Shown here one piece after another: positions 1 to 64,000 of a DNA stretch of 64,000 bases. The stretch lies in NCBI GenBank assembly GCA_963699755.1, contig CAVOVB010000001.1, positions 832,001 through 896,000 of the forward strand, in the 5' to 3' direction. This DNA comes from an uncultured delta proteobacterium. Lineage in GTDB: Bacteria > Myxococcota_A > Polyangia > Polyangiales > Houyiibacteriaceae. Position 1 is the first letter of the stretch, and each line of letters opens with the position of its first letter. Position numbers and translations under genes: made by a program. The notes under the pieces were generated by a model. That model saw nothing but the letters and a program-made list of their open reading frames with translations. It searched no databases and was not told the origin of the DNA.

Positions 1-955
1 GCAAGAGCTCGAAGTTCACCAGGGAGGTGCAGCCATGACGAATCGAGGTTCCGATGCAGTCGGTTCCCGTATCACCACCACCGATGACGATGACTCGCTT
101 TCCCTTCGCACTGATGTACTTCCCATCCTGGAGCTTGCTGTTCATGAGGCTCTTGGTGTTCTTGAGCAAGAACTCCATGGCGAAGTGGACACCCTTGAGC
201 TTGCGTCCCGGAATCGGCAAGTCGCGTGGCCGGGTGGCGCCGCAGGCAAGCAACAAGGCGTCGTTCTCGCTTCGAATCTTCTGTGCGTCCTTGTTGACGC
301 CGACGTGCGCGTTCGTGACGAATTCGACGCCCTCAGCGCGCATGATCTCGACCCGCCGATCCACGATGCCCTTGTCGAGCTTCATATTGGGTATGCCATA
401 GGTCAGCAGGCCGCCGATCCGGTCATCTCGCTCGTAAACCGTCACACTGTGCCCCGCTCGATTGAGCTGCTGGGCGGCCGTTAGCCCCGCAGGGCCGCTG
501 CCGATGATCGCGACCTTTTTGCCGGTCCGCTCATTAGGCGGCTCGGGCTGAACCCAACCCTCTTCGAAGCCCTTGTCGACGATTGCGCACTCGATGTTCT
601 TGATGGTGACGGCGGGGTTGGTGATGCCGAGGACGCAGGCGCCTTCACAGGGGGCCGGACAAACACGGCCCGTGAACTCCGGGAAGTTATTCGTTTTGTG
701 CAGGCGATCGAGCGCCTCGCGCCAACGTCCGCGGTAGACGAGGTCGTTCCACTCGGGAATCAGATTGTCGATCGGACAGCCGGTGGCCGATTGACAAAAT
801 GGAACGCCGCAATCCATGCAGCGCGCGCCCTGCGTGCGAAGTTGCTCTTCGGGAACGTCGACCGTGAATTCGTCCCAGCCGGAAATTCGTTCCAGCGGGT
901 CCCTGTACGGGACCGTCTCTCGCGCAAACTCTTTGAACCCAGTTGGCTTGCCCAT
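1..955 (-). CDS. gltD: Glutamate synthase small (beta) subunit, 3' end outside the window
   Basis: Not in the ORF track (runs off the edge). Manual minus-strand translation from ATG 955 gives [10 protein letters not shown]...[11 protein letters not shown]...[12 protein letters not shown]...[19 protein letters not shown], the GltD Fe-S motifs. Starts 4 nt after the gltB stop. Confidence 0.95.
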
Positions 956-959
956 CGTC

Positions 960-5555
<4,596 letters not shown>

Positions 5556-5557
5556 AT

Positions 5558-6109
5558 TCAGGTCGTTTGTGGGGTTTGTGGGCTTTCCGCAGAGCGGCGT
5601 GGACGTTTGCGCCGTCGCGCATCGGACGCAGGCTCACCCATGGGCAGGGCGATTTCTGCTCGCTCAGTGTGGGTCGAAAGCACCACCATCGTTTCGGTGC
5701 TAGCGACCCCTTCTATGGACCGGATGCGGCTGATGAGCTGCTCCAGATCCTCGGTATTTCGAGTCTTTACCTTGAGAAGCAGGGTGTGGCCACCGGTCAC
5801 GTGGTGACACTCGAGCACCTGCGGCACCGCGTCGACCCACTCCTCAAAGGCCGTTAAGAGCTTCGGGTCGCCGATCGAGACGCCGATGAAGGCTGCGATG
5901 TCGAGGCCGATCTTTCGGGCATCCAGAAACGCGTGATAACCCTTGATGATTCCTGCGTTTTCGAGCTTACGAACCCGCTCCATCACCGAGGGGGCGCTGA
6001 GACCCACCAAGGCGCCGATCTCCTTCAGAGAGCGCTTGCAATCGCTCTGCAGCTCGTCCAAGAGCTGCCGATCGATTTCATCCAGGATGTATCTTTCTCC
6101 TAAATTCAT
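5558..6109 (-). CDS. Lrp/AsnC family transcriptional regulator
   Basis: LDEIDRQLLDELQ...VGLSAPSVMERVRKLENAGIIKGY HTH and ECHHVTG RAM domain; ends 2 nt before the gltB start. Confidence 0.95.
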   Translation of the reverse strand: MNLGERYILDEIDRQLLDELQSDCKRSLKEIGALVGLSAPSVMERVRKLENAGIIKGYHAFLDARKIGLDIAAFIGVSIGDPKLLTAFEEWVDAVPQVLECHHVTGGHTLLLKVKTRNTEDLEQLISRIRSIEGVASTETMVVLSTHTERAEIALPMGEPASDARRRKRPRRSAESPQTPQTT

Positions 6110-6135
6110 TAGGCCAAAACCCCAAGAAGCCTAAT
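6099..6135. promoter_or_regulatory. Inverted repeats over the lrp start (candidate operator or translational hairpin)
   Basis: ATTAGGC (6108-6114) and GCCTAAT (6129-6135) form a perfect 7-bp inverted repeat; a CCTAA/TTAGG pair also lies at 6099-6113, in an AT-rich divergent intergenic region. Confidence 0.35.
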
Positions 6136-6251
6136 AGATAGTGCTTGTTTGTCCAGAGGTCAATCGTTGGGCCGATGGAAAAAATGACCTTGGTAATTCA
6201 ATTGTAGATGTAATACTTTGTTGATAGCGGCACGGATGCATCCATGTCGCG

Positions 6252-7508
6252 GTGATCGAAGGTTTGATGAAGGAATCGACTGCCATCGACGAGGGGTCCC
6301 GGCGTCCTCGGCGCCTAGATGGGCTGTCACGAGAGCTCCAATCGAACGCGCCTTCGAAGATCGGCCGCTATGAGCTCTGCTTTGAGCTGGCCTCGGGCGG
6401 AATGGCGAGCGTTCACCTCGCGCGGGTGGAGGGTAACCCCGGCTTCGAGAAGCTCGTCGCGCTCAAGCGGATCCACCCTCATCTCGCTCAGGAACGAGAA
6501 TACGTCGAGATGTTCCTCGACGAGGCGCGCATCGCTTCGCGGATCACGCACAGCAACGTTTGCAGCGTTTTCGATTTCGGCGAAGTCGACGGCGAGTATT
6601 TCATTGCGATGGAGTACCTCGTGGGCGAGCCGCTGTCCCGTGTTCAGCGCCGTGTCCTTTCGGACGCAGATCAGCGTCGATCGACGCAGCTACCAGCCCG
6701 CATGGCGCGCATCATCGCGCAAGCGTGCGAAGGGCTTCACGCGGCGCACGAGCTCAAGGACGCCGACGGAGAGTCACTGCACGTCGTTCACCGGGACGTC
6801 TCGGCGGACAACCTCTTCGTGACCTATGATGGTGCGACCCAGGTCGTCGACTTCGGCATCGCGCACGCTCGGCAGCGCGCCCACGAGACCGACGCAGGGC
6901 AGCTCAAGGGTACCTTCCCGTACATGGCACCCGAGCAGATGACCGCGGCGGTCGTCGATCGCCGGGTCGACGTGTGGGCATTGGGTGCAGTGCTCTGGGA
7001 GTTGCTCACCCTCCGGAAGCTGTTTCTGCGGGATAGCGACGTGAACACGATGTACGCTGTCCTCTCAGGGGAGATTCGCCCGCCATCGGACTTTCGAAGC
7101 GACGTCTCCGAAGAGCTCGATGACATCGTGCTCAAAGCGCTTCAGCGAAGCCCAGACGAACGTTGGCAAAGTGCCCGGGAGATGGGCAAGGCGCTTCGAC
7201 GTTACCTGGCCAAGCAGGAAGAGTTGGTCGGCCCAGCCGAGATTGCGGACTGGATGGCGGAGCTCTTCCCGAACGGGGAGCTGAGGAAGCGCGAGCTCAT
7301 GGAAATCGCGCGGATCAACAGGACAAACATCGAATCCGATCCGACGGTTCCAGTCGAGCTGGAGAGCACCTCGAATGCCTCGCAAGTCCCGGTCAGCTTC
7401 GTTCAGCGCACGCCACCGGCGCCGCCACTGCCTGCGAGTCTACTGCTGATGCTAATTGGGGTGGTGATGGTCTTGGCCGTCGCCACGTTGGACTGGCTGC
7501 GGCAGTAG
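6252..7508 (+). CDS. Hanks-type Ser/Thr protein kinase with C-terminal TM helix
   Basis: LASGGMASV, VALKRI, HRDVSADN, DFGIA, GTFPYMAPEQ, DVWALG; hydrophobic C-terminus. Start could be ATG 6267. Confidence 0.95.
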   Translation: MIEGLMKESTAIDEGSRRPRRLDGLSRELQSNAPSKIGRYELCFELASGGMASVHLARVEGNPGFEKLVALKRIHPHLAQEREYVEMFLDEARIASRITHSNVCSVFDFGEVDGEYFIAMEYLVGEPLSRVQRRVLSDADQRRSTQLPARMARIIAQACEGLHAAHELKDADGESLHVVHRDVSADNLFVTYDGATQVVDFGIAHARQRAHETDAGQLKGTFPYMAPEQMTAAVVDRRVDVWALGAVLWELLTLRKLFLRDSDVNTMYAVLSGEIRPPSDFRSDVSEELDDIVLKALQRSPDERWQSAREMGKALRRYLAKQEELVGPAEIADWMAELFPNGELRKRELMEIARINRTNIESDPTVPVELESTSNASQVPVSFVQRTPPAPPLPASLLLMLIGVVMVLAVATLDWLRQ

Positions 7509-8234
7509 CGTCATCAAGCTGAACGCAAAGTAGGGCGGGCCTGCCGCATGGATCAGACCTCTGAGGCGGCCACGGCGGTCGAGCACCGGGGCGCCAGAGC
7601 TTCCTTCGCGAATCGGACAAGAGGAAAGCAACCGTATCGAAGGAGCCGGTGCCGAGCGAGCGAGGCGACCGTTGTCGTCGACGATGCAGCGACGGCTTCG
7701 CACCTGGTGAACGTCGTCGTAGAAGCGGTCCGCGGTCACCGAAAGCACCCGGACGACCTCGCCCGGGGGAACCTCTCCTTCTCCGAGAGGGATGGGAGGG
7801 CGTGCAAGGGCGCGACCGAGCTTCAAGACCGCGTAGTCCGGAGAGAGAAGGCTAGCCCCCGGCATCGAGACCGACTCGATCCGCTCACAGCCCACCCATT
7901 CGGGCAGCCGGCCCTCTGAACCGGCAAACCCCAACCAGAGGCCATCGCATGCGCCTCTGCCCGAAAGCTCCCAAGCCACGCAATGCCCGGCGGTGACCGC
8001 GGTGCGCGGGCCGATCAAGGCGGCGGTGCAACGGCTAGGTTCGCTGGGCGCTGAAAGTCCGACCAGTAGGGCGACCGATTCGTGACAGACTTCGCCTGCG
8101 GGACAGGAAACCTGGTATCGCGGCGGCCGGGAATCGATGTAGCCTGCGCTCGGTGAAGAGGTCGCCGCGCACGCCGTCAACGAAAGGAGTGCCGCTACTG
8201 AGACCCCTTGGAACCACCGTGTCCTGCCCCTCAT
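7452..8234 (-). CDS. Trypsin-like (S1) serine protease, probable lipoprotein
   Basis: TAGHC (His), DYA (Asp) and GSSG (Ser) triad; signal peptide ending LTAC. Confidence 0.8.
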   Translation of the reverse strand: MRGRTRWFQGVSVAALLSLTACAATSSPSAGYIDSRPPRYQVSCPAGEVCHESVALLVGLSAPSEPSRCTAALIGPRTAVTAGHCVAWELSGRGACDGLWLGFAGSEGRLPEWVGCERIESVSMPGASLLSPDYAVLKLGRALARPPIPLGEGEVPPGEVVRVLSVTADRFYDDVHQVRSRRCIVDDNGRLARSAPAPSIRLLSSCPIREGSSGAPVLDRRGRLRGLIHAAGPPYFAFSLMTLLPQPVQRGDGQDHHHPN

Positions 8235-8329
8235 CCGATCAAGGTATCAAGCCTGCAGGACGGCGTCACATGCCGCATTTTTCGTGGGTTTCTTGTTCGA
8301 AAAAGGCAAATTCGGTACAAGCGATCGGG

Positions 8330-9619
8330 ATGCTCCGCACGCTCGGGATCGCCATGCTGTACTTGGCCGCGTCGACTTCGTCCCGAGCGAAGGCAGACGC
8401 GCCTATCGTGATCGTGAAGCCGGGCGACGCACTCAGCTCGATTGCGAAACACGCCGGCGTGTCGGTCCAGCAGATCAAGACTTGGAACCGGCTCAACGGC
8501 GACATGATCCGAATTGGCCAGCGGCTCGTCGTCGGTCCCGATACAGCCGAAGTGCCGGATGAAGACGAGATCGATTGGACCCCACCCTTCGACTACCCAG
8601 TTCCAGCCAAAGAGAGCCCATCGCAAGACAGACCGCGAATCGCGGCATGGGATCCGTCCAGCGCCGTCGCCACGCGAATCCCCGACGAAGCGGATGACGC
8701 GACGAAGCCCAAGCCAGGAAGAACCTACCGTGTTCAGAAAGGCGACACGCTCACCGGCATCGCGCTCAGACATGCTACGACGATTGCGGAGCTGCTCGCA
8801 TCGAACCCGGGCCTCAAGGCCGACCAGATCTTCCCGGGCCAGACAATCGATGTCGGCGCACCGAGGCCCGAAGTGTTGTTCAAGCTCGAGCGCGGAGACA
8901 GCTTGCTTGCCGTTGCCGATCGCTACGAGGTCAGCTCACGCGACCTGAGCCGCTGGAACGCGCACCTGAGCCATCGAGACCCGCGCCCCGGCACGGACAT
9001 TCGCATCTACACGAGAGTGCCCGTGAGTCCCTCGGAAGCAGTCGGACCTACCAACCGGGGACGGCTAGAAAGCGGGGTGCGTCTACCACCGCACCGTGGC
9101 TACCTGATCCGTACGCCAGCACGCGCATACGGCACCGAGGAGACGACGCGTTGGATAGTCGAGGCATTCGACGCCGTCCATTCGAAGTTCAAGCACAGCA
9201 AGGTCGTTCGCATCCACGACATCAGTGACCGCGACGGCGGCAGGCTGCGCGACCACAAGAGCCACCAAAACGGACGCGACGTCGACATGAGTTACTACCA
9301 GAACGAGTGCGGCTCCAACGGCTGCGAGTTCGAAGTATTCCGGTCGTCGGAGCTCGACGTCGCCCGGCAATGGACTTTGCTCGAGCACTGGCTCCGCCAC
9401 GGACAGGCGGAAATGATCTTCATCGACTATCGACTGCAAGCCAAGCTCTACCGCTACGCAAAGCGCAAAGGGGTCACCAAGGCGCAGCTCGATCGCTGGA
9501 TTCAATATCCGCGTGGCAAGTACGAGCCGATGGGCGTGATTCGACACTTCCGGAACCACGAAGATCACCTTCACGTCCGCTTCGTCTGCCCGTACTCCGA
9601 TCTCAAATGCCGGCCCTGA
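8330..9619 (+). CDS. LysM-repeat protein with penicillin-insensitive murein endopeptidase (MepA-like) domain
   Basis: Three LysM-like repeats (VKPGDALSSIA, VQKGDTLTGIA, LERGDSLLAVA), then HKSHQNGRDVD and HEDHLHVR Zn motifs. Start placed at the ATG before the signal-like segment. Confidence 0.85.
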   Translation: MLRTLGIAMLYLAASTSSRAKADAPIVIVKPGDALSSIAKHAGVSVQQIKTWNRLNGDMIRIGQRLVVGPDTAEVPDEDEIDWTPPFDYPVPAKESPSQDRPRIAAWDPSSAVATRIPDEADDATKPKPGRTYRVQKGDTLTGIALRHATTIAELLASNPGLKADQIFPGQTIDVGAPRPEVLFKLERGDSLLAVADRYEVSSRDLSRWNAHLSHRDPRPGTDIRIYTRVPVSPSEAVGPTNRGRLESGVRLPPHRGYLIRTPARAYGTEETTRWIVEAFDAVHSKFKHSKVVRIHDISDRDGGRLRDHKSHQNGRDVDMSYYQNECGSNGCEFEVFRSSELDVARQWTLLEHWLRHGQAEMIFIDYRLQAKLYRYAKRKGVTKAQLDRWIQYPRGKYEPMGVIRHFRNHEDHLHVRFVCPYSDLKCRP

Positions 9620-10250
9620 GAGTTGACGCGCCAGACGCCGGCCCAGAAGCCGGGCCGAATAGTGCATCTTCGAGCTTGCGCATCGCTTGAGCCCGTGCGT
9701 TGATTCGCAGCCGCTGCGCGGGCGTCATTTCGCCATAGGTGATCGCGTAGCCGTCAGGCAAGAACATCGGCTCGAAGCCGTGGCCCAGCTCTCCGCGAAT
9801 CGGCCAAACCAAGGTCCCAAACGTCTGGCCACGAAAGGTCCTGGTGCGGCCATCCGGCCAAGCGACGCAGAGGACGCAAACGTAGATGGCTCGGCGACTC
9901 GCCTGCTCGCCGAGCTCTTGAAGCCGCACCTCGACGAGGCGTCGAGCGACATCGAAATCGCGCGCTTCGCCTGCCCAGCGCGCCGTATGAATGCCGGGTT
10001 CACCGCCGAGGGCAGGTACGGCGACACCCGAATCATCGGCGAGGGCCGTCCGGCCCGTGGCGCGCGCAGCCGCCAGCGCTTTGAGCTCGGCATTGGCTTC
10101 GAAGGTTGCGCCGGTCTCCTCGGGCTCGGGAAGGCCAATGTTCTTCGCTGAGACCAGTCGGACCGGGAGGTTCGCAAACAGCGCGTTGAGCTCCCGCACT
10201 TTGCCGGCGTTGTGACTCGCGAGGACCCATTCGTCGAAGGTCTGGGTCAT
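9603..10250 (-). CDS. RdgB/HAM1-family non-canonical purine NTP pyrophosphatase with divergent motifs
   Basis: [38 protein letters not shown]. Confidence 0.88.
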
Positions 10251-12652
10251 TGGTTTGCACGTGTGAATGGCAAGGGAGGCGGTGCGCTCTCGGTGAAGCT
10301 CGGATAGGGCTTGCGCCGGTCGAGTTGCTTCTGAAAGACTGCGGGCTTGGGCGTCGGCAGATCGCAGCGGCCGCGTTCGCAGACATAGGCTGTGGTCTTG
10401 CCGCCCAATGCGCGCTTCGCTTCGAGCCAGGGGATGACCACTTCTTGTTGACTTGCTTCGACGTCGGTCAGAACCGTGAAGGCCTTGTTCGGCACGAAGG
10501 CCGCCCGGAGGCGGTCATTGAGCGGGCTTGCTTGTTGCCGGTCGGCCGGGGCGATCAGTGCAATTTCGAGGGGCGTGTCGTAGTAGCGATCGAGGGCCAC
10601 CAGGAGCAAGGGAAAGTCCGCCGGTGAACGAGTCACGTGGAAAGCCAGCGATGCGAACAGGCGCTCGGCACGGCTCCTCCATTTCTCCTCTCCGGTGAAG
10701 TCCTGCAGACGGAGAAGGTTGTTGGCGGAAACGGAGTTCCCGGAGGGAACCGCCTGGTCATAGGCAGGCTTTTCCCGAACCAGCAGGGTTTCGGCTCCGC
10801 TTGCAGTGAGGTAGTAGCCGCCGCTCTGGGTGTCGAGGTAGCGGAGGTCCTGGTCGGTTTGAAGCTCGACTGCACGCTTGATCCACTCCGGGTCGCCGGT
10901 CGCTTCGTAGAGGTCGAGGCAGGCCGCCACCATGAAGGCGTAGTCATCGAGAAACGAAGCACTGCCCTTCTTTCCCTCGCGGTAGCTTCGGACGAGCGCG
11001 CCATCCTTCGCGCGCATCCGTTCCAACACGAAGCGGGCCGCGCGAACGGCGATATCGACGTACTGGGCTTCAGCGAGCACCCAGCCTCCTTGCGCAAAAG
11101 CGGCAATCATCATGCCGTTCCACGCCGCGATGATCTTCTCGTCGCGCATGGGCGGCGGGCGTGAGGCCCGGGCCTCGTAAAGGGCTGCCCGTGCGCGCGC
11201 GAGCGTTTCGGCGACCCGCTCGACGGGAATACGGAGCTCGGAGGCGACCTCTCGATCTGTCTTGTTGCGGTGAAGGATGTTTCGGCCTTCGAAGCTTCCG
11301 GGCTCGGTCACGCCGTAGGCGGCAGAGACGATGGCAGCGCTGTCTCGCCCCAGCAGCTCTTCGAGCTCGCCCGAAGTCCAGGTGAAGAACCAGCCCTCTT
11401 CTTCGTGACCAGCAGGATTCAGGCTGTCCGCATCGGTGGCCGAGTAGAAGCCGCCTTCGAGAGATGTCATCTCGCGAGCGACATAGTCTAGAACCTCCCG
11501 CGCGATGCGCGCGTAGCCTGGATCGCCCGTGTGCTGCCAGGCCTGCAGATAGATGACCGCAAGCTGGGCATTGTCGTAGAGCATCTTCTCGAAATGCGGC
11601 ACGATCCATTGCGCATCGGTCGAGTAACGGTGGAAGCCGCCCCCGACATGGTCGTAGATGCCGCCCGCTGCCATCTTGTCGAGCGTGGTGGACACCATCG
11701 CCGTCGTTCCCTGGTCACGCGTTCGGCGCGCATAGCGTAAGAGGAGCGCCAGCCGCGACGGCTGCGGGAACTTCGGTGCGCCACCGAAGCCTCCGTCAAC
11801 GGGATCAAAGGCCCGGGCGAGGTCCTGCGCAGCCGCCGCGATTACCTTGTCGCTCGGTACGCCGGGCCCGGGCCGAAACGCAGCCGCCCGCTCGACGCGC
11901 TGGCTCAGGTCCTGTGCGCGCGCGACGACTTGGGTTGGCTCGCTCATGTAGACGGCGACCATCTCGGTGAGGATGTCGATCAATCCGGCTCTGTGCCCAC
12001 GCATCCCTCTTCGAGGTGGGAAGTAGGTCCCACCGAAGAACGGCTCCTTGTCGGGAGTCATGATGACGGTCATCGGCCATCCCCCCCGTCCTGTGAGAAT
12101 GTTGACCGCCGTCATGTAGACGCTGTCGATGTCGGGCCGTTCTTCTCGGTCGACCTTGATCGCGACGAAGTGACGATTGAGATAGGCGGCGATCTCCTCG
12201 TCTTCGAACGACTCCCGCTCCATCACATGGCACCAGTGACAGGTCGAATAGCCCACCGATAGGAAGATCGGCTTGTTCTCTCGCTTGGCGCGCGCGAAGG
12301 CCTCGTCAGACCAGGCGTACCAGTTGACCGGGTTGTGCGCGTGCTGGAGCAGATACGGGCTCGACTCCAGGATCAAGCGATTGGTGAAGCGCGGCGAACC
12401 GTCTTCGTTCAGACGGCGAGTCCGCGGCACGTAGCTCGGGCCCCGCGAGGCGAGCGACTGGTCGAGTCGTTGCTGCAGGGCCGCATCGATGGTCGCGACC
12501 CCGGGCAGGTCGGGGTCGCTCTCGGTGCCTGCGCTCGGCTTGGCGCTCGGCCCGGCCCGGCTCTCGGGAACCGGGTCGCAGCCGAAGCCAGGCAACGTTG
12601 CGGCAGCAAGCAGGAACAACGCTCCAAAAGGACTTGGTGAGAATCGGTTCAT
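10247..12652 (-). CDS. YyaL/SSP411-like thioredoxin-domain protein (DUF255 plus alpha/alpha barrel), lipoprotein-like N-terminus
   Basis: [66 protein letters not shown] lipobox-like sequence. Confidence 0.92.
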
Positions 12653-12819
12653 TTTGCCCAAACGCCAATGAGAACGGGAGCTTGCGGAGACCTGCTCGTA
12701 AGGCTAGAGGAAGTGGATCGCAACCGGATGCAAGACCATCGCGTCCGTGATAGACGAGCGGCTCCGTTTTCTGGTCCCCTAGGGCCGGCTCCTACCCGAA
12801 TTCCGAGGATTTGTAATCG

Positions 12820-13782
12820 ATGGCTGAGAACACTCCTTCCATGTCACCTAGAGTATTCGAGCATACCAGTCGTAAAGATTGGGGCCGATCGGTGCTCGTT
12901 CTTGAGATTCCGGACAAGCGCACCTTTCTTTTCGAAGACGGCGCGGAGCGCAGCTTCCGGCCCGATTACTGGCACAAAATGGAGCTCGTCGAGGTTCAGC
13001 CCAACGAGGCCGTGCGCATCGACCGGATCGCGCGTCGCAACCAGGCGCCGGCCCCGGGCTCGAGTCGGAAGTCGAAGGCACCCCCCAAGAAGCCCGATAT
13101 CACGTTCGAGCAGCAGGTCGCCTACTTCATGACCCTTTACCCGGTCGGATTCGAAGATGAGGCGTACATCAAGACGGAGCGGGGAGAGCCGAAGGGCAAG
13201 GGCGCCGAAAAGCTCAAGGACGCTGCGATCGAGCGCGCCGAGGATCTCCTCAGCCAGAAGAACCTGGACGATCTGATCGGAAACGCGAGCTACGAAGAGG
13301 TGCATCAGTTGATCTACGATCTCCTGACGGGCACGAAGAGCACGGTCCAGAAGGCCGAAGCGACTCGCTTCAAGAATCTGCCTGAAGACAGTCGTGAGAC
13401 GGTCGCGATGGCCCTTCAAGAGCTGCTCTACGGCGATCGCAGCTATGCGCTTCGCTTCGACTCCTTCGTCGCGGCACTAGACGTCGAGGACGGCGCGACC
13501 TGGCCACTGTCGACCTTGCTCCCCGCGCTCGTCTATCCAGCCGACCATCTGTTCGTAAAGCCGACCTTCATGAAGAAGCAAGCGCTGATCCTGGACATCG
13601 ACCCCAAATACGACACCACGCCGAACTCAGTGACCTACATGCAGTTCCTCGAGGCCGCCCACAAGACGATGGAGCTGCTGCAACAAGCCGGACAGCGACC
13701 GCGCGACCTCTGGGACGTGCACGTCTTCGTGTGCAAGACGCTGAGCCCAAAGGCGATCAAAGAGGCCACCGGCGCCGCCTAG
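12820..13782 (+). CDS. Hypothetical protein with a possible DUF3553-like N-terminal beta domain and a helical C-terminal domain
   Basis: 320-aa ORF with natural composition filling the gap; N-terminal H-x4-DWG motif. Confidence 0.75.
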   Translation: MAENTPSMSPRVFEHTSRKDWGRSVLVLEIPDKRTFLFEDGAERSFRPDYWHKMELVEVQPNEAVRIDRIARRNQAPAPGSSRKSKAPPKKPDITFEQQVAYFMTLYPVGFEDEAYIKTERGEPKGKGAEKLKDAAIERAEDLLSQKNLDDLIGNASYEEVHQLIYDLLTGTKSTVQKAEATRFKNLPEDSRETVAMALQELLYGDRSYALRFDSFVAALDVEDGATWPLSTLLPALVYPADHLFVKPTFMKKQALILDIDPKYDTTPNSVTYMQFLEAAHKTMELLQQAGQRPRDLWDVHVFVCKTLSPKAIKEATGAA

Positions 13783-13795
13783 ATCGAGCCACGGG

Positions 13796-14779
13796 ATGAA
13801 GGCGCTGGTCCGAGCGGAATCGTGGCCGATTCGAGGTGGATTTCGAATCTCGCGTGGAGCTCGGGCTGCGGCTGAGGTGCTGGTTCTCGAGCTCGCGGAC
13901 GGCGGACAGGTGGGTCGCGGCGAGTGCGTGCCCTATGCGCGGTACGGGGAGTCGATCGACTCGGTCTCGGCCGAAATCGAAACAGCTTGCAGGAGCTTGC
14001 AACGTGCGCGCGCGCGCGAACAACTAGGCACCATGCAGGCGGGTGCTGCGCGAAACGCGATCGACTGTGCACTGTGGGACCTGGAGGCCAAGCAGACCGG
14101 GACGGCAGTCTGGAAGCTTGCGGGCCTCGGCTCGCCGCCCCGGGCGGTTCACAGCATGCGCACGGTCAGCGTCGACAGCGCCGAGAGGATGAAGAAGGCC
14201 GCCGCCGAGCTCGCTTGGGCGCGCGTGATCAAGGTGAAAGTGGACGGCGGCCCCGACATGGATCGTATCTCGGCTGTGCACGAAGGGGCGCCCGACGCTT
14301 CGCTGGTGATCGATGCCAACGAAGCCTGGTCGGCGGAGCAACTCCAGGCCTGGCTCCCGTTATGCCCGAACCTGGGTGTGGTCCTGCTCGAACAGCCGCT
14401 CCCGGCGGACAACGACTCGGCACTGGATGGGCTCCCACACAGCGTGCCGATTTGTGCCGACGAGTCGTTTCACGATCGGCGTTCGTTTTCCCGCATCCGG
14501 GGTCGCTACGAGATGGTCAACATCAAGCTAGACAAGACGGGCGGGCTCAGCGAAGCGCTCTACTGCGTCGGGGAAGCACAGCGCCTGGGCTTGCAGCTCA
14601 TGGTTGGATGCATGGTCAGCACTTCCCTGGCCATCGAGCCAGCTCTGCTTCTGGTCTCGGAAGCCAAGTACGTCGACTTGGACGGCCCCTTGCTCTTGGA
14701 GCGCGATCGAGAGGGTGCCCTTCACGACAAGGACACTAGCCTGCTGCGACCATCAGGCTCGATTTGGGGCACCCCGTAG
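13796..14779 (+). CDS. Dipeptide epimerase / N-acetyl-D-Glu racemase (enolase superfamily, AEE/DgcA-like)
   Basis: FRISRG, GECVPYARYGES, KVK, DANE, EQP, ADES, NIKLDKTGG, GCM, DLDG. Confidence 0.9.
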   Translation: MKALVRAESWPIRGGFRISRGARAAAEVLVLELADGGQVGRGECVPYARYGESIDSVSAEIETACRSLQRARAREQLGTMQAGAARNAIDCALWDLEAKQTGTAVWKLAGLGSPPRAVHSMRTVSVDSAERMKKAAAELAWARVIKVKVDGGPDMDRISAVHEGAPDASLVIDANEAWSAEQLQAWLPLCPNLGVVLLEQPLPADNDSALDGLPHSVPICADESFHDRRSFSRIRGRYEMVNIKLDKTGGLSEALYCVGEAQRLGLQLMVGCMVSTSLAIEPALLLVSEAKYVDLDGPLLLERDREGALHDKDTSLLRPSGSIWGTP

Positions 14780-15541
14780 GAAAGACACGGCCCCACGAAT
14801 TACGTCGGGGTGGTTCATCACGAACGTGTGGACCGCGGGGACGATGTGGTGCTCGCTCGAACCTTCAAGGCGAGTTTCCTCGACCCGCACCAGGCCGTCG
14901 CCCAGCACACCGGCGGCATCCCCTGCGAAGATCGCAGTGGGAACATCGGGCACCGGAAGGGTGGCTGCAAAGCCTTCGGCGATCTGTACATAGGACGGGC
15001 CGAGAATGCGCCGCATGACGCCCCCCTTGTCGAGCGAGCCGGCAAGCGTCGCACCTTGATTGGGCGGGGCCAGCATCACGACGCGCTCGACGACCGACCG
15101 CCAGGGCGCATCGTAGCTGAGTAGCTGCCTTACGATGAGAGCACCGAGGCTGTGCGACGCAAACGAGAGCTTCGTCGGAGTAGGCACCTGGTCGAGCAGC
15201 TCGGCAAGCGTCGCGGCGTGATCTTGAATCGACTTCCGGGTGCTCGGATAGTCGAGACGCGCGGTCGTAAAGCCTGCTCCTTGAAGTGCCTGATCCAGAC
15301 GCGCAAGCGAGCGACGTGTCCGGCCTAGGCCGTGCAGCAAGACGACGAGATGATCGGCCGGGTCTACAACAGGCTGCGCCTCTTCGAGCGCGCGCATGCA
15401 ACGTTCTGCTGAGCCACGGCATACGATCCATCCCGCCGGGTTGAGGAGACGAGAGCCAGACCTCTCCCAATGGCGTTGCAGTCGCCAACCGTTCCGCCAT
15501 CGCACGTCGGCCCACAACTGGGTGCCGGGTGGCTCGATCAT
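14753..15541 (-). CDS. Alpha/beta-fold hydrolase (esterase/lipase-like)
   Basis: VLLHGLGR oxyanion motif, SHSLG nucleophile elbow, APPNQG, DGLV, HTFVM. Confidence 0.85.
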   Translation of the reverse strand: MIEPPGTQLWADVRWRNGWRLQRHWERSGSRLLNPAGWIVCRGSAERCMRALEEAQPVVDPADHLVVLLHGLGRTRRSLARLDQALQGAGFTTARLDYPSTRKSIQDHAATLAELLDQVPTPTKLSFASHSLGALIVRQLLSYDAPWRSVVERVVMLAPPNQGATLAGSLDKGGVMRRILGPSYVQIAEGFAATLPVPDVPTAIFAGDAAGVLGDGLVRVEETRLEGSSEHHIVPAVHTFVMNHPDVIRGAVSFLRGAPNRA

Positions 15542-16743
15542 CCCCCGAGGTCTTCTCTGAGCCGATCCTGGATCTTGTCGTCGCTCGGGTAGATCTCTTC
15601 GACGTGCTCCGAGTCGACGAGGGTCGCGGTCAGCTTCTTGAGCATGTGCTTGACCGAGCGAGCGTCGGAACCTGCCGTGACCAGCTCGATCAGCAAGGCA
15701 TCCTTGCGGTCAGGGTTGAGCTCCAGCTCTCCAAGCTCCACCATGCGATCGAGCGAAATCGAGAGGGCGTGCATCAGCTTGCGTGTAAACGGCGTGTGCT
15801 GAAAAGGCGGCGGCTCGTCGACGTACGCGTCTTCCTCGTCGGGCGACGGGACGCTCGCGGCCGTTCGCCAGCCGTCATGCCGCTCGATCCAGTCGAGCGC
15901 CATGCTGGCAAGCTTCGGATCGTCGCCCGCTGCGGTCTCCTCAATGATTCGCGGCACGTCGCCGGCGTGTATCGCCTGCTCGAAGTCGATCAAATGATCG
16001 ACCAGTGCGCGATGGATCGCGTCCATGTCGGAAACCCCGATCTCTTCGGGAAGCTGGAGCGAGCGCGTGGCTAGGAACCGCCGTGTGAGCCAGAGCGAGA
16101 GACGCCGCTGCCAGCCATCTTCGCGATCGACCGCCGGGCTGCTGCCATCGGACTCGACGAGCGGCCATTGGCCTCGCGAGATCGCATCCCAGGCTTCGAA
16201 TAGTGGGGTGTCGAGCAGCTCTTCGACGATGTAGAGGCCGGAAGTCGGTCCCTTTTCCCAGTCGTCGTCCAACAAGGCCGATGCCTCGCTTTGGATGTCC
16301 TGGAGCTTCGCATCGTCGATCTCACCGTTTGCGTGTCTCACCTGCGCAGTCATCCAGCGAAGTGCGCCTGTGATGTCGTCGAACTCGAGGTCGCCGCGCA
16401 TTCCATCCTTGAGGCTGTACACTCGGTGGCGACCTTCCGGATCGGCGATCGTGTCGGCGAGAAAGATCAGGCCCTCGAGCTCCGAGGAGACGAAGGGCTC
16501 CACCTCGCCCACCTGAAGCGCCCAGTGCAATCGCCACGGTCGCGACGTGTCGCCGACGGCCATGCCCGCGTAGGTTGAGTCGAGCAGCTGCAGCAATCGA
16601 AACCCATGGGCTGCGTCCGAGGTCACGTGCAGAAGATCGACGAAAGCATCGATTCGAGACTCGCCGAGCTCGGGCGGCTCACCTGGTTGGCCGAGGGCGA
16701 GCCAGTACGCCTGAACACCCTTTAGAAACGCCTGTTGGGGCAT
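15538..16743 (-). CDS. Acidic hypothetical protein
   Basis: 401-aa ORF with a 4-nt overlap onto the downstream hydrolase; no family assigned with confidence. Confidence 0.75.
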   Translation of the reverse strand: MPQQAFLKGVQAYWLALGQPGEPPELGESRIDAFVDLLHVTSDAAHGFRLLQLLDSTYAGMAVGDTSRPWRLHWALQVGEVEPFVSSELEGLIFLADTIADPEGRHRVYSLKDGMRGDLEFDDITGALRWMTAQVRHANGEIDDAKLQDIQSEASALLDDDWEKGPTSGLYIVEELLDTPLFEAWDAISRGQWPLVESDGSSPAVDREDGWQRRLSLWLTRRFLATRSLQLPEEIGVSDMDAIHRALVDHLIDFEQAIHAGDVPRIIEETAAGDDPKLASMALDWIERHDGWRTAASVPSPDEEDAYVDEPPPFQHTPFTRKLMHALSISLDRMVELGELELNPDRKDALLIELVTAGSDARSVKHMLKKLTATLVDSEHVEEIYPSDDKIQDRLREDLGG

Positions 16744-16793
16744 AGGGGGCGGAAACTAGCCCAATTTTGAAAAGGTGAAAGCCTGCGGTCGAC

Positions 16794-16822
16794 TTGAAAC
16801 ACGTTCTATTTTTGCCTAGACC
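16794..16822 (+). promoter_or_regulatory. Sigma70-like promoter with an overlapping 14-bp palindrome upstream of the flavin reductase
   Basis: TTGAAA-N17-TAGACC; TGAAACACGTTCTA (16795-16808) fits TnnAACnnGTTnnA. Confidence 0.45.
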
Positions 16823-16852
16823 CTGTGGCGTAAGGTCGCAGGGAGCCAAACG

Positions 16853-17338
16853 ATGCCAATTGATCAGGACGCATTCAAACAGGCGCTCCGCGGCTGGGCC
16901 AGCGGGGTGACCGTCGTGACCTCGCGTAGCGGCGACAAGGTGCATGGCATGACGGTGTCAGCGTTTTCCAGTGTTTCGGCCGATCCGCCTCTGGTTCTCG
17001 TCTGCGCGAATCAGGCCTCCACGACACACGGCATCATCGAAGAAGGCGGCATCTTCGCCGTGAACATCCTGGCGGCCCACCAGCAGGACGTTTCGAATGT
17101 GTTCGCTTCGTCGGAGCACGAGGATTCGCGGCTGGAGAAGGTGAGCTGGACCGAAGGCACTACGGGAGCGCCCCTGATCGACGACGCCGTAGCGTCGCTC
17201 GAATGCAAGGTTTCGAGCGCGCACCGGGAGGGAAGCCACACGATCTACATCGGAAAGGTCGAAGCCGTTCACACGAGGGACGCCGAGCCCCTCGTCTACT
17301 TCAAGGGCGGCTACCGCTCGTTGCACTGCAAAGACTAG
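16853..17338 (+). CDS. Flavin reductase (HpaC/RutF/HsaB family)
   Basis: SGVTVVT, GMTVSAFSSVSADPPLVLVC, FAVNIL, GSHTIYIG, PLVYFKGGY. Confidence 0.95.
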   Translation: MPIDQDAFKQALRGWASGVTVVTSRSGDKVHGMTVSAFSSVSADPPLVLVCANQASTTHGIIEEGGIFAVNILAAHQQDVSNVFASSEHEDSRLEKVSWTEGTTGAPLIDDAVASLECKVSSAHREGSHTIYIGKVEAVHTRDAEPLVYFKGGYRSLHCKD

Positions 17339-18021
17339 CCCTTCGTGAACTGTCGCCAGAGCGTCTCCAAGGTTGTTTCGAGCATGCCCGCCTTGGTGGC
17401 GTTGTAGGGAGTGAAGTTCATCAGGCGGATGTAATCGACGCGGGCGCTCGGTCCCTCGCCCTCGATGTCTAGGACATTGAGACAGCCGGGGTCCTGCTCG
17501 ATGCGGCGATAGACTGCGGGGCCGGCGCCCAAGGCCTGAGCGAGAACCGTTCGGTTGACGACGCCGTGACAGGCAACGAAGGCCTGGTTCCAGTCGTCGC
17601 GGCTCAGAAGGCCCTGCCATGCTACGGCGACGCGTTCCCAGAGCTCTGCGTAGGACTCGCCGGTGAGAAATCGGGCGCCGGGCTCGTCGGCGTTGTCGAA
17701 CGCTCGGACGAAGAGCGTTTCCATGTCCTCAAAGCTGTCAATATCTTCAAAACTGCCTGTTTTCGCTTCGCTCAGGCCTTCAATGACGTCGATCACAAGG
17801 TCTCTGTCCCCTATGGCCAATCGCGCGGTCTGCTCGGTGCGTCGAAGCCCCGTGCAGATCGCCAGGTCGATGGGCGCTTCCGTCAACAGCTGGCCGAGTG
17901 CTTCCGCCTGTGCGACTCCCGTCTCGTTGAGCGCCGGGTCGTGGTCCCCGGGTGCTTGGCCCGGTTCGAAATAGGAGACGTCCCCGTGTCTCGCCAAATA
18001 CACTCTGCGTCTGTTTTTCAC
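17335..18021 (-). CDS. Histidine phosphatase (phosphoglycerate mutase-like) family protein
   Basis: YLARHG, LRRTEQTA, GES, ACHG; start placed at GTG 18021. Confidence 0.9.
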   Translation of the reverse strand: MKNRRRVYLARHGDVSYFEPGQAPGDHDPALNETGVAQAEALGQLLTEAPIDLAICTGLRRTEQTARLAIGDRDLVIDVIEGLSEAKTGSFEDIDSFEDMETLFVRAFDNADEPGARFLTGESYAELWERVAVAWQGLLSRDDWNQAFVACHGVVNRTVLAQALGAGPAVYRRIEQDPGCLNVLDIEGEGPSARVDYIRLMNFTPYNATKAGMLETTLETLWRQFTKG

Positions 18022-18078
18022 GGCGCCGCAGCATAGCAGCGGGTGCCCCAAGGCGCTTCGGCTGCTAGGGTGCGACGC

Positions 18079-19101
18079 ATGGCACAAACGAACTGGGTCC
18101 TCCTCGTCCTGGCCGCGCTGGCCGTCCTAGGCTGCACCAAGAAGGAAACCCCGGCTCCGGCGGCTGAAGAGGTGGCCCTCGAGAAGGAAGAGCCGGCGGC
18201 AGCGGCCGTCGAGCCGCTCAAACCGCTCCCGAGCTCGGTCGAGGTCAACATGGACAAAGTCTTGCTCGGCAGAAGCCTTTACCACGACACGATCCTGTCA
18301 GGAGACGGTACGGTCGCCTGCGTCACCTGTCATTCGCTCGATCATGGCGGCGCGGAGCCACGCAAGACCTCGACGGGGATTGGCGGCCAGATCGGGCCGA
18401 TCAACTCGCCCACGGTCTTGAACGCGGGATACAACTTCGTACAGTTCTGGGACGGGCGCGCAAAGGACTTGCAGGAGCAAGCTGCCGGTCCGGTCGCCAA
18501 CCCGATCGAAATGGGCGCCAACTGGGACGAAGTCGTCGAGCGTCTGAAGCAGAACAAAGAGTACGCGGCGGCTTTCGCCAAACTCTACGAAGACGGCGTC
18601 ACCCAAGCCAATACGACCGACGCCATCGCGGAGTACGAGAAGTCCCTGATCACGCCCTCGCGCTTCGACAAGTTTTTGCTCGGTGACGAGAACGCGATTA
18701 CCGATGCAGAGAAGAAGGGCTATGCCACCTTCAAAGAGGTCGGCTGCACCGCTTGTCACACCGGCATCAACGTCGGCGGGACCATGTTCCAGAAGATGGG
18801 TCTCGTGAAGGACTATTTTGCCGAACGTGGGACGCCGCTCACCGATGCCGACATGGGACGTTTCAACGTCAGCAAGAACCCGGCCGAAAAGCACTTTTTC
18901 AAGGTTCCGAGCCTTCGAAACATCGAGCTCACGTCACCCTACCTGCACGACGGCTCCCAATCGACTCTGGAGGCCACCGTGAAGATCATGGGAACCCACC
19001 AGCTCGGCAGGGACCTGACCGACGCCGAGGTCAACAGCATCGTGACGTTCCTCAAGAGCCTAACCGGCGAGCTGCCCGCCCACGCAAGACCGGAGGGCTA
19101 G
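18079..19101 (+). CDS. Di-heme cytochrome c peroxidase (CcpA/MauG family), lipoprotein
   Basis: Two CxxCH motifs (CVTCH, CTACH), NSPTVLN, QFWDGRA, FKVPSLRN, PYLHDG; LAVLGC lipobox. Confidence 0.95.
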   Translation: MAQTNWVLLVLAALAVLGCTKKETPAPAAEEVALEKEEPAAAAVEPLKPLPSSVEVNMDKVLLGRSLYHDTILSGDGTVACVTCHSLDHGGAEPRKTSTGIGGQIGPINSPTVLNAGYNFVQFWDGRAKDLQEQAAGPVANPIEMGANWDEVVERLKQNKEYAAAFAKLYEDGVTQANTTDAIAEYEKSLITPSRFDKFLLGDENAITDAEKKGYATFKEVGCTACHTGINVGGTMFQKMGLVKDYFAERGTPLTDADMGRFNVSKNPAEKHFFKVPSLRNIELTSPYLHDGSQSTLEATVKIMGTHQLGRDLTDAEVNSIVTFLKSLTGELPAHARPEG

Positions 19102-19110
19102 GAGACGAAC

Positions 19111-19148
19111 GGGGCGGAGTCGACGTCTCTCGTGTCGACGCAGGCCCC
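19111..19148. terminator. Possible hairpin between convergent genes
   Basis: Imperfect stem GGGGC..GTCGAC-loop-GTCGAC..GCCCC; no U-tract. Confidence 0.3.
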
Positions 19149-19177
19149 TGTGGCGCATTCTTTCCATGCTCCGGTCT

Positions 19178-21082
19178 CTAGTTGACCACTTCGAGCCTAA
19201 CCGGCTGAGCCGGATGCTCGCGGCTGCTGGGCGCTGGAATGTACTCGTGGCTCGTGGGGATCTGCGCTTCCGCGGATGCTTCGCCGGCTTTCGGCACCGC
19301 ACGGCGCATGAGCATCTGCCAGGCCACTTTGGGCGCCGGAACCTTCTCTTTGAGCTCGACGAAGATCAGGCGGCCGAGCGACGGGATGTATGGAGACATC
19401 TTGTCGAAGGTTTCCTTCACGTACGGAAGGTCTTCGGTGAAGATGGCGCTGGTGCGCGAGACGGCGCGCGCGGCGTGGACCTTGGCTCGCCCGAGGCGGC
19501 CCTTTCCGACGAGCGGACCGATTTCGTGGATGATGTCGGCAGCGGTTCCGGCCGCGACGTGCGGCGCTTTGTAGAACGTGTGGCTGTATCGAGGATTCTT
19601 CTTCAAGAACTCTCGGGCTTGCTCCTCGCTGATGCCGTAGTGAGCGAGCGCATCTCGGTATTCCTGACGCGCGCGCTCGCGAGCCTTGAACATGTACATC
19701 TGCACGCGGGAGTAAAAGTTCACCGCACCGTCCCCGCTCGTTTCGACCGGGCAGTAGATTGCGTCCGGATGGAGCTCCGTGATGACGGTTTGAATGCCGT
19801 CGGAGACCCCGGAGCTCGGCATGCAGCCAAAGGGCTTCACGCTGAGGGTCATGTGCGCCTTTTGCTTGGCGACGTTGAGGATCAGCTTGGCGACTTCCAT
19901 GTGACCTTCGCCACCGCGAAGCTCGTTGTTGTAGAAGCTGTGACCAACCCGTGCGATCTCGTCCATGTCGGGGAGCTTGTTCCCCTTGAGGCCGGCCACC
20001 GCGCTGAACGTGGCAAAGGTCGCCCGAAGCGCCAGCTCGCCGAGCCAGACGCCTGCCATCTTGTAGCCCACATCGGAACCTTCGAGCCCATAGTAGGCCT
20101 CGTCGGTGCCTCGGAGCGTCATTCGACGTTCGGTGTCGTGGCGCATCTCCCACAGCGTGTAGAGGAGCCAATTGACCAGGGTCTGAATGTCGTTTTCGCC
20201 ACCTTCGGATTCGACGAAGCGCTGGAGGTGGTAGTTGCCGTCTCCCTCCGTGGTCATCGCCCAGAACTCGCCGATAATCGCGACCTTGGGCTTTGCGCGC
20301 AGGCGATCGAGCTCGACCGCCTGCAAGTGCTTACGGCTACGCCAGAGCGCTCGGAGGACGCTGTGGTTCTGCCTGAGGGCGCTGTGCACCTCTTGCTTTG
20401 CCGCTGCGATCGCTCGATCAGTCGCGCCTTCTTCGACCTCATAAGGTCGCAGCCGGTAGCTCAGCAGATTGAGCACGTCGCCGGCGAAGAGGCCGCGCGC
20501 GAGCGCCATGAAGAACTGTGGGTTCAGGACGAGGCCGAGCTCTTCGCCGGTGGCCTGCTTGAAGCCCGACTGCTGCTGAAAGAGCACGACCCGAAATCCG
20601 TCGAAACCCGCATCGCGCAGGGCCTTCCGGTATTCGGTCACGTACATACCGAACCGGCATGGGCCACAGGCGCCGGCGGTCAAAAAGACGTAGTTGTCGA
20701 TGATCTCCTGCGCCGTGAGCCCCTCTTCGTCGCGCAAGCGGCTCAGCTCTTTGACGAGGTTTCCGACCGTGAAGTAGGTCGGATTACACTGCGCCTTGTT
20801 GCCGAACTCCTTGCCGTAGCGAAGAGACTCGACGTCGGCGACCTCCATCGGACGGGTCTTGTAACCGATACCCTCCAGCGCAGATGCAACGAACTCGTCG
20901 TGTGCCAGCGTGAGACCTCCGTTGAGAATCGTGGTCGTGGGGCGCTCCTTCGCGGAGAAGAACGCATTGACCATCTCGTCGGTCCACTGCTCGCGCTCGT
21001 CGTCGAGCCCTAAGCGAGCTCGCTCTTCTGCCTCGAACGTCGCAAGCTCTTTGTCGATGTCGATTTCGAAACCATCAGCCAT
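19178..21082 (-). CDS. 2-hydroxyacyl-CoA dehydratase-like reductase/dehydratase subunit (PlsR-like)
   Basis: CNPTYFTVG, GACGPCRFGMY, IIGEFW, GGEG and PFGCMP motifs; directly follows the activase gene. Alternative start GTG 21097. Confidence 0.8.
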   Translation of the reverse strand: MADGFEIDIDKELATFEAEERARLGLDDEREQWTDEMVNAFFSAKERPTTTILNGGLTLAHDEFVASALEGIGYKTRPMEVADVESLRYGKEFGNKAQCNPTYFTVGNLVKELSRLRDEEGLTAQEIIDNYVFLTAGACGPCRFGMYVTEYRKALRDAGFDGFRVVLFQQQSGFKQATGEELGLVLNPQFFMALARGLFAGDVLNLLSYRLRPYEVEEGATDRAIAAAKQEVHSALRQNHSVLRALWRSRKHLQAVELDRLRAKPKVAIIGEFWAMTTEGDGNYHLQRFVESEGGENDIQTLVNWLLYTLWEMRHDTERRMTLRGTDEAYYGLEGSDVGYKMAGVWLGELALRATFATFSAVAGLKGNKLPDMDEIARVGHSFYNNELRGGEGHMEVAKLILNVAKQKAHMTLSVKPFGCMPSSGVSDGIQTVITELHPDAIYCPVETSGDGAVNFYSRVQMYMFKARERARQEYRDALAHYGISEEQAREFLKKNPRYSHTFYKAPHVAAGTAADIIHEIGPLVGKGRLGRAKVHAARAVSRTSAIFTEDLPYVKETFDKMSPYIPSLGRLIFVELKEKVPAPKVAWQMLMRRAVPKAGEASAEAQIPTSHEYIPAPSSREHPAQPVRLEVVN

Positions 21083-21093
21083 GATCAGCCCCT

Positions 21094-24000
21094 TCACACG
21101 CGGACGAGCTTCCCGTCCTTGGTCTTTCTTCCGAGACGAATCAAACCCGCCGATACCGCGGCTCCGGAGACCACGTCCTCCTCGGAATTCAAAAGGTCGA
21201 CTCGGTACTGGTTCACCTTTTCTGCGAGCTCTTGAATCTCGCGCTCGAGCCCGAGGTCGGCGCGCCTATGCGCGGCCAGCTGCTCCTGCTTCATGCGAAG
21301 AAGCTCGAGCCGCTTCTCGTCGATGCGCCGGCGAAGCTCTGCTTTGCGCGAAGCGACGTCTTCGAGGTGCTCCTCGCGAAGCTTGAGGGAGTGCGCGTAG
21401 GTCTTGACGCGGATCTTGATCGAGCCGCCCGGCTTGTTGGCGTCGATATCGTGCAGTGATGAGCAGGGGACACCGCTCTTGGCCACGATGCTGTCGAGAA
21501 TGCCGTAGGTCGGCGCGTCGTGTCCGCACTTGAAGCTGCTCAAGTCGAGGATGGCGACGTTGGGATGACGCGACGCGAACTTCGCAGCCCAGACCTTTTG
21601 TGCCGAGTTCGCGGAGTAATTCTCGGGCCAGACGTCGTTGACGCTCAAGACGTCTTCGTCCTCACCGTAGAAACGGCGGAGCCAGTCCGGGTCTTTCGGG
21701 ATCGAGCGGATGCTCAAGATCGGATAGCCAAGCACCTGGAATTCGTCGGGGATGCCATGGTGAAGGCCGGGATCGTTGTGATAAGGACGTCCTAGGACGA
21801 GAATGGCGATCTTGTTGTCGTACTCGACCTGCTCGAGGATCGCCTTGCCCTTGGCCTGAATGTCCGCATCGAAGCGCTCGAGAGCTGCGAGGGCCTGCTC
21901 GGTCGCGAAGTCGCTTTCGTCTTCGGTCATGCCGAGCACCTTCTCGAATGCTTCGAACATGTCCCGCTTCAGCAGGGTCGGCTCGGCGAAGCTGAAGGCC
22001 GGCGCGAGGTATTCGATGCCGCGGTTGGCGAAGTAGTCCTGCTCCTTGGTGAACGCGGCCTTCATCACGTCTGGAGTGCCCGCGACGATCGGACAGCTCG
22101 CGTAGTCGACCGCGCCGGTCACGAAGGAAGGAACGTGGGTGAGGATTGGAAAGAAGATCGCGTCTAACGGGGTCGCCTCGTGCCTGTGGAAGAATAGCTG
22201 ATGGAAGTGCGCCTGGGCCACCTTGGACGGGTAGCAAGGGTCGACCGAACCGTATTTGCCGCCTTCGGCAAACATCTCTTCGGAGCTCGGCTCGCTGAAG
22301 ACGATGTTCTTCGGTCGCACGCCGAGCACCTCGAAGTAGGTGCGGAAGAACGGCGCCGTCGAGTACATGTTGAGGACGCGAGGAATGCCCACGCGCCAGT
22401 GCGCTCGCTTCTCGGCCGCCTGCGAGGATGAACGCTGAAACCCTCGCCGGTACTTGGTCCGCTCGATGGCACCGAAGAACTTGCGCTCGACCTTCACATC
22501 TTCGATGGTGCTGCCGGCCTCCGGCATCGGCTCGACCCCCGGGACACGCTTGAAGGCCTTGAGGCCCTCGTAGCTCACGAGGTTCGGAAAGTCTCTCATG
22601 ATCTGGCGGCGCTCTTTGACGATCTCCTCCATGGCGACCTTAGACTCGACCATTCCCTTTTCGCATGAAAACCCGCTGATATATCGGCTGGTGGAGCCAT
22701 CGGGCCGGAAGGCGTCGATGAAGGTGCGCGAGCAGTTGTTCGCGCAGAAATGACAGGTCGTCGTCTCGTCGTTCGTCGTCGTGTACTCGAGATCGATCGC
22801 GGCATCCAGGCCGATGAACCTCGAGCTTCCGCGGCGCTTGACCACGCGCAGCGTCTCCATGGCGGCACCAATGGCGCCCGCCTCGCCGCTGTGTGGATGA
22901 ACGAAAACCTCGGCGTTCGGGACGCGCTCCCGAATGTAGTCGACCTGCGCTTTGACGGCCGCCAAGTTGTACTGCGTGCCTCCTTGAAGGACGAACTTGC
23001 GGCCGAGGGCGGCCATGCGAGGAACGCCGACGACGTACTGCCAGACGTTCTTCGGAAGAACCTGCGCGAGACCGGCAAGAAGCTCCTCCTTGCTAAAGCC
23101 TTCTTTTTGAAAGTTCACGCGGTCGGTATCGAGGAAGACCGCGCAGCCGTAGCTGAACCTGGGTGCCAGCTCGGCCTGGAAGGCAGTCTCCGCATACTCG
23201 GTGACCGGCAATCCGAACTGGTCGGCCATCGCTTGAAGCAGCATGCCGTTGCCCGCCGAGCACTGATTCGAGAGCTTGAACGTTTTGATGTCGCCGTTTT
23301 CCATGAACAGGACCTTGATGTCCTGACCGCCGATGTCGCAGATGACGTCGACGTCGCCGAAGTAGTGCGTCGCGCTCATCATGTGCGCCACGGTTTCGAC
23401 GATGTTCACGTCGGCCCGCACGCATTCTTCGAGCACGTCGGCCGCATAGCCGGTGGCTCCAAAGCCCAGCACTTCGAGCTCGGCGCCCTTGGCGCTCATT
23501 CGCCCGCGGAGCTCACCGAGGAGCTCCTTGCTATCCTGAATGGGGTTCCCCTTCGAGAGCGTGTAGGCCTTCATCAAGACTTCACCGTCTTCGCTCAGCA
23601 GGACCGCCTTCGAGGAGGTGCTTCCGCCGTCGAGGCCGATGACCGCTCGGACCTTCTTGCCAGTGACTTCGGGCTCGATGAACATCGGGACGTGGTAAGC
23701 GCCGAGGAACTCCTCGAGCTCCTTTTCGTCGCGGGCTAGCGGCGGGCCTGCAGCCTCGCCCAGGCGCTCCTTTCGGCCTTCGGTGATGTACCGACGTAGA
23801 CCGTCGAGGCCGCTGTAGACGCCAACGTCTGCGGGCTCGTGCATGCCGTACATGACCGCGCCGTATGCCGCGTAGAGCGCCGCGTTCTCCGGCACCGGAA
23901 TCAGCTCCTCGATCGGCACGTCTTTGGGGTAGTCGTAGCCGCGCTCGTCCCAAGTTTCAGGAATGCGCTTTCGCCAGCACTCCTGAAGAAACGGAAGGAA

Positions 24001-24687
24001 GGTGTTGGGGCCGCCCAAGAGCAGCACCTTGTGTCGTAGGGTGTTGCCACGCGTGAGCACCGAGAGATTTTGCATTACGATTGCGTCGGCCAGCGAGCAC
24101 ATGATCTCGTCGGATGGGATGCCTGTCTTCACGAGATTTACGATGTCGGTTTCGGCGAAGACGCCGCACTTGGCTGCAACATGATGCAAGTGCGTGTCGT
24201 CGAAATGCAAGTTCAGCGTCTCTTCGGACGGCATGCCTACTTTGATCAGGCACTTGTCGATCGTTGCACCGGTGCCCGAGGCACACTTGTCGTTCATCGA
24301 GGCGATCGCGGACTTGTCTCCTGTCCGCTCGTTCTCTTTGAAGACGATGATCTTGGCATCCTGGCCACCGAGCTCTACGACGGAGCCGGCGTCGGGGTGG
24401 AGCGTCTCCACCGCCAATGTGACCGAGTTCACCTCTTGAACGAACTTGGCGCCGAGCGGGGCCTCGAGCGGCTTGGCGCCCGAGCCGGTGATGAAAGCTC
24501 GGACGTCATCGCAGCCGAGCTCGGCGAGGATCTCCCCGATGCGCACCATGAAATTGAGAACGCACTCCGCCTGCTTGGTGTGGTGACGCTGGTAGTCACT
24601 CCAGATGATTTCTTTGGTCTCCGGGTCGACCACGACCGCTTTCACGGTGGTGGACCCCACGTCTAAACCGATTATCACTCGCTGCAT
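21094..24687 (-). CDS. Tandem BcrAD/BadFG ATPase (CoA-enzyme activase) with DUF2229-like domain (PlsA-like)
   Basis: Two ASKHA modules (GLDVGSTTVK / ELGGQDAK / NDKCASGTG and GLDGGSTSSK / DIGGQDIK / NQCSAGNG), CHFCANNC, then CYPSK, CPIV, SFKCGHD. Confidence 0.9.
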   Translation of the reverse strand: MQRVIIGLDVGSTTVKAVVVDPETKEIIWSDYQRHHTKQAECVLNFMVRIGEILAELGCDDVRAFITGSGAKPLEAPLGAKFVQEVNSVTLAVETLHPDAGSVVELGGQDAKIIVFKENERTGDKSAIASMNDKCASGTGATIDKCLIKVGMPSEETLNLHFDDTHLHHVAAKCGVFAETDIVNLVKTGIPSDEIMCSLADAIVMQNLSVLTRGNTLRHKVLLLGGPNTFLPFLQECWRKRIPETWDERGYDYPKDVPIEELIPVPENAALYAAYGAVMYGMHEPADVGVYSGLDGLRRYITEGRKERLGEAAGPPLARDEKELEEFLGAYHVPMFIEPEVTGKKVRAVIGLDGGSTSSKAVLLSEDGEVLMKAYTLSKGNPIQDSKELLGELRGRMSAKGAELEVLGFGATGYAADVLEECVRADVNIVETVAHMMSATHYFGDVDVICDIGGQDIKVLFMENGDIKTFKLSNQCSAGNGMLLQAMADQFGLPVTEYAETAFQAELAPRFSYGCAVFLDTDRVNFQKEGFSKEELLAGLAQVLPKNVWQYVVGVPRMAALGRKFVLQGGTQYNLAAVKAQVDYIRERVPNAEVFVHPHSGEAGAIGAAMETLRVVKRRGSSRFIGLDAAIDLEYTTTNDETTTCHFCANNCSRTFIDAFRPDGSTSRYISGFSCEKGMVESKVAMEEIVKERRQIMRDFPNLVSYEGLKAFKRVPGVEPMPEAGSTIEDVKVERKFFGAIERTKYRRGFQRSSSQAAEKRAHWRVGIPRVLNMYSTAPFFRTYFEVLGVRPKNIVFSEPSSEEMFAEGGKYGSVDPCYPSKVAQAHFHQLFFHRHEATPLDAIFFPILTHVPSFVTGAVDYASCPIVAGTPDVMKAAFTKEQDYFANRGIEYLAPAFSFAEPTLLKRDMFEAFEKVLGMTEDESDFATEQALAALERFDADIQAKGKAILEQVEYDNKIAILVLGRPYHNDPGLHHGIPDEFQVLGYPILSIRSIPKDPDWLRRFYGEDEDVLSVNDVWPENYSANSAQKVWAAKFASRHPNVAILDLSSFKCGHDAPTYGILDSIVAKSGVPCSSLHDIDANKPGGSIKIRVKTYAHSLKLREEHLEDVASRKAELRRRIDEKRLELLRMKQEQLAAHRRADLGLEREIQELAEKVNQYRVDLLNSEEDVVSGAAVSAGLIRLGRKTKDGKLVRV

Positions 24688-24836
24688 CAGAACGGCGGCG
24701 TCCTTCCCTCGTCAGGTGGCAGAGATAAACACAAGGTTCCTGGAAAGTCACGCGGCTTGCCTTGCAAATCAGGTACGTCGACGTCACACCTCGTACTTCG
24801 GCAGGCGAGATCGTCTAGGCCGCTCTGGAGGACTGG

Positions 24837-26024
24837 ATGGGCAAAGTGTTGATCATTGGCGCAGGGGGTGTCGGCGGCGTCGTCACGCACAAATGCGCAG
24901 ACGACCGCGAGACGTTTTCCGAGATCGTGCTCGCGAGCAGGACGCTGTCGCGATGCGAGAAGATCCAGACGCAAGTGCGAGAGCTTCGCGGCCGTGAAAT
25001 CGAGATTGCCCAAGTCGATGCCGATGACGTCGCACAGACGGTGGCCTTGATCAAACGAGTCGAGCCAGACCTGCTGATCAACGTCGCCCTTCCCTACCAG
25101 GACCTGCCCCTGATGGACGCCTGCCTCGAAGCCGGGGTCGACTATCTGGACACGGCCAACTACGAGCCGCCAGACGAGGCGAAGTTCGAATACAAGTGGC
25201 AATGGGCCTACCAGCACCGATTCGAATCGGCTGGAATCATGGCCCTGTTGGGCTCGGGTTTCGACCCTGGGGTGACCAACATCTTCTGCGCCTACGCTCA
25301 AAAGAACCTCTTCGACGAGATCGACTACATCGACATCCTGGACTGCAATGGCGGCGACCACGGCCGCCCGTTCGCCACCAACTTCAACCCGGAGATCAAC
25401 ATCCGCGAGATCACCCAACGGGGTCGCTACTGGGAGAACGGGGAATGGGTGGAAATCGAACCGATGTCTGAGTCTCGAATGTTCGACTTCCCGGCGGTGG
25501 GCGAGCGCAAGGCGTACCTGCTCTATCACGAAGAGCTCGAGTCCTTGGCGAAGCACATCAACGGCCTCAAGCGCATTCGTTTTTGGATGACCTTTGGGGA
25601 CGAGTACATCACGCACCTGCGTGTGCTGCAGAACGTCGGCATGACCAGCATCAAACCGATCGAGTTCGAGGGGCGCGAGATCGTGCCGATTAAGTTCTTG
25701 AAAGCCCTGCTCCCCGACCCTTCGACCCTCGGCGAAAACTATACGGGCAAAACCAGCATTGGCTGTCTCATCGAAGGTCGGAAGGACGGGAAGCCTCGGA
25801 AGGCTTTCATCTACAACGTCTGCGACCATGCAGAGTCTTGGAAGGAAGTTCGCGCGCAGGCGGTCTCGTACACGACCGGCGTCCCAGCGATGGTCGGCGC
25901 GAAGATGGTTCTGACCAAGAAGTGGCGCCGTAAGGGGGTGTTCAACGTCGAGCAGTTCGACCCGGAGCCGTTTCTCGAGGAGCTCGCCCTACGTGGCCTG
26001 CCCTGGCACGTGAAGGAAATGTAG
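24837..26024 (+). CDS. Carboxy(nor)spermidine dehydrogenase (saccharopine dehydrogenase family)
   Basis: IIGAGGVG, NVALPYQDL, DYLDTANYE, GSGFDPG, FATNFNPEINIREI; overlaps the nspC start. Confidence 0.93.
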   Translation: MGKVLIIGAGGVGGVVTHKCADDRETFSEIVLASRTLSRCEKIQTQVRELRGREIEIAQVDADDVAQTVALIKRVEPDLLINVALPYQDLPLMDACLEAGVDYLDTANYEPPDEAKFEYKWQWAYQHRFESAGIMALLGSGFDPGVTNIFCAYAQKNLFDEIDYIDILDCNGGDHGRPFATNFNPEINIREITQRGRYWENGEWVEIEPMSESRMFDFPAVGERKAYLLYHEELESLAKHINGLKRIRFWMTFGDEYITHLRVLQNVGMTSIKPIEFEGREIVPIKFLKALLPDPSTLGENYTGKTSIGCLIEGRKDGKPRKAFIYNVCDHAESWKEVRAQAVSYTTGVPAMVGAKMVLTKKWRRKGVFNVEQFDPEPFLEELALRGLPWHVKEM

Positions 26025-27175
26025 TGCTCCCCTGCGCGCAGCTCGATCCGAGTCGTGTCGATTCGCCGGCCTTCGTGATTGACCTCGCTTCCTTGGAGCG
26101 GAACCTCGAGCTGCTGGCCCATGCTCGGCGTGCCGCGGATTGCGGCATCCTGCTGGCGCTCAAGGGCTTTGCAGCCTGGTCGACCTTTCCGCTGGTCGCC
26201 AAGTATCTCGACGGCGTCGCGGCGAGCGGCCCCGATGAGGCACGCCTTGGGCACGAGGAGCTCGGCAAGCAGGTTCATACGTATTGTCCAGCTTTCGACG
26301 AAGCCTCGCTGCGCGAAACGATTCGCCATTCCGACCACGTCACCTTCAACTCGCCATCGCAGATCGATCGCTTCCGCTCTGTCATCAAGGAGCACGCCTC
26401 GGATGCGAGCTTCGGGTTGCGCATCAATCCCGAACACTCCGAAGTCGATGTGGCGATCTACGACCCTTGCGCTCCGGGGTCACGACTAGGGACCACGAAG
26501 CACGCCCTGGTGAGAGCCGACCTCCGAGGGATCGACGGCCTACACTTTCATACGCTCTGCGAGCTTGGTGCCGACGCCCTTCAGCGCACCCTCGCTGTGG
26601 TCGAAGATCAGTTCGCTCCATGGCTGGACCATGCGAAATGGGTGAACTTCGGGGGTGGACATCACATCACGAAACCCAACTACGACGTCGGCCTGCTCAT
26701 CGACTTGATCCGGGAGTTCAAGCGTGAGCACCGGGTCGACGTCTTCCTCGAGCCGGGCGAAGCGATCGGGCTCAACGCGGGCGTGCTCGTCGCATCGGTG
26801 CTCGACATCGTCGAAAACGATGGGCCGATCGCGATCCTCGACACCTCGGCGACGGCGCACATGCCCGATGTGCTCGAGATGCCGTATCGCCCCCTCATAC
26901 GAAACGCCGCGGAGCCTGGGAGGCTCCCATACGACTACCGGCTCGGCGGTCTGAGCTGTCTCGCGGGCGACATGATCGGTGAGTACTCCTTTGCCAGGCC
27001 CCTGGAGGTCGGCGACCGGCTGATCTTCGAAGACATGGCTCACTATACGATGGTCAAGACGACGACCTTCAACGGGGTCCGGCTGCCATCGATCGCGCTG
27101 TACGACCCGAGGAATGACTCGTACCGCGTCCAGCGCCGCTTTGGGTACGAGGACTATCGAAACCGGTTGTCCTGA
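26024..27175 (+). CDS. nspC: Carboxy(nor)spermidine decarboxylase
   Basis: LLALKGF (PLP Lys), GLRINPE, YDPCAPGSRLG, GLHFHTLCE, GGGHHIT, EPGEA, HMPDVLEMPY, CLAGD, HYTMVKTTTFNG. Confidence 0.95.
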   Translation: MLPCAQLDPSRVDSPAFVIDLASLERNLELLAHARRAADCGILLALKGFAAWSTFPLVAKYLDGVAASGPDEARLGHEELGKQVHTYCPAFDEASLRETIRHSDHVTFNSPSQIDRFRSVIKEHASDASFGLRINPEHSEVDVAIYDPCAPGSRLGTTKHALVRADLRGIDGLHFHTLCELGADALQRTLAVVEDQFAPWLDHAKWVNFGGGHHITKPNYDVGLLIDLIREFKREHRVDVFLEPGEAIGLNAGVLVASVLDIVENDGPIAILDTSATAHMPDVLEMPYRPLIRNAAEPGRLPYDYRLGGLSCLAGDMIGEYSFARPLEVGDRLIFEDMAHYTMVKTTTFNGVRLPSIALYDPRNDSYRVQRRFGYEDYRNRLS

Positions 27176-27212
27176 GGCTTGAACTTCGATCCAAAGCGGT
27201 AAGACTCGCGTG

Positions 27213-27725
27213 ATGGGGGACTTCTCGGATTTCACTACGTACGCCAAGGAAACCGGCGCGCGCCTCAGCGACCAACCGCTTCTCTTCGAGACGACGAAAC
27301 GGCTCGACGTCACGCAGCAGGAGCTCTTCGACTACGTGACCGACTTCGATCGGTCGAGCGAGTGGATCATCGGCGCCAAGAAGAGTTGGACGGACAATAG
27401 CGAGGCCGAAGCACCGGGTGAAATCGGGGCGGTTCGCGTCATCAAGAGCGGAGGCCCAACCCCGGTTCTGGAGCGGGTGAAGGCTTACGAGGCGCCACGC
27501 ATGCTCGCGTACTCTGCAAATGACGAGGCGTTCATGGGGCTCTGCTCCGACCATCTTGGTGTGATGACCTGCGAGCCACATCCCGACGGCGGCACGGTGA
27601 TTTGCTGGCTTGCCTATGGGCGGCTGGCGAGCAATCCGATCAAGGCCTGGGCGGGGAAGAAGCTGCTCCAAGTCGCGCTCCTCGGAGGCATGAAGAACCT
27701 GGCACGAAAGTTTTCGCCTCGTTGA
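27213..27725 (+). CDS. SRPBCC (START-like) family protein
   Basis: ELFDYVTDFDRSSEW, GEIGAVR and a C-terminal amphipathic helix. Confidence 0.75.
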   Translation: MGDFSDFTTYAKETGARLSDQPLLFETTKRLDVTQQELFDYVTDFDRSSEWIIGAKKSWTDNSEAEAPGEIGAVRVIKSGGPTPVLERVKAYEAPRMLAYSANDEAFMGLCSDHLGVMTCEPHPDGGTVICWLAYGRLASNPIKAWAGKKLLQVALLGGMKNLARKFSPR

Positions 27726-27729
27726 GCGC

Positions 27730-30700
27730 ATGGAGCTCATCCGCAGCAACCGCACCGAGAACCTAGCGGACGCGCTCGCGTCGCGAATCCGCGAAAGCCC
27801 TCTCGGTCCCTTTGAACGCGAAGTGATCGTCGTCCAGAGCCGGGGCATGGAGCGCTGGCTCACGCTTGCGCTCGCCGAGCGGCTCGGCATTTGGAGCAAT
27901 CCGTCTTTTCCATTCCCGCGCGCGGTGATCGAACAGGTTCTCTCTGGCCTTTCGCTCGGCGCCTCGGATGAAGCAAGAGCCTACGAACCGGACCGTTTGA
28001 AGTGGACGATCGCCGAGCTGCTACGCGAATCAGCGCCTGCGAAGCTCAATGCCTTTCTGGGCGAGCCCCGGGATGCCGATCGGGTGCTTCGGCTGGCCAC
28101 GAGCGTCTCGGTCGCATTCGACGACTATGTCGTGTACCGACCGCAGCTCTTGGCACGCTGGGCCAAGGGGGACGATGGCCGTGAGGATTGGCAGCCCGAG
28201 CTCTGGCGTCGGGTGGTAGAACGACTGGGCCCGAATGATCTCGCGTCGCGAGTTGCTCAGGCGCTCACGGCTCTCCGCTCCGGACAGGCGAGCGGCGCGA
28301 CCGATGTCAAGCGCCTCAACCTCTTTTCACTCGAGACTCTGCCCCCTTTGTTCCTGGAGCTATTCAGCCTGCTGTCGAAGTCCGTTCCAACCACCTTCTA
28401 CCTGCTCGAGCCTTCGTCGGAGTACGTCTCGGATCTCGACCCGGCGCCGCGGCTCTCAGCAGAAGTGGGTGACAGTGCGACCGACGGCCACCCGCTCCTT
28501 GCGAGCCTCGGTCGCCTCGCTCGCGACTTCCAACAGATTCTCCTCGAGGTGGACCATGCGGTTCACCTCGAGGCCGATCGATTCGAAGCCCCTAGGCGGA
28601 CGAGCCTCCTCAACTCGCTGCAAGCCGACATCCTGGAGTTCCGAAGCCCCGCCGAAGAGGGCGCGCGGCAGGAGATCGAGGCGTCCGATGTTTCGATCGC
28701 GCTCCATGCCTGCACTGGGCCGATGCGCGAGGTCCAGGTGCTTTACGAGCTGATCCGCGCGGCGCTCGAAGACGACGCGACGCTGCGTCCCGAAGACATC
28801 GTGGTGATGACACCGGACCTCGAGGCCTATGCGTCTGCCTTTCGCGCTGTCTTCGCCGAGGACGATCGGCGCCCGATACCCTATGAGGTGCACGACCGGA
28901 AGACGCGCGATGACGCTTCGTTTTACGACGACTTTCTCGCCGTGCTCGATGTTCTCGATTCACGCTTTTCCGTGCTGGATCTGGTCCCGCTCATGGATGC
29001 CCACTCGCTTCGGGAAGAGTTCCGATTCACGCAGGACCAACGTGCGCGGCTCGCCGAGCTGCTCGCAGCGGCCGGGGTTCGCTGGGGAATCGATGCACAG
29101 CACCGTGCCGAGCTCGAGTTTCCCACCGAGCCGCTGCACACCTGGCGCGCGGGTCTTGGCCGACTCTTTCTCGGCTTTGCATTGCCACCAGAGGCGACCG
29201 GCGTGTTCCAAGGTTCCTTGCCTCGAGGTGCACCGAGCCTGAGTGACGCGGAGCTCGTGGCGCGCCTGGCCCGGCTCTGTGAGCTGCTGTTCGAGCTCCA
29301 GCGCCGCAGTCGGGGGGCGCTCGACGTCGATTCTTGGGTCCGAGAGCTCCAGCGGCTTTGCTCGTCTCTCTTCGCGGAGAACGACGAAAGCAGCGGGGGC
29401 CTGAGAGTCCTCCGCTCTGCGCTCGGGGACCTCGGGTTGATCGCCAGCGCCGGTGGCTATCGCGGTCTGATCACGTTGAAGACGCTGCGACGCGAGCTCG
29501 GAGCCTTGCTGGTTCAGCGAGCGCCAGCCGTCGGCTTCCTTCGTAGGGGGGTGACGCTCACCGAGCTCGTCCCGCTTCGCTCGGTTCCGTTTCGCGTGGT
29601 CTGCCTGCTCGGAATGAGTGAGGACGTTTTTCCCCGTGCGGACAAGCGCCCAAGCTTCGACGCGCTGGTTTCCGATCACAAGCCCGGGGACCGAAACAGA
29701 AGAGACGACGACCGTCATTCGTTCCTCCAAGCGATCCTCTGCGCGCGAGACCGGCTCATCATCACGTACAGCGCGCTAGCTTCGGGCCCGAGAAGCGTCG
29801 CCAACCCATCACCTGCGGTCTGGGAGCTCCGAGAAGCCGTGCGCCAGTACTATGTTCTGCCGGGGAATGAGCCGGTGCTCGAGGCGACGGCGCATCCGCT
29901 GCATCCCTTCGACCATCGATACTTCGAAGAGGGCTCGCTGCCTCGAAGCACGTCGCAGCGCTATCTCGAGATCGCTCGTTCGCTCGGGGAGCCAAGGCTG
30001 GAGCCGACCCGCGTCGAGCTCAGAGGCGAACCTGAAACGGAGGAGCAATCCCTCTCGGTCGGCGAGCTTGCCGCCTGGCTGTGGAACCCCACCTCGGCCT
30101 TCATCGAAAGGGTGCTTCAGGCCCGCTTTGCCGCGTCGGCGCTCTACGAACCCGCGAGTGGCCTGACCGAGCTTGGTCGCTACGCTGCCGCCAGGGTCGG
30201 CAACGAAGCGCTGCAAGGCGGTCTTCGCGGCGAAGCACTCGACGCTTACCTCGGCGCTTCCCCCGACTTCCCGGATGGGACATGGGGTGCTCTGGAGAGG
30301 CAACGGATCGGAAGGGAGATCCGGGTCATCGAGAGCCGCAAGGCGATGCTCGAGCCTGCCGAACCAGCTCAGTCGGAGCTCGTCAGCGCCGAGGTGGCCG
30401 GCTTGACTCTCGAAGCGCGGCTCGACGGCCTGTACCCGGAGCAGCGCATCCTCGAGCGCTTCACGAACCCGGGTTCGCGAAGCGAGCTGACTGTCTGGCT
30501 GGAGCACCTGATCCTACAGACCAAGGGCGCACAGCAGAGCACCACGCAGCTGGTTCTCCGAGGAACGGAAACCAGGGCGAGCCTCATCTCTTTCAAACCC
30601 GTTTCCGATGCGCATGCTCAGCTCGAGGTCTTGATCGACCTCTATCGCGCCTCGCGCGAGGCGCCGCTGCCCCTGCTCGAGAAAGCATCGAGGCTGTTCG

Positions 30701-30903
30701 TCGAGAAGCTCTTGGAGAGCGGCTCGGTCAAGGCTTTTTCGACGGCGCAGAAGGAGCTCCAGATGCAGCGCAGATGGGACCCATACCTCCGGTACGTGTT
30801 CGGGCAAGAAGACCCTTTCGATGACGCCGCTTGGCGCGAGGCCTTCGAAGCCGCTGCGATCCAGCTCTATGAGCCGCTTTTCAAGCATCGGAGCGAAGAA
30901 TGA
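27730..30903 (+). CDS. recC: Exodeoxyribonuclease V gamma subunit
   Basis: SNRTENL, VVQSRGMERWL, REVQVL, DIVVMTPD, GVRWGID, RSVPFRVVCLLGM; first gene of the recC-B-D order. Confidence 0.95.
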   Translation: MELIRSNRTENLADALASRIRESPLGPFEREVIVVQSRGMERWLTLALAERLGIWSNPSFPFPRAVIEQVLSGLSLGASDEARAYEPDRLKWTIAELLRESAPAKLNAFLGEPRDADRVLRLATSVSVAFDDYVVYRPQLLARWAKGDDGREDWQPELWRRVVERLGPNDLASRVAQALTALRSGQASGATDVKRLNLFSLETLPPLFLELFSLLSKSVPTTFYLLEPSSEYVSDLDPAPRLSAEVGDSATDGHPLLASLGRLARDFQQILLEVDHAVHLEADRFEAPRRTSLLNSLQADILEFRSPAEEGARQEIEASDVSIALHACTGPMREVQVLYELIRAALEDDATLRPEDIVVMTPDLEAYASAFRAVFAEDDRRPIPYEVHDRKTRDDASFYDDFLAVLDVLDSRFSVLDLVPLMDAHSLREEFRFTQDQRARLAELLAAAGVRWGIDAQHRAELEFPTEPLHTWRAGLGRLFLGFALPPEATGVFQGSLPRGAPSLSDAELVARLARLCELLFELQRRSRGALDVDSWVRELQRLCSSLFAENDESSGGLRVLRSALGDLGLIASAGGYRGLITLKTLRRELGALLVQRAPAVGFLRRGVTLTELVPLRSVPFRVVCLLGMSEDVFPRADKRPSFDALVSDHKPGDRNRRDDDRHSFLQAILCARDRLIITYSALASGPRSVANPSPAVWELREAVRQYYVLPGNEPVLEATAHPLHPFDHRYFEEGSLPRSTSQRYLEIARSLGEPRLEPTRVELRGEPETEEQSLSVGELAAWLWNPTSAFIERVLQARFAASALYEPASGLTELGRYAAARVGNEALQGGLRGEALDAYLGASPDFPDGTWGALERQRIGREIRVIESRKAMLEPAEPAQSELVSAEVAGLTLEARLDGLYPEQRILERFTNPGSRSELTVWLEHLILQTKGAQQSTTQLVLRGTETRASLISFKPVSDAHAQLEVLIDLYRASREAPLPLLEKASRLFVEKLLESGSVKAFSTAQKELQMQRRWDPYLRYVFGQEDPFDDAAWREAFEAAAIQLYEPLFKHRSEE

Positions 30904-33900
30904 ACGCCGTTTCGCCTGAGCTGATCTCGCTCGATGCGCCAGCGCTGGTCGAAGCCAGCGCCGGGACTGGGAAGACCTACACGATCACGACGTACTTCGT
31001 TCGCGGGATTTTGGAAGATGATCTCAATCCCGAGCAGATCCTGGTCCTGACCTACACGAAGGCCGCCACGGCGGAGCTTCGGGCACGCGCGAGAGAAAGA
31101 ATCGTGGCGACCATCGGCTTGCTCGACGCAGAGCCGGGCAACGCCGACGTGCTTCAGGGCGTCGTCGACGCGGCGGTGGAGCGACTGGGCCGAAGGCAGG
31201 TGGAGACGACGTTGAGAACGGCGCTTGGCGAGATGGATCGTGCGGCGATTCTGACGATTCATGGGTTCTGCCAGCGGCTCCTTCAAGACTATCCGCTCGA
31301 GCTCGGCGTGGACTTCGATTTCGAGGTCTCTGAGGACACGGCGTCGATCCACTCCGAGCTCGCGGTCGACTTTTGGACCAAGGAGCTCTACCAGGCGCCC
31401 GACTGGCTGCTGCGCGCTCTGGAAAAGGAGACGATCAACGTTCGACGTCTAACGCAGCTGGCGAACCTTGCCCGCTTGCCCAAGGCCGAGATCCTCGGGC
31501 CGGCGCCGAGCGAGGTCGACGAAGAGGCGCTGAAGCTCTGGCTACAGTACAGACGGGAGGCTGCTGAGCTCTGGAGAGCGCATCGAGACGAGGTGCTCGA
31601 GATCTTGCTGAACGACCAGGGCCTCGATCGTCGGCATTACCAGAGGCGCAGCGTCACGAATAGGTGGCGCCTCGAGCTCGACGACTTCTTCACCAAGACG
31701 CGCTTCCGATTCCCGCCAAGCTTCATCGACAGGCTGGCGCAGGGCAGCATGCGAACGAAGAACTCAAGCAAGGAGCCCGAGCACGACTTCTTCAAGGCGT
31801 GCGCCAGGTTCTGGAGCGTTCACGAACCAATGATTCCGGGGCTCGAGTTCGCGGCGTTTGCTTTCCAAAAACGCTTCATCGAGTTCGTGAGGCAGCAGAC
31901 CCGCAAGCGTCGAAGCGACCGGGCGGTATTCACCTACGACGACCTACTCGACACCGTGTACGCGCCTTTTGACTCTTCTCGTTCGCACGAGGCCTCTTTC
32001 GACCCTGACGCGATCGCCACCACCGTGGCGAAGGCGTACCCCTTGGTCCTGGTCGACGAGTTTCAAGACACCGATTCGGTGCAGTACGGGATTTTCCGCG
32101 CGATCTACGGTGAGGGGTCTGCCGTCTACGTGGGGGACCCAAAGCAAGCGATCTACGCGTTTCGTGGCGCCGATGTGTTCTCGTACCTCGGAGCCGCGGA
32201 GGACGTCGGGGAGCGCCGCTACAGCCTCAGCACGAACTGGCGCTCTGACCCCGGCATCGTACACGCCGTCAACAGCTTGTTCTCTCGTCGGAATCCGCCG
32301 TTCGTACTCGACGGGATTCGGATGGAACCAACCTTGCCGCACTACCAAGAGCGCCGCTCGACCTTCGACCCTGCGATGGAGATCGTCTTCTTGGACCAAG
32401 CGCTACTGAGCGGATCGACCGCCGACGCGATCGCTCCCATCGTCGCCAACGAAATAGGCCTTCTGCTCGACTCGAAAGAAGAAATCGAGAGTCGATCCAT
32501 CGAACCCGATCATGTCGCGGTCCTTTGCCGCAGCAACGTCCAGACGCTTGCTGTGACAGCTGCGCTCAGGGAGCTGGGCATTCCGGTATCGCTCGATGGC
32601 GGCTCGAGCGTACTGAGCACCGAGATCGCCTCGGACCTCAGCACGGTGCTCGAAGCGGCTCTGATGCCGGGTGACGCCTCCCTGGTGCGTCGCGCCCTTC
32701 TCACTCCGCTCCTCGGCGTGTCGCCCCAGGCGCTTTCGACCATGAGCGATGTGCTCTGGTCGGAATGGATGTCTCGCTTCGGGCAATGGAGTGAGACTTG
32801 GGAAAGTCAGGGGGTGTTGCGCTTCATCGAGGACATGCTCCGCAGCACCGGGATGGAGGCGACCATCGCGAGGCAGCCCCTGGCGAGGCGTAGGCTCACC
32901 GACCTCCTGCACGTGGAGGAGCTCCTGTTGCGTGGCGAGCGCGAACGAGGTCGCGACCCGGTGGCGCTCATGCAGTGGCTTCGCCGCCTGCGCGAAGACG
33001 GCGGGGGCAACGGCGGCATCGCTAGCGACGAGCTGCAGCAGCGTCCGGATGCAGAATCAGGAGCGGTCCGGGTTTCGACCATTCACAAGAGCAAGGGTCT
33101 CGAATACCCGATCGTCTATTGCCCGTTCACGACCAACGACGCCACGCTCCGCGGCTTCGATTACAGCGCCGTGAAGTTCCATGATGAGCAACACAACCTG
33201 ACGGTCGACTTAGGCTCGGAGAACGCGGACGCACACAAGCGGAGAAGCGAAGAGGAGGCGCGCTCCGAGGCGCTACGTCTTCTCTACGTCGCGGTGACCC
33301 GAGCAAAGTATCGCTGCACTCTCTTTTGGGGTCCAGCTCACAACTGGAAGAAGTCTGCGCTGGCGTACCTGCTTCACGGCAGCGAAGGCCTCGACGAGAT
33401 GACGCAAGGAGACATGGAGGCAGACGTCCAGACTTTCGCGAGCGAGACAGGCGGCGCCGTGGGCTGGCGCTTCCCGCACGAGGAAAGAGCAAAACCGCGC
33501 GAACGCTTGGTAGGGCGCCAGAGTCTGTCAGCGCGCGAGCAAACTCGCTTCTTCATGCACGCGCCGCGGATCGCGAGCTTCACGAGTCTCACGGGGCAAC
33601 ACGAGAAGACGCCGAGCCCGATGGAAGCCGAGTCCCTGGTCGATGAAGCGCCAGCGCTCTTTTCAGACTTGTCAGGAGGTGTGCGTACCGGCCTTCTTCT
33701 CCATTCGATCCTCGAGCATCTGAGCTTCGCCGAGCTCGATACCGACGAAACCAAGCAATTGATCGAGCGCGAGCTTCACGGCTTCGGCTTCGACCCCTCG
33801 CTCGCGGCGTCGATTCAGGGTGACCTCCAGTTGGTAGGCTCGACACCGTTCAGCAGCAAGGCGGATGCACCTAGGCTGATCGACCTGCCGGGCGATAAGC

Positions 33901-34397
33901 AGCTCCGGGAGCTCGAGTTCACGCTCTGCGTGGATCGGCCCAAGCTCTCCGATCTTTCGGCGCTTCTGAAGAAGCACGGGGCGCCGACGGCAGCGCCGGA
34001 CTACCCCGAGCGACTTGCCGAAGTCAGCGCGCAAACCCTACGAGGTTTCTTGCGCGGCTACATCGACCTGACGTTCGAGTGGAAGGGCCGCTGGTACATC
34101 GCCGACTACAAGTCGAACAGCCTTTCTGCGTACGAGCCGGCGACCGTCACCGAAGCCATGCAGCGTGAGCACTATCTGCTGCAGGCTCTGCTCTACAGCG
34201 CGGCGGCTCAACGGCATCTGAGGCAGCGGGTACCGGGCTACGACCCGGAAGCCGACTGGGGTGGTGCCCTGTTTCTGTTCTTGCGCGGCATGGGCGGCCC
34301 CGATCGCGCGGGGGCGAGTGTATTCTTCGATCGGCAAACCGCGGAGCTCTTGAACGCGGTCGACCAGTGGCTTGGAGGGGCACGTGAGCCTCGCTGA
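30900..34397 (+). CDS. recB: Exodeoxyribonuclease V beta subunit (helicase/nuclease)
   Basis: EASAGTGKT, TIHGFC, DEFQDTD, GDPKQAIYAFRGAD, TIHKSKGLEY, YVAVTRA; nuclease GYIDL...DYKSN. Confidence 0.96.
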   Translation: MNAVSPELISLDAPALVEASAGTGKTYTITTYFVRGILEDDLNPEQILVLTYTKAATAELRARARERIVATIGLLDAEPGNADVLQGVVDAAVERLGRRQVETTLRTALGEMDRAAILTIHGFCQRLLQDYPLELGVDFDFEVSEDTASIHSELAVDFWTKELYQAPDWLLRALEKETINVRRLTQLANLARLPKAEILGPAPSEVDEEALKLWLQYRREAAELWRAHRDEVLEILLNDQGLDRRHYQRRSVTNRWRLELDDFFTKTRFRFPPSFIDRLAQGSMRTKNSSKEPEHDFFKACARFWSVHEPMIPGLEFAAFAFQKRFIEFVRQQTRKRRSDRAVFTYDDLLDTVYAPFDSSRSHEASFDPDAIATTVAKAYPLVLVDEFQDTDSVQYGIFRAIYGEGSAVYVGDPKQAIYAFRGADVFSYLGAAEDVGERRYSLSTNWRSDPGIVHAVNSLFSRRNPPFVLDGIRMEPTLPHYQERRSTFDPAMEIVFLDQALLSGSTADAIAPIVANEIGLLLDSKEEIESRSIEPDHVAVLCRSNVQTLAVTAALRELGIPVSLDGGSSVLSTEIASDLSTVLEAALMPGDASLVRRALLTPLLGVSPQALSTMSDVLWSEWMSRFGQWSETWESQGVLRFIEDMLRSTGMEATIARQPLARRRLTDLLHVEELLLRGERERGRDPVALMQWLRRLREDGGGNGGIASDELQQRPDAESGAVRVSTIHKSKGLEYPIVYCPFTTNDATLRGFDYSAVKFHDEQHNLTVDLGSENADAHKRRSEEEARSEALRLLYVAVTRAKYRCTLFWGPAHNWKKSALAYLLHGSEGLDEMTQGDMEADVQTFASETGGAVGWRFPHEERAKPRERLVGRQSLSAREQTRFFMHAPRIASFTSLTGQHEKTPSPMEAESLVDEAPALFSDLSGGVRTGLLLHSILEHLSFAELDTDETKQLIERELHGFGFDPSLAASIQGDLQLVGSTPFSSKADAPRLIDLPGDKQLRELEFTLCVDRPKLSDLSALLKKHGAPTAAPDYPERLAEVSAQTLRGFLRGYIDLTFEWKGRWYIADYKSNSLSAYEPATVTEAMQREHYLLQALLYSAAAQRHLRQRVPGYDPEADWGGALFLFLRGMGGPDRAGASVFFDRQTAELLNAVDQWLGGAREPR

Positions 34398-36090
34398 GCT
34401 CCAGTCCGCGGGCCTGCTCGACCTGCTCGACGTGGAGCTTGCGAGGGCTCTCGGCCGAATCGTCGAAACTTCCAGTCCTGAGATCGAGCTCGCGATCGCG
34501 CTCACGAGCCGCAATGTGAGACGGGGCCACAGCTGCTTTCCGATCGGCAGGTCCGCCGCGGAGATCTGGCCCCGCGAAGCAGATCGACCAGGCGATTTGC
34601 CTGACGCCGCGTGGTGGAAAGACCTGATCGCAAAGAGCCCACTCAGCCGCGGTGGACCGATTGTTCTCGATGAGGCGGGTCGTCTCTACCTCCGGCGCTA
34701 TTGGCAGCTCGAACGAGACATTGCTCAGGAGCTCGCGCGACGCGCCTCGATCTCCCGGACCATTGCGCAAGACGCGCCCTGGCTCGAGGCATCCCTCGGA
34801 CGCCTGTTCGGGGACGAGCCAGATTCTCCACAACGGAACGCAGCTCTAAATGCGCTTCGGTATTCGGTCTCGCTGCTCTGTGGCGGGCCGGGCACGGGGA
34901 AGACGAGCACGGTCGCCGCGATCGTCGCCCTGATCATCGAATCTAGACTTCGGCAAGGCAAGGACGCACCGCGGTCGATGCTGCTGGCTCCAACTGGAAA
35001 GTCAGCCGCCCGCCTGGCAGAGGCCGTGCGTCTAGCGAAGAACCGGCTCGAAACCAGCAAAGCGGTGTTGGAACAGATCCCTGAGCAGGCGACGACCCTA
35101 CATCGGGCGCTCGGCTTGCACCGAGATGGCTCACGCTTTCGGCGCAACGCCGACCTGCCGCTCGAGGCCGACCTCATCGTGGTCGACGAGGCTTCGATGG
35201 TCGACCTCGGTTTGATGCGACAGCTGCTGAACGCCGCGCCGCTCGAAGCCACGGTCTTGATCGTCGGTGACCCCGACCAGCTCAGCTCGGTCGAAGCGGG
35301 CTCGGTTCTTCGGGATCTGGTTATGGCGAGCGCTGAAACCCGCTGGAGCGGCAGGGTTACGCTGCTGACGAGGACCCATCGCTACGATGAGAAGCAAGCG
35401 CTCGGGCAGCTGATCGCGGCCATCCGTCAAGGCGACGGGCCGCGCGTCGAAGCCCTTCTTGAACGGGGTGACGCCGAAGACGTCGTCTGGGCTTCTTCTG
35501 CGCGCCTAGCGGCCGAGCTCGAGAGGGCGGCTGCGCATTGGGCCAGGGTCCTCCGCACGCCGACCGCAGAGGAACATTTCGACCTTCGTGGTCGCTACGT
35601 CATCCTCAGTCCGTTTCGAAGAGGGAGGGTTGGAACGCGAAGGCTGAGCTCGGCGATCGTGGACCGCATTCGTCTCACCGAAGGAAGCGAGCCCGCCGTG
35701 CGGCCGATCATCATCGAAGAAAACAGCCACGAGCTAAAGGTGTACAACGGCGATTTCGCCATGCTGGTCGAAGGCGAACCGTCGGTCGCGACGGTGCAGA
35801 GCGAAGCAGACGGCTTTCGAGAGATCGCCGAGGCAAGGCTGCCGCGCTACTCCGAGGCGTTCGCGCTGAGCGTGCACAAAGCGCAGGGCTCGGAGTTCGA
35901 CGAAGTCCTGCTCATCCTTCCGGAAGAAGATGCGCCGATGCTGAGCCGCGAGCTTCTCTACACGGCGGTGAGCCGCGCTCGACATGCGGTTCGACTAGTC
36001 GGGCCCAAGCACGTGGTCGCGGCGATGCTCGAACGGAGGGCTCGGCGCGACTCGGGCCTCGTCGATGCGATCGCGCAAGCGCTAGGTTGA
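34384..36090 (+). CDS. recD: Exodeoxyribonuclease V alpha subunit
   Basis: LYLRRYWQLE, GGPGTGKT, APTGKSA, DEASMVD, GDPDQL, SVHKAQGSEF, ELLYTAVSRA. Confidence 0.95.
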   Translation: MSLAELQSAGLLDLLDVELARALGRIVETSSPEIELAIALTSRNVRRGHSCFPIGRSAAEIWPREADRPGDLPDAAWWKDLIAKSPLSRGGPIVLDEAGRLYLRRYWQLERDIAQELARRASISRTIAQDAPWLEASLGRLFGDEPDSPQRNAALNALRYSVSLLCGGPGTGKTSTVAAIVALIIESRLRQGKDAPRSMLLAPTGKSAARLAEAVRLAKNRLETSKAVLEQIPEQATTLHRALGLHRDGSRFRRNADLPLEADLIVVDEASMVDLGLMRQLLNAAPLEATVLIVGDPDQLSSVEAGSVLRDLVMASAETRWSGRVTLLTRTHRYDEKQALGQLIAAIRQGDGPRVEALLERGDAEDVVWASSARLAAELERAAAHWARVLRTPTAEEHFDLRGRYVILSPFRRGRVGTRRLSSAIVDRIRLTEGSEPAVRPIIIEENSHELKVYNGDFAMLVEGEPSVATVQSEADGFREIAEARLPRYSEAFALSVHKAQGSEFDEVLLILPEEDAPMLSRELLYTAVSRARHAVRLVGPKHVVAAMLERRARRDSGLVDAIAQALG

Positions 36091-36118
36091 GCTGGACTCC
36101 GGTAGAGCGAGGGGCGAG

Positions 36119-36298
36119 TTAGGCAGCATGAGGCGGCCACTGACGACGAATCTTCTGAGCAACCTTCGCCGCTGTTTCTTCGTCGATGGGCTGCGTCGGG
36201 TCGGCACCCAACTGCTTGAGGATCACCTTGCAATGAGCGGGATTCCAATTGAGGAGCTTTGCGAGCTCCCTGAGCTCATATGACTCTGTAACGACCAT
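36119..36298 (-). CDS. Small 59-aa protein resembling the IF2 N-terminal helical domain (below the ORF-track cutoff)
   Basis: Manual translation: MVVTESYELRELAKLLNWNPAHCKVILKQLGADPTQPIDEETAAKVAQKIRRQWPPHAA*. Preceded by AAAGGAAG SD and a sigma70-like promoter; fills an otherwise empty gap. Confidence 0.75.
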   Translation of the reverse strand: MVVTESYELRELAKLLNWNPAHCKVILKQLGADPTQPIDEETAAKVAQKIRRQWPPHAA

Positions 36299-36324
36299 CG
36301 TGCGCTTCCTTTACTAACCGTAAA

Positions 36325-36354
36325 TTTATAGCGCAGAAAGGGGGCACGATTCAA
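36325..36354 (-). promoter_or_regulatory. Sigma70-like promoter for the 59-aa ORF
   Basis: Minus strand TTGAAT-N18-TATAAA, about 26 nt upstream of ATG 36298, in an AT-rich patch. Confidence 0.55.
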
Positions 36355-36358
36355 GGAG

Positions 36359-36714
36359 TTATTTGCCTTTTAGTAAATAAGCGGCTACTCCCAATAAAGC
36401 CAACAATAACAAGGTGATGATGAGCGAGGACGGCCCGCGCCGCGCAGGGGGCGGCAGCGAGTCGGGGGAGGCGCAATCGGGGGCCCTTCGATGGGCTGGG
36501 CGGCCAGAAATTCCTCGATGAGCCGGGTAGCATCCGCGATCTGGTCCATTTCGACTCGAATTTCGGTCCCGTGCCGCTCGCGGTCGGTGATGCCCGGGTA
36601 TGCGGTGTCGCGGTGATTGACCAGGACGGCTGCGATACCCTCGGCTTCCAGGGCTTCTTGGAGGGCTAAGGCAAGCACCTCATCGTCGGTCTCGTAGACG
36701 CTTCGTGTCTCCAT
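36359..36714 (-). pseudogene. DUF2007-like (PII-like) protein with a C-terminal TM anchor, frameshifted (real or assembly error)
   Basis: METRSVYETDDEVLALALQEALEAEGI...EIRV fits DUF2007. The annotated frame stops at 36385, but a shifted frame after the C-runs (~36463-36483) reads PDSLPPPARRGPSSLIITLLLLALLGVAAYLLKGK* to 36359. Confidence 0.65.
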
Positions 36715-36718
36715 TGTG

Positions 36719-38671
36719 TCAGAGCGATTGCACAAAAGGAGGCACGGGACAATCGAGCGCATCGCCAATGGCGCGAATGAGCTCCGCCTCCTGGTCGGTG
36801 ACCGTGTCGTCGGCCATGACCGTCGCGGCACAGGCCAGCATGAGACGCCGTTTGAGCGCGGGCGCCGCGGCGTCGTATCGGCTCAGCGCTCGATCGACGG
36901 CCGCCAGCGTGCACTCGCTCGGGGGGAGGATGGGCGCTGCCCCGCTCCCTAGCTGAAGGGCTTGTTGGCCGTGGCGAAACGCGCGCGCGGCTTCTTCCTC
37001 GCCGCGGCTTCCCACGCGGGCCATGGTCGAAAGCAAGACTCCTGTGTCTGGTAAAAGCGGGTGAAGTGACCGGAAGCGAAGCGGAGCTGGGCCTGCGCCT
37101 TCGAAGTGTCGCGCGAGGTGACGCTGAATCATCCGGCTGAGCGTGTACTCGAACAGATCGATGCGTCGGTCGCTTTGCATCAAGGCATCGATCACCTGTC
37201 GAAATCGCTGGTATTCGTCGGCGGACAAGTTGCGCAAGGTGGGCAGCGCCATGTCGACGAGCGCAATTTTCTCGGCGGAAGATCGATCGATGGCCTCGGC
37301 GTGAAATCGAAGTGTGAGGTCGGCCGTTTGTGAATCCGTGAGGTCTGCAAGGCGGAGCAGCTCCGTGCCCCGGAGCACCTCGTCCTGTGCGAGGAGGAGC
37401 CCGAACACCATGGCCTGCGCCATCGGCGCCTGATGGACCGCGTGAATCCACAGATTGGGCAGTGCGGCGTGCAGGGAGCGAGCAAAGGCGACCTGCTCTG
37501 GGCGCGGACTTCCGATGTGCTCGATCGCTTGGCCGACAGCCTCTTCGGTCGGTACCTCCGCGAATGCGTTGACTTCACCGCCTGGCGGAGCGGGCGGTGA
37601 GCTCATCCCATCGGCAATTTGTGGCAAAGCCACCGCGGTGAACTCGCCATTCCAATCTGGCTCGAGCTTGCGGATGCGATCTCGGAGCGGCGGGTGGGTC
37701 CTAAATAGGCCGCTGAACAAGCGAAGCCGGCGAATGCCGTCGGCAAAGAAGATGTGGCTGGCTTCGTCGGCCTTAGGCGTTTGAAGAAGCGAGCCCTTGG
37801 ACCCGCCGCCGATCTTCTTGAGCGCTCCAACCAGTCCGTCGGTGTCCCGCGTGAACTGCACGGCGGAGGCGTCGGCCAAGAGCTCACGCTGCCGGGAGAT
37901 CGAGCTTTGGATCATGCGACCGAAGAAAACGCCGATCGAGCCGATGGCAAGAAGCCCGATTCCGATGACCGCTACACCGCCTCCCTCCTTCTTGCCGCTT
38001 TGCGCAGAGCCGCGGATCAGAAATCGACCAATGAGAGCGAGGAGAAAGATCCCGTGTAGAAGCCCGATCGCACGGAGGTTGATGCGCGAGTCTCCGTTGA
38101 GGATGTGGCTGAATTCGTGGGCGATGACGCCTTGAAGCTCGTCGCGCTGGAGCAGATGTAAGGTTCCCTCAGTGACGCCAATGACCGCATCGCTGGTCGT
38201 GTTTCCCGCGGCGAAGGCGTTGATGCCGGGTTCGCGGTCGAGCACGTAGACCTCGGGGGCGGGGACTCCTGAAGCGATGGCCATCTCTTCGACGACGTTA
38301 ATCAAACGACGCTCTTCGAGCTTGGTCGAGTCTGGGTCGACCCTGCGTCCGCCGAGTCCAACGGCCACTGCCGGACCGCCAGCGCGGAGTTGAGCGATCT
38401 TGTAAGGTGACCCCAGGCCGACGACCGTCGCGGTGCTTGCAAGCGAGAAGAGGAGCACCCCGGGGTTCCAGAATGCGAGGGCGTACTGGGCGACGGTTTC
38501 GTAGTCGCCGGTGATGTAGCGGAAGCCGGCCGAGTCCGCGGCTCCGAAACCATGGAAGAGCATGGCCAGGGCGTACACCGAGGCGATGACACCGATGATG
38601 GCGAGCGCAAAGAGAAGCGTCAGACGTCGGCTGCGCTTTTTTGCGAGGACCTGTTCCTCGAAGAAGTCCAT
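36719..38671 (-). CDS. M48 family (HtpX-like) zinc metalloprotease, long form
   Basis: NVVEEMAIASG, INAFAAG, HEFSH, SRQRELLADA, THPPL; several TM segments. Confidence 0.93.
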   Translation of the reverse strand: MDFFEEQVLAKKRSRRLTLLFALAIIGVIASVYALAMLFHGFGAADSAGFRYITGDYETVAQYALAFWNPGVLLFSLASTATVVGLGSPYKIAQLRAGGPAVAVGLGGRRVDPDSTKLEERRLINVVEEMAIASGVPAPEVYVLDREPGINAFAAGNTTSDAVIGVTEGTLHLLQRDELQGVIAHEFSHILNGDSRINLRAIGLLHGIFLLALIGRFLIRGSAQSGKKEGGGVAVIGIGLLAIGSIGVFFGRMIQSSISRQRELLADASAVQFTRDTDGLVGALKKIGGGSKGSLLQTPKADEASHIFFADGIRRLRLFSGLFRTHPPLRDRIRKLEPDWNGEFTAVALPQIADGMSSPPAPPGGEVNAFAEVPTEEAVGQAIEHIGSPRPEQVAFARSLHAALPNLWIHAVHQAPMAQAMVFGLLLAQDEVLRGTELLRLADLTDSQTADLTLRFHAEAIDRSSAEKIALVDMALPTLRNLSADEYQRFRQVIDALMQSDRRIDLFEYTLSRMIQRHLARHFEGAGPAPLRFRSLHPLLPDTGVLLSTMARVGSRGEEEAARAFRHGQQALQLGSGAAPILPPSECTLAAVDRALSRYDAAAPALKRRLMLACAATVMADDTVTDQEAELIRAIGDALDCPVPPFVQSL

Positions 38672-38674
38672 CGC

Positions 38675-39262
38675 CTAGAACTGAACTTGGATGGGGGCGC
38701 GCTCGGCTTCGTCTTGGACCTCGAAGAACTCTGCGCGCTCGAAGCCGAACATGCTGGCCACGAAGTTGGACGGCACCATCTCGCATTTGTTGTCGTATCG
38801 CATGACAGCGTCGTTGTAGGCCTGCCGGGCGAATGCGATCTTGTTCTCCGTGGTCGAGAGCTCTTCGGAGAGCTGCATCATCGTCTTGTCCGACTTTAGG
38901 TCGGGGTAGGCTTCCGAGAGTGCGAAGAGCCGCCCAAGCACTCCGCTGAGACCCGCTTCGGCGCTTGAGAGGCCCTGCATGGCCCCTGGGTCCCCCGGCT
39001 TGGCGGCCGCACGCGCCCGCGCTGTTTCGGCCGAATTGCGCGCCGCAATGACGGCCTCGAGGGTCTCGCGTTCGTGCGCGAGGAAGGCCTTGGCGGTTTC
39101 CACCAGATTGGGAATCAAGTCGTGACGCCGCTTGAGCTGAACATCGATTTGGGAGAACGCGTTGCGGAAGCGGTTCCGAAGATTGACGAGGCCGTTGTAG
39201 ATGCCTGCGAACCAGGCGATCATCGCGACAGCAAGCACCAGCAGACCAATCAGCCATCCCAT
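38675..39262 (-). CDS. lemA: LemA family protein
   Basis: YNGLV, FSQIDVQLKRRHDLIPNLVET, EAYPDLK, ENKIAFARQAYN. Confidence 0.96.
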   Translation of the reverse strand: MGWLIGLLVLAVAMIAWFAGIYNGLVNLRNRFRNAFSQIDVQLKRRHDLIPNLVETAKAFLAHERETLEAVIAARNSAETARARAAAKPGDPGAMQGLSSAEAGLSGVLGRLFALSEAYPDLKSDKTMMQLSEELSTTENKIAFARQAYNDAVMRYDNKCEMVPSNFVASMFGFERAEFFEVQDEAERAPIQVQF

Positions 39263-39330
39263 GGTGTACCCCCCTTAGCTGCAAAAGACGCTTTCAGTGT
39301 AAGTGCCCCTCCCTATAAACTCAAACCCAG

Positions 39331-40248
39331 ATGAAAACGGAAGAGACGGTGCTGATCACGGGTGCCAGCACCGGAATCGGCCTCGCGGTCGCTCGCGCCC
39401 TCACCGAAACGAACTACCGCGTCATCCTCACGGCGCGAGAAAGCTCGCTTCCGCGCTTCGCCGCCCATGCGATCGGAGAATCGCAACACGTTCGGATTCG
39501 TGCGCTCGACGTCACCAAGCCGCAGGAGCGCGAGGCGATCATCTCCGAGGCGGAACGCGATTGGGGCGGGGTCGACATCCTGATCAACAACGCTGGGCTT
39601 TCCTATCGAGCGGTGGTGGAGCACGTCGAAGAGAGGGAACGCCTCGCACAGATGAACGTGAACTTTCGCTCGCCAATGGAGCTCATCCGGCTCGTGCTTC
39701 CCCGAATGCGCGCAAAGAAGGCGGGCCGCATCATCACGATCAGCTCGGTCGGTGGCATGATGGCGATGCCGACGATGGGCGTGTACAGCGCCTCGAAGTT
39801 TGCGCTCGAAGGAGCGCACGAGGCGCTCTGGTACGAGGTTCGGCCCTGGGGGATTCGCGTGAGCCTGGTGCAGCCGGGATTCGTCGATTCCGATGGGTTT
39901 CAGAAGGTCCGGTACACGGCAAAAAGCGACCGATCCGAGCACGAGCTGGCAGAGCCCTACCACGAGCACTACGTCAACATGTCGCCATTCATCGCGAGGC
40001 TGATGAAGGCATCGCCGGCGACGCCGGAATCGGTTGCCAAAGTCGTTGTGAGAACCATGCGCCGGCGAAAGCCCCCTCTGCGCGCGCCGGCAACCTTCGA
40101 TGCGCGCGTATTCGCGATGCTTCGGCGTATCTTGCCACGCACCGCCTATCACTGGCTTCTCTATAGAATGTTGCCGCGGATCGACACTTGGGGACCATCG
40201 CCGAAGCGCCTGTCGGCGCTTCCGCCTCCGAAAGGCGGCACGGACTGA
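39331..40248 (+). CDS. Short-chain dehydrogenase/reductase
   Basis: TGASTGIG, NNAG, YSASK. Confidence 0.93.
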   Translation: MKTEETVLITGASTGIGLAVARALTETNYRVILTARESSLPRFAAHAIGESQHVRIRALDVTKPQEREAIISEAERDWGGVDILINNAGLSYRAVVEHVEERERLAQMNVNFRSPMELIRLVLPRMRAKKAGRIITISSVGGMMAMPTMGVYSASKFALEGAHEALWYEVRPWGIRVSLVQPGFVDSDGFQKVRYTAKSDRSEHELAEPYHEHYVNMSPFIARLMKASPATPESVAKVVVRTMRRRKPPLRAPATFDARVFAMLRRILPRTAYHWLLYRMLPRIDTWGPSPKRLSALPPPKGGTD

Positions 40249-41073
40249 TCAGCGCGAATGGCGAGCGAGGTACTTCCTTTTCTCCCGCTCGCCTTTTCGC
40301 TCGAAGATCGGCATCATGAGCTTCCGTAGGCCGGGGACGAGATAGCTGAGCGTCGCGATCTTTCCGCTCAGCGCCGGCTTGGTGCGCTCTCTTGCGCCAT
40401 CGCTCGCAGAGGCGAGGATGAGATCGGCGATCTCGTCGGCGGTGCTCATCGGTTGCGAAAACACGAGAGCTGGGACTGTCTCGATGACGCTTTCGTCGAG
40501 GATGAAGCTCGTTTCGACTGGGCCGGGGCTCACCACGGAGATACGAATGCTGGTGTTTCGGAGCTCTTCGGCGACGGCAAACGAGAAGATACGGAGACCG
40601 AATTTCGTCGTCGAATAGGTCGCCTCGTCGTCGAGCGGAAAGCGCCCAGCAAGGGAAGCGACGTTGACGATCGTCCCTGAATCGCACTTCCGCATGTGCC
40701 GAAGCGCGAGCTTGGTGAGCATCATGGGGCCGCGGAGATTCACGTCGAGAATCCGAAGCATCGAGTCCATGGCAAGACCTGTGAGCGGCCCGCGGGAGTT
40801 ATACCCAGCAATGTTGACGAGGATGTCGATGCTCTGAAACCTCGATCTCGCCTCATCGAGCAAGCGCTCGCAGGCGCCGAGGTCCGAAACATCGGTGGGT
40901 ACCGCGTGTGCCACGTCGGAGCCGAGCTCGTCGACCAGTCGCTGCAGGGGCTCCGGGCTACGCGCGGCCAGCACCACGCGTGCGCCCTCAGCGACGAACT
41001 TTCGCGCGCAGGACTCGCCGATGCCGCCGCTCGCCCCCGTGATCACCGCTGTCTTGCCGTCGAACTTGGTCAT
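40249..41073 (-). CDS. Short-chain dehydrogenase/reductase
   Basis: TGASGGIG, NIAG, YSTTK, SPGPVET. Confidence 0.93.
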   Translation of the reverse strand: MTKFDGKTAVITGASGGIGESCARKFVAEGARVVLAARSPEPLQRLVDELGSDVAHAVPTDVSDLGACERLLDEARSRFQSIDILVNIAGYNSRGPLTGLAMDSMLRILDVNLRGPMMLTKLALRHMRKCDSGTIVNVASLAGRFPLDDEATYSTTKFGLRIFSFAVAEELRNTSIRISVVSPGPVETSFILDESVIETVPALVFSQPMSTADEIADLILASASDGARERTKPALSGKIATLSYLVPGLRKLMMPIFERKGEREKRKYLARHSR

Positions 41074-41585
41074 CCGGTTGCCTTCCTCGCTTCGAGCATC
41101 AATCCAGCCATCTTCGTGAAGGCCTCTCGAACATTGTATCCGGTCTTGGCGCTAGCGCGCACCAAGTACCAGTTCGGCTTGCTCGCTGCCGTGATTTGAG
41201 CGTCGCTGAGAGCGAGCTCTTCGGTCAGGTCGGACTTGTTCAGGATGAGAACCGCGGGACGCGGGCCAATGAACCCCCGCTCTTGGACCTGTGCCTCGAG
41301 CAAATGGTCGAGCGTCCGAGGCTTGGTCGCGTCCGCCACAAACACGAGGCCTGAAGCGCCCGAGATGAATGATCGGTTGTACTGCCCCGAAGCCTCTGAT
41401 CCTGCTGGGTCCCAGAGCATCATCTCGAGCGAGACGTCGCCGAGCTCCACGGTGCCGCTGTAGATCGCCATCGCGATCGACGGGTTGTGCTCTTCCTCGA
41501 AGCTGTCCTCGACGAATCGCCTGACGAGGCTCGACTTGCCCACCCCCGGCGCGCCAAGAAGACAGACCTTCCGCCTCAGCCGCAT
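41070..41585 (-). CDS. Small Ras-superfamily (Rab-like) GTPase
   Basis: KVCLLGAPGVGKS (G1), WDPAG (G3), NKSD (G4), SAK (G5); 171 aa with no CAAX. Confidence 0.9.
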   Translation of the reverse strand: MRLRRKVCLLGAPGVGKSSLVRRFVEDSFEEEHNPSIAMAIYSGTVELGDVSLEMMLWDPAGSEASGQYNRSFISGASGLVFVADATKPRTLDHLLEAQVQERGFIGPRPAVLILNKSDLTEELALSDAQITAASKPNWYLVRASAKTGYNVREAFTKMAGLMLEARKATG

Positions 41586-41672
41586 CTCCTTCTAGTACGC
41601 CAAGTCCAGCTTGCAGCAAAGCCCCCTGCGGGGACTGGCCACTATACGCCCTCTTGCCCTAGAGTGCGGTCG

Positions 41673-42938
41673 ATGAGCGAGCACAAAGAGAAGCTGGAGT
41701 TCGGCGGGGTGCCCGGAAACCTCGCGATGATCATAGGCCTCCCCATCTTCACGGCGTATCTATTCTTCGCTGTGCGTTTCAACGACGGCGCGGTGCTGCC
41801 GGGGCCCAACGCGGATTGGGAAGGTTTCAGGCAGGCAATGGTGCCGACTGGACGGGCCGCGCTCATCTATGGCGTTTGGCTTGCGCTTCAGGCTCTCCTC
41901 CAGCGGTACGCGCCTGGCCGCGAGGTGCTCGGCGCCGAGCTGCCCGACGGCAGCCGCCTTCCCTACCGAATGAACGGCCTGTTCTCGCTCTTCGTGACGT
42001 TCATTTTGGTAGCGATTGCGCACTGGTCTGGCGTGTTCTCGATTCGCGAGCTGTACGACCAGTTCGGTGCGCTGATCAGCGTGATGACGATCTTCGTCAT
42101 CTTCTTCAGCGCCTATCTCTACTGGTACGGCCAGCAGCACGGGCAGGCGCGTCATCTGAGCGGCACGTTCATTCATGATTTTTGGATGGGCACGGGGCAC
42201 AACCCGCGCGTTCCGCCAGGTCCCGAGGGACTCGACCTGAAGATCTTTTGTGAAGCGCGACCTGGGCTAATCCTCTGGGTGCTGATCAACACCTCATTCG
42301 CCTACGTGCAGTACGAACGATACGGCTTCGTCTCGACTTCGATGATCCTCGTTTGGCTCTTTCAGATGTTCTACATCATCGACTACTTCTGGAACGAGGA
42401 GGCCATCCTCACCACGATGGACATCAAGCACGAGAACTTCGGCTATATGCTGGCGTTCGGCGACTTGGTCTGGGTGCCGATGACCTACTCGCTCCAAGCG
42501 CACTACCTCATCGATCGCGTGCACTCACTGCCCTGGTGGGGCGCTCTGCTGATCGTCGCCGTCAACATGCTCGGCCTCTACATCTTCCGGGTGGTGAATC
42601 TGCAAAAGCACAAGTTCCGCAAAGACCCGGACAACGCACGGATTTGGGGCAAGAAGGTCGAGTACCTTCAAACCGAGCAGGGCGGGAAGCTCTTGCTGTC
42701 CGGGTTTTGGGGTTGGTCCCGTCACTTCAACTATGTCGGGGACATCCTGATGGCGGTTTCCTGGTCGCTCCCCTGCCTTTTCGGCTCGGCCCTGCCCTAC
42801 TTCTACCCGATTTACTTCGCGATTCTACTGATCCATCGCGAACGCCGAGACCACAAGTTCTGTTCGAAGAAGTACGGCGCGGACTGGAAACGATACTGCG
42901 ACCGAGTCCGTTGGCGGATCATCCCTGGCATTTACTGA
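41673..42938 (+). CDS. ERG4/ERG24-family sterol reductase (probably Delta14; LBR/TM7SF2-like)
   Basis: Multi-TM protein with GHNPR, DLKIFCEARPG, EEAILTTMDI, FGYMLAFGDLVWVP, QKHKFR, LLLSGFWGWSRHFNYVGD, RDHKFCSKKYG, RIIPGIY. Confidence 0.93.
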   Translation: MSEHKEKLEFGGVPGNLAMIIGLPIFTAYLFFAVRFNDGAVLPGPNADWEGFRQAMVPTGRAALIYGVWLALQALLQRYAPGREVLGAELPDGSRLPYRMNGLFSLFVTFILVAIAHWSGVFSIRELYDQFGALISVMTIFVIFFSAYLYWYGQQHGQARHLSGTFIHDFWMGTGHNPRVPPGPEGLDLKIFCEARPGLILWVLINTSFAYVQYERYGFVSTSMILVWLFQMFYIIDYFWNEEAILTTMDIKHENFGYMLAFGDLVWVPMTYSLQAHYLIDRVHSLPWWGALLIVAVNMLGLYIFRVVNLQKHKFRKDPDNARIWGKKVEYLQTEQGGKLLLSGFWGWSRHFNYVGDILMAVSWSLPCLFGSALPYFYPIYFAILLIHRERRDHKFCSKKYGADWKRYCDRVRWRIIPGIY

Positions 42939-42974
42939 CCTTTTCAAAAAGAGCAATGTCCGCTTTTGAGAAGG
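42939..42974 (+). terminator. AT-rich inverted repeat after the sterol reductase (terminator or operator for fdhD)
   Basis: CCTTTTCAAAAAG...CTTTTGAGAAGG, a stem of about 11 bp with one G:U pair. Confidence 0.4.
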
Positions 42975-43001
42975 GTTGTTGCGCAGTAGGATTGCTCGGT
43001 C

Positions 43002-43880
43002 ATGGACCGCATGCCGGTAACTTCTACTGAGGTCGAACGCGTCGAGCGCGAGCATAGGGAGCGAACCCGCGATCTGGTCGCTGTCGAGGAGCCGCTGCAG
43101 ATCATCGTCGAGCACGGGGCCTTGCACAGCCGAATCGAAACGCCTCTGGTGATGACCATGCGGACGCCAGGGCATGATGGGGACTTGGTGACCGGCTTTC
43201 TGTACGCGGAGGGAGTCATCGCGACGGCCGGGGACCTGATCAGCGTTCGGCACTGCGCCCGCTCCGACACGCCCGACAACGTCGTGCGCGCAATCTTGCA
43301 CGAGCATGCGGCGATTCCCTCTCGATTGCTGGAGCGAAACCTCACGATGACGAGCGCCTGTGGGGTCTGCGGCGAGCGCACCATCGAGTCGCTGTCGAAA
43401 GATGCCTGCGCCCAGATAGCCGTGGAGCCGAGCGCGTTTCGCGCGAACGCCGTTCGGCAAGCGCTTGCGTCTTTGGAAGAATCGCAAGCCTGGTTTCGGT
43501 ACACAGGCGGTACACATGGTGCGGCGCTGTTCGATGTGCGTGGCAAGCTTGTGCTGCACCGAGAGGACGTTGGGAGGCACAATGCGCTTGACAAGCTTGT
43601 CGGTGCCTGGCTCCGAGCTGCGACTCTCGAAGCGGCCGATGGCTTCGTGGTCGTGAGCAGCCGCGCCAGCTTCGAGCTGGTTCAGAAGACCGTCCGCGCT
43701 GGCTTCCCGATGCTGGTTGCGATTGGTGCAGCGTCGAGCTTGGCCGTGGGAACGGCGCGGCGCTTCGACCTCACCTTGGTTGGATTCGCACGCGAGAACC
43801 GCTTCAACGTCTACTCCAGGGGCGAACGAATTGCACGCGAGGAAAACGAGCCGGCGTTCCTTCAGGTAGAGGCGGGTTGA
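43002..43880 (+). CDS. fdhD: Formate dehydrogenase accessory sulfurtransferase
   Basis: AVEEPL, MRTPG, GFLYAEG, SACGVCG, TGGTHGA, EDVGRHNALDK, SSRASFELVQK. Confidence 0.96.
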   Translation: MDRMPVTSTEVERVEREHRERTRDLVAVEEPLQIIVEHGALHSRIETPLVMTMRTPGHDGDLVTGFLYAEGVIATAGDLISVRHCARSDTPDNVVRAILHEHAAIPSRLLERNLTMTSACGVCGERTIESLSKDACAQIAVEPSAFRANAVRQALASLEESQAWFRYTGGTHGAALFDVRGKLVLHREDVGRHNALDKLVGAWLRAATLEAADGFVVVSSRASFELVQKTVRAGFPMLVAIGAASSLAVGTARRFDLTLVGFARENRFNVYSRGERIAREENEPAFLQVEAG

Positions 43881-46180
43881 TGACGACTCACCGACCGAGC
43901 CGCGCAGAGCCACCGGAAACCGACGACGAGCTTCACATCAAGGCGCCTGAGACGAAAGCCGCGGGGCTCGCATCCGTGCGCTCGGCGTTCGCGCATATGC
44001 ATCGGCACGGCCGCTCGCTCCCCTCTGCGATTCGCATCCTCGGTCGAATGAACCAGATCGACGGCTTCGATTGCCCCGGATGCGCCTGGCCCGACCCGGA
44101 TGACCGCGCGGTCCTGACCGAGTTCTGCGAGAATGGCGCCAAAGCCGCAGCCTGGGAGAGCACCAGTCGGCGCCTCGACGGAGGGTTCTTTCAACAACAC
44201 AGCATCGACGACCTCGCGAGAAGGTCCGACTATTGGCTCGGCCTTCAAGGCAGGCTCACGCAGCCTCTCTTGCTCCGCCCGGGCTCTCGCTTTTACGAGC
44301 CGATCGGCTGGAGCGAAGCGTTCAAGCGCGTTGCCGATGCGCTCAAGACCCTCGACTCGCCCGACGAAGCGATCTTCTATACGTCCGGCCGCACCAGCAA
44401 TGAAGCCGCTTTTCTCTACCAGCTCTTCGTGCGGGCCTTCGGGACGAACAACCTGCCCGACTGCTCGAACATGTGCCATGAGTCGAGCGGTGTCGGTCTC
44501 GGCGACACCGTGGGGATCGGCAAGGGCTCGGTGACGCTAGACGACATCCACGACGCCGATACGATCGTCGTGATGGGTCAGAATCCCGGTACAAACCATC
44601 CGCGAATGCTGACGGCCCTGCAGAAGGCCAAGAAGAACGGTGCGCAGATCATCGCGATCAACCCTCTCCCCGAAGCTGGGCTAATCGGCTTCGTGAATCC
44701 AAAGAGCCCGATGCAGGTGCTCCGCGGAGGCACTGAAATCGCCGACCTCTTTCTTCAGGTGCAGATCAATGGCGACGTGGCGCTGCTCAAAGCGCTGATG
44801 TGCCGCTTGCTCGAGATCGAAGAGGAGCGGCCCGGCGAGGTGCTCGATGACGACTTCATCGGCCTCTACACAGAAGGTTTCGCGGAGCTGCGCGCTCATT
44901 TGCAGGCACAGGACGTCGACGCGCTGCTGAAGGCCGCTGGCATCAGCGGCCCGGAGCTCGAACGAGCTGTGGAGATCATCCTCAGGAGCCGGAAGACAAT
45001 CGTCTGCTGGGCGATGGGGCTCACGCAGCACCGAAACGGTGTCGGCAACGTGCGCGAGATCGTCAACTTCCTATTGATGCGCGGGAGCATCGGCATACCC
45101 GGAGCGGGGACCTGCCCGGTTCGCGGACACAGCAATGTCCAAGGCGACCGGACGATGGGGATTCACGACCGGCCGTCCAAGGTGCTGCTCGATCGAATCG
45201 AAGAGGTGTTTGGCTTCGAACCGCCCCGTGAGCCGGGCTTCAATACCGTCGAAGCGATTCACGCGATGCTCGACGGCCGCGCGAAGCTGTTCTTCGCGAT
45301 GGGGGGTAACTTCCTCCAGGCGACACCGGACACCGAACGCACGGCCAAGGCGCTCGAAAACTGCGAGATGATCGTCCACGTGAGCACCAAGCTCAACCGC
45401 GGCCATCTGGTTCGTGGCAACTGGTCGATCATCTTGCCTTGCCTTGCGCGCTCAGAGGTCGACCAGCAGGCCTACGGCCCGCAGTTTGTCACGGTCGAAA
45501 ACTCGATGGGCGTGGTTCATTCGTCACACGGGCACCTCAAGCCCGCCGATCCGGAGCTCTACAGCGAGCCATCGATCGTTGCCTGGCTGGCCGAACAGGT
45601 CCTCGGCCCCGAGCATCCGGTGAGCTGGTGCTGGCTGATCGAGAACTACGATCGCATTCGCGATTTGATCGCCAAGACAATCCCCGGATTTGAACAGTTC
45701 AACGCGCGCGTACGCGAGCCCGGCGGCTTTCATCTCTACAACAGCGCGCGGGAGCGAAAGTTCAGCACCGAAAGCGGCAAGGCGCGTTTCACCATCAATC
45801 CGGCCCCCGACCTCGCACTGCCCGACGGCTGCTACCGGATGATGACCGTGCGCACACATGACCAGTACAACACCACCGTGTACGGGAACGACGACCGCTA
45901 CCGAGGCGTCTGGGGCGGCCGCCGCGTCGTCTTCATGAACGAAGGCGACATGCGCGAGGCGGGCTTCGAGGCGGGCTCCAAGGTCGACATCACAAACGAT
46001 TTCGGAGGCGAACGGCGCCTCGCCCCGCGCTTCACCGTCGTCCCCTATCCGATTCCAAGCCGATGCATCGCCACCTATTTTCCAGAGGCCAACGTCCTAG
46101 TTCCTCTGAACAGATACGCCGAAGGCAGCTACACCCCTGCGTCGAAAGATGTGACCGTTCGCTTGGCGCCAAGCGCATGA
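43880..46180 (+). CDS. FdhF/YdeP-family molybdopterin oxidoreductase
   Basis: GFDCPGCAWPD, EFCENGAK, FYTSGRTSNE, NNLPDCSNMCHE, RGHSNVQGDRTMG, TVRTHDQYNTT; Cys at the active site, no Sec. Confidence 0.95.
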   Translation: MTTHRPSRAEPPETDDELHIKAPETKAAGLASVRSAFAHMHRHGRSLPSAIRILGRMNQIDGFDCPGCAWPDPDDRAVLTEFCENGAKAAAWESTSRRLDGGFFQQHSIDDLARRSDYWLGLQGRLTQPLLLRPGSRFYEPIGWSEAFKRVADALKTLDSPDEAIFYTSGRTSNEAAFLYQLFVRAFGTNNLPDCSNMCHESSGVGLGDTVGIGKGSVTLDDIHDADTIVVMGQNPGTNHPRMLTALQKAKKNGAQIIAINPLPEAGLIGFVNPKSPMQVLRGGTEIADLFLQVQINGDVALLKALMCRLLEIEEERPGEVLDDDFIGLYTEGFAELRAHLQAQDVDALLKAAGISGPELERAVEIILRSRKTIVCWAMGLTQHRNGVGNVREIVNFLLMRGSIGIPGAGTCPVRGHSNVQGDRTMGIHDRPSKVLLDRIEEVFGFEPPREPGFNTVEAIHAMLDGRAKLFFAMGGNFLQATPDTERTAKALENCEMIVHVSTKLNRGHLVRGNWSIILPCLARSEVDQQAYGPQFVTVENSMGVVHSSHGHLKPADPELYSEPSIVAWLAEQVLGPEHPVSWCWLIENYDRIRDLIAKTIPGFEQFNARVREPGGFHLYNSARERKFSTESGKARFTINPAPDLALPDGCYRMMTVRTHDQYNTTVYGNDDRYRGVWGGRRVVFMNEGDMREAGFEAGSKVDITNDFGGERRLAPRFTVVPYPIPSRCIATYFPEANVLVPLNRYAEGSYTPASKDVTVRLAPSA

Positions 46181-46186
46181 CGAACG

Positions 46187-47533
46187 CTAGAGGCGGCGGA
46201 GGATTTCGTCGGCCGCACGCTCGCCGGATTGAAGGGCACCTTCCATGTACCCAATCCACTCGGTCGCGGCCTCGGTGCCGGCCCAGTGGATCCGACCCTC
46301 GGGCTTGCGGAGATGCGCGAAAGACTTGGTGAGAACCCCGGGCGGCAAACCACCGACTGGGCACCCGCGCGACCACGGCTCAGCGCCCCAGTCGAGCTCG
46401 TGATAGTCCTGAAACGATTCGGCTTCGCTCCCGAAGTAGCGTTTGAGCGCATTGCCGACTCGGCGCTTTCGGTCGGAGAGCGGTTGCGCAGACCATTGGC
46501 GCGCTTGGCTCCCTACGACGAAGCCGATCAAGGCCGGCTGCCGGCCGTCGTGCGAACTGTTGTCGTAGACGACGCTAAGCGGCCCCTCCGAGCTCACGAC
46601 TTCACCCGAGAACCCTGCTTCGCGCCAGAACGCGCGCTCGTAAGTGACGAGCACCTTTACCGCAGCGCCCATCGCGAAGCGCTGCGTGAGCTGATCGCGC
46701 CCAACCGACACCGTGGGCTCGTATTCGATTCGCCCGGCCAGCGGTGGAGGAACGGCAACGACCACGAAGCGCGCTGCGACCGTCTGACCGTCGCAGATGG
46801 CATCGACGCCGTCTTGGCTCTGGACGAGCTTCCTCACAGGCGCCCCTAGAATCAGTGCGTCGCCGAGCTCCTCGGCGAGCGCGAGCGAGAGCGCCTGCGC
46901 CCCGCGGACAAAGCGATCCTGTTGCGCACCGCCGCGGGTCTCCGAATGGCTCAGCAAGCCGCCCCCGGCGTTGAGGTACATCAGAAAGTAGAGCGCCGAG
47001 AGCTCGCGCGCCTCCGCTCCGAAAATCGAACGGATCGCCGCATCCATCACGGCGATGATTTTCCTGGACTTCACGAACCGCGCTCGCCAGGTCTCGAGTG
47101 TCTCGCCATCGAGCTCATTGGCGCCTTCTGCGCTCATCGGTGCGGTCGCCGAGATGCGCTTCTGCACCCGGTTGAGGTAGCTGAGCGCTCCCTGCATCTG
47201 AATCAGGCTGGGCAGCGACATCGAGGCAATCGACCGCTTGTACGTCGACACCTTACCCTCGACCTCCAGAACCTTCTTGCCCTCGCTGTACGTCGGAAAT
47301 GTTTGAATGCCGAGCTCGTTTGCAAGCGCATGCACGCGGTCTTGCCCGGGCCCAATCCATTGACCGCCCAGATCGAATTGGCCTCGGCCGATCGCCTTCG
47401 TCCAAGTGCGCCCACCAACTCGATCACGCGCCTCGACGACGACGACAGTCTTCCCCTGCGCGCGAAGCTTGCGTGCCGCACAAAGCCCCGAAAGACCGGC
47501 CCCAACGACTACGACGTCCACCCGATCGCCCAT
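46187..47533 (-). CDS. Flavin-containing monoamine oxidase family protein
   Basis: VVGAGLSGL, EARDRVGGR, DLGGQWIG, HWAGTE, GYMEGALQSGERAA. Confidence 0.95.
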   Translation of the reverse strand: MGDRVDVVVVGAGLSGLCAARKLRAQGKTVVVVEARDRVGGRTWTKAIGRGQFDLGGQWIGPGQDRVHALANELGIQTFPTYSEGKKVLEVEGKVSTYKRSIASMSLPSLIQMQGALSYLNRVQKRISATAPMSAEGANELDGETLETWRARFVKSRKIIAVMDAAIRSIFGAEARELSALYFLMYLNAGGGLLSHSETRGGAQQDRFVRGAQALSLALAEELGDALILGAPVRKLVQSQDGVDAICDGQTVAARFVVVAVPPPLAGRIEYEPTVSVGRDQLTQRFAMGAAVKVLVTYERAFWREAGFSGEVVSSEGPLSVVYDNSSHDGRQPALIGFVVGSQARQWSAQPLSDRKRRVGNALKRYFGSEAESFQDYHELDWGAEPWSRGCPVGGLPPGVLTKSFAHLRKPEGRIHWAGTEAATEWIGYMEGALQSGERAADEILRRL

Positions 47534-47562
47534 CAAAGTCGTTATAGTACGCAGTGGGGGGG

Positions 47563-48231
47563 TTACTCAATTTTGGTGATTCTGGTTCGCGGCGAGACCC
47601 GGCGTCGAGGCTCACTTTTCCTCTCGAAGGACTGCTGGATGACGAAAAACTCGTCGGCATCGGGCAGTGTCATCAGGTGCGTGGGGCTCCGTGGACGCAG
47701 TTGCGGATGCTCTCGCGTATCGAGCTCGATGAGAAAGTCCGTCCCCGGGATCGCGAACCTCGAGAAATGAGCCACACCCAAGGAATTGGTCTGGGCCACG
47801 CCTTGTCCGTCGAGAAGAACCGGAAGGCCCGCCCCGTTTTTCGCCCGGACGATGAAGGCCCCCAATCGTTTCTGCGGCCGGCATCTGAGGGTGATCTCCA
47901 AGGCGCGCGAATCGAGCTCGCCCAGAGACTCGAAGCGCCGAAGCCTCAAGAGCTTCGCTGCTGACGGGGGTTCGTGTCCAACTGGGCAGTCGTGTTCAAT
48001 ACTCATTTGCTGACCAAGCTGCCCATGGACCTCGCTCTGCAACAGACCCGCGGAGTTGGTCTCGCCTACGAGCCTTCCGTCGACGGATATTCGAACCCCG
48101 CTCAGCCTATGGCCAGGGTCGGATTCGACGGAGAAGAGGAGGTCGATGGCTTGCGTGGAGGCCGCAGTCTTCTGGCATGAGGCCCAGACCGCGACGCCGA
48201 CGACGAGGATCGGGAGGCGCGTCAAGGACAT
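47563..48231 (-). CDS. Tad-locus accessory protein, probable beta-rich lipoprotein
   Basis: Signal peptide ending VWASC; two similar units (VDGRLVGETNSAG and LDGQGVAQTNSLG) resembling PEGA/Ig-like repeats; overlaps the upstream gene. Confidence 0.75.
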   Translation of the reverse strand: MSLTRLPILVVGVAVWASCQKTAASTQAIDLLFSVESDPGHRLSGVRISVDGRLVGETNSAGLLQSEVHGQLGQQMSIEHDCPVGHEPPSAAKLLRLRRFESLGELDSRALEITLRCRPQKRLGAFIVRAKNGAGLPVLLDGQGVAQTNSLGVAHFSRFAIPGTDFLIELDTREHPQLRPRSPTHLMTLPDADEFFVIQQSFERKSEPRRRVSPRTRITKIE

Positions 48232-48851
48232 CTGCTGCTCACGGGTGGATCGGCTCGGTCACAGCGGAGCTTGGCCCTGAGAACGGCGACGAAGTCTCGG
48301 AACGTTCGGTCCTCGGGGAAGAGCTCCGCAAGGGATTGGTACTGCCTCAGCGCGGCGGGAAAGTCGTTTGAGGCGATCAGGGCTGCGGCGTGGCGCTCAA
48401 GCTCGTCTCGCTGAGCGGCTGCGATTTCTCGAATCGCTGCTTCGCGCTGAATGTCAATTGGCCGGTTCATTTCTAGGGAATGCTCGGACGGACGCGACAG
48501 CGCGGATTCGCTCGCCGGCCGGGGGGCCCCGAGCTCGGTGAGAGTGACGCGCAGGGCCTCGGCGACCCGCGATTGCTGGCGAGCGACTGATCCGAGGCCA
48601 ACCAGGAGAGCAAAGGCCAAGCTGAATTCGATGACCTGGCGCGGGTGGCTCGAGAGCAGCGCGCTCGCGCCTCGCCAAGTCGGCCGTGCTGGGGGCTTGC
48701 GGCGTCCGTCTGGAATGCTTGCCGACCCCGCCGGAGTCGCATGACCAGGCCCCTCGAAAGCTGGCGGCACGCCTGCGAGGCGGGCCGGTTCGACGAGGGT
48801 GCGTTCTTCGTCCCCGTCCCAGATGGCCATCGTGGCAGGCTCCTCGTTCAT
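48222..48851 (-). CDS. Tad-locus accessory bitopic membrane protein
   Basis: Disordered N-terminus (DEERTLVEP), one TM (FSLAFALLVGLGSVA), TPR-like C-terminal helices; 4-nt overlap with the ATPase gene. Confidence 0.7.
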   Translation of the reverse strand: MNEEPATMAIWDGDEERTLVEPARLAGVPPAFEGPGHATPAGSASIPDGRRKPPARPTWRGASALLSSHPRQVIEFSLAFALLVGLGSVARQQSRVAEALRVTLTELGAPRPASESALSRPSEHSLEMNRPIDIQREAAIREIAAAQRDELERHAAALIASNDFPAALRQYQSLAELFPEDRTFRDFVAVLRAKLRCDRADPPVSSRCP

Positions 48852-49846
48852 TCGCCGCCTCCAAGGTCGGTGGGCCGTTCGAACAGATGCTCGATCCGAT
48901 AGCCCGCGTGACCGTCGTGCCCGAGTATCTGGGAAACGTAAGTCACCTGGCGGAACCCGTCAGAGCACCGGGACACCTGAACGATGAAGTCGACCGCCGA
49001 GGCAATTTGTGCGCGGAGCACGTTGAGCGGAACGTCGACATCGCTCATGAGGGCCATCGTTTCCAATCGGCTCAGCGTGTCGATGGGGAGCGTGGCGTGA
49101 ACCGTCGAGAGACATCCACGGTGACCAGAGGTCATGGCTTGGATGAGATCGAGGGCCTCACCGCCGCGGATTTCACCGATGACGATCCTGTCCGGTCGCA
49201 TTCGAAGCGTCGCCCGAAAGAGGTCTCGTATGCTGACCGAGCCACGGCCGCGAGCGTCGGCGGGCTGTGCCTCCAGCTGCACGACATGGGGGAGCTGAAC
49301 CTGAAGCTCTTGCGAGTCCTCGATGACCACCACGCGTTCGTCATCAGCCGCAAGCGATGCCAGCGCGTTCAGGAGAGACGTTTTCCCGGAACCGCTTCCG
49401 CCGGCAACGATCACGTTGTACTTTCGCCCGATGATCGATCGCAGCAGAGGCGCGGTGTCTCGAGACACGGCGCCTAGCTCGACGAGTCGTTCCAAAGTCA
49501 GCTGCTGCCGCCGAAAGCGCCGGATGCTCACGACCGGACCGGAAGGAGAAGCAGGTGGAATGATTGCTTCGACGCGAGAGCCATCTGGCAACCGGGCCTC
49601 CAGAATGGGCTGATGCGCGTTGAGCTCGCGGCCGACGAATTGCGAGAGGTTTCGAAGAGCGGACATCAGGTCGTGCTCTGATGCAAATCGGCTCCCAGTG
49701 AGATGGAGCCGACCTTCCGTCTCGACGTAGATTTCGCGGTGACCATTGATCATGATCTCGCTCACCGCGTCGCCTTCGAGGTAAGCAACGACCGGGGCGA
49801 ACAGAGACGCGACGGTCTGGTCGAAGACGTGACGCGGGATGCTCAT
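48848..49846 (-). CDS. CpaF/TadA-family secretion ATPase, second and shorter copy
   Basis: SEIMING, ARLPDGSRV, GGSGSGKT (Walker A), IEDSQEL (Asp box), RMRPDRIVIGE (Walker B), GHRGCLSTVH (His box). Confidence 0.93.
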   Translation of the reverse strand: MSIPRHVFDQTVASLFAPVVAYLEGDAVSEIMINGHREIYVETEGRLHLTGSRFASEHDLMSALRNLSQFVGRELNAHQPILEARLPDGSRVEAIIPPASPSGPVVSIRRFRRQQLTLERLVELGAVSRDTAPLLRSIIGRKYNVIVAGGSGSGKTSLLNALASLAADDERVVVIEDSQELQVQLPHVVQLEAQPADARGRGSVSIRDLFRATLRMRPDRIVIGEIRGGEALDLIQAMTSGHRGCLSTVHATLPIDTLSRLETMALMSDVDVPLNVLRAQIASAVDFIVQVSRCSDGFRQVTYVSQILGHDGHAGYRIEHLFERPTDLGGGE

Positions 49847-50538
49847 GGAGCCTCCCCAAGGCGTGCGCTCGGATCGCTCAGAAGCGGCTCGAATCGCGGA
49901 GCCTCCATGATTTCTGTAACCTCACCGAGAATCGACCTCGCTTCGGCGGCATGAGGGCCTTGCGGGGTCAATCTGAGATACTCCTCTAGGTGGGCCATCG
50001 ATCGCCCTCGGTCGGCTTCACCTTGTCGATAGAGCATGGCGAGCCGGTAGTGGGGCAAGGCCCTCTCAGGTTCCGCTGTCACGATCCGCTCGAGCTCCGA
50101 CTGCGCCCGAGCGAGGTTTCCTATCGCCTCGTAAATACTGGCAACGACGAGCCGCAACGACCACTGTGCAGGATGGTCGCGGAGGTATTCAGCTGAGTGG
50201 TTGAGCGCTGATTGGTAGCGGCTCGCTGCGACGCAGACACGGACCAACCAGTAAACCACAGCCGCCTCGTCGTGACCCCGTTGTCGCGCGGCGCTCAGGT
50301 ATTGCTCGGCGCGCAAGAGATCGCCGGAGCGCGCGTGAGCAACGCCCAAGAGGAAGAAATCTTCGGCGCTGATGCTGCTGAGCTCGGCTTGGAGCTCGGG
50401 TCCTCGATACAGGGTTCTATGATGACAGCCGCCAACGATCGTGAGGCACGGCAAGAGCAGAAAACCAAGTGCTCGGCTAGCGCGACGTGCTCGCTCGTGC
50501 CGCGGCCTTCCCGATGTTCTTCTCGAGCCATTCGACAT
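49843..50538 (-). CDS. TPR lipoprotein (TadD/pilotin-like)
   Basis: Hydrophobic stretch ending IVGGC, followed by TPR repeats (PHYRLAMLY, HLEEYLRLTPQG). Confidence 0.75.
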   Translation of the reverse strand: MSNGSRRTSGRPRHERARRASRALGFLLLPCLTIVGGCHHRTLYRGPELQAELSSISAEDFFLLGVAHARSGDLLRAEQYLSAARQRGHDEAAVVYWLVRVCVAASRYQSALNHSAEYLRDHPAQWSLRLVVASIYEAIGNLARAQSELERIVTAEPERALPHYRLAMLYRQGEADRGRSMAHLEEYLRLTPQGPHAAEARSILGEVTEIMEAPRFEPLLSDPSARLGEAP

Positions 50539-51028
50539 ACTCGTGCCTCCTCAGGTGCTCAGTCAAAAGAAGGAGTCGACGAATCTCGCTGAGCGCGTCG
50601 GACCATCGATCCTGTTCGAGCGCGTTGACCAAGTTCAATCGCGCTGCGGCATAGTCGGTGTCGACCCGAGCAGAGAGCTCTGAGCTCGAACGACGGACGC
50701 GTGCGGCATCCCGCTCGGCGCCGGCGAGTCGATAGCAGGCTTCCGCTTCCTGATAGCGCTGAACGGCACGAACGCCATCCCGGGGATTGTAGGCGTACCG
50801 GTCGGCTCGAAGAAGGGCGAGCTCCTCTGCACGGCGCCCATTTCGAAAGGCCTCGCCGCGAGGCGAACAGGTCGCGACGTCGACGAAAAGCGCGGGATAC
50901 GCACCGAGCGCAGGCCCGCGCACCCCCTCGGTTGCACCATCTCGGAGCCAGACAGCAAGCGCGACGAACAGGGAAGCCGCGAGTAACACCAATGGACCAT
51001 TGCGCCTGTTCTTCGAAGCCTCCGTCAT
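50477..51028 (-). CDS. Tad-locus accessory membrane-anchored helical protein
   Basis: ATG 51028 overlaps the tadC stop; N-terminal TM (LVLLAASLFVALAVW). Confidence 0.7.
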   Translation of the reverse strand: MTEASKNRRNGPLVLLAASLFVALAVWLRDGATEGVRGPALGAYPALFVDVATCSPRGEAFRNGRRAEELALLRADRYAYNPRDGVRAVQRYQEAEACYRLAGAERDAARVRRSSSELSARVDTDYAAARLNLVNALEQDRWSDALSEIRRLLLLTEHLRRHEYVEWLEKNIGKAAARASTSR

Positions 51029-51939
51029 GCCGACCCCAAGCCTCCCATCATGAAGCGAACGACGACAGGGCCGAGCAGAAGGACGATGACGCACATGAAG
51101 ATCAAGGTCATTGGCCCGAGGAGCATGAGCGCTGCTTCAGATGCTGTTTCTTCGGCAGCGATGCTGCGCCGCAGACGCTGGGTCTGTGCCTGTATGGTCA
51201 AGACGCTGGCGAGCGGGCTTCCCTTTTCCTCGGCTTGAACGACGCTATTGACGAACTCGCGAACCTGGTCGGTCGGAACGCGCGCAGCGAACGCTTCCAT
51301 CGCGCTTCTTCGAGTATGGCCGAGGTCTAGCTCCCGCAGGACTCTGGCGAACTCTTCGATCACGGGGTCACTGGGATCCGACGCGCTATCAACGATGCGG
51401 CGCAGTGAACCCGGAAAGTCCAGACCCGCGCTCATGCACATGGACGCGAGCTCGACGGCCCCCGGAAGCCCCCTACCGACAGCCCGCGCTCGAGCTTTGG
51501 CGACGCCCACCACGTGAAACCAGGGCAGCGCGGCCCCGATACCTAGAGCTCCAAGCGCGAGCAGCCGAGGTATCTCCACGCGCTGGCATGAAACCAGAGC
51601 AACCGCTCCGAAGCCGAGCCCAGAGAGCACGCACAGGCCAATCAACTCGTCCTCGGAGAGGCCCAAGTAGTCGCCAGCATGTGTCAAAGAGCGTCGCATT
51701 CGCTTTCGAAGCCGCTCCGCGCAAAGGAGCGCGACCCATGCGGCGAGCAGGCGGACCATCGGCTCGAGAGCAGCGAAAAGGGGGCCGTTGCGTAGGGCCT
51801 TGCTGCGATTGAGACCTCTGGCACCCAGCGTCGGCCGCTCCGCAGCCGGCATCTTCGCAAGCTGCAGCGCCAGCCCAGAGGTTCCTCCGACGATCGCGAC
51901 GAAGAGTACCGCGAGCATGATGTCGAGCTGAACGATCAT
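51025..51939 (-). CDS. tadC: Type II secretion F-family platform protein TadC
   Basis: LPGAVELASMCMSAGLDF, VIEEFARVLRELDLG, QAEEKGSPLASVL, AAEETA; follows tadB. Confidence 0.9.
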   Translation of the reverse strand: MIVQLDIMLAVLFVAIVGGTSGLALQLAKMPAAERPTLGARGLNRSKALRNGPLFAALEPMVRLLAAWVALLCAERLRKRMRRSLTHAGDYLGLSEDELIGLCVLSGLGFGAVALVSCQRVEIPRLLALGALGIGAALPWFHVVGVAKARARAVGRGLPGAVELASMCMSAGLDFPGSLRRIVDSASDPSDPVIEEFARVLRELDLGHTRRSAMEAFAARVPTDQVREFVNSVVQAEEKGSPLASVLTIQAQTQRLRRSIAAEETASEAALMLLGPMTLIFMCVIVLLLGPVVVRFMMGGLGSA

Positions 51940-52796
51940 AGGTCGGCCTTTGCGATGTGATGAGCCCAGACCGTTGCAAACGTCCAGACTAGGGCGCAGG
52001 CGCCAAGAATGGACTGTCCGATCCGCTGGTTCAGCATAGGATCGAACCACGAGCGATCGAGCCAAGCGATCATGATGCAAAGAAGAAAGGGTACGGATGC
52101 CAAGACCAGAACCTGTCCTCTACCTTCGGCAGTCTTGGTTCTGAGCACGCCGTCTAGCCTCGTCGCTTCGCGCAGAGCGGCTGAGGCATGCTCCAAGGTC
52201 CGGGGCAGATCGCCGCCGGTTTGTCTGGCAACGACAATCGTCGCGAACGCCCCCGCGATCACCGTGCTGTTGATTCTGCTTGCCGCCGCTCGAATCGCTC
52301 GGTCCAAGGGTGCGCCGAGGCGAATCTCTTTGACCAGTAGGTCGACCTCTTCGCTGAATGGCTTCGGAACCAACTTGACCGTGGAGGCGATGGCCTCTCC
52401 GACCGACGAAGTTGCTTTGAGCGCATTGGCCAGCATCAGCAGCCAGGAGTCGAGCTGACGTTCGAGTTGAGCGACGCGCGCGACGTGTCGCTTCCATAAG
52501 ATGAATGGCGGTCCGCCGACCGTAGCGGCGGCGAGCAGAGCGACGACTGGCTGACGGCTCAGAGCAAGCAGGCCGGCAAAGGCCATGAATACGATGAGTT
52601 GAGCATGCGCGATCTGGGAACCTCGGTAGGGCATCAGCAGAAAGCTCGAGTGCCGCTCCAGTCGCGCGGTGTAACGTTGCCACTGACGTCGAAGGAGGTT
52701 TTCCTCCACCGATATGAGGAGATACCCGCTGGTCGCGCATCCGACCAGGAGGAGCGCTCCGGAGAGCAGAAGAAGCGGCAGGGCCTCGAACCTCAC
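51936..52796 (-). CDS. tadB: Type II secretion F-family platform protein TadB
   Basis: QLDSWLLMLANALKA, EIRLGAPL, RQTGGDL, TAEGRGQ. Confidence 0.9.
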   Translation of the reverse strand: MRFEALPLLLLSGALLLVGCATSGYLLISVEENLLRRQWQRYTARLERHSSFLLMPYRGSQIAHAQLIVFMAFAGLLALSRQPVVALLAAATVGGPPFILWKRHVARVAQLERQLDSWLLMLANALKATSSVGEAIASTVKLVPKPFSEEVDLLVKEIRLGAPLDRAIRAAASRINSTVIAGAFATIVVARQTGGDLPRTLEHASAALREATRLDGVLRTKTAEGRGQVLVLASVPFLLCIMIAWLDRSWFDPMLNQRIGQSILGACALVWTFATVWAHHIAKADL

Positions 52797-54370
52797 AAGA
52801 ACTCTCCACCGTGGATGAGCCCCTGCGTGATGAATTCGTCGAGAAAGCTCGGGACATAGCCGGTGGTCCGGTGCTCACCCAGAACTTCGCCCGAAGCGCC
52901 CGTGCCCGTTCGATGGAAGGCGAAGATGTCGTGGAGGACGAGATCGCCTTCCTCCCCGAGCTGTCCGACTTCGGTGACGGAAGTTATGCGACGGGAGCCG
53001 TCCGAGAATCGTGTTTGTTGAACGACGACGTGAAGGCTTCCGGCGACTTGCTCGCGGATGGTCGTCGGCGACAGATCCAGGCCTGCCATCATGCACAGTG
53101 TCTCGATGCGCTTGAGCGCTTCCCCGGCGCTGTTCGCATGAGTCGTCGTCATAGAACCCTCGTGACCGGTGTTCATTGCCTGCAACATGTCGATTGCTTC
53201 GCCGGCACGGCACTCTCCAACGATGATGCGGTCCGGTCGCATTCGAAGCGCGTTCTTCACGAGGTCCCGAATGCTATACTCGCCGCCCCCTTGGAGGTTC
53301 CGAGGCTTGGACTCGAGTGACACGACATGAGGTTGATCGAGGCGCAGCTCCGCAGCGTCTTCGATGGTGACGATTCGCTCTCCTGGCGGGATTTCGGTGG
53401 AGAGGACGTTCAGCAAGGTCGTCTTCCCGCTGCCGGTCCCGCCCGAGATTAGCAAGTTCTTCTTGGCGCGAACGCAACGCTTCAGGAACCTCGCCATGGC
53501 TACGCTCAGGCTACCAAGCGCAACGAGCTCGTCCATCTGCAGTGGGCGCTTTGCAAATTTCCGGATCGTGATGCAAGGCCCCCGGACCGCGAGCGGGGGG
53601 ATGATGGCATTTACCCGGGAGCCGTCATCGAGGCGTGCGTCGACCAAGGGCGTGCTCTCGTCGATTCGCCGGCCCAGGGGCGTCACGATTCGTTCGATCG
53701 CTGCACGACACGATTCATCGTCGGTGAAACGCAGCGACGTGAGGCGGATTTTGCCCCCTCGTTCGACGTAGATCGTGTTCGGATCGACGACCATGATTTC
53801 GGAGACCGAGTCGTCGTCCAGCAGCTCTTGAAGCGGCCCGAGCCCAAGCGCTTCGTCCGTCATCTCGGCGACGAGCTTTGCAGGGTCTGTGGCAGGCGAG
53901 AGCTCGGAAGCAAAGTCGGCCACGATCTGCTGCAGAGCTTCGACGACTCGGGGCCTCAGGACCTGGGCATCCATGTCGGCGGCCTCGAGAGAGGCTAAAT
54001 CGAGGTGGTCGAGGAGCGCTCGGTGAATGCGGCGCCTCAGCTCCGGGGACGCAGGAGCTTCGTTCCCAGCAAGAGCGGAGATCCGAAGGATGTATGGGCC
54101 AACGCGAAGCTCCCCTCCGGACGCTAGCGGTGTTTCCGATGTACAAAGTCGCTCGCCTTCGAGGATCGTACCGTTGGACGATTGATCGAGGACGCGGGTG
54201 CCTCCGGGCCCCTGCTCCACCCTTAGGTGGATTCGGCTCACTGCGGGGGACGGAAGGACCACGTGACAACCAGGGTCGCGGCCGACGAGGAGTGAGCTCG
54301 TGTCGGCAATGCTCAGCTCTTTCCGAGAGCCGTCGGGCATGAGAACAGACACCCCGAACCCGGAGCTCAT
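52793..54370 (-). CDS. cpaF: FHA-domain CpaF/TadA pilus ATPase
   Basis: N-terminal FHA (VGRDP, VSRIH, SSNGT), then GLGPLQELL, GGTGSGKT, IEDAAEL, RMRPDRIIVGE, NTGHEGSMTTTH. Confidence 0.95.
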   Translation of the reverse strand: MSSGFGVSVLMPDGSRKELSIADTSSLLVGRDPGCHVVLPSPAVSRIHLRVEQGPGGTRVLDQSSNGTILEGERLCTSETPLASGGELRVGPYILRISALAGNEAPASPELRRRIHRALLDHLDLASLEAADMDAQVLRPRVVEALQQIVADFASELSPATDPAKLVAEMTDEALGLGPLQELLDDDSVSEIMVVDPNTIYVERGGKIRLTSLRFTDDESCRAAIERIVTPLGRRIDESTPLVDARLDDGSRVNAIIPPLAVRGPCITIRKFAKRPLQMDELVALGSLSVAMARFLKRCVRAKKNLLISGGTGSGKTTLLNVLSTEIPPGERIVTIEDAAELRLDQPHVVSLESKPRNLQGGGEYSIRDLVKNALRMRPDRIIVGECRAGEAIDMLQAMNTGHEGSMTTTHANSAGEALKRIETLCMMAGLDLSPTTIREQVAGSLHVVVQQTRFSDGSRRITSVTEVGQLGEEGDLVLHDIFAFHRTGTGASGEVLGEHRTTGYVPSFLDEFITQGLIHGGEFL

Positions 54371-55518
54371 CGAACGCGCTCCTTCGCACCGGTCGTGACG
54401 ACGTCGCGACCAACGCGCGGTTGGTCCATCAGGTGCTGATCGTCGACGCCACCTTGGAAGCTCTCGTACACGCGTAGCGCTTCTTCGACGCGGTCCCTTT
54501 GACTCAAGCTCACCGGCTCGACGACCGAAGGCACGACCAACATATATGATTCGTTGTCCTCCGTCTCACGAGAATGCGTTCCGAAGAGCGCGCCAATGAA
54601 CGGAACGAGCGCAAGCCCAGGGATTCCGTCCTTCCTACGGCGTTCGGTGCGTGCTCGAATTCCGGCCAAAGAGACCGACTGACCGAGCTCCAGGTTGACC
54701 AAAGTCTCCACGTGCGAAGTGATTCGACCGGGGATTCCCCGCGCCCCCTTTTCGGCGTCGAGATCGGACACATCCGCAACGATCTCGAGCTCGATGCGGC
54801 CGGTCCTCGGATCGTACTTGGGAAGGACGCTCACCTTCGTGCCGAACTCGATCGCCTGCACGTTCACCGTCAGATTGTTCTGGACCTGAACGTTGAACTC
54901 GCCCCCAGAGGTGAAGACGGCTTCGGCACCGTTTGCGGTGACCAAAGTCGCCTGCCGATACATCTTGGCCCAGCCCTTGGCCTGGGCGAGGTCGAAGCTG
55001 GGCAAGAACGTCTGGGGAAGGATTTGAAATGCGCTCTGCGTGGCTTGCCCGCTCCCACCCGTGATGGCGATAGCCGCTTCGGACGGTCCGATCGTGCTTC
55101 CGATGTTCCCGGGCCAGTTGAGCCCGATCTGATGGCCGTACCGGTCCTGGATCAAGACGAAGTAGAGGTCCAAGCGGATGTTCTCTCTCCCTCCGAGCCC
55201 TTTGACGGCGTCCGCGGCAATCACGCGAATCGTGTATTGCATCTGACTCCCATCGTTCTTGATGAGAAGGAGGGATGTCGTCCCTTCTTCCTTTCCGACG
55301 ATCACGAAGCGACTCTGGTCGCGTGTCACGCGGATGTCTGCAAACCCGGGAGCGCCCTCCGAGTAGCTCTTGATTCCATGTGCTGACAAGCTCTTTTGCT
55401 CGCCAACTCGCAGGACAATCGAACTGGGGGCTTCCACATCGGCCGCAGCCCTCTCCGCGCGGGTCGCGCCGACGAGCATGAGTGCCACGAGCACCTGACC
55501 TTTCGACAGCTCTGGCAT
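54367..55518 (-). CDS. cpaC: CpaC/RcpA-type secretin
   Basis: N-terminal T2SS/T3SS pil_N-like region, GGEFNV, EFGTKVSVLP, GIPGLALVPFIGALFG; position between cpaB and cpaF. Confidence 0.85.
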   Translation of the reverse strand: MPELSKGQVLVALMLVGATRAERAAADVEAPSSIVLRVGEQKSLSAHGIKSYSEGAPGFADIRVTRDQSRFVIVGKEEGTTSLLLIKNDGSQMQYTIRVIAADAVKGLGGRENIRLDLYFVLIQDRYGHQIGLNWPGNIGSTIGPSEAAIAITGGSGQATQSAFQILPQTFLPSFDLAQAKGWAKMYRQATLVTANGAEAVFTSGGEFNVQVQNNLTVNVQAIEFGTKVSVLPKYDPRTGRIELEIVADVSDLDAEKGARGIPGRITSHVETLVNLELGQSVSLAGIRARTERRRKDGIPGLALVPFIGALFGTHSRETEDNESYMLVVPSVVEPVSLSQRDRVEEALRVYESFQGGVDDQHLMDQPRVGRDVVTTGAKERVR

Positions 55519-55519
55519 C

Positions 55520-56281
55520 CTAGTCGACCTTCTCGATCCGCAGTCGCCGTTGTCGGCGCGCCCGCTTTTCTTGCTCGAGCACGTCGGAGTCGTCGGTTTC
55601 CTCCAGCCCTTCGTGGATCTCTAGATCGTCCTCATTGCGCAAGATGAGACTCAAGGTACCGTCGCGCCCCGCCTGGGCGAGCAAGCCGGCTTGATCGATC
55701 GTGACGAGCAGTGTGACGGAATCGGATCGAAGTGCAGAGCTTTGCTGATCCGCGGCGCCGAAGCTGTCGCCTACGGCAAGAATGAGGACATTCTGCACTA
55801 ATGGAACCGTGACCACCCTAGCCTCTACGCCCGGCTTGGATTTGGTGAGCAAGACGTCCACCCGATCGCCAGGACGCATCAGCTCGCCGAATGAGCGTCT
55901 CCCGGGTCCCCTGACGCTCATTGCGCGCATCCCTTTTGGAATACGGCTCGACAGCGAGCTTCGATCGCGGGGCGTCGTGGCAAGGTCGGTCCACAAGAGG
56001 GTCTGATTCGCTTCGAGGGCAATCGATGAGCGGACGCCCAAGACTCTTGGAAGCTCGGTCGCCAGCACCTGCCGTTCTTCGACGTAACTCTCGGGCAACG
56101 TGCGTACCAGCAACATCTCCTCGGTGAGAGGCCGACCGGCCTCGACATCTTGCCTGGTCACGAGCAATGCAATCGGATCACCCCCAGTTGCCTCTCGCTG
56201 AAACTGACGCACGTAGACGGCGAGGACGACGAAGCCGAATACGGCAATGGTCAACGATGTGATGATGGCGCTTCTGTTCAT
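55520..56281 (-). CDS. cpaB: Flp pilus assembly protein CpaB/RcpC
   Basis: N-terminal TM, SAF-like region, IPKGMRAMSV, PGDRVDVLL, QNVLILAVG, VTLLVT, LSLILRN. Confidence 0.92.
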   Translation of the reverse strand: MNRSAIITSLTIAVFGFVVLAVYVRQFQREATGGDPIALLVTRQDVEAGRPLTEEMLLVRTLPESYVEERQVLATELPRVLGVRSSIALEANQTLLWTDLATTPRDRSSLSSRIPKGMRAMSVRGPGRRSFGELMRPGDRVDVLLTKSKPGVEARVVTVPLVQNVLILAVGDSFGAADQQSSALRSDSVTLLVTIDQAGLLAQAGRDGTLSLILRNEDDLEIHEGLEETDDSDVLEQEKRARRQRRLRIEKVD

Positions 56282-56297
56282 GGGTCTGTGCCTGCGG

Positions 56298-57179
56298 TCA
56301 CGACGGTTCAGAGGAGAGAATGGAGAGCAGGGTTTGTGAGGCTTCGCCGGGGTGGGAAAGAACTGTGACCATTCGATTTCCCTGCTCGGCGGAGACCATG
56401 TGAATCCCGTCGATCGAGATCGACTCGGAAGGACGCTGCTCGATGATCGTCCAGCCGTTCTTCGGGAGCTCGGTCCGATAGAACGACGCGAGCGCGGCTG
56501 CCGACTGGTCGGCCACGCGATACACGAAGACGCCGCTTGGTTGCCACGGTTCCCAGGCGGATAAGACACGCTGCGATCCGGGAGGACGCGGCACGCCCGC
56601 GAGGTCACTGCCCCCGCCGTCAGCACCGGCAACTGGTAGCATTTGCCGAAGGTTGAAGGCGGAGTCTGCCCAGACCGTCAGAACAAAGGTCTTGTCCTGC
56701 GCATCGTCCGACACGCGACGCGCGCGCACGTATCGAAGGGCGCCGAGCTGGGCCAAGTCGCCCGTCTCGGAGAACTGAAGTAGTCGATTGCTGAGTGAGC
56801 GAAGATCTCGACTTGCATCGCCCAGCTCGAGGCAAGCCACATAACCTGCTTCGTCGTTGTGCGCGGTCTGCATCGAAAGCCGCGCGATGAGCCCAGCATC
56901 TTCCCCGACGCAAAGGGATTCGTAGTGTGCGAGGACATCCTTCAGGGGCGCGTCGATCGTTTCGGTGCGAAAAGAAATGTAGACGCCGTTGAGTTGGAGA
57001 GACCGCGTGGCCTCCAGAGCTGCGCCGGGATACTTCATGACCTCGGTGCCGACGCCCCAAAGCAGTTCTGTCACGTCTGCGCGAACGGACCGGAGAACGA
57101 AGAGCGAAGCCAGGGCCGCGACGGCGGCGAGAAGCAGCCCCAGGCGAAGGAATGGCAGGAATCTATCGACAAACTTCAC
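56298..57179 (-). CDS. Tad-locus accessory protein with N-terminal TM
   Basis: GTG start overlapping the upstream TadE-like gene; LGLLLAAVAALASLFVL; FYRTELPKNGW motif. Confidence 0.75.
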   Translation of the reverse strand: MKFVDRFLPFLRLGLLLAAVAALASLFVLRSVRADVTELLWGVGTEVMKYPGAALEATRSLQLNGVYISFRTETIDAPLKDVLAHYESLCVGEDAGLIARLSMQTAHNDEAGYVACLELGDASRDLRSLSNRLLQFSETGDLAQLGALRYVRARRVSDDAQDKTFVLTVWADSAFNLRQMLPVAGADGGGSDLAGVPRPPGSQRVLSAWEPWQPSGVFVYRVADQSAAALASFYRTELPKNGWTIIEQRPSESISIDGIHMVSAEQGNRMVTVLSHPGEASQTLLSILSSEPS

Positions 57180-57696
57180 GTGCGTACTCCGTCGTTTGCA
57201 GTCCCGTGCGGCAGGCTTGCTCAAGAACGTTGCCCCCGCCCTCGGAGTCCCTCGAGCTGGTGTTGCAAAGCAAGGTCGTCACTCCGTGCTGGGACCCCAA
57301 CTGCGCGCCCAGCAGGCGAGGCATCCGCGCTTGAGCCATGCCGACTCCATGGGTCACCTTCCCAACGAGGAAGCGACCGACGTTCCCAAGGAAGGAGTCC
57401 AGGGAGAAGCGACTGTCCCGCACCCTGAGCAGGGCATCGAGACCGCCAGCGCGAATGTCGCCTTGGATACGCCCACAGTCTCCGCTGCGGCAGCTCTGCG
57501 CGGGACACTGGCCCGAGTCGGCTTGCAACCATGCGATTCGCCGAGCGCGAGCTTTGGCCTCTAGCTTCGCGCCGTACATTCCATGGAGAGCGACGACGGC
57601 CGCCAGCGCTGCAAAGAATACGGGAAGGCTGATCAGCGCTTCGACCATTGCCGTTCCTTCTTCGTGTCGGACTAGTCGTTTGAAGCGCTGATCCAT
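57163..57696 (-). CDS. TadE/TadF-like pseudopilin
   Basis: RHEEG|TAMVEALISLPVFF prepilin G|xxxxE motif; Cys-rich body. Confidence 0.8.
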   Translation of the reverse strand: MDQRFKRLVRHEEGTAMVEALISLPVFFAALAAVVALHGMYGAKLEAKARARRIAWLQADSGQCPAQSCRSGDCGRIQGDIRAGGLDALLRVRDSRFSLDSFLGNVGRFLVGKVTHGVGMAQARMPRLLGAQLGSQHGVTTLLCNTSSRDSEGGGNVLEQACRTGLQTTEYAREVCR

Positions 57697-57703
57697 GCTG
57701 TGC

Positions 57704-58912
57704 TCAGTGCGCGGAAATCGCGTTGATCGAGAAGTCTCGTGCGACATCACAGAGCCCTGCGAGCCCTGCAAGCGGGCCTCTCCCTCGCCCTGCCGAGCAT
57801 GCGCTGAGGATTCCGCTCGGAATCCAGTCGCGGGAAATACGGAACCTGCGAAGGCGTGCGCGCCAACGCTGCTTCCATAGCCATTCCGCCTTGTGCTCGG
57901 TACCATCGAAGTAGTACTCGGCCTGCGCGAAGGCGAGACGCCCAAGGAGGTGGGCTTTGTGCGCAGCACTACGCCCGTCCTCCTTGCCGCCCTGCGCGAT
58001 GCGAATCCCCCCCTCCCCGTGCTGCCAATGGTTCTCGTGCGGGTCCCGGCCGATACTGTACGCGCGGTATTGAAACTCCTCGTGCCCGAGCCAAACGACG
58101 GTGCCATCGCGGCGGCTTTGGAGGACGCGACGCGGGGGCTCGACGACGTCGTCGGCGCATGTCCTCCGTTTACCGAGCCGAAGGGCCTGGCCGACTGCGC
58201 CGCCGAGGAGCTCGAGAAGCCACTTGGGCACCTTGGAGCTCACATTGCTCAAGCGGTTGCTCAGGCCGTCGGCGACGCGGTCGCAGAGGGTTCCGATCTC
58301 GTCCTCCTCGACGGGCAGTCCCCGACCGCCTTTGGGGAGACGGGAGCCCAGAAGAGGGACGACGAAACCACCGGCGACGGGGGGATCATACGCGTCCTGA
58401 AACGCCATCGCATCGACTGCACGAGCCTCGGCAAGCAATGGGTACCCCCGCTGAACGGCGTGGTGCGCTGCGTCTAGGGCGTCGTGGGCGATTCGGACGA
58501 ACTGCTCGACGGCGTCGCCGAGCCTTTCGACCGTGCTCTCGACGGGGCTGAGGAGAGCAATGAGCGCCGCGGCCTTCGCGGCGAGGATGACGGTCCCGGC
58601 TAACCCGTAGAGAACTCCGATGATGATCTCCAGCAGCACTTCGACGCTCCGAATCACCAGAAGAATCCCTGTGGTAACCGCCATCACCACGTTGAGGAGC
58701 GCGTGCAGGTTCATCCCCTTGGCGCCCATGACCGAGGCGGCATGCGCTCCCGCATCGGCGCCGTCCTGCATGATGCGCCGATAGATCACCGCATCGCCGA
58801 CGCCCAGGAGGTAGTAGAGCGCTCCAATCAGGAGCAGGGCCATGAAGAGGGACATGAGCATCATGGCTCCGCGCGTCTCTTCGACTAGGCTTGTTCTCTT
58901 CGAGGCCATCAT
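57704..58912 (-). CDS. TadG-like (Tad domain) minor pilin
   Basis: ETRG|AMMLMSLF hydrophobic N-terminus and MQDGADAGAHAAS motif typical of TadG N-termini. Confidence 0.75.
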   Translation of the reverse strand: MMASKRTSLVEETRGAMMLMSLFMALLLIGALYYLLGVGDAVIYRRIMQDGADAGAHAASVMGAKGMNLHALLNVVMAVTTGILLVIRSVEVLLEIIIGVLYGLAGTVILAAKAAALIALLSPVESTVERLGDAVEQFVRIAHDALDAAHHAVQRGYPLLAEARAVDAMAFQDAYDPPVAGGFVVPLLGSRLPKGGRGLPVEEDEIGTLCDRVADGLSNRLSNVSSKVPKWLLELLGGAVGQALRLGKRRTCADDVVEPPRRVLQSRRDGTVVWLGHEEFQYRAYSIGRDPHENHWQHGEGGIRIAQGGKEDGRSAAHKAHLLGRLAFAQAEYYFDGTEHKAEWLWKQRWRARLRRFRISRDWIPSGILSACSAGRGRGPLAGLAGLCDVARDFSINAISAH

Positions 58913-59700
58913 GAGCCCCTCGGTCGGTACTCGTAAGACGCGTCATGGATCATCAACGTCGTTTGATGCTGGAGGCCTCGGAAGCGCCCGCCGACGAAGC
59001 CCTGCGCCGGAGGGAAGAACGCTTCGCCGAGGTCTTCCTTGCCGTGGATGTCCGCGAATGCCCGACATAGGATCCTTCGCGCGAGCGGCACCGTGCACTG
59101 ATAGGCGTACGTCACACGGACGGTGATCTCTGAACCCGTGGCAAGATCGTCCTCGAGGCCGGGAAAGGTCACTGCGAGAGCGAACGGTTGATAGTAGAGC
59201 GCGCTGAGGAGCTTGCGCTCGCTTCCAATCGCCTTGCCGATGCTCGGACTTGCGTCGCGACCCACATTGGTGGGGGCCAAGGGCATGAGCGGAATGTGTG
59301 CGGCGAGGCGAATCGTGTTGAGGCGTGACCTACCGAGGTTCAGGAGCTTGTCTTCTGAAAATGCCGTCAGGACCGCTTTGGGGTCCGGAGGCTCGCCCAT
59401 GGCCGACGCGACCTGGCCCAACGCCCGCTGTAGGTCGGACAGAGCGACCGGGTTGCGGTCGACGCTCATCTCGGGTTCGCCGCCGTACTCGTTTGGGTCG
59501 TCCGGCAAGACGACGACCGCGGACCGAGCGGCCGAGTCAGCGGAGTGCTTCACCATCAGATTTGCGTGTGCGATGAAGGCGAGCTGAAGCACGCATAAGA
59601 AGAACGTCCACATCGGAATGAACGCGATCAGAAGCTCGAGAAAGACCACGCCACGCTTGTCCGCGAGCAGTGAAAGAGGAGCCGAGATCAGAGTGGTCAC
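58909..59700 (-). CDS. tadE: TadE-family pseudopilin
   Basis: DKRG|VVFLELLIAFIP, HSADSAARSA, VRVTYAYQCTVP. Confidence 0.82.
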   Translation of the reverse strand: MTTLISAPLSLLADKRGVVFLELLIAFIPMWTFFLCVLQLAFIAHANLMVKHSADSAARSAVVVLPDDPNEYGGEPEMSVDRNPVALSDLQRALGQVASAMGEPPDPKAVLTAFSEDKLLNLGRSRLNTIRLAAHIPLMPLAPTNVGRDASPSIGKAIGSERKLLSALYYQPFALAVTFPGLEDDLATGSEITVRVTYAYQCTVPLARRILCRAFADIHGKEDLGEAFFPPAQGFVGGRFRGLQHQTTLMIHDASYEYRPRGS

Positions 59701-60242
59701 AGCGCAGCCCAGGCCAAAGAGAGATGCGGAATCGCAATGAAGCCTGTCGCGACGAAGACCGGCGCACCCATACGAATGGGCGCGGACAGCTCGGCGCATG
59801 GCTCCCGACGCCAGCCGGCTGGAAGGACAGGGCGAAGACCCACGACCAACGCATTCCCAAGCGTGGCAAACAAGGCGCCCTTCCAGGCGAGCGCCGAGCT
59901 AGCGACCACCATGGCCACCAGGAAAGCCGCAAGTTGAACCTCGACCCCGAGCAGCAAATCAAAGCCCAGGACGGCGCCGAGCGCCCCGAGAAGCTTCACG
60001 TCGCCACCCCCCATCGCGCCCCGGCGAAACAAGAGGTACGGCACCAGCCCGGCCAAAAACGCGGCGGCGAGGCTGTGTAGCGCATACTCGATGCCAAAGG
60101 CGAGCCCATAGGCTAGTGGCGCCAAGAGCAGAGCGGGGAGCGTCAGCCAGTTGGGAATCTCGCCTCGCTGCCAATCAGAGAGCGCCGCGATAGCGGCAAC
60201 AAAGAGGGCAAGGCCCGCGGCGATGGTAGCGGCTGTGTTCAT
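59697..60242 (-). CDS. cpaA: A24 prepilin peptidase (CpaA/TadV)
   Basis: SDWQRGEIPNWLT and MGGGDVKL catalytic Asp motifs; true start ATG 60242, the ORF-track N-terminal extension is spurious. Confidence 0.92.
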   Translation of the reverse strand: MNTAATIAAGLALFVAAIAALSDWQRGEIPNWLTLPALLLAPLAYGLAFGIEYALHSLAAAFLAGLVPYLLFRRGAMGGGDVKLLGALGAVLGFDLLLGVEVQLAAFLVAMVVASSALAWKGALFATLGNALVVGLRPVLPAGWRREPCAELSAPIRMGAPVFVATGFIAIPHLSLAWAAL

Positions 60243-60253
60243 GGGACTGCCGG

Positions 60254-60439
60254 CTACTGCACGACGTCGGCGATGTATCCATCGGCGGCTTCGACCTCGC
60301 CGATCAAAGTCTCTCCGAACTTCTGCCAGGCGGCAATGCCAACGACAGCGATCAAGCCGAGCACGATGATGTACTCGACCGTCGTCAAGCCCCGCTTGTC
60401 CGTTAGCAATGGTCCGCTTCTTTCTGCATTGTCGTTCAT
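60254..60439 (-). CDS. flp: Flp family type IVb major pilin
   Basis: DKRG|LTTVEYIIVLGLIAVVGI; strong SD GAGAGGAAGG. Confidence 0.93.
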   Translation of the reverse strand: MNDNAERSGPLLTDKRGLTTVEYIIVLGLIAVVGIAAWQKFGETLIGEVEAADGYIADVVQ

Positions 60440-60454
60440 GATGGCCTTCCTCTC

Positions 60455-60624
60455 TCAGGGAACCGGTAAAAGGATGAAGAGCTTCGTCAGGTAAAACGCC
60501 TGCACGAGCGGCACGCCGAGGGCGTAGAGGGCCAGGCCCGCCGTTAGAACGACGATCCCTGTCACCAACGTGTACTCCGCGAACACCACGCCCGGTCATC
60601 GGTCGTGGGCGGCCGCGGTTGCGT
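60455..60624 (-). pseudogene. Second Flp-like pilin, disrupted (ACG start and a 1-nt deletion)
   Basis: The frame reads GVVFAEYTLVTGIVVLTAGLALYALGVPLVQAFYLTKLFILLPVP*, with TGA two codons upstream. Adding one G at ~60591-60593 restores TTDDRG|VVFAEY. GAGGAG SD sits 6 nt before ACG at 60624. Confidence 0.7.
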
Positions 60625-60863
60625 GAAAAACTCCTCGATGGGGTCTCGCCCACAATGGATGAGACCCGGCCTCGCCCCGGCAGGCGCCAGACGCCGCGAT
60701 GCACAGCGCCCAGCAAAGGTGCCCCGCGCAGTCGAGGGCGGGAGGCGCGCGAAGCCTTCCTGGACCGCGACTTCTCCCTTTCTCGGGGAACAATTGCGTA
60801 TGGACAGTGGTTATCGGAGGTGTTTTGATTGGGAATCGATCCTTTAGGGCGGAGTCGAACAGC

Positions 60864-61292
60864 ATGGCCTCCTGGAAGAACAGCATCGAAATCCACGCAC
60901 CCTCAGAGAGGGTGTTCGCCTATGTGGACGACCCGATGACCTTGTCGGAGTGGATTCCGGGCTTGGTTGAAGTTCACAATGTGATTGGGAGCGGCGAAGG
61001 CCAGCAGGAGGAGTGGACCTACAAACTGGTAGGGCTTCTGCTTCGCGGGCAGGCTACTGTCGTCGAGCACGTTCCCAATCGACTTGCCGTGCATCAGACC
61101 ATCGGGATGGCGCACGGCACGGTTGGATACGGGGTCGAGCCCCATCCGGAAGGGACGACACTGACCCTCGAGATCGAGTACGAGATCCCGTTCCCGGTAC
61201 TAGGCAAGATTGCGGAGCACGTCCTCATCAGGCGGAACACCCGGGAGTTCGAGCTGGCCCTGCTCAACGTCAAAGAGGCGCTGGAAGCCTAG
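60864..61292 (+). CDS. SRPBCC (polyketide cyclase/START-like) family protein
   Basis: SIEIHAPSERVFAYVDDP...EW, GTTLTLEIEYE, LLNVKEALE. Confidence 0.88.
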   Translation: MASWKNSIEIHAPSERVFAYVDDPMTLSEWIPGLVEVHNVIGSGEGQQEEWTYKLVGLLLRGQATVVEHVPNRLAVHQTIGMAHGTVGYGVEPHPEGTTLTLEIEYEIPFPVLGKIAEHVLIRRNTREFELALLNVKEALEA

Positions 61293-61297
61293 CCGCG

Positions 61298-62539
61298 TCA
61301 GTCCGTGGCGCGGACCTGGACGGTCGTCGGGCGGTCTTCGGGCATCGGGAGGATGGCATTCCAGCCCGGCGGCAAGACCGGCTCGGTCAGCTGGAAGAGG
61401 TAGCGGGCATCTGCCGGGGAGAGGTTGATGCAGCCGTGGCTTCGGCGGCGGCCGAAGTCGTCGTGCCAGAAAGCGGCGTGGAAGCCGTAGCTGCCCTTGA
61501 AGAACTGCACCCAGGGAACGTCTTGAATCGAATAGTTCTTTTCGACGTCGGTGCGCTCGATGTCATCCATGTCGGAGTACTCGAGCTTGGCCCAGATCTG
61601 GAACACACCGACGGGGGTTTCGGATTGCCTGCTGTCGCGGCCGGTTGAAACCAGGGTTGCAAAAATTGGCCACGGGCCTTCGTAGGCGACCAGCACCTGC
61701 TGGTCGATGTCGATGTCGATCCAGCGGTCGGTGGGGCCGACGCCTTCGGGAGGGTCGACGAGCTGGCTCCGCGCGAGCGCTGCGGTTTTGACCCAGCCTC
61801 CCCCTCTGAGCTTGGTCCAGGCGCCCTTGCTGGCTCCGATGCGCACGACGCTGTGGCGCTGGAGTTGCCCGAGCACACGGCCCTGCGGCCTCTCGTACAG
61901 TTTCGCCGGCCGAATCGAAACCCAAGCGAGGTCGAGCGCCGCGCCTCGGGCGAGCTTCACGCCGCGAAACGTGCTTCCGTCGACGAAGTGGACCGAGCCG
62001 CGTTCGATCCAGAGGTGGCGGCGAGTGCGAATGAACTCGACGCCCTCGTAGACCTGCTCGCCGGTAATGACGATGCCATATCCCTTGCCAAGCGCTTCGC
62101 TGTAGTCGTTTCTGAAGTAGTCGCTCGGATGCGCGTAGGCGCGGGTGCCGTCGAAGCGGACGAAAGCGTAGCGCTGCGGCAAGCGCCTGCTTCGGTCTAG
62201 GAGCAGGTCTCGCTTCGGTCCGGGTGGCGCGGGAGAAGGCTCTACGTGCTCTTCGCAGATGAAGAGCTCGTCCCGGGTCTGGTACCAGACTCCGGTCGAA
62301 CAACCTTTCCCAAACACCCTACGCGTGAAGCCGAGGCGCGTGCCTGCGCCAACCGTCCCCCGGCGACGCGACTCGCTGTCCGGAGAAAGCATCACCGGGG
62401 CACCGTCGTTGACGACTTCGACTGACTTGGCCCAGGATGGCGCCGGCGCTGCGGTCTCGGCAAGGTCCGCGTCGGCTGAAGCCGCTCGGGGCCAGCCGAA
62501 AGCCAGCGCTGCAAACAGGAGAACTGTCGCCCTGCCCAT
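61298..62539 (-). CDS. L,D-transpeptidase (YkuD) family protein with SH3-like region, exported
   Basis: WIDIDIDQQVLVAYEG, VSTG, TPVGVF, GFHAAFWH, SHGCINL (HxxxxSHGC); signal peptide. Alternative starts 62548 and 62551. Confidence 0.92.
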   Translation of the reverse strand: MGRATVLLFAALAFGWPRAASADADLAETAAPAPSWAKSVEVVNDGAPVMLSPDSESRRRGTVGAGTRLGFTRRVFGKGCSTGVWYQTRDELFICEEHVEPSPAPPGPKRDLLLDRSRRLPQRYAFVRFDGTRAYAHPSDYFRNDYSEALGKGYGIVITGEQVYEGVEFIRTRRHLWIERGSVHFVDGSTFRGVKLARGAALDLAWVSIRPAKLYERPQGRVLGQLQRHSVVRIGASKGAWTKLRGGGWVKTAALARSQLVDPPEGVGPTDRWIDIDIDQQVLVAYEGPWPIFATLVSTGRDSRQSETPVGVFQIWAKLEYSDMDDIERTDVEKNYSIQDVPWVQFFKGSYGFHAAFWHDDFGRRRSHGCINLSPADARYLFQLTEPVLPPGWNAILPMPEDRPTTVQVRATD

Positions 62540-62573
62540 CGACTCCATCATAGGGGAGAGCGATGTGGATCGC

Positions 62574-63974
<1,401 letters not shown>

Positions 63975-64000
63975 TCGGCGTCCTTTCGAATGGCTCGAAT

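Follow-up and report, generated by a model that had tools for sequence, protein, structure and literature searches.

A Kil-type Tad pilus operon with two CpaF paralogs in an uncultured member of the Polyangiales

Gene content of the locus

We analyzed a 64,000-nucleotide stretch of Polyangiales DNA (hereafter, the window) and found, between positions 47563 and 60589, 17 open reading frames (ORFs), all on the minus strand. Their order is the one first read in a preliminary description of this DNA, and the reported 4-nt overlaps occur at 8 of the 16 gene junctions. Pfam searches of the locus recovered Flp, an A24 peptidase, two weak TadE matches, RcpC, a secretin, FHA with T2SSE, two T2SSF domains, TPR, and a second T2SSE. 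All members of the Tad (type IVc) core set are present (RcpC/CpaB, secretin, CpaF, TadB, and TadC), as is the pilin-side set, in which the A24 match is strong, the Flp and TadE matches are weak, and TadG is recognized from sequence and position. The locus is a complete and intact Tad pilus operon of the Kil type, and it carries two paralogs of CpaF.

A promoter-like motif, GCAAC-N15-CCGAT (60598..60622, minus strand), lies 8 nt upstream of the first start codon. The first gene, g01 (60455..60589), encodes a small Flp pilin of 44 aa without a leader peptide, starting at the mature N-terminus (V/M-V-F-x-E-Y). It had been described as a pseudogene, wrongly, as both the 44-codon ORF and its start are conserved: seven of eight rows from the genus have GTG or ATG at +1, and homologs from other families retain a D-x-x-G leader. 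The protein is a possible adapter pilin like KilK/KilO. The major Flp pilin, g02 (60254..60439), is assigned from its sequence, with the cleavage motif G|LTTVEY, and from a PF04964 match under the cut-off (E 1e-4). It is followed by g03 (59697..60242), a KilA-like prepilin peptidase of the CpaA/TadV type (PF01478, E 6e-18). The single tip triplet of the locus comprises the TadE-like minor pilins g04 (58909..59700; PF07811, E 0.002) and g06 (57163..57696; PF07811, E 0.005) and, between them, the large TadG-like g05 (57704..58912), recognized without a Pfam match by its prepilin-like N-terminus and conserved position. Together, these three likely form a tip trimer.

The core continues with g08, a CpaB/RcpC protein (KilB; 55520..56281; Pfam, with TIGR03177 above cut-off), and g09, a short CpaC/RcpA secretin of 383 aa identified by Pfam and without a BON match (54367..55518). 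The first ATPase, g10 (52793..54370), is an FHA-fused, KilF-like CpaF that has the three-helix bundle and the extension face, as judged from Pfam, alignment to CpaF, and phylogeny. The platform proteins TadB (g11, KilG; 51936..52796) and TadC (g12, KilH; 51025..51939) both match PF00482. The second CpaF, g15 (48848..49846), assigned by Pfam T2SSE and alignment, has 332 aa.

The remaining genes are accessory. The only candidate in the TadZ position is g07 (56298..57179), whose predicted fold (pLDDT 91.8) consists of a membrane helix and two periplasmic PsbP/DcrB-like domains; this fold rules out a diverged TadZ. Its best structural matches were PA1624 (Z 11.0, rmsd 2.3, 101 aligned) and DcrB (Z 8.8), a Foldseek search gave no match at E<=0.001, and PDB sequence searches with g07 and g17 alignments yielded nothing useful. 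The locus contains no ParA/MinD gene, and all 15 CbiA/ParA matches in the genome lie elsewhere, none of them nearby. The reported absence of CpaE/TadZ from the locus therefore holds in the Pfam and genome-wide CbiA/ParA searches, and none of the four accessory genes listed as of unknown kind resembles a diverged CpaE. From its fold and homologs, g13 (50477..51028) consists of a membrane anchor and a periplasmic part that is helical, TPR-like, and marked by two invariant cysteines; for g13, a fold search found generic helical hairpins only (best Z 9.4). The next gene, g14 (49843..50538, start codon uncertain), encodes a protein with Pfam TPR matches and a lipobox-like Cys; it has no TadD-specific match and would likely be a TadD-type pilotin. 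Pfam and homologs indicate in g16 (48222..48851) a low-complexity cytoplasmic part, a membrane helix, and one TPR. The last gene, g17 (47563..48231), encodes a lipoprotein with an invariant Cys19 and, from its fold and homologs, two PEGA/carboxypeptidase-regulatory-like beta-sandwich domains. N-terminal FHA domains occur in 36 of 74 g13 homologs, in more distant relatives, and in many distant relatives of g16, and are absent from both window copies. The case for phosphorylation gating, suggested previously, is thus weaker here than in relatives.

Relation to Kil and other Tad systems

Three traits of the locus, its FHA-fused CpaF, its short secretin, and the lack of TadZ, have been described for Kil (PMC8460266), and CpaF proteins fused to FHA form a known class (PMC12019362). 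In Sandaracinus, Chondromyces, and Labilithrix, the five core genes were already tabulated as kil homologs, in a published table whose available part gives no Tip match in five Polyangia rows. With the M. xanthus Kil system (MXAN_3102-3108, MXAN_4648-4661), the locus shares these three features, the TadE/G/E tip triplet, two Flp pilins, and, in relatives, FHA accessory proteins after tadC. The M. xanthus system, however, is split into two clusters, relies on one ATPase, and possesses KilD, four tips, and a T3SS* partner, whereas the window locus is unsplit, has two ATPases and one tip, and belongs to a genus in which no FHIPEP gene was found; its 383-aa secretin compares with about 480-490 aa in Kil-type secretins. 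Canonical Tad/Cpa systems such as that of Caulobacter (PMC12019362, PMC11300603, bioRxiv 2026.02.24.707734) have the same core parts, and g10 aligns to residues 87-484 of Caulobacter CpaF, but they combine TadZ with one bifunctional motor, in contrast to the two ATPases and missing TadZ of the window. The Tad system of the predator Bdellovibrio bacteriovorus also has extra tadA paralogs, with FHA/TPR genes nearby, yet differs in its TadZ-TadA fusion, dispersed loci, and lack of TadV; the available part of its description (bioRxiv 2026.07.08.737194) gives no role for the paralogs.

Among the closest published arrangements is the Kil-like cluster of Bradymonadales (DN745_00680-00700; Seef et al. 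2021, PMC8460266), which has the same contiguous cpaB-cpaC-FHA.cpaF-tadB-tadC; the available portion of that paper names one ATPase. An ATPase of family f25 (locus L106) matches a Bradymonadales row of the alignment in that paper and falls in the g10 clade, and FHA and TPR genes follow tadC there. A g15-type ATPase is likewise present in f25 genomes, often at a distance of 16-19 kb (two matches in 17 of 18), whereas the window operon keeps both ATPases, pilins, and peptidase together. This second motor in Bradymonadales bears on how the published Kil-like cluster is read. Our literature searches found no description of the second CpaF in a Kil-like Tad locus; the core genes and Kil traits were known before, and the claim of an undescribed system is overstated for the FHA-CpaF, the missing TadZ, and the short secretin.

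The 17-gene order is conserved in relatives, with the distal five genes syntenic with the Tad core. The earlier view of a distinct and self-contained Tad variant is upheld, and this variant is both conserved and Kil-like. At least two ATPase matches were present in 33 of 41 related genomes. Of the 63 loci with enough sequence, 60 have g10 upstream of g15 and within 7 kb of it; kin among the counted rows are not independent. More than 100 homologs match the window’s g15 at 68-89% identity, most of them of similar length.

We built a careful tree from 51 of 107 rows, leaving out the longest branches; the 107-row tree was a quick build with long-branch warnings. The g15 sequences form one clade (support 100/100), present in 13 Myxococcota family groups, and g10 forms another (99/87), with several subgroups recurring in both. 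In this tree, g10 groups with KilF and Bradymonadales, split from non-FHA CpaF at 99/97. The KilF-type comparison rows were taken from metagenome contigs. The free tree unites g10 and g15 (98/88), but the AU test leaves a g10+KilF clade unrejected (p 0.11), so that both a loss in Myxococcus and a later duplication are compatible with the data. Since Myxococcus-type genomes did not appear among the genome-search results, the absence of g15 there rests on PMC8460266.

Conserved and lost residues of the second CpaF

Among solved structures, g15 best matched CpaF (E 5e-80, against 5e-30 for VirB11), which does not favour an imported VirB11/TrbB. Against the PilT family profile it scored 42 bits, with a cut-off of 319, and the AIRNLIRE motif is absent. 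Across 42 rows of the g15 clade, the catalytic residues are almost invariably kept (K287 and R347 and R223 in 42, T288, E312, and E357 in 41, H382 in 40, and R217 in 38), and D215 is replaced by E in 30. The window’s g15 keeps every catalytic residue tested save D215E. The three-helix bundle, part of the minimum CpaF architecture (PMC12019362), is present in g10 and missing in g15. The extension face, whose residues we defined after PMC12019362, is similarly divided between the two: G147, G149, R206, and E331 are kept in 0, 3, 3, and 3 of the 42 g15 rows, with R or K at the E331 site in 29, as against 39, 39, 39, and 38 of 39 g10 rows and 9/9 KilF-type rows. The window’s own g10 has Q at E331.

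The beta13-beta14 turn is retained in g15 (R425 41/42, D428 40/42, G429 42/42, R431 41/42), to the same degree as in g10. P386 is kept in 36 of 42 g15 rows. R387, which is required for retraction in Caulobacter CpaF (bioRxiv 2026.02.24.707734), is kept in 12/42 g15 rows and, being equally rare in g10 (12/39), is not distinctive of g15; in g10 it is relaxed only where g15 exists, and it is retained in 9/9 KilF-type rows. The C-terminal motif, tied to the retraction pose of CpaF (bioRxiv 2026.02.24.707734), is kept in 36 of 42 g15 rows and missing in the window’s g15 and five others.

The loss of the three-helix bundle and extension-face contacts alongside retained catalytic residues leads us to infer that short g15 is likely a dedicated, PilT-like retraction motor, with FHA-fused g10 likely the extension motor. 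The N-terminal face of g15 could presumably no longer dock, and g15 would engage TadB/TadC by its C-terminal face, as predicted for PilT and for the retraction pose of Caulobacter CpaF. The poor conservation of R387, the missing C-terminal motif of the window’s copy, and the loss of the His box in two copies from the genus all speak against this reading. The PilB/PilT pair of type IVa pili, a duplicated motor with one copy lacking the N-terminal domain, serves as a working analogy only; PilT, too, arose by duplication and subfunctionalisation (PMC6668835). As g15 is a CpaF by sequence, far under the PilT cut-off and without AIRNLIRE, it would be of independent origin. Tad pili are regarded as single-motor systems, and there is continuing debate over how the same ATPase can drive both extension and retraction; a natural pair in which one paralog lacks the extension face would offer a direct test of the ATPase-inversion model.

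Alternatively, g15 could be a helper ATPase that stands in for TadZ in switching, assembling, or loading the machine, either in mixed rings with g10 or together with the membrane proteins g13, g16, and g17. The lack of TadZ from the locus, the poor retention of R387 and, in the genus, of the C-terminal motif, the frequent D215E change, and, in family f25, a g17 homolog that remains close to g15 although g15 itself has separated from the core, are all consistent with such a role. We nevertheless consider it rather doubtful: the losses in g15 hit known platform contacts of the extension face, one of them with its charge reversed at the tip of the pore loop, the catalytic set and beta13-beta14 turn remain, and g10 relaxes R387 only alongside g15.

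Promoter-like motif and function of the pilus

The motif upstream of g01 is a candidate, judged from sequence, for an ECF-sigma promoter with a leaderless mRNA. Its strict form was found upstream of comF in 20 and dprA in 19 of 30 loci, against 6 of 2653 background ORF starts, and a matrix trained solely on comF and dprA sites scores the window site at 17.2. Of 16 genus rows, 12 have it ahead of the first Tad gene, as do two genomes from family f8; most Tad loci outside the genus with upstream sequence have no site ahead of the first pilin. The motif was absent before comEC (0/24) and comM (0/22), before comEA and pilM in the window genome, and, in its strict form, before 18 sigma-70 genes (0/18). 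We discounted as coincidence those matches that fell within the coding sequence of pilins or peptidases (L119, L096, and internally in L016). The motif also precedes recQ, an FHA sigma-54 activator, and antitoxin-like and DUF4160 genes, and may therefore mark a general stress regulon.

The preliminary description had suggested a predation or contact machine. In that case, the locus would be the Polyangia version of Kil, and its pilus, regulated through FHA, would assemble when prey is touched and use its tip to kill. Its Kil traits and the position of g10 on the KilF side of the tree fit this, PMC10196010 reports Tad genes for predatory genera of the Polyangiales but none for Sorangium or Polyangium, and Tip4 is able to kill without T3SS* (PMC12075869). 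The T3SS export gene FHIPEP is present in 15 of 16 other families, and the window genome has a full-length GltG-like gene, with a match under the cut-off. FHIPEP was not found, however, in any of the 25 genus genomes searched, the window’s accessory proteins have lost their FHA domains, the locus has a single tip triplet, the published Tip profiles miss five Polyangia rows in the available table, and the promoter-like motif is common with comF and dprA. With this shared motif and no T3SS export gene, DNA capture is likelier than prey lysis, and we regard prey killing by this pilus as unlikely.

That in this genus the operon, driven by a stress sigma factor, makes no more than a pilus for adhesion while g15 decays appears more improbable still. 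Five genus g15 rows are truncated at the C-terminus, and in two the His box is gone and the branches are long; the lost accessory FHA domains and the motif ahead of recQ and toxin-antitoxin-like genes would also suit this reading. Decay is hard to reconcile with the near-complete catalytic set of the window’s g15 and its many homologs of about equal length.

We tentatively favour, as plausible but far from certain, a complete Kil-type Tad operon in which g10 extends and g15 retracts a pilus that, in this genus, is likelier to serve DNA uptake. Here, the fibre would be built of g02 and the tip of g04-g06, with g01 as adapter and g14 as pilotin, and the pilus would more probably capture and pull in DNA than lyse prey, the weakest step of the proposal. 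DNA uptake could instead be served by a type IVa pilus or by other ATPases resembling PilB/PilT, genes for which are also present in the window genome. The broader scenario, in which a widespread myxobacterial Tad lineage evolved its own retraction motor (a second PilB/PilT-type origin) and a marine-sediment genus rewired a former predation pilus for DNA uptake by placing it alongside comF and dprA in a competence regulon under an ECF sigma factor, is speculative and on balance improbable. The promoter link nonetheless cautions against taking every Polyangia kil homolog as a sign of predation and hints at a possible competence regulon in myxobacteria.

Among the sequencing runs, RNA run X15 held scattered fragments of relatives (word share 0.06), which we did not take as evidence of expression. 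The DNA contigs of run X1, possibly the source sample itself, correspond piecewise to the locus with 0 differences.

A two-ATPase Tad locus of the Kil-like type

Seventeen minus-strand open reading frames (g01–g17) make up the operon, which spans window positions 60589 to 47563; their order bears out that given in the preliminary description, with 4-nt overlaps at eight of the 16 junctions. Pfam and NCBIfam matches revealed Flp, an A24 peptidase, RcpC, a secretin, an FHA-fused CpaF (g10), TadB and TadC (g11 and g12), a TPR protein (g14), and a second CpaF (g15), as well as two weak TadE matches. The GC content of the operon is close to that of the remainder of the window, and our searches of the host genome found no further Tad locus. 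The nearest records to the stretch are uncultured Polyangiales, SG8_38 included, and the sequencing runs covering it best are sediment metagenomes. Just upstream of the operon reside an FHA sigma-54 activator (62574–63974, minus) and an L,D-transpeptidase (61298–62869, minus).

This locus is a variant of the Kil-like Tad systems. Kil, the prey-killing machine of Myxococcus xanthus, is described as having a short secretin and just one ATPase, which carries an FHA fusion, and a contiguous Kil-like core was listed for Bradymonas (Seef et al., PMC8460266); the first of the seven parts of the Fig. 7 alignment in that paper carries no Polyangiales label. Herrou et al. (PMC12075869) report near-consecutive kil core matches and zero matches to the Tip minor pilin sets in Sandaracinus, Chondromyces, and Labilithrix, and FHA-CpaF is a known architecture (Yen et al., PMC12019362). 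Given this literature (PMC8460266, PMC12019362), neither the FHA fusion nor the absence of TadZ is new. In the openly accessible literature, we found no account of a Myxococcota Tad locus with two CpaF proteins; the synteny figure of PMC12075869 (Suppl. Fig. 23), which may bear on this point, lay outside the search. The available portions of PMC11821767 and PMC11509652 mention no second ATPase, and the system-wide ATPase duplications named in the available text of PMC6668835 are PilB/PilT and PilT/PilU only.

At least two CpaF matches were detected in 33 of 41 related genomes. We examined synteny in the best 80 genome loci for g15, which are related to one another and were selected for their similarity to g15. 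Among these, g10 lies at most 7 kb upstream of g15 in 60 of the 63 loci with at least 4.6 kb of upstream sequence, while g16 and g17 are present in 58 and 53, respectively, of the 65 whose downstream sequence reaches 2.6 kb or more. The tadA paralogs of Bdellovibrio, in contrast, are dispersed (bioRxiv 2026.07.08.737194). The complete g01–g17 order was found again in six loci of the host's genus, and it recurs, interrupted by insertions, in other families. A phylum-wide draw yielded 50 matches of at least 332 bits, a cut chosen post hoc once the list had been seen, in 48 of 161 genomes of 13 family groups. Group f25 has two matches in 17 of 18 genomes, and its FHA-CpaF matches a Bradymonadales row of the alignment in PMC8460266; its g15 stands apart from the core, and a g17 homolog lies close to it in each of the three f25 genomes fetched. 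A Polyangiales genome of very small size (G127; 1.8 Mb in one contig) also keeps a complete two-ATPase locus (L122), and two genomes of family group f8 carry two separate two-ATPase Tad loci each (L009/L010 in G031, L124/L297 in G098).

Sequence and descent of the second ATPase

We transferred Caulobacter residue numbering by alignment to CpaF and compared 42 g15-clade rows with 39 g10 rows and nine rows of the KilF type (the FHA-fused ATPase of Kil). The g15 clade retains the catalytic set at eight sites (38–42 of 42 rows each), with D215 replaced by E in 30 rows. The hinge glycines (PMC11300603) G147 and G149 occur in 0/42 and 3/42 rows, and R206 and E331, which are among the extension-interface residues with TadB/TadC (PMC12019362), in 3/42 each, position 331 being R or K in 29. 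All four residues are present in 38–39 of the 39 g10 rows and in 9/9 KilF-type rows; g15 retains G204 and G334. Nearly all g15-clade proteins begin with the final pre-hinge helix and lack the three-helix bundle that Yen et al. include in the CpaF minimum (PMC12019362). The g15 clade has lost the extension face.

On the C-terminal face, the beta13–beta14 turn is retained and the C-terminal motif is found in 36 of 42 rows; the g15 of the window ends short of this motif. R387 is variable in both paralogs (g15, 12/42; g10, 12/39), versus 9/9 and 13/16 in comparison rows. Whitfield et al. proposed that CpaF retraction involves docking of the C-terminal face (bioRxiv 2026.02.24.707734), and we infer, with partial support, that g15 may be a retraction motor. 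Two g15 copies of the genus (L018:4850 and L019:13957) have lost the His box, lie on a long branch, and are likely decaying.

For the phylogeny, we drew on metagenomes for loci arranged like Kil cluster I (FHA, peptidase, secretin, FHA-ATPase, FHA-FHA), and our careful tree of 51 rows included 12 CpaF rows grouped as non-FHA, a grouping by FHA and not by TadZ. The g15 rows form a single clade (support 100/100), g10 and f25 rows a second (99/87), and both clades together with KilF are split from the 12 non-FHA rows at 99/97. Several subgroups are common to the g10 and g15 clades, the pattern expected of an old, vertically inherited duplication. An AU test (p 0.11) did not discriminate between g15 as sister to g10 and g15 as older than the KilF split. 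Three further proteins were observed: a g15-clade ATPase sharing one open frame with an FHA domain, at the clade base (L120:8654–11107); a third FHA-fused CpaF-like protein, whose Walker A is degenerate, solitary amid unrelated genes (L154:9570–11243; G000 C1:1201569–1203242, minus); and a distant FHA-ATPase that neighbours an FHA-FHA gene as well as a Ser/Thr kinase (L155).

Accessory genes and possible roles

In its predicted fold, g07 combines a membrane helix and two PsbP/DcrB-like domains. The g13 product is a membrane-anchored helical protein; 36 of its 74 homologs carry an N-terminal FHA domain, absent from the window's g13 and its closest kin, and g16 displays a similar FHA loss. By position, the FHA gene that follows tadC in relatives resembles MXAN_4649 and MXAN_4648, the FHA genes adjoining kilH. 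The TPR protein g14 has a lipobox-like Cys and is likely a TadD-type pilotin (PMC10499894), and the lipoprotein g17 carries two PEGA-like domains.

The suggestion that the locus is a predation machine is still plausible for the wider clade, but is weaker for the window's genus: the export gene family FHIPEP, whose matches are flagellar or T3SS genes alike, was found in 0/25 genus genomes and in 15 of 16 other families. Kil lysis depends on T3SS*, its needleless partner, whereas Tip4 killing is independent of it (PMC12075869), and Tad genes have been tied to predatory Polyangiales (PMC10196010). The host genome also encodes comEC, dprA, comM, comEA-like genes, and comF, and DNA uptake by Tad pili is known from Micrococcus luteus (cited in PMC12019362) and Liberibacter (PMC8513845).

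A promoter-like motif upstream of the first pilin

The first pilin gene, g01, is a 44-codon ORF without a leader, with GTG or ATG at mature +1 in 7/8 genus rows; homologs in other families retain a D-x-x-G leader. The motif GCAAC-N15-CCGAT sits 8 nt upstream of its start and precedes g01 in 7/8 genus rows and 5/8 further rows. The shape of the motif is consistent with an ECF-sigma promoter that yields a leaderless transcript. In most of the other families examined, no copy stands ahead of the first pilin gene; two f8 genomes have it before flp and cpaA, one of them also before a tadC parted from tadB by an insertion.

Across several families, the motif lies upstream of comF in 20 loci and of dprA in 19, out of 30 per gene (the 30 top-ranking among 38 and 34 matches, respectively), against a background of 6/2653 starts, and upstream of comEC in 0/24 and comM in 0/22 loci. 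A matrix built from 45 comF/dprA sites gave the window's site a score of 17.2, ranking it 17th of the 33 genome sites with a start 6–8 nt downstream; other sites precede recQ, an FHA sigma-54 activator, antitoxin-like genes, and DUF4160 genes. A start codon follows the motif by 7–8 nt at comF (G000 C10:216447–217067), dprA (C5:30703–31617), recQ (C4:75669–77606), and the FHA sigma-54 activator (C10:52297–53838), and these four genes possibly form a leaderless ECF regulon of Polyangiales. Our search of the openly accessible literature found no description of this promoter.

Strong motif copies also precede several members of two stretches of short genes, antitoxin-like or DUF4160, at G000 C2:893000–902955 (L156) and C1:29890–34033 (L159), which look like a cassette array. 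An N16 version of the motif precedes small excisionase-like ORFs of mobile elements, labelled by eye, at C1:463211, C1:1566117, C5:79510, and C10:2316 of the same genome.
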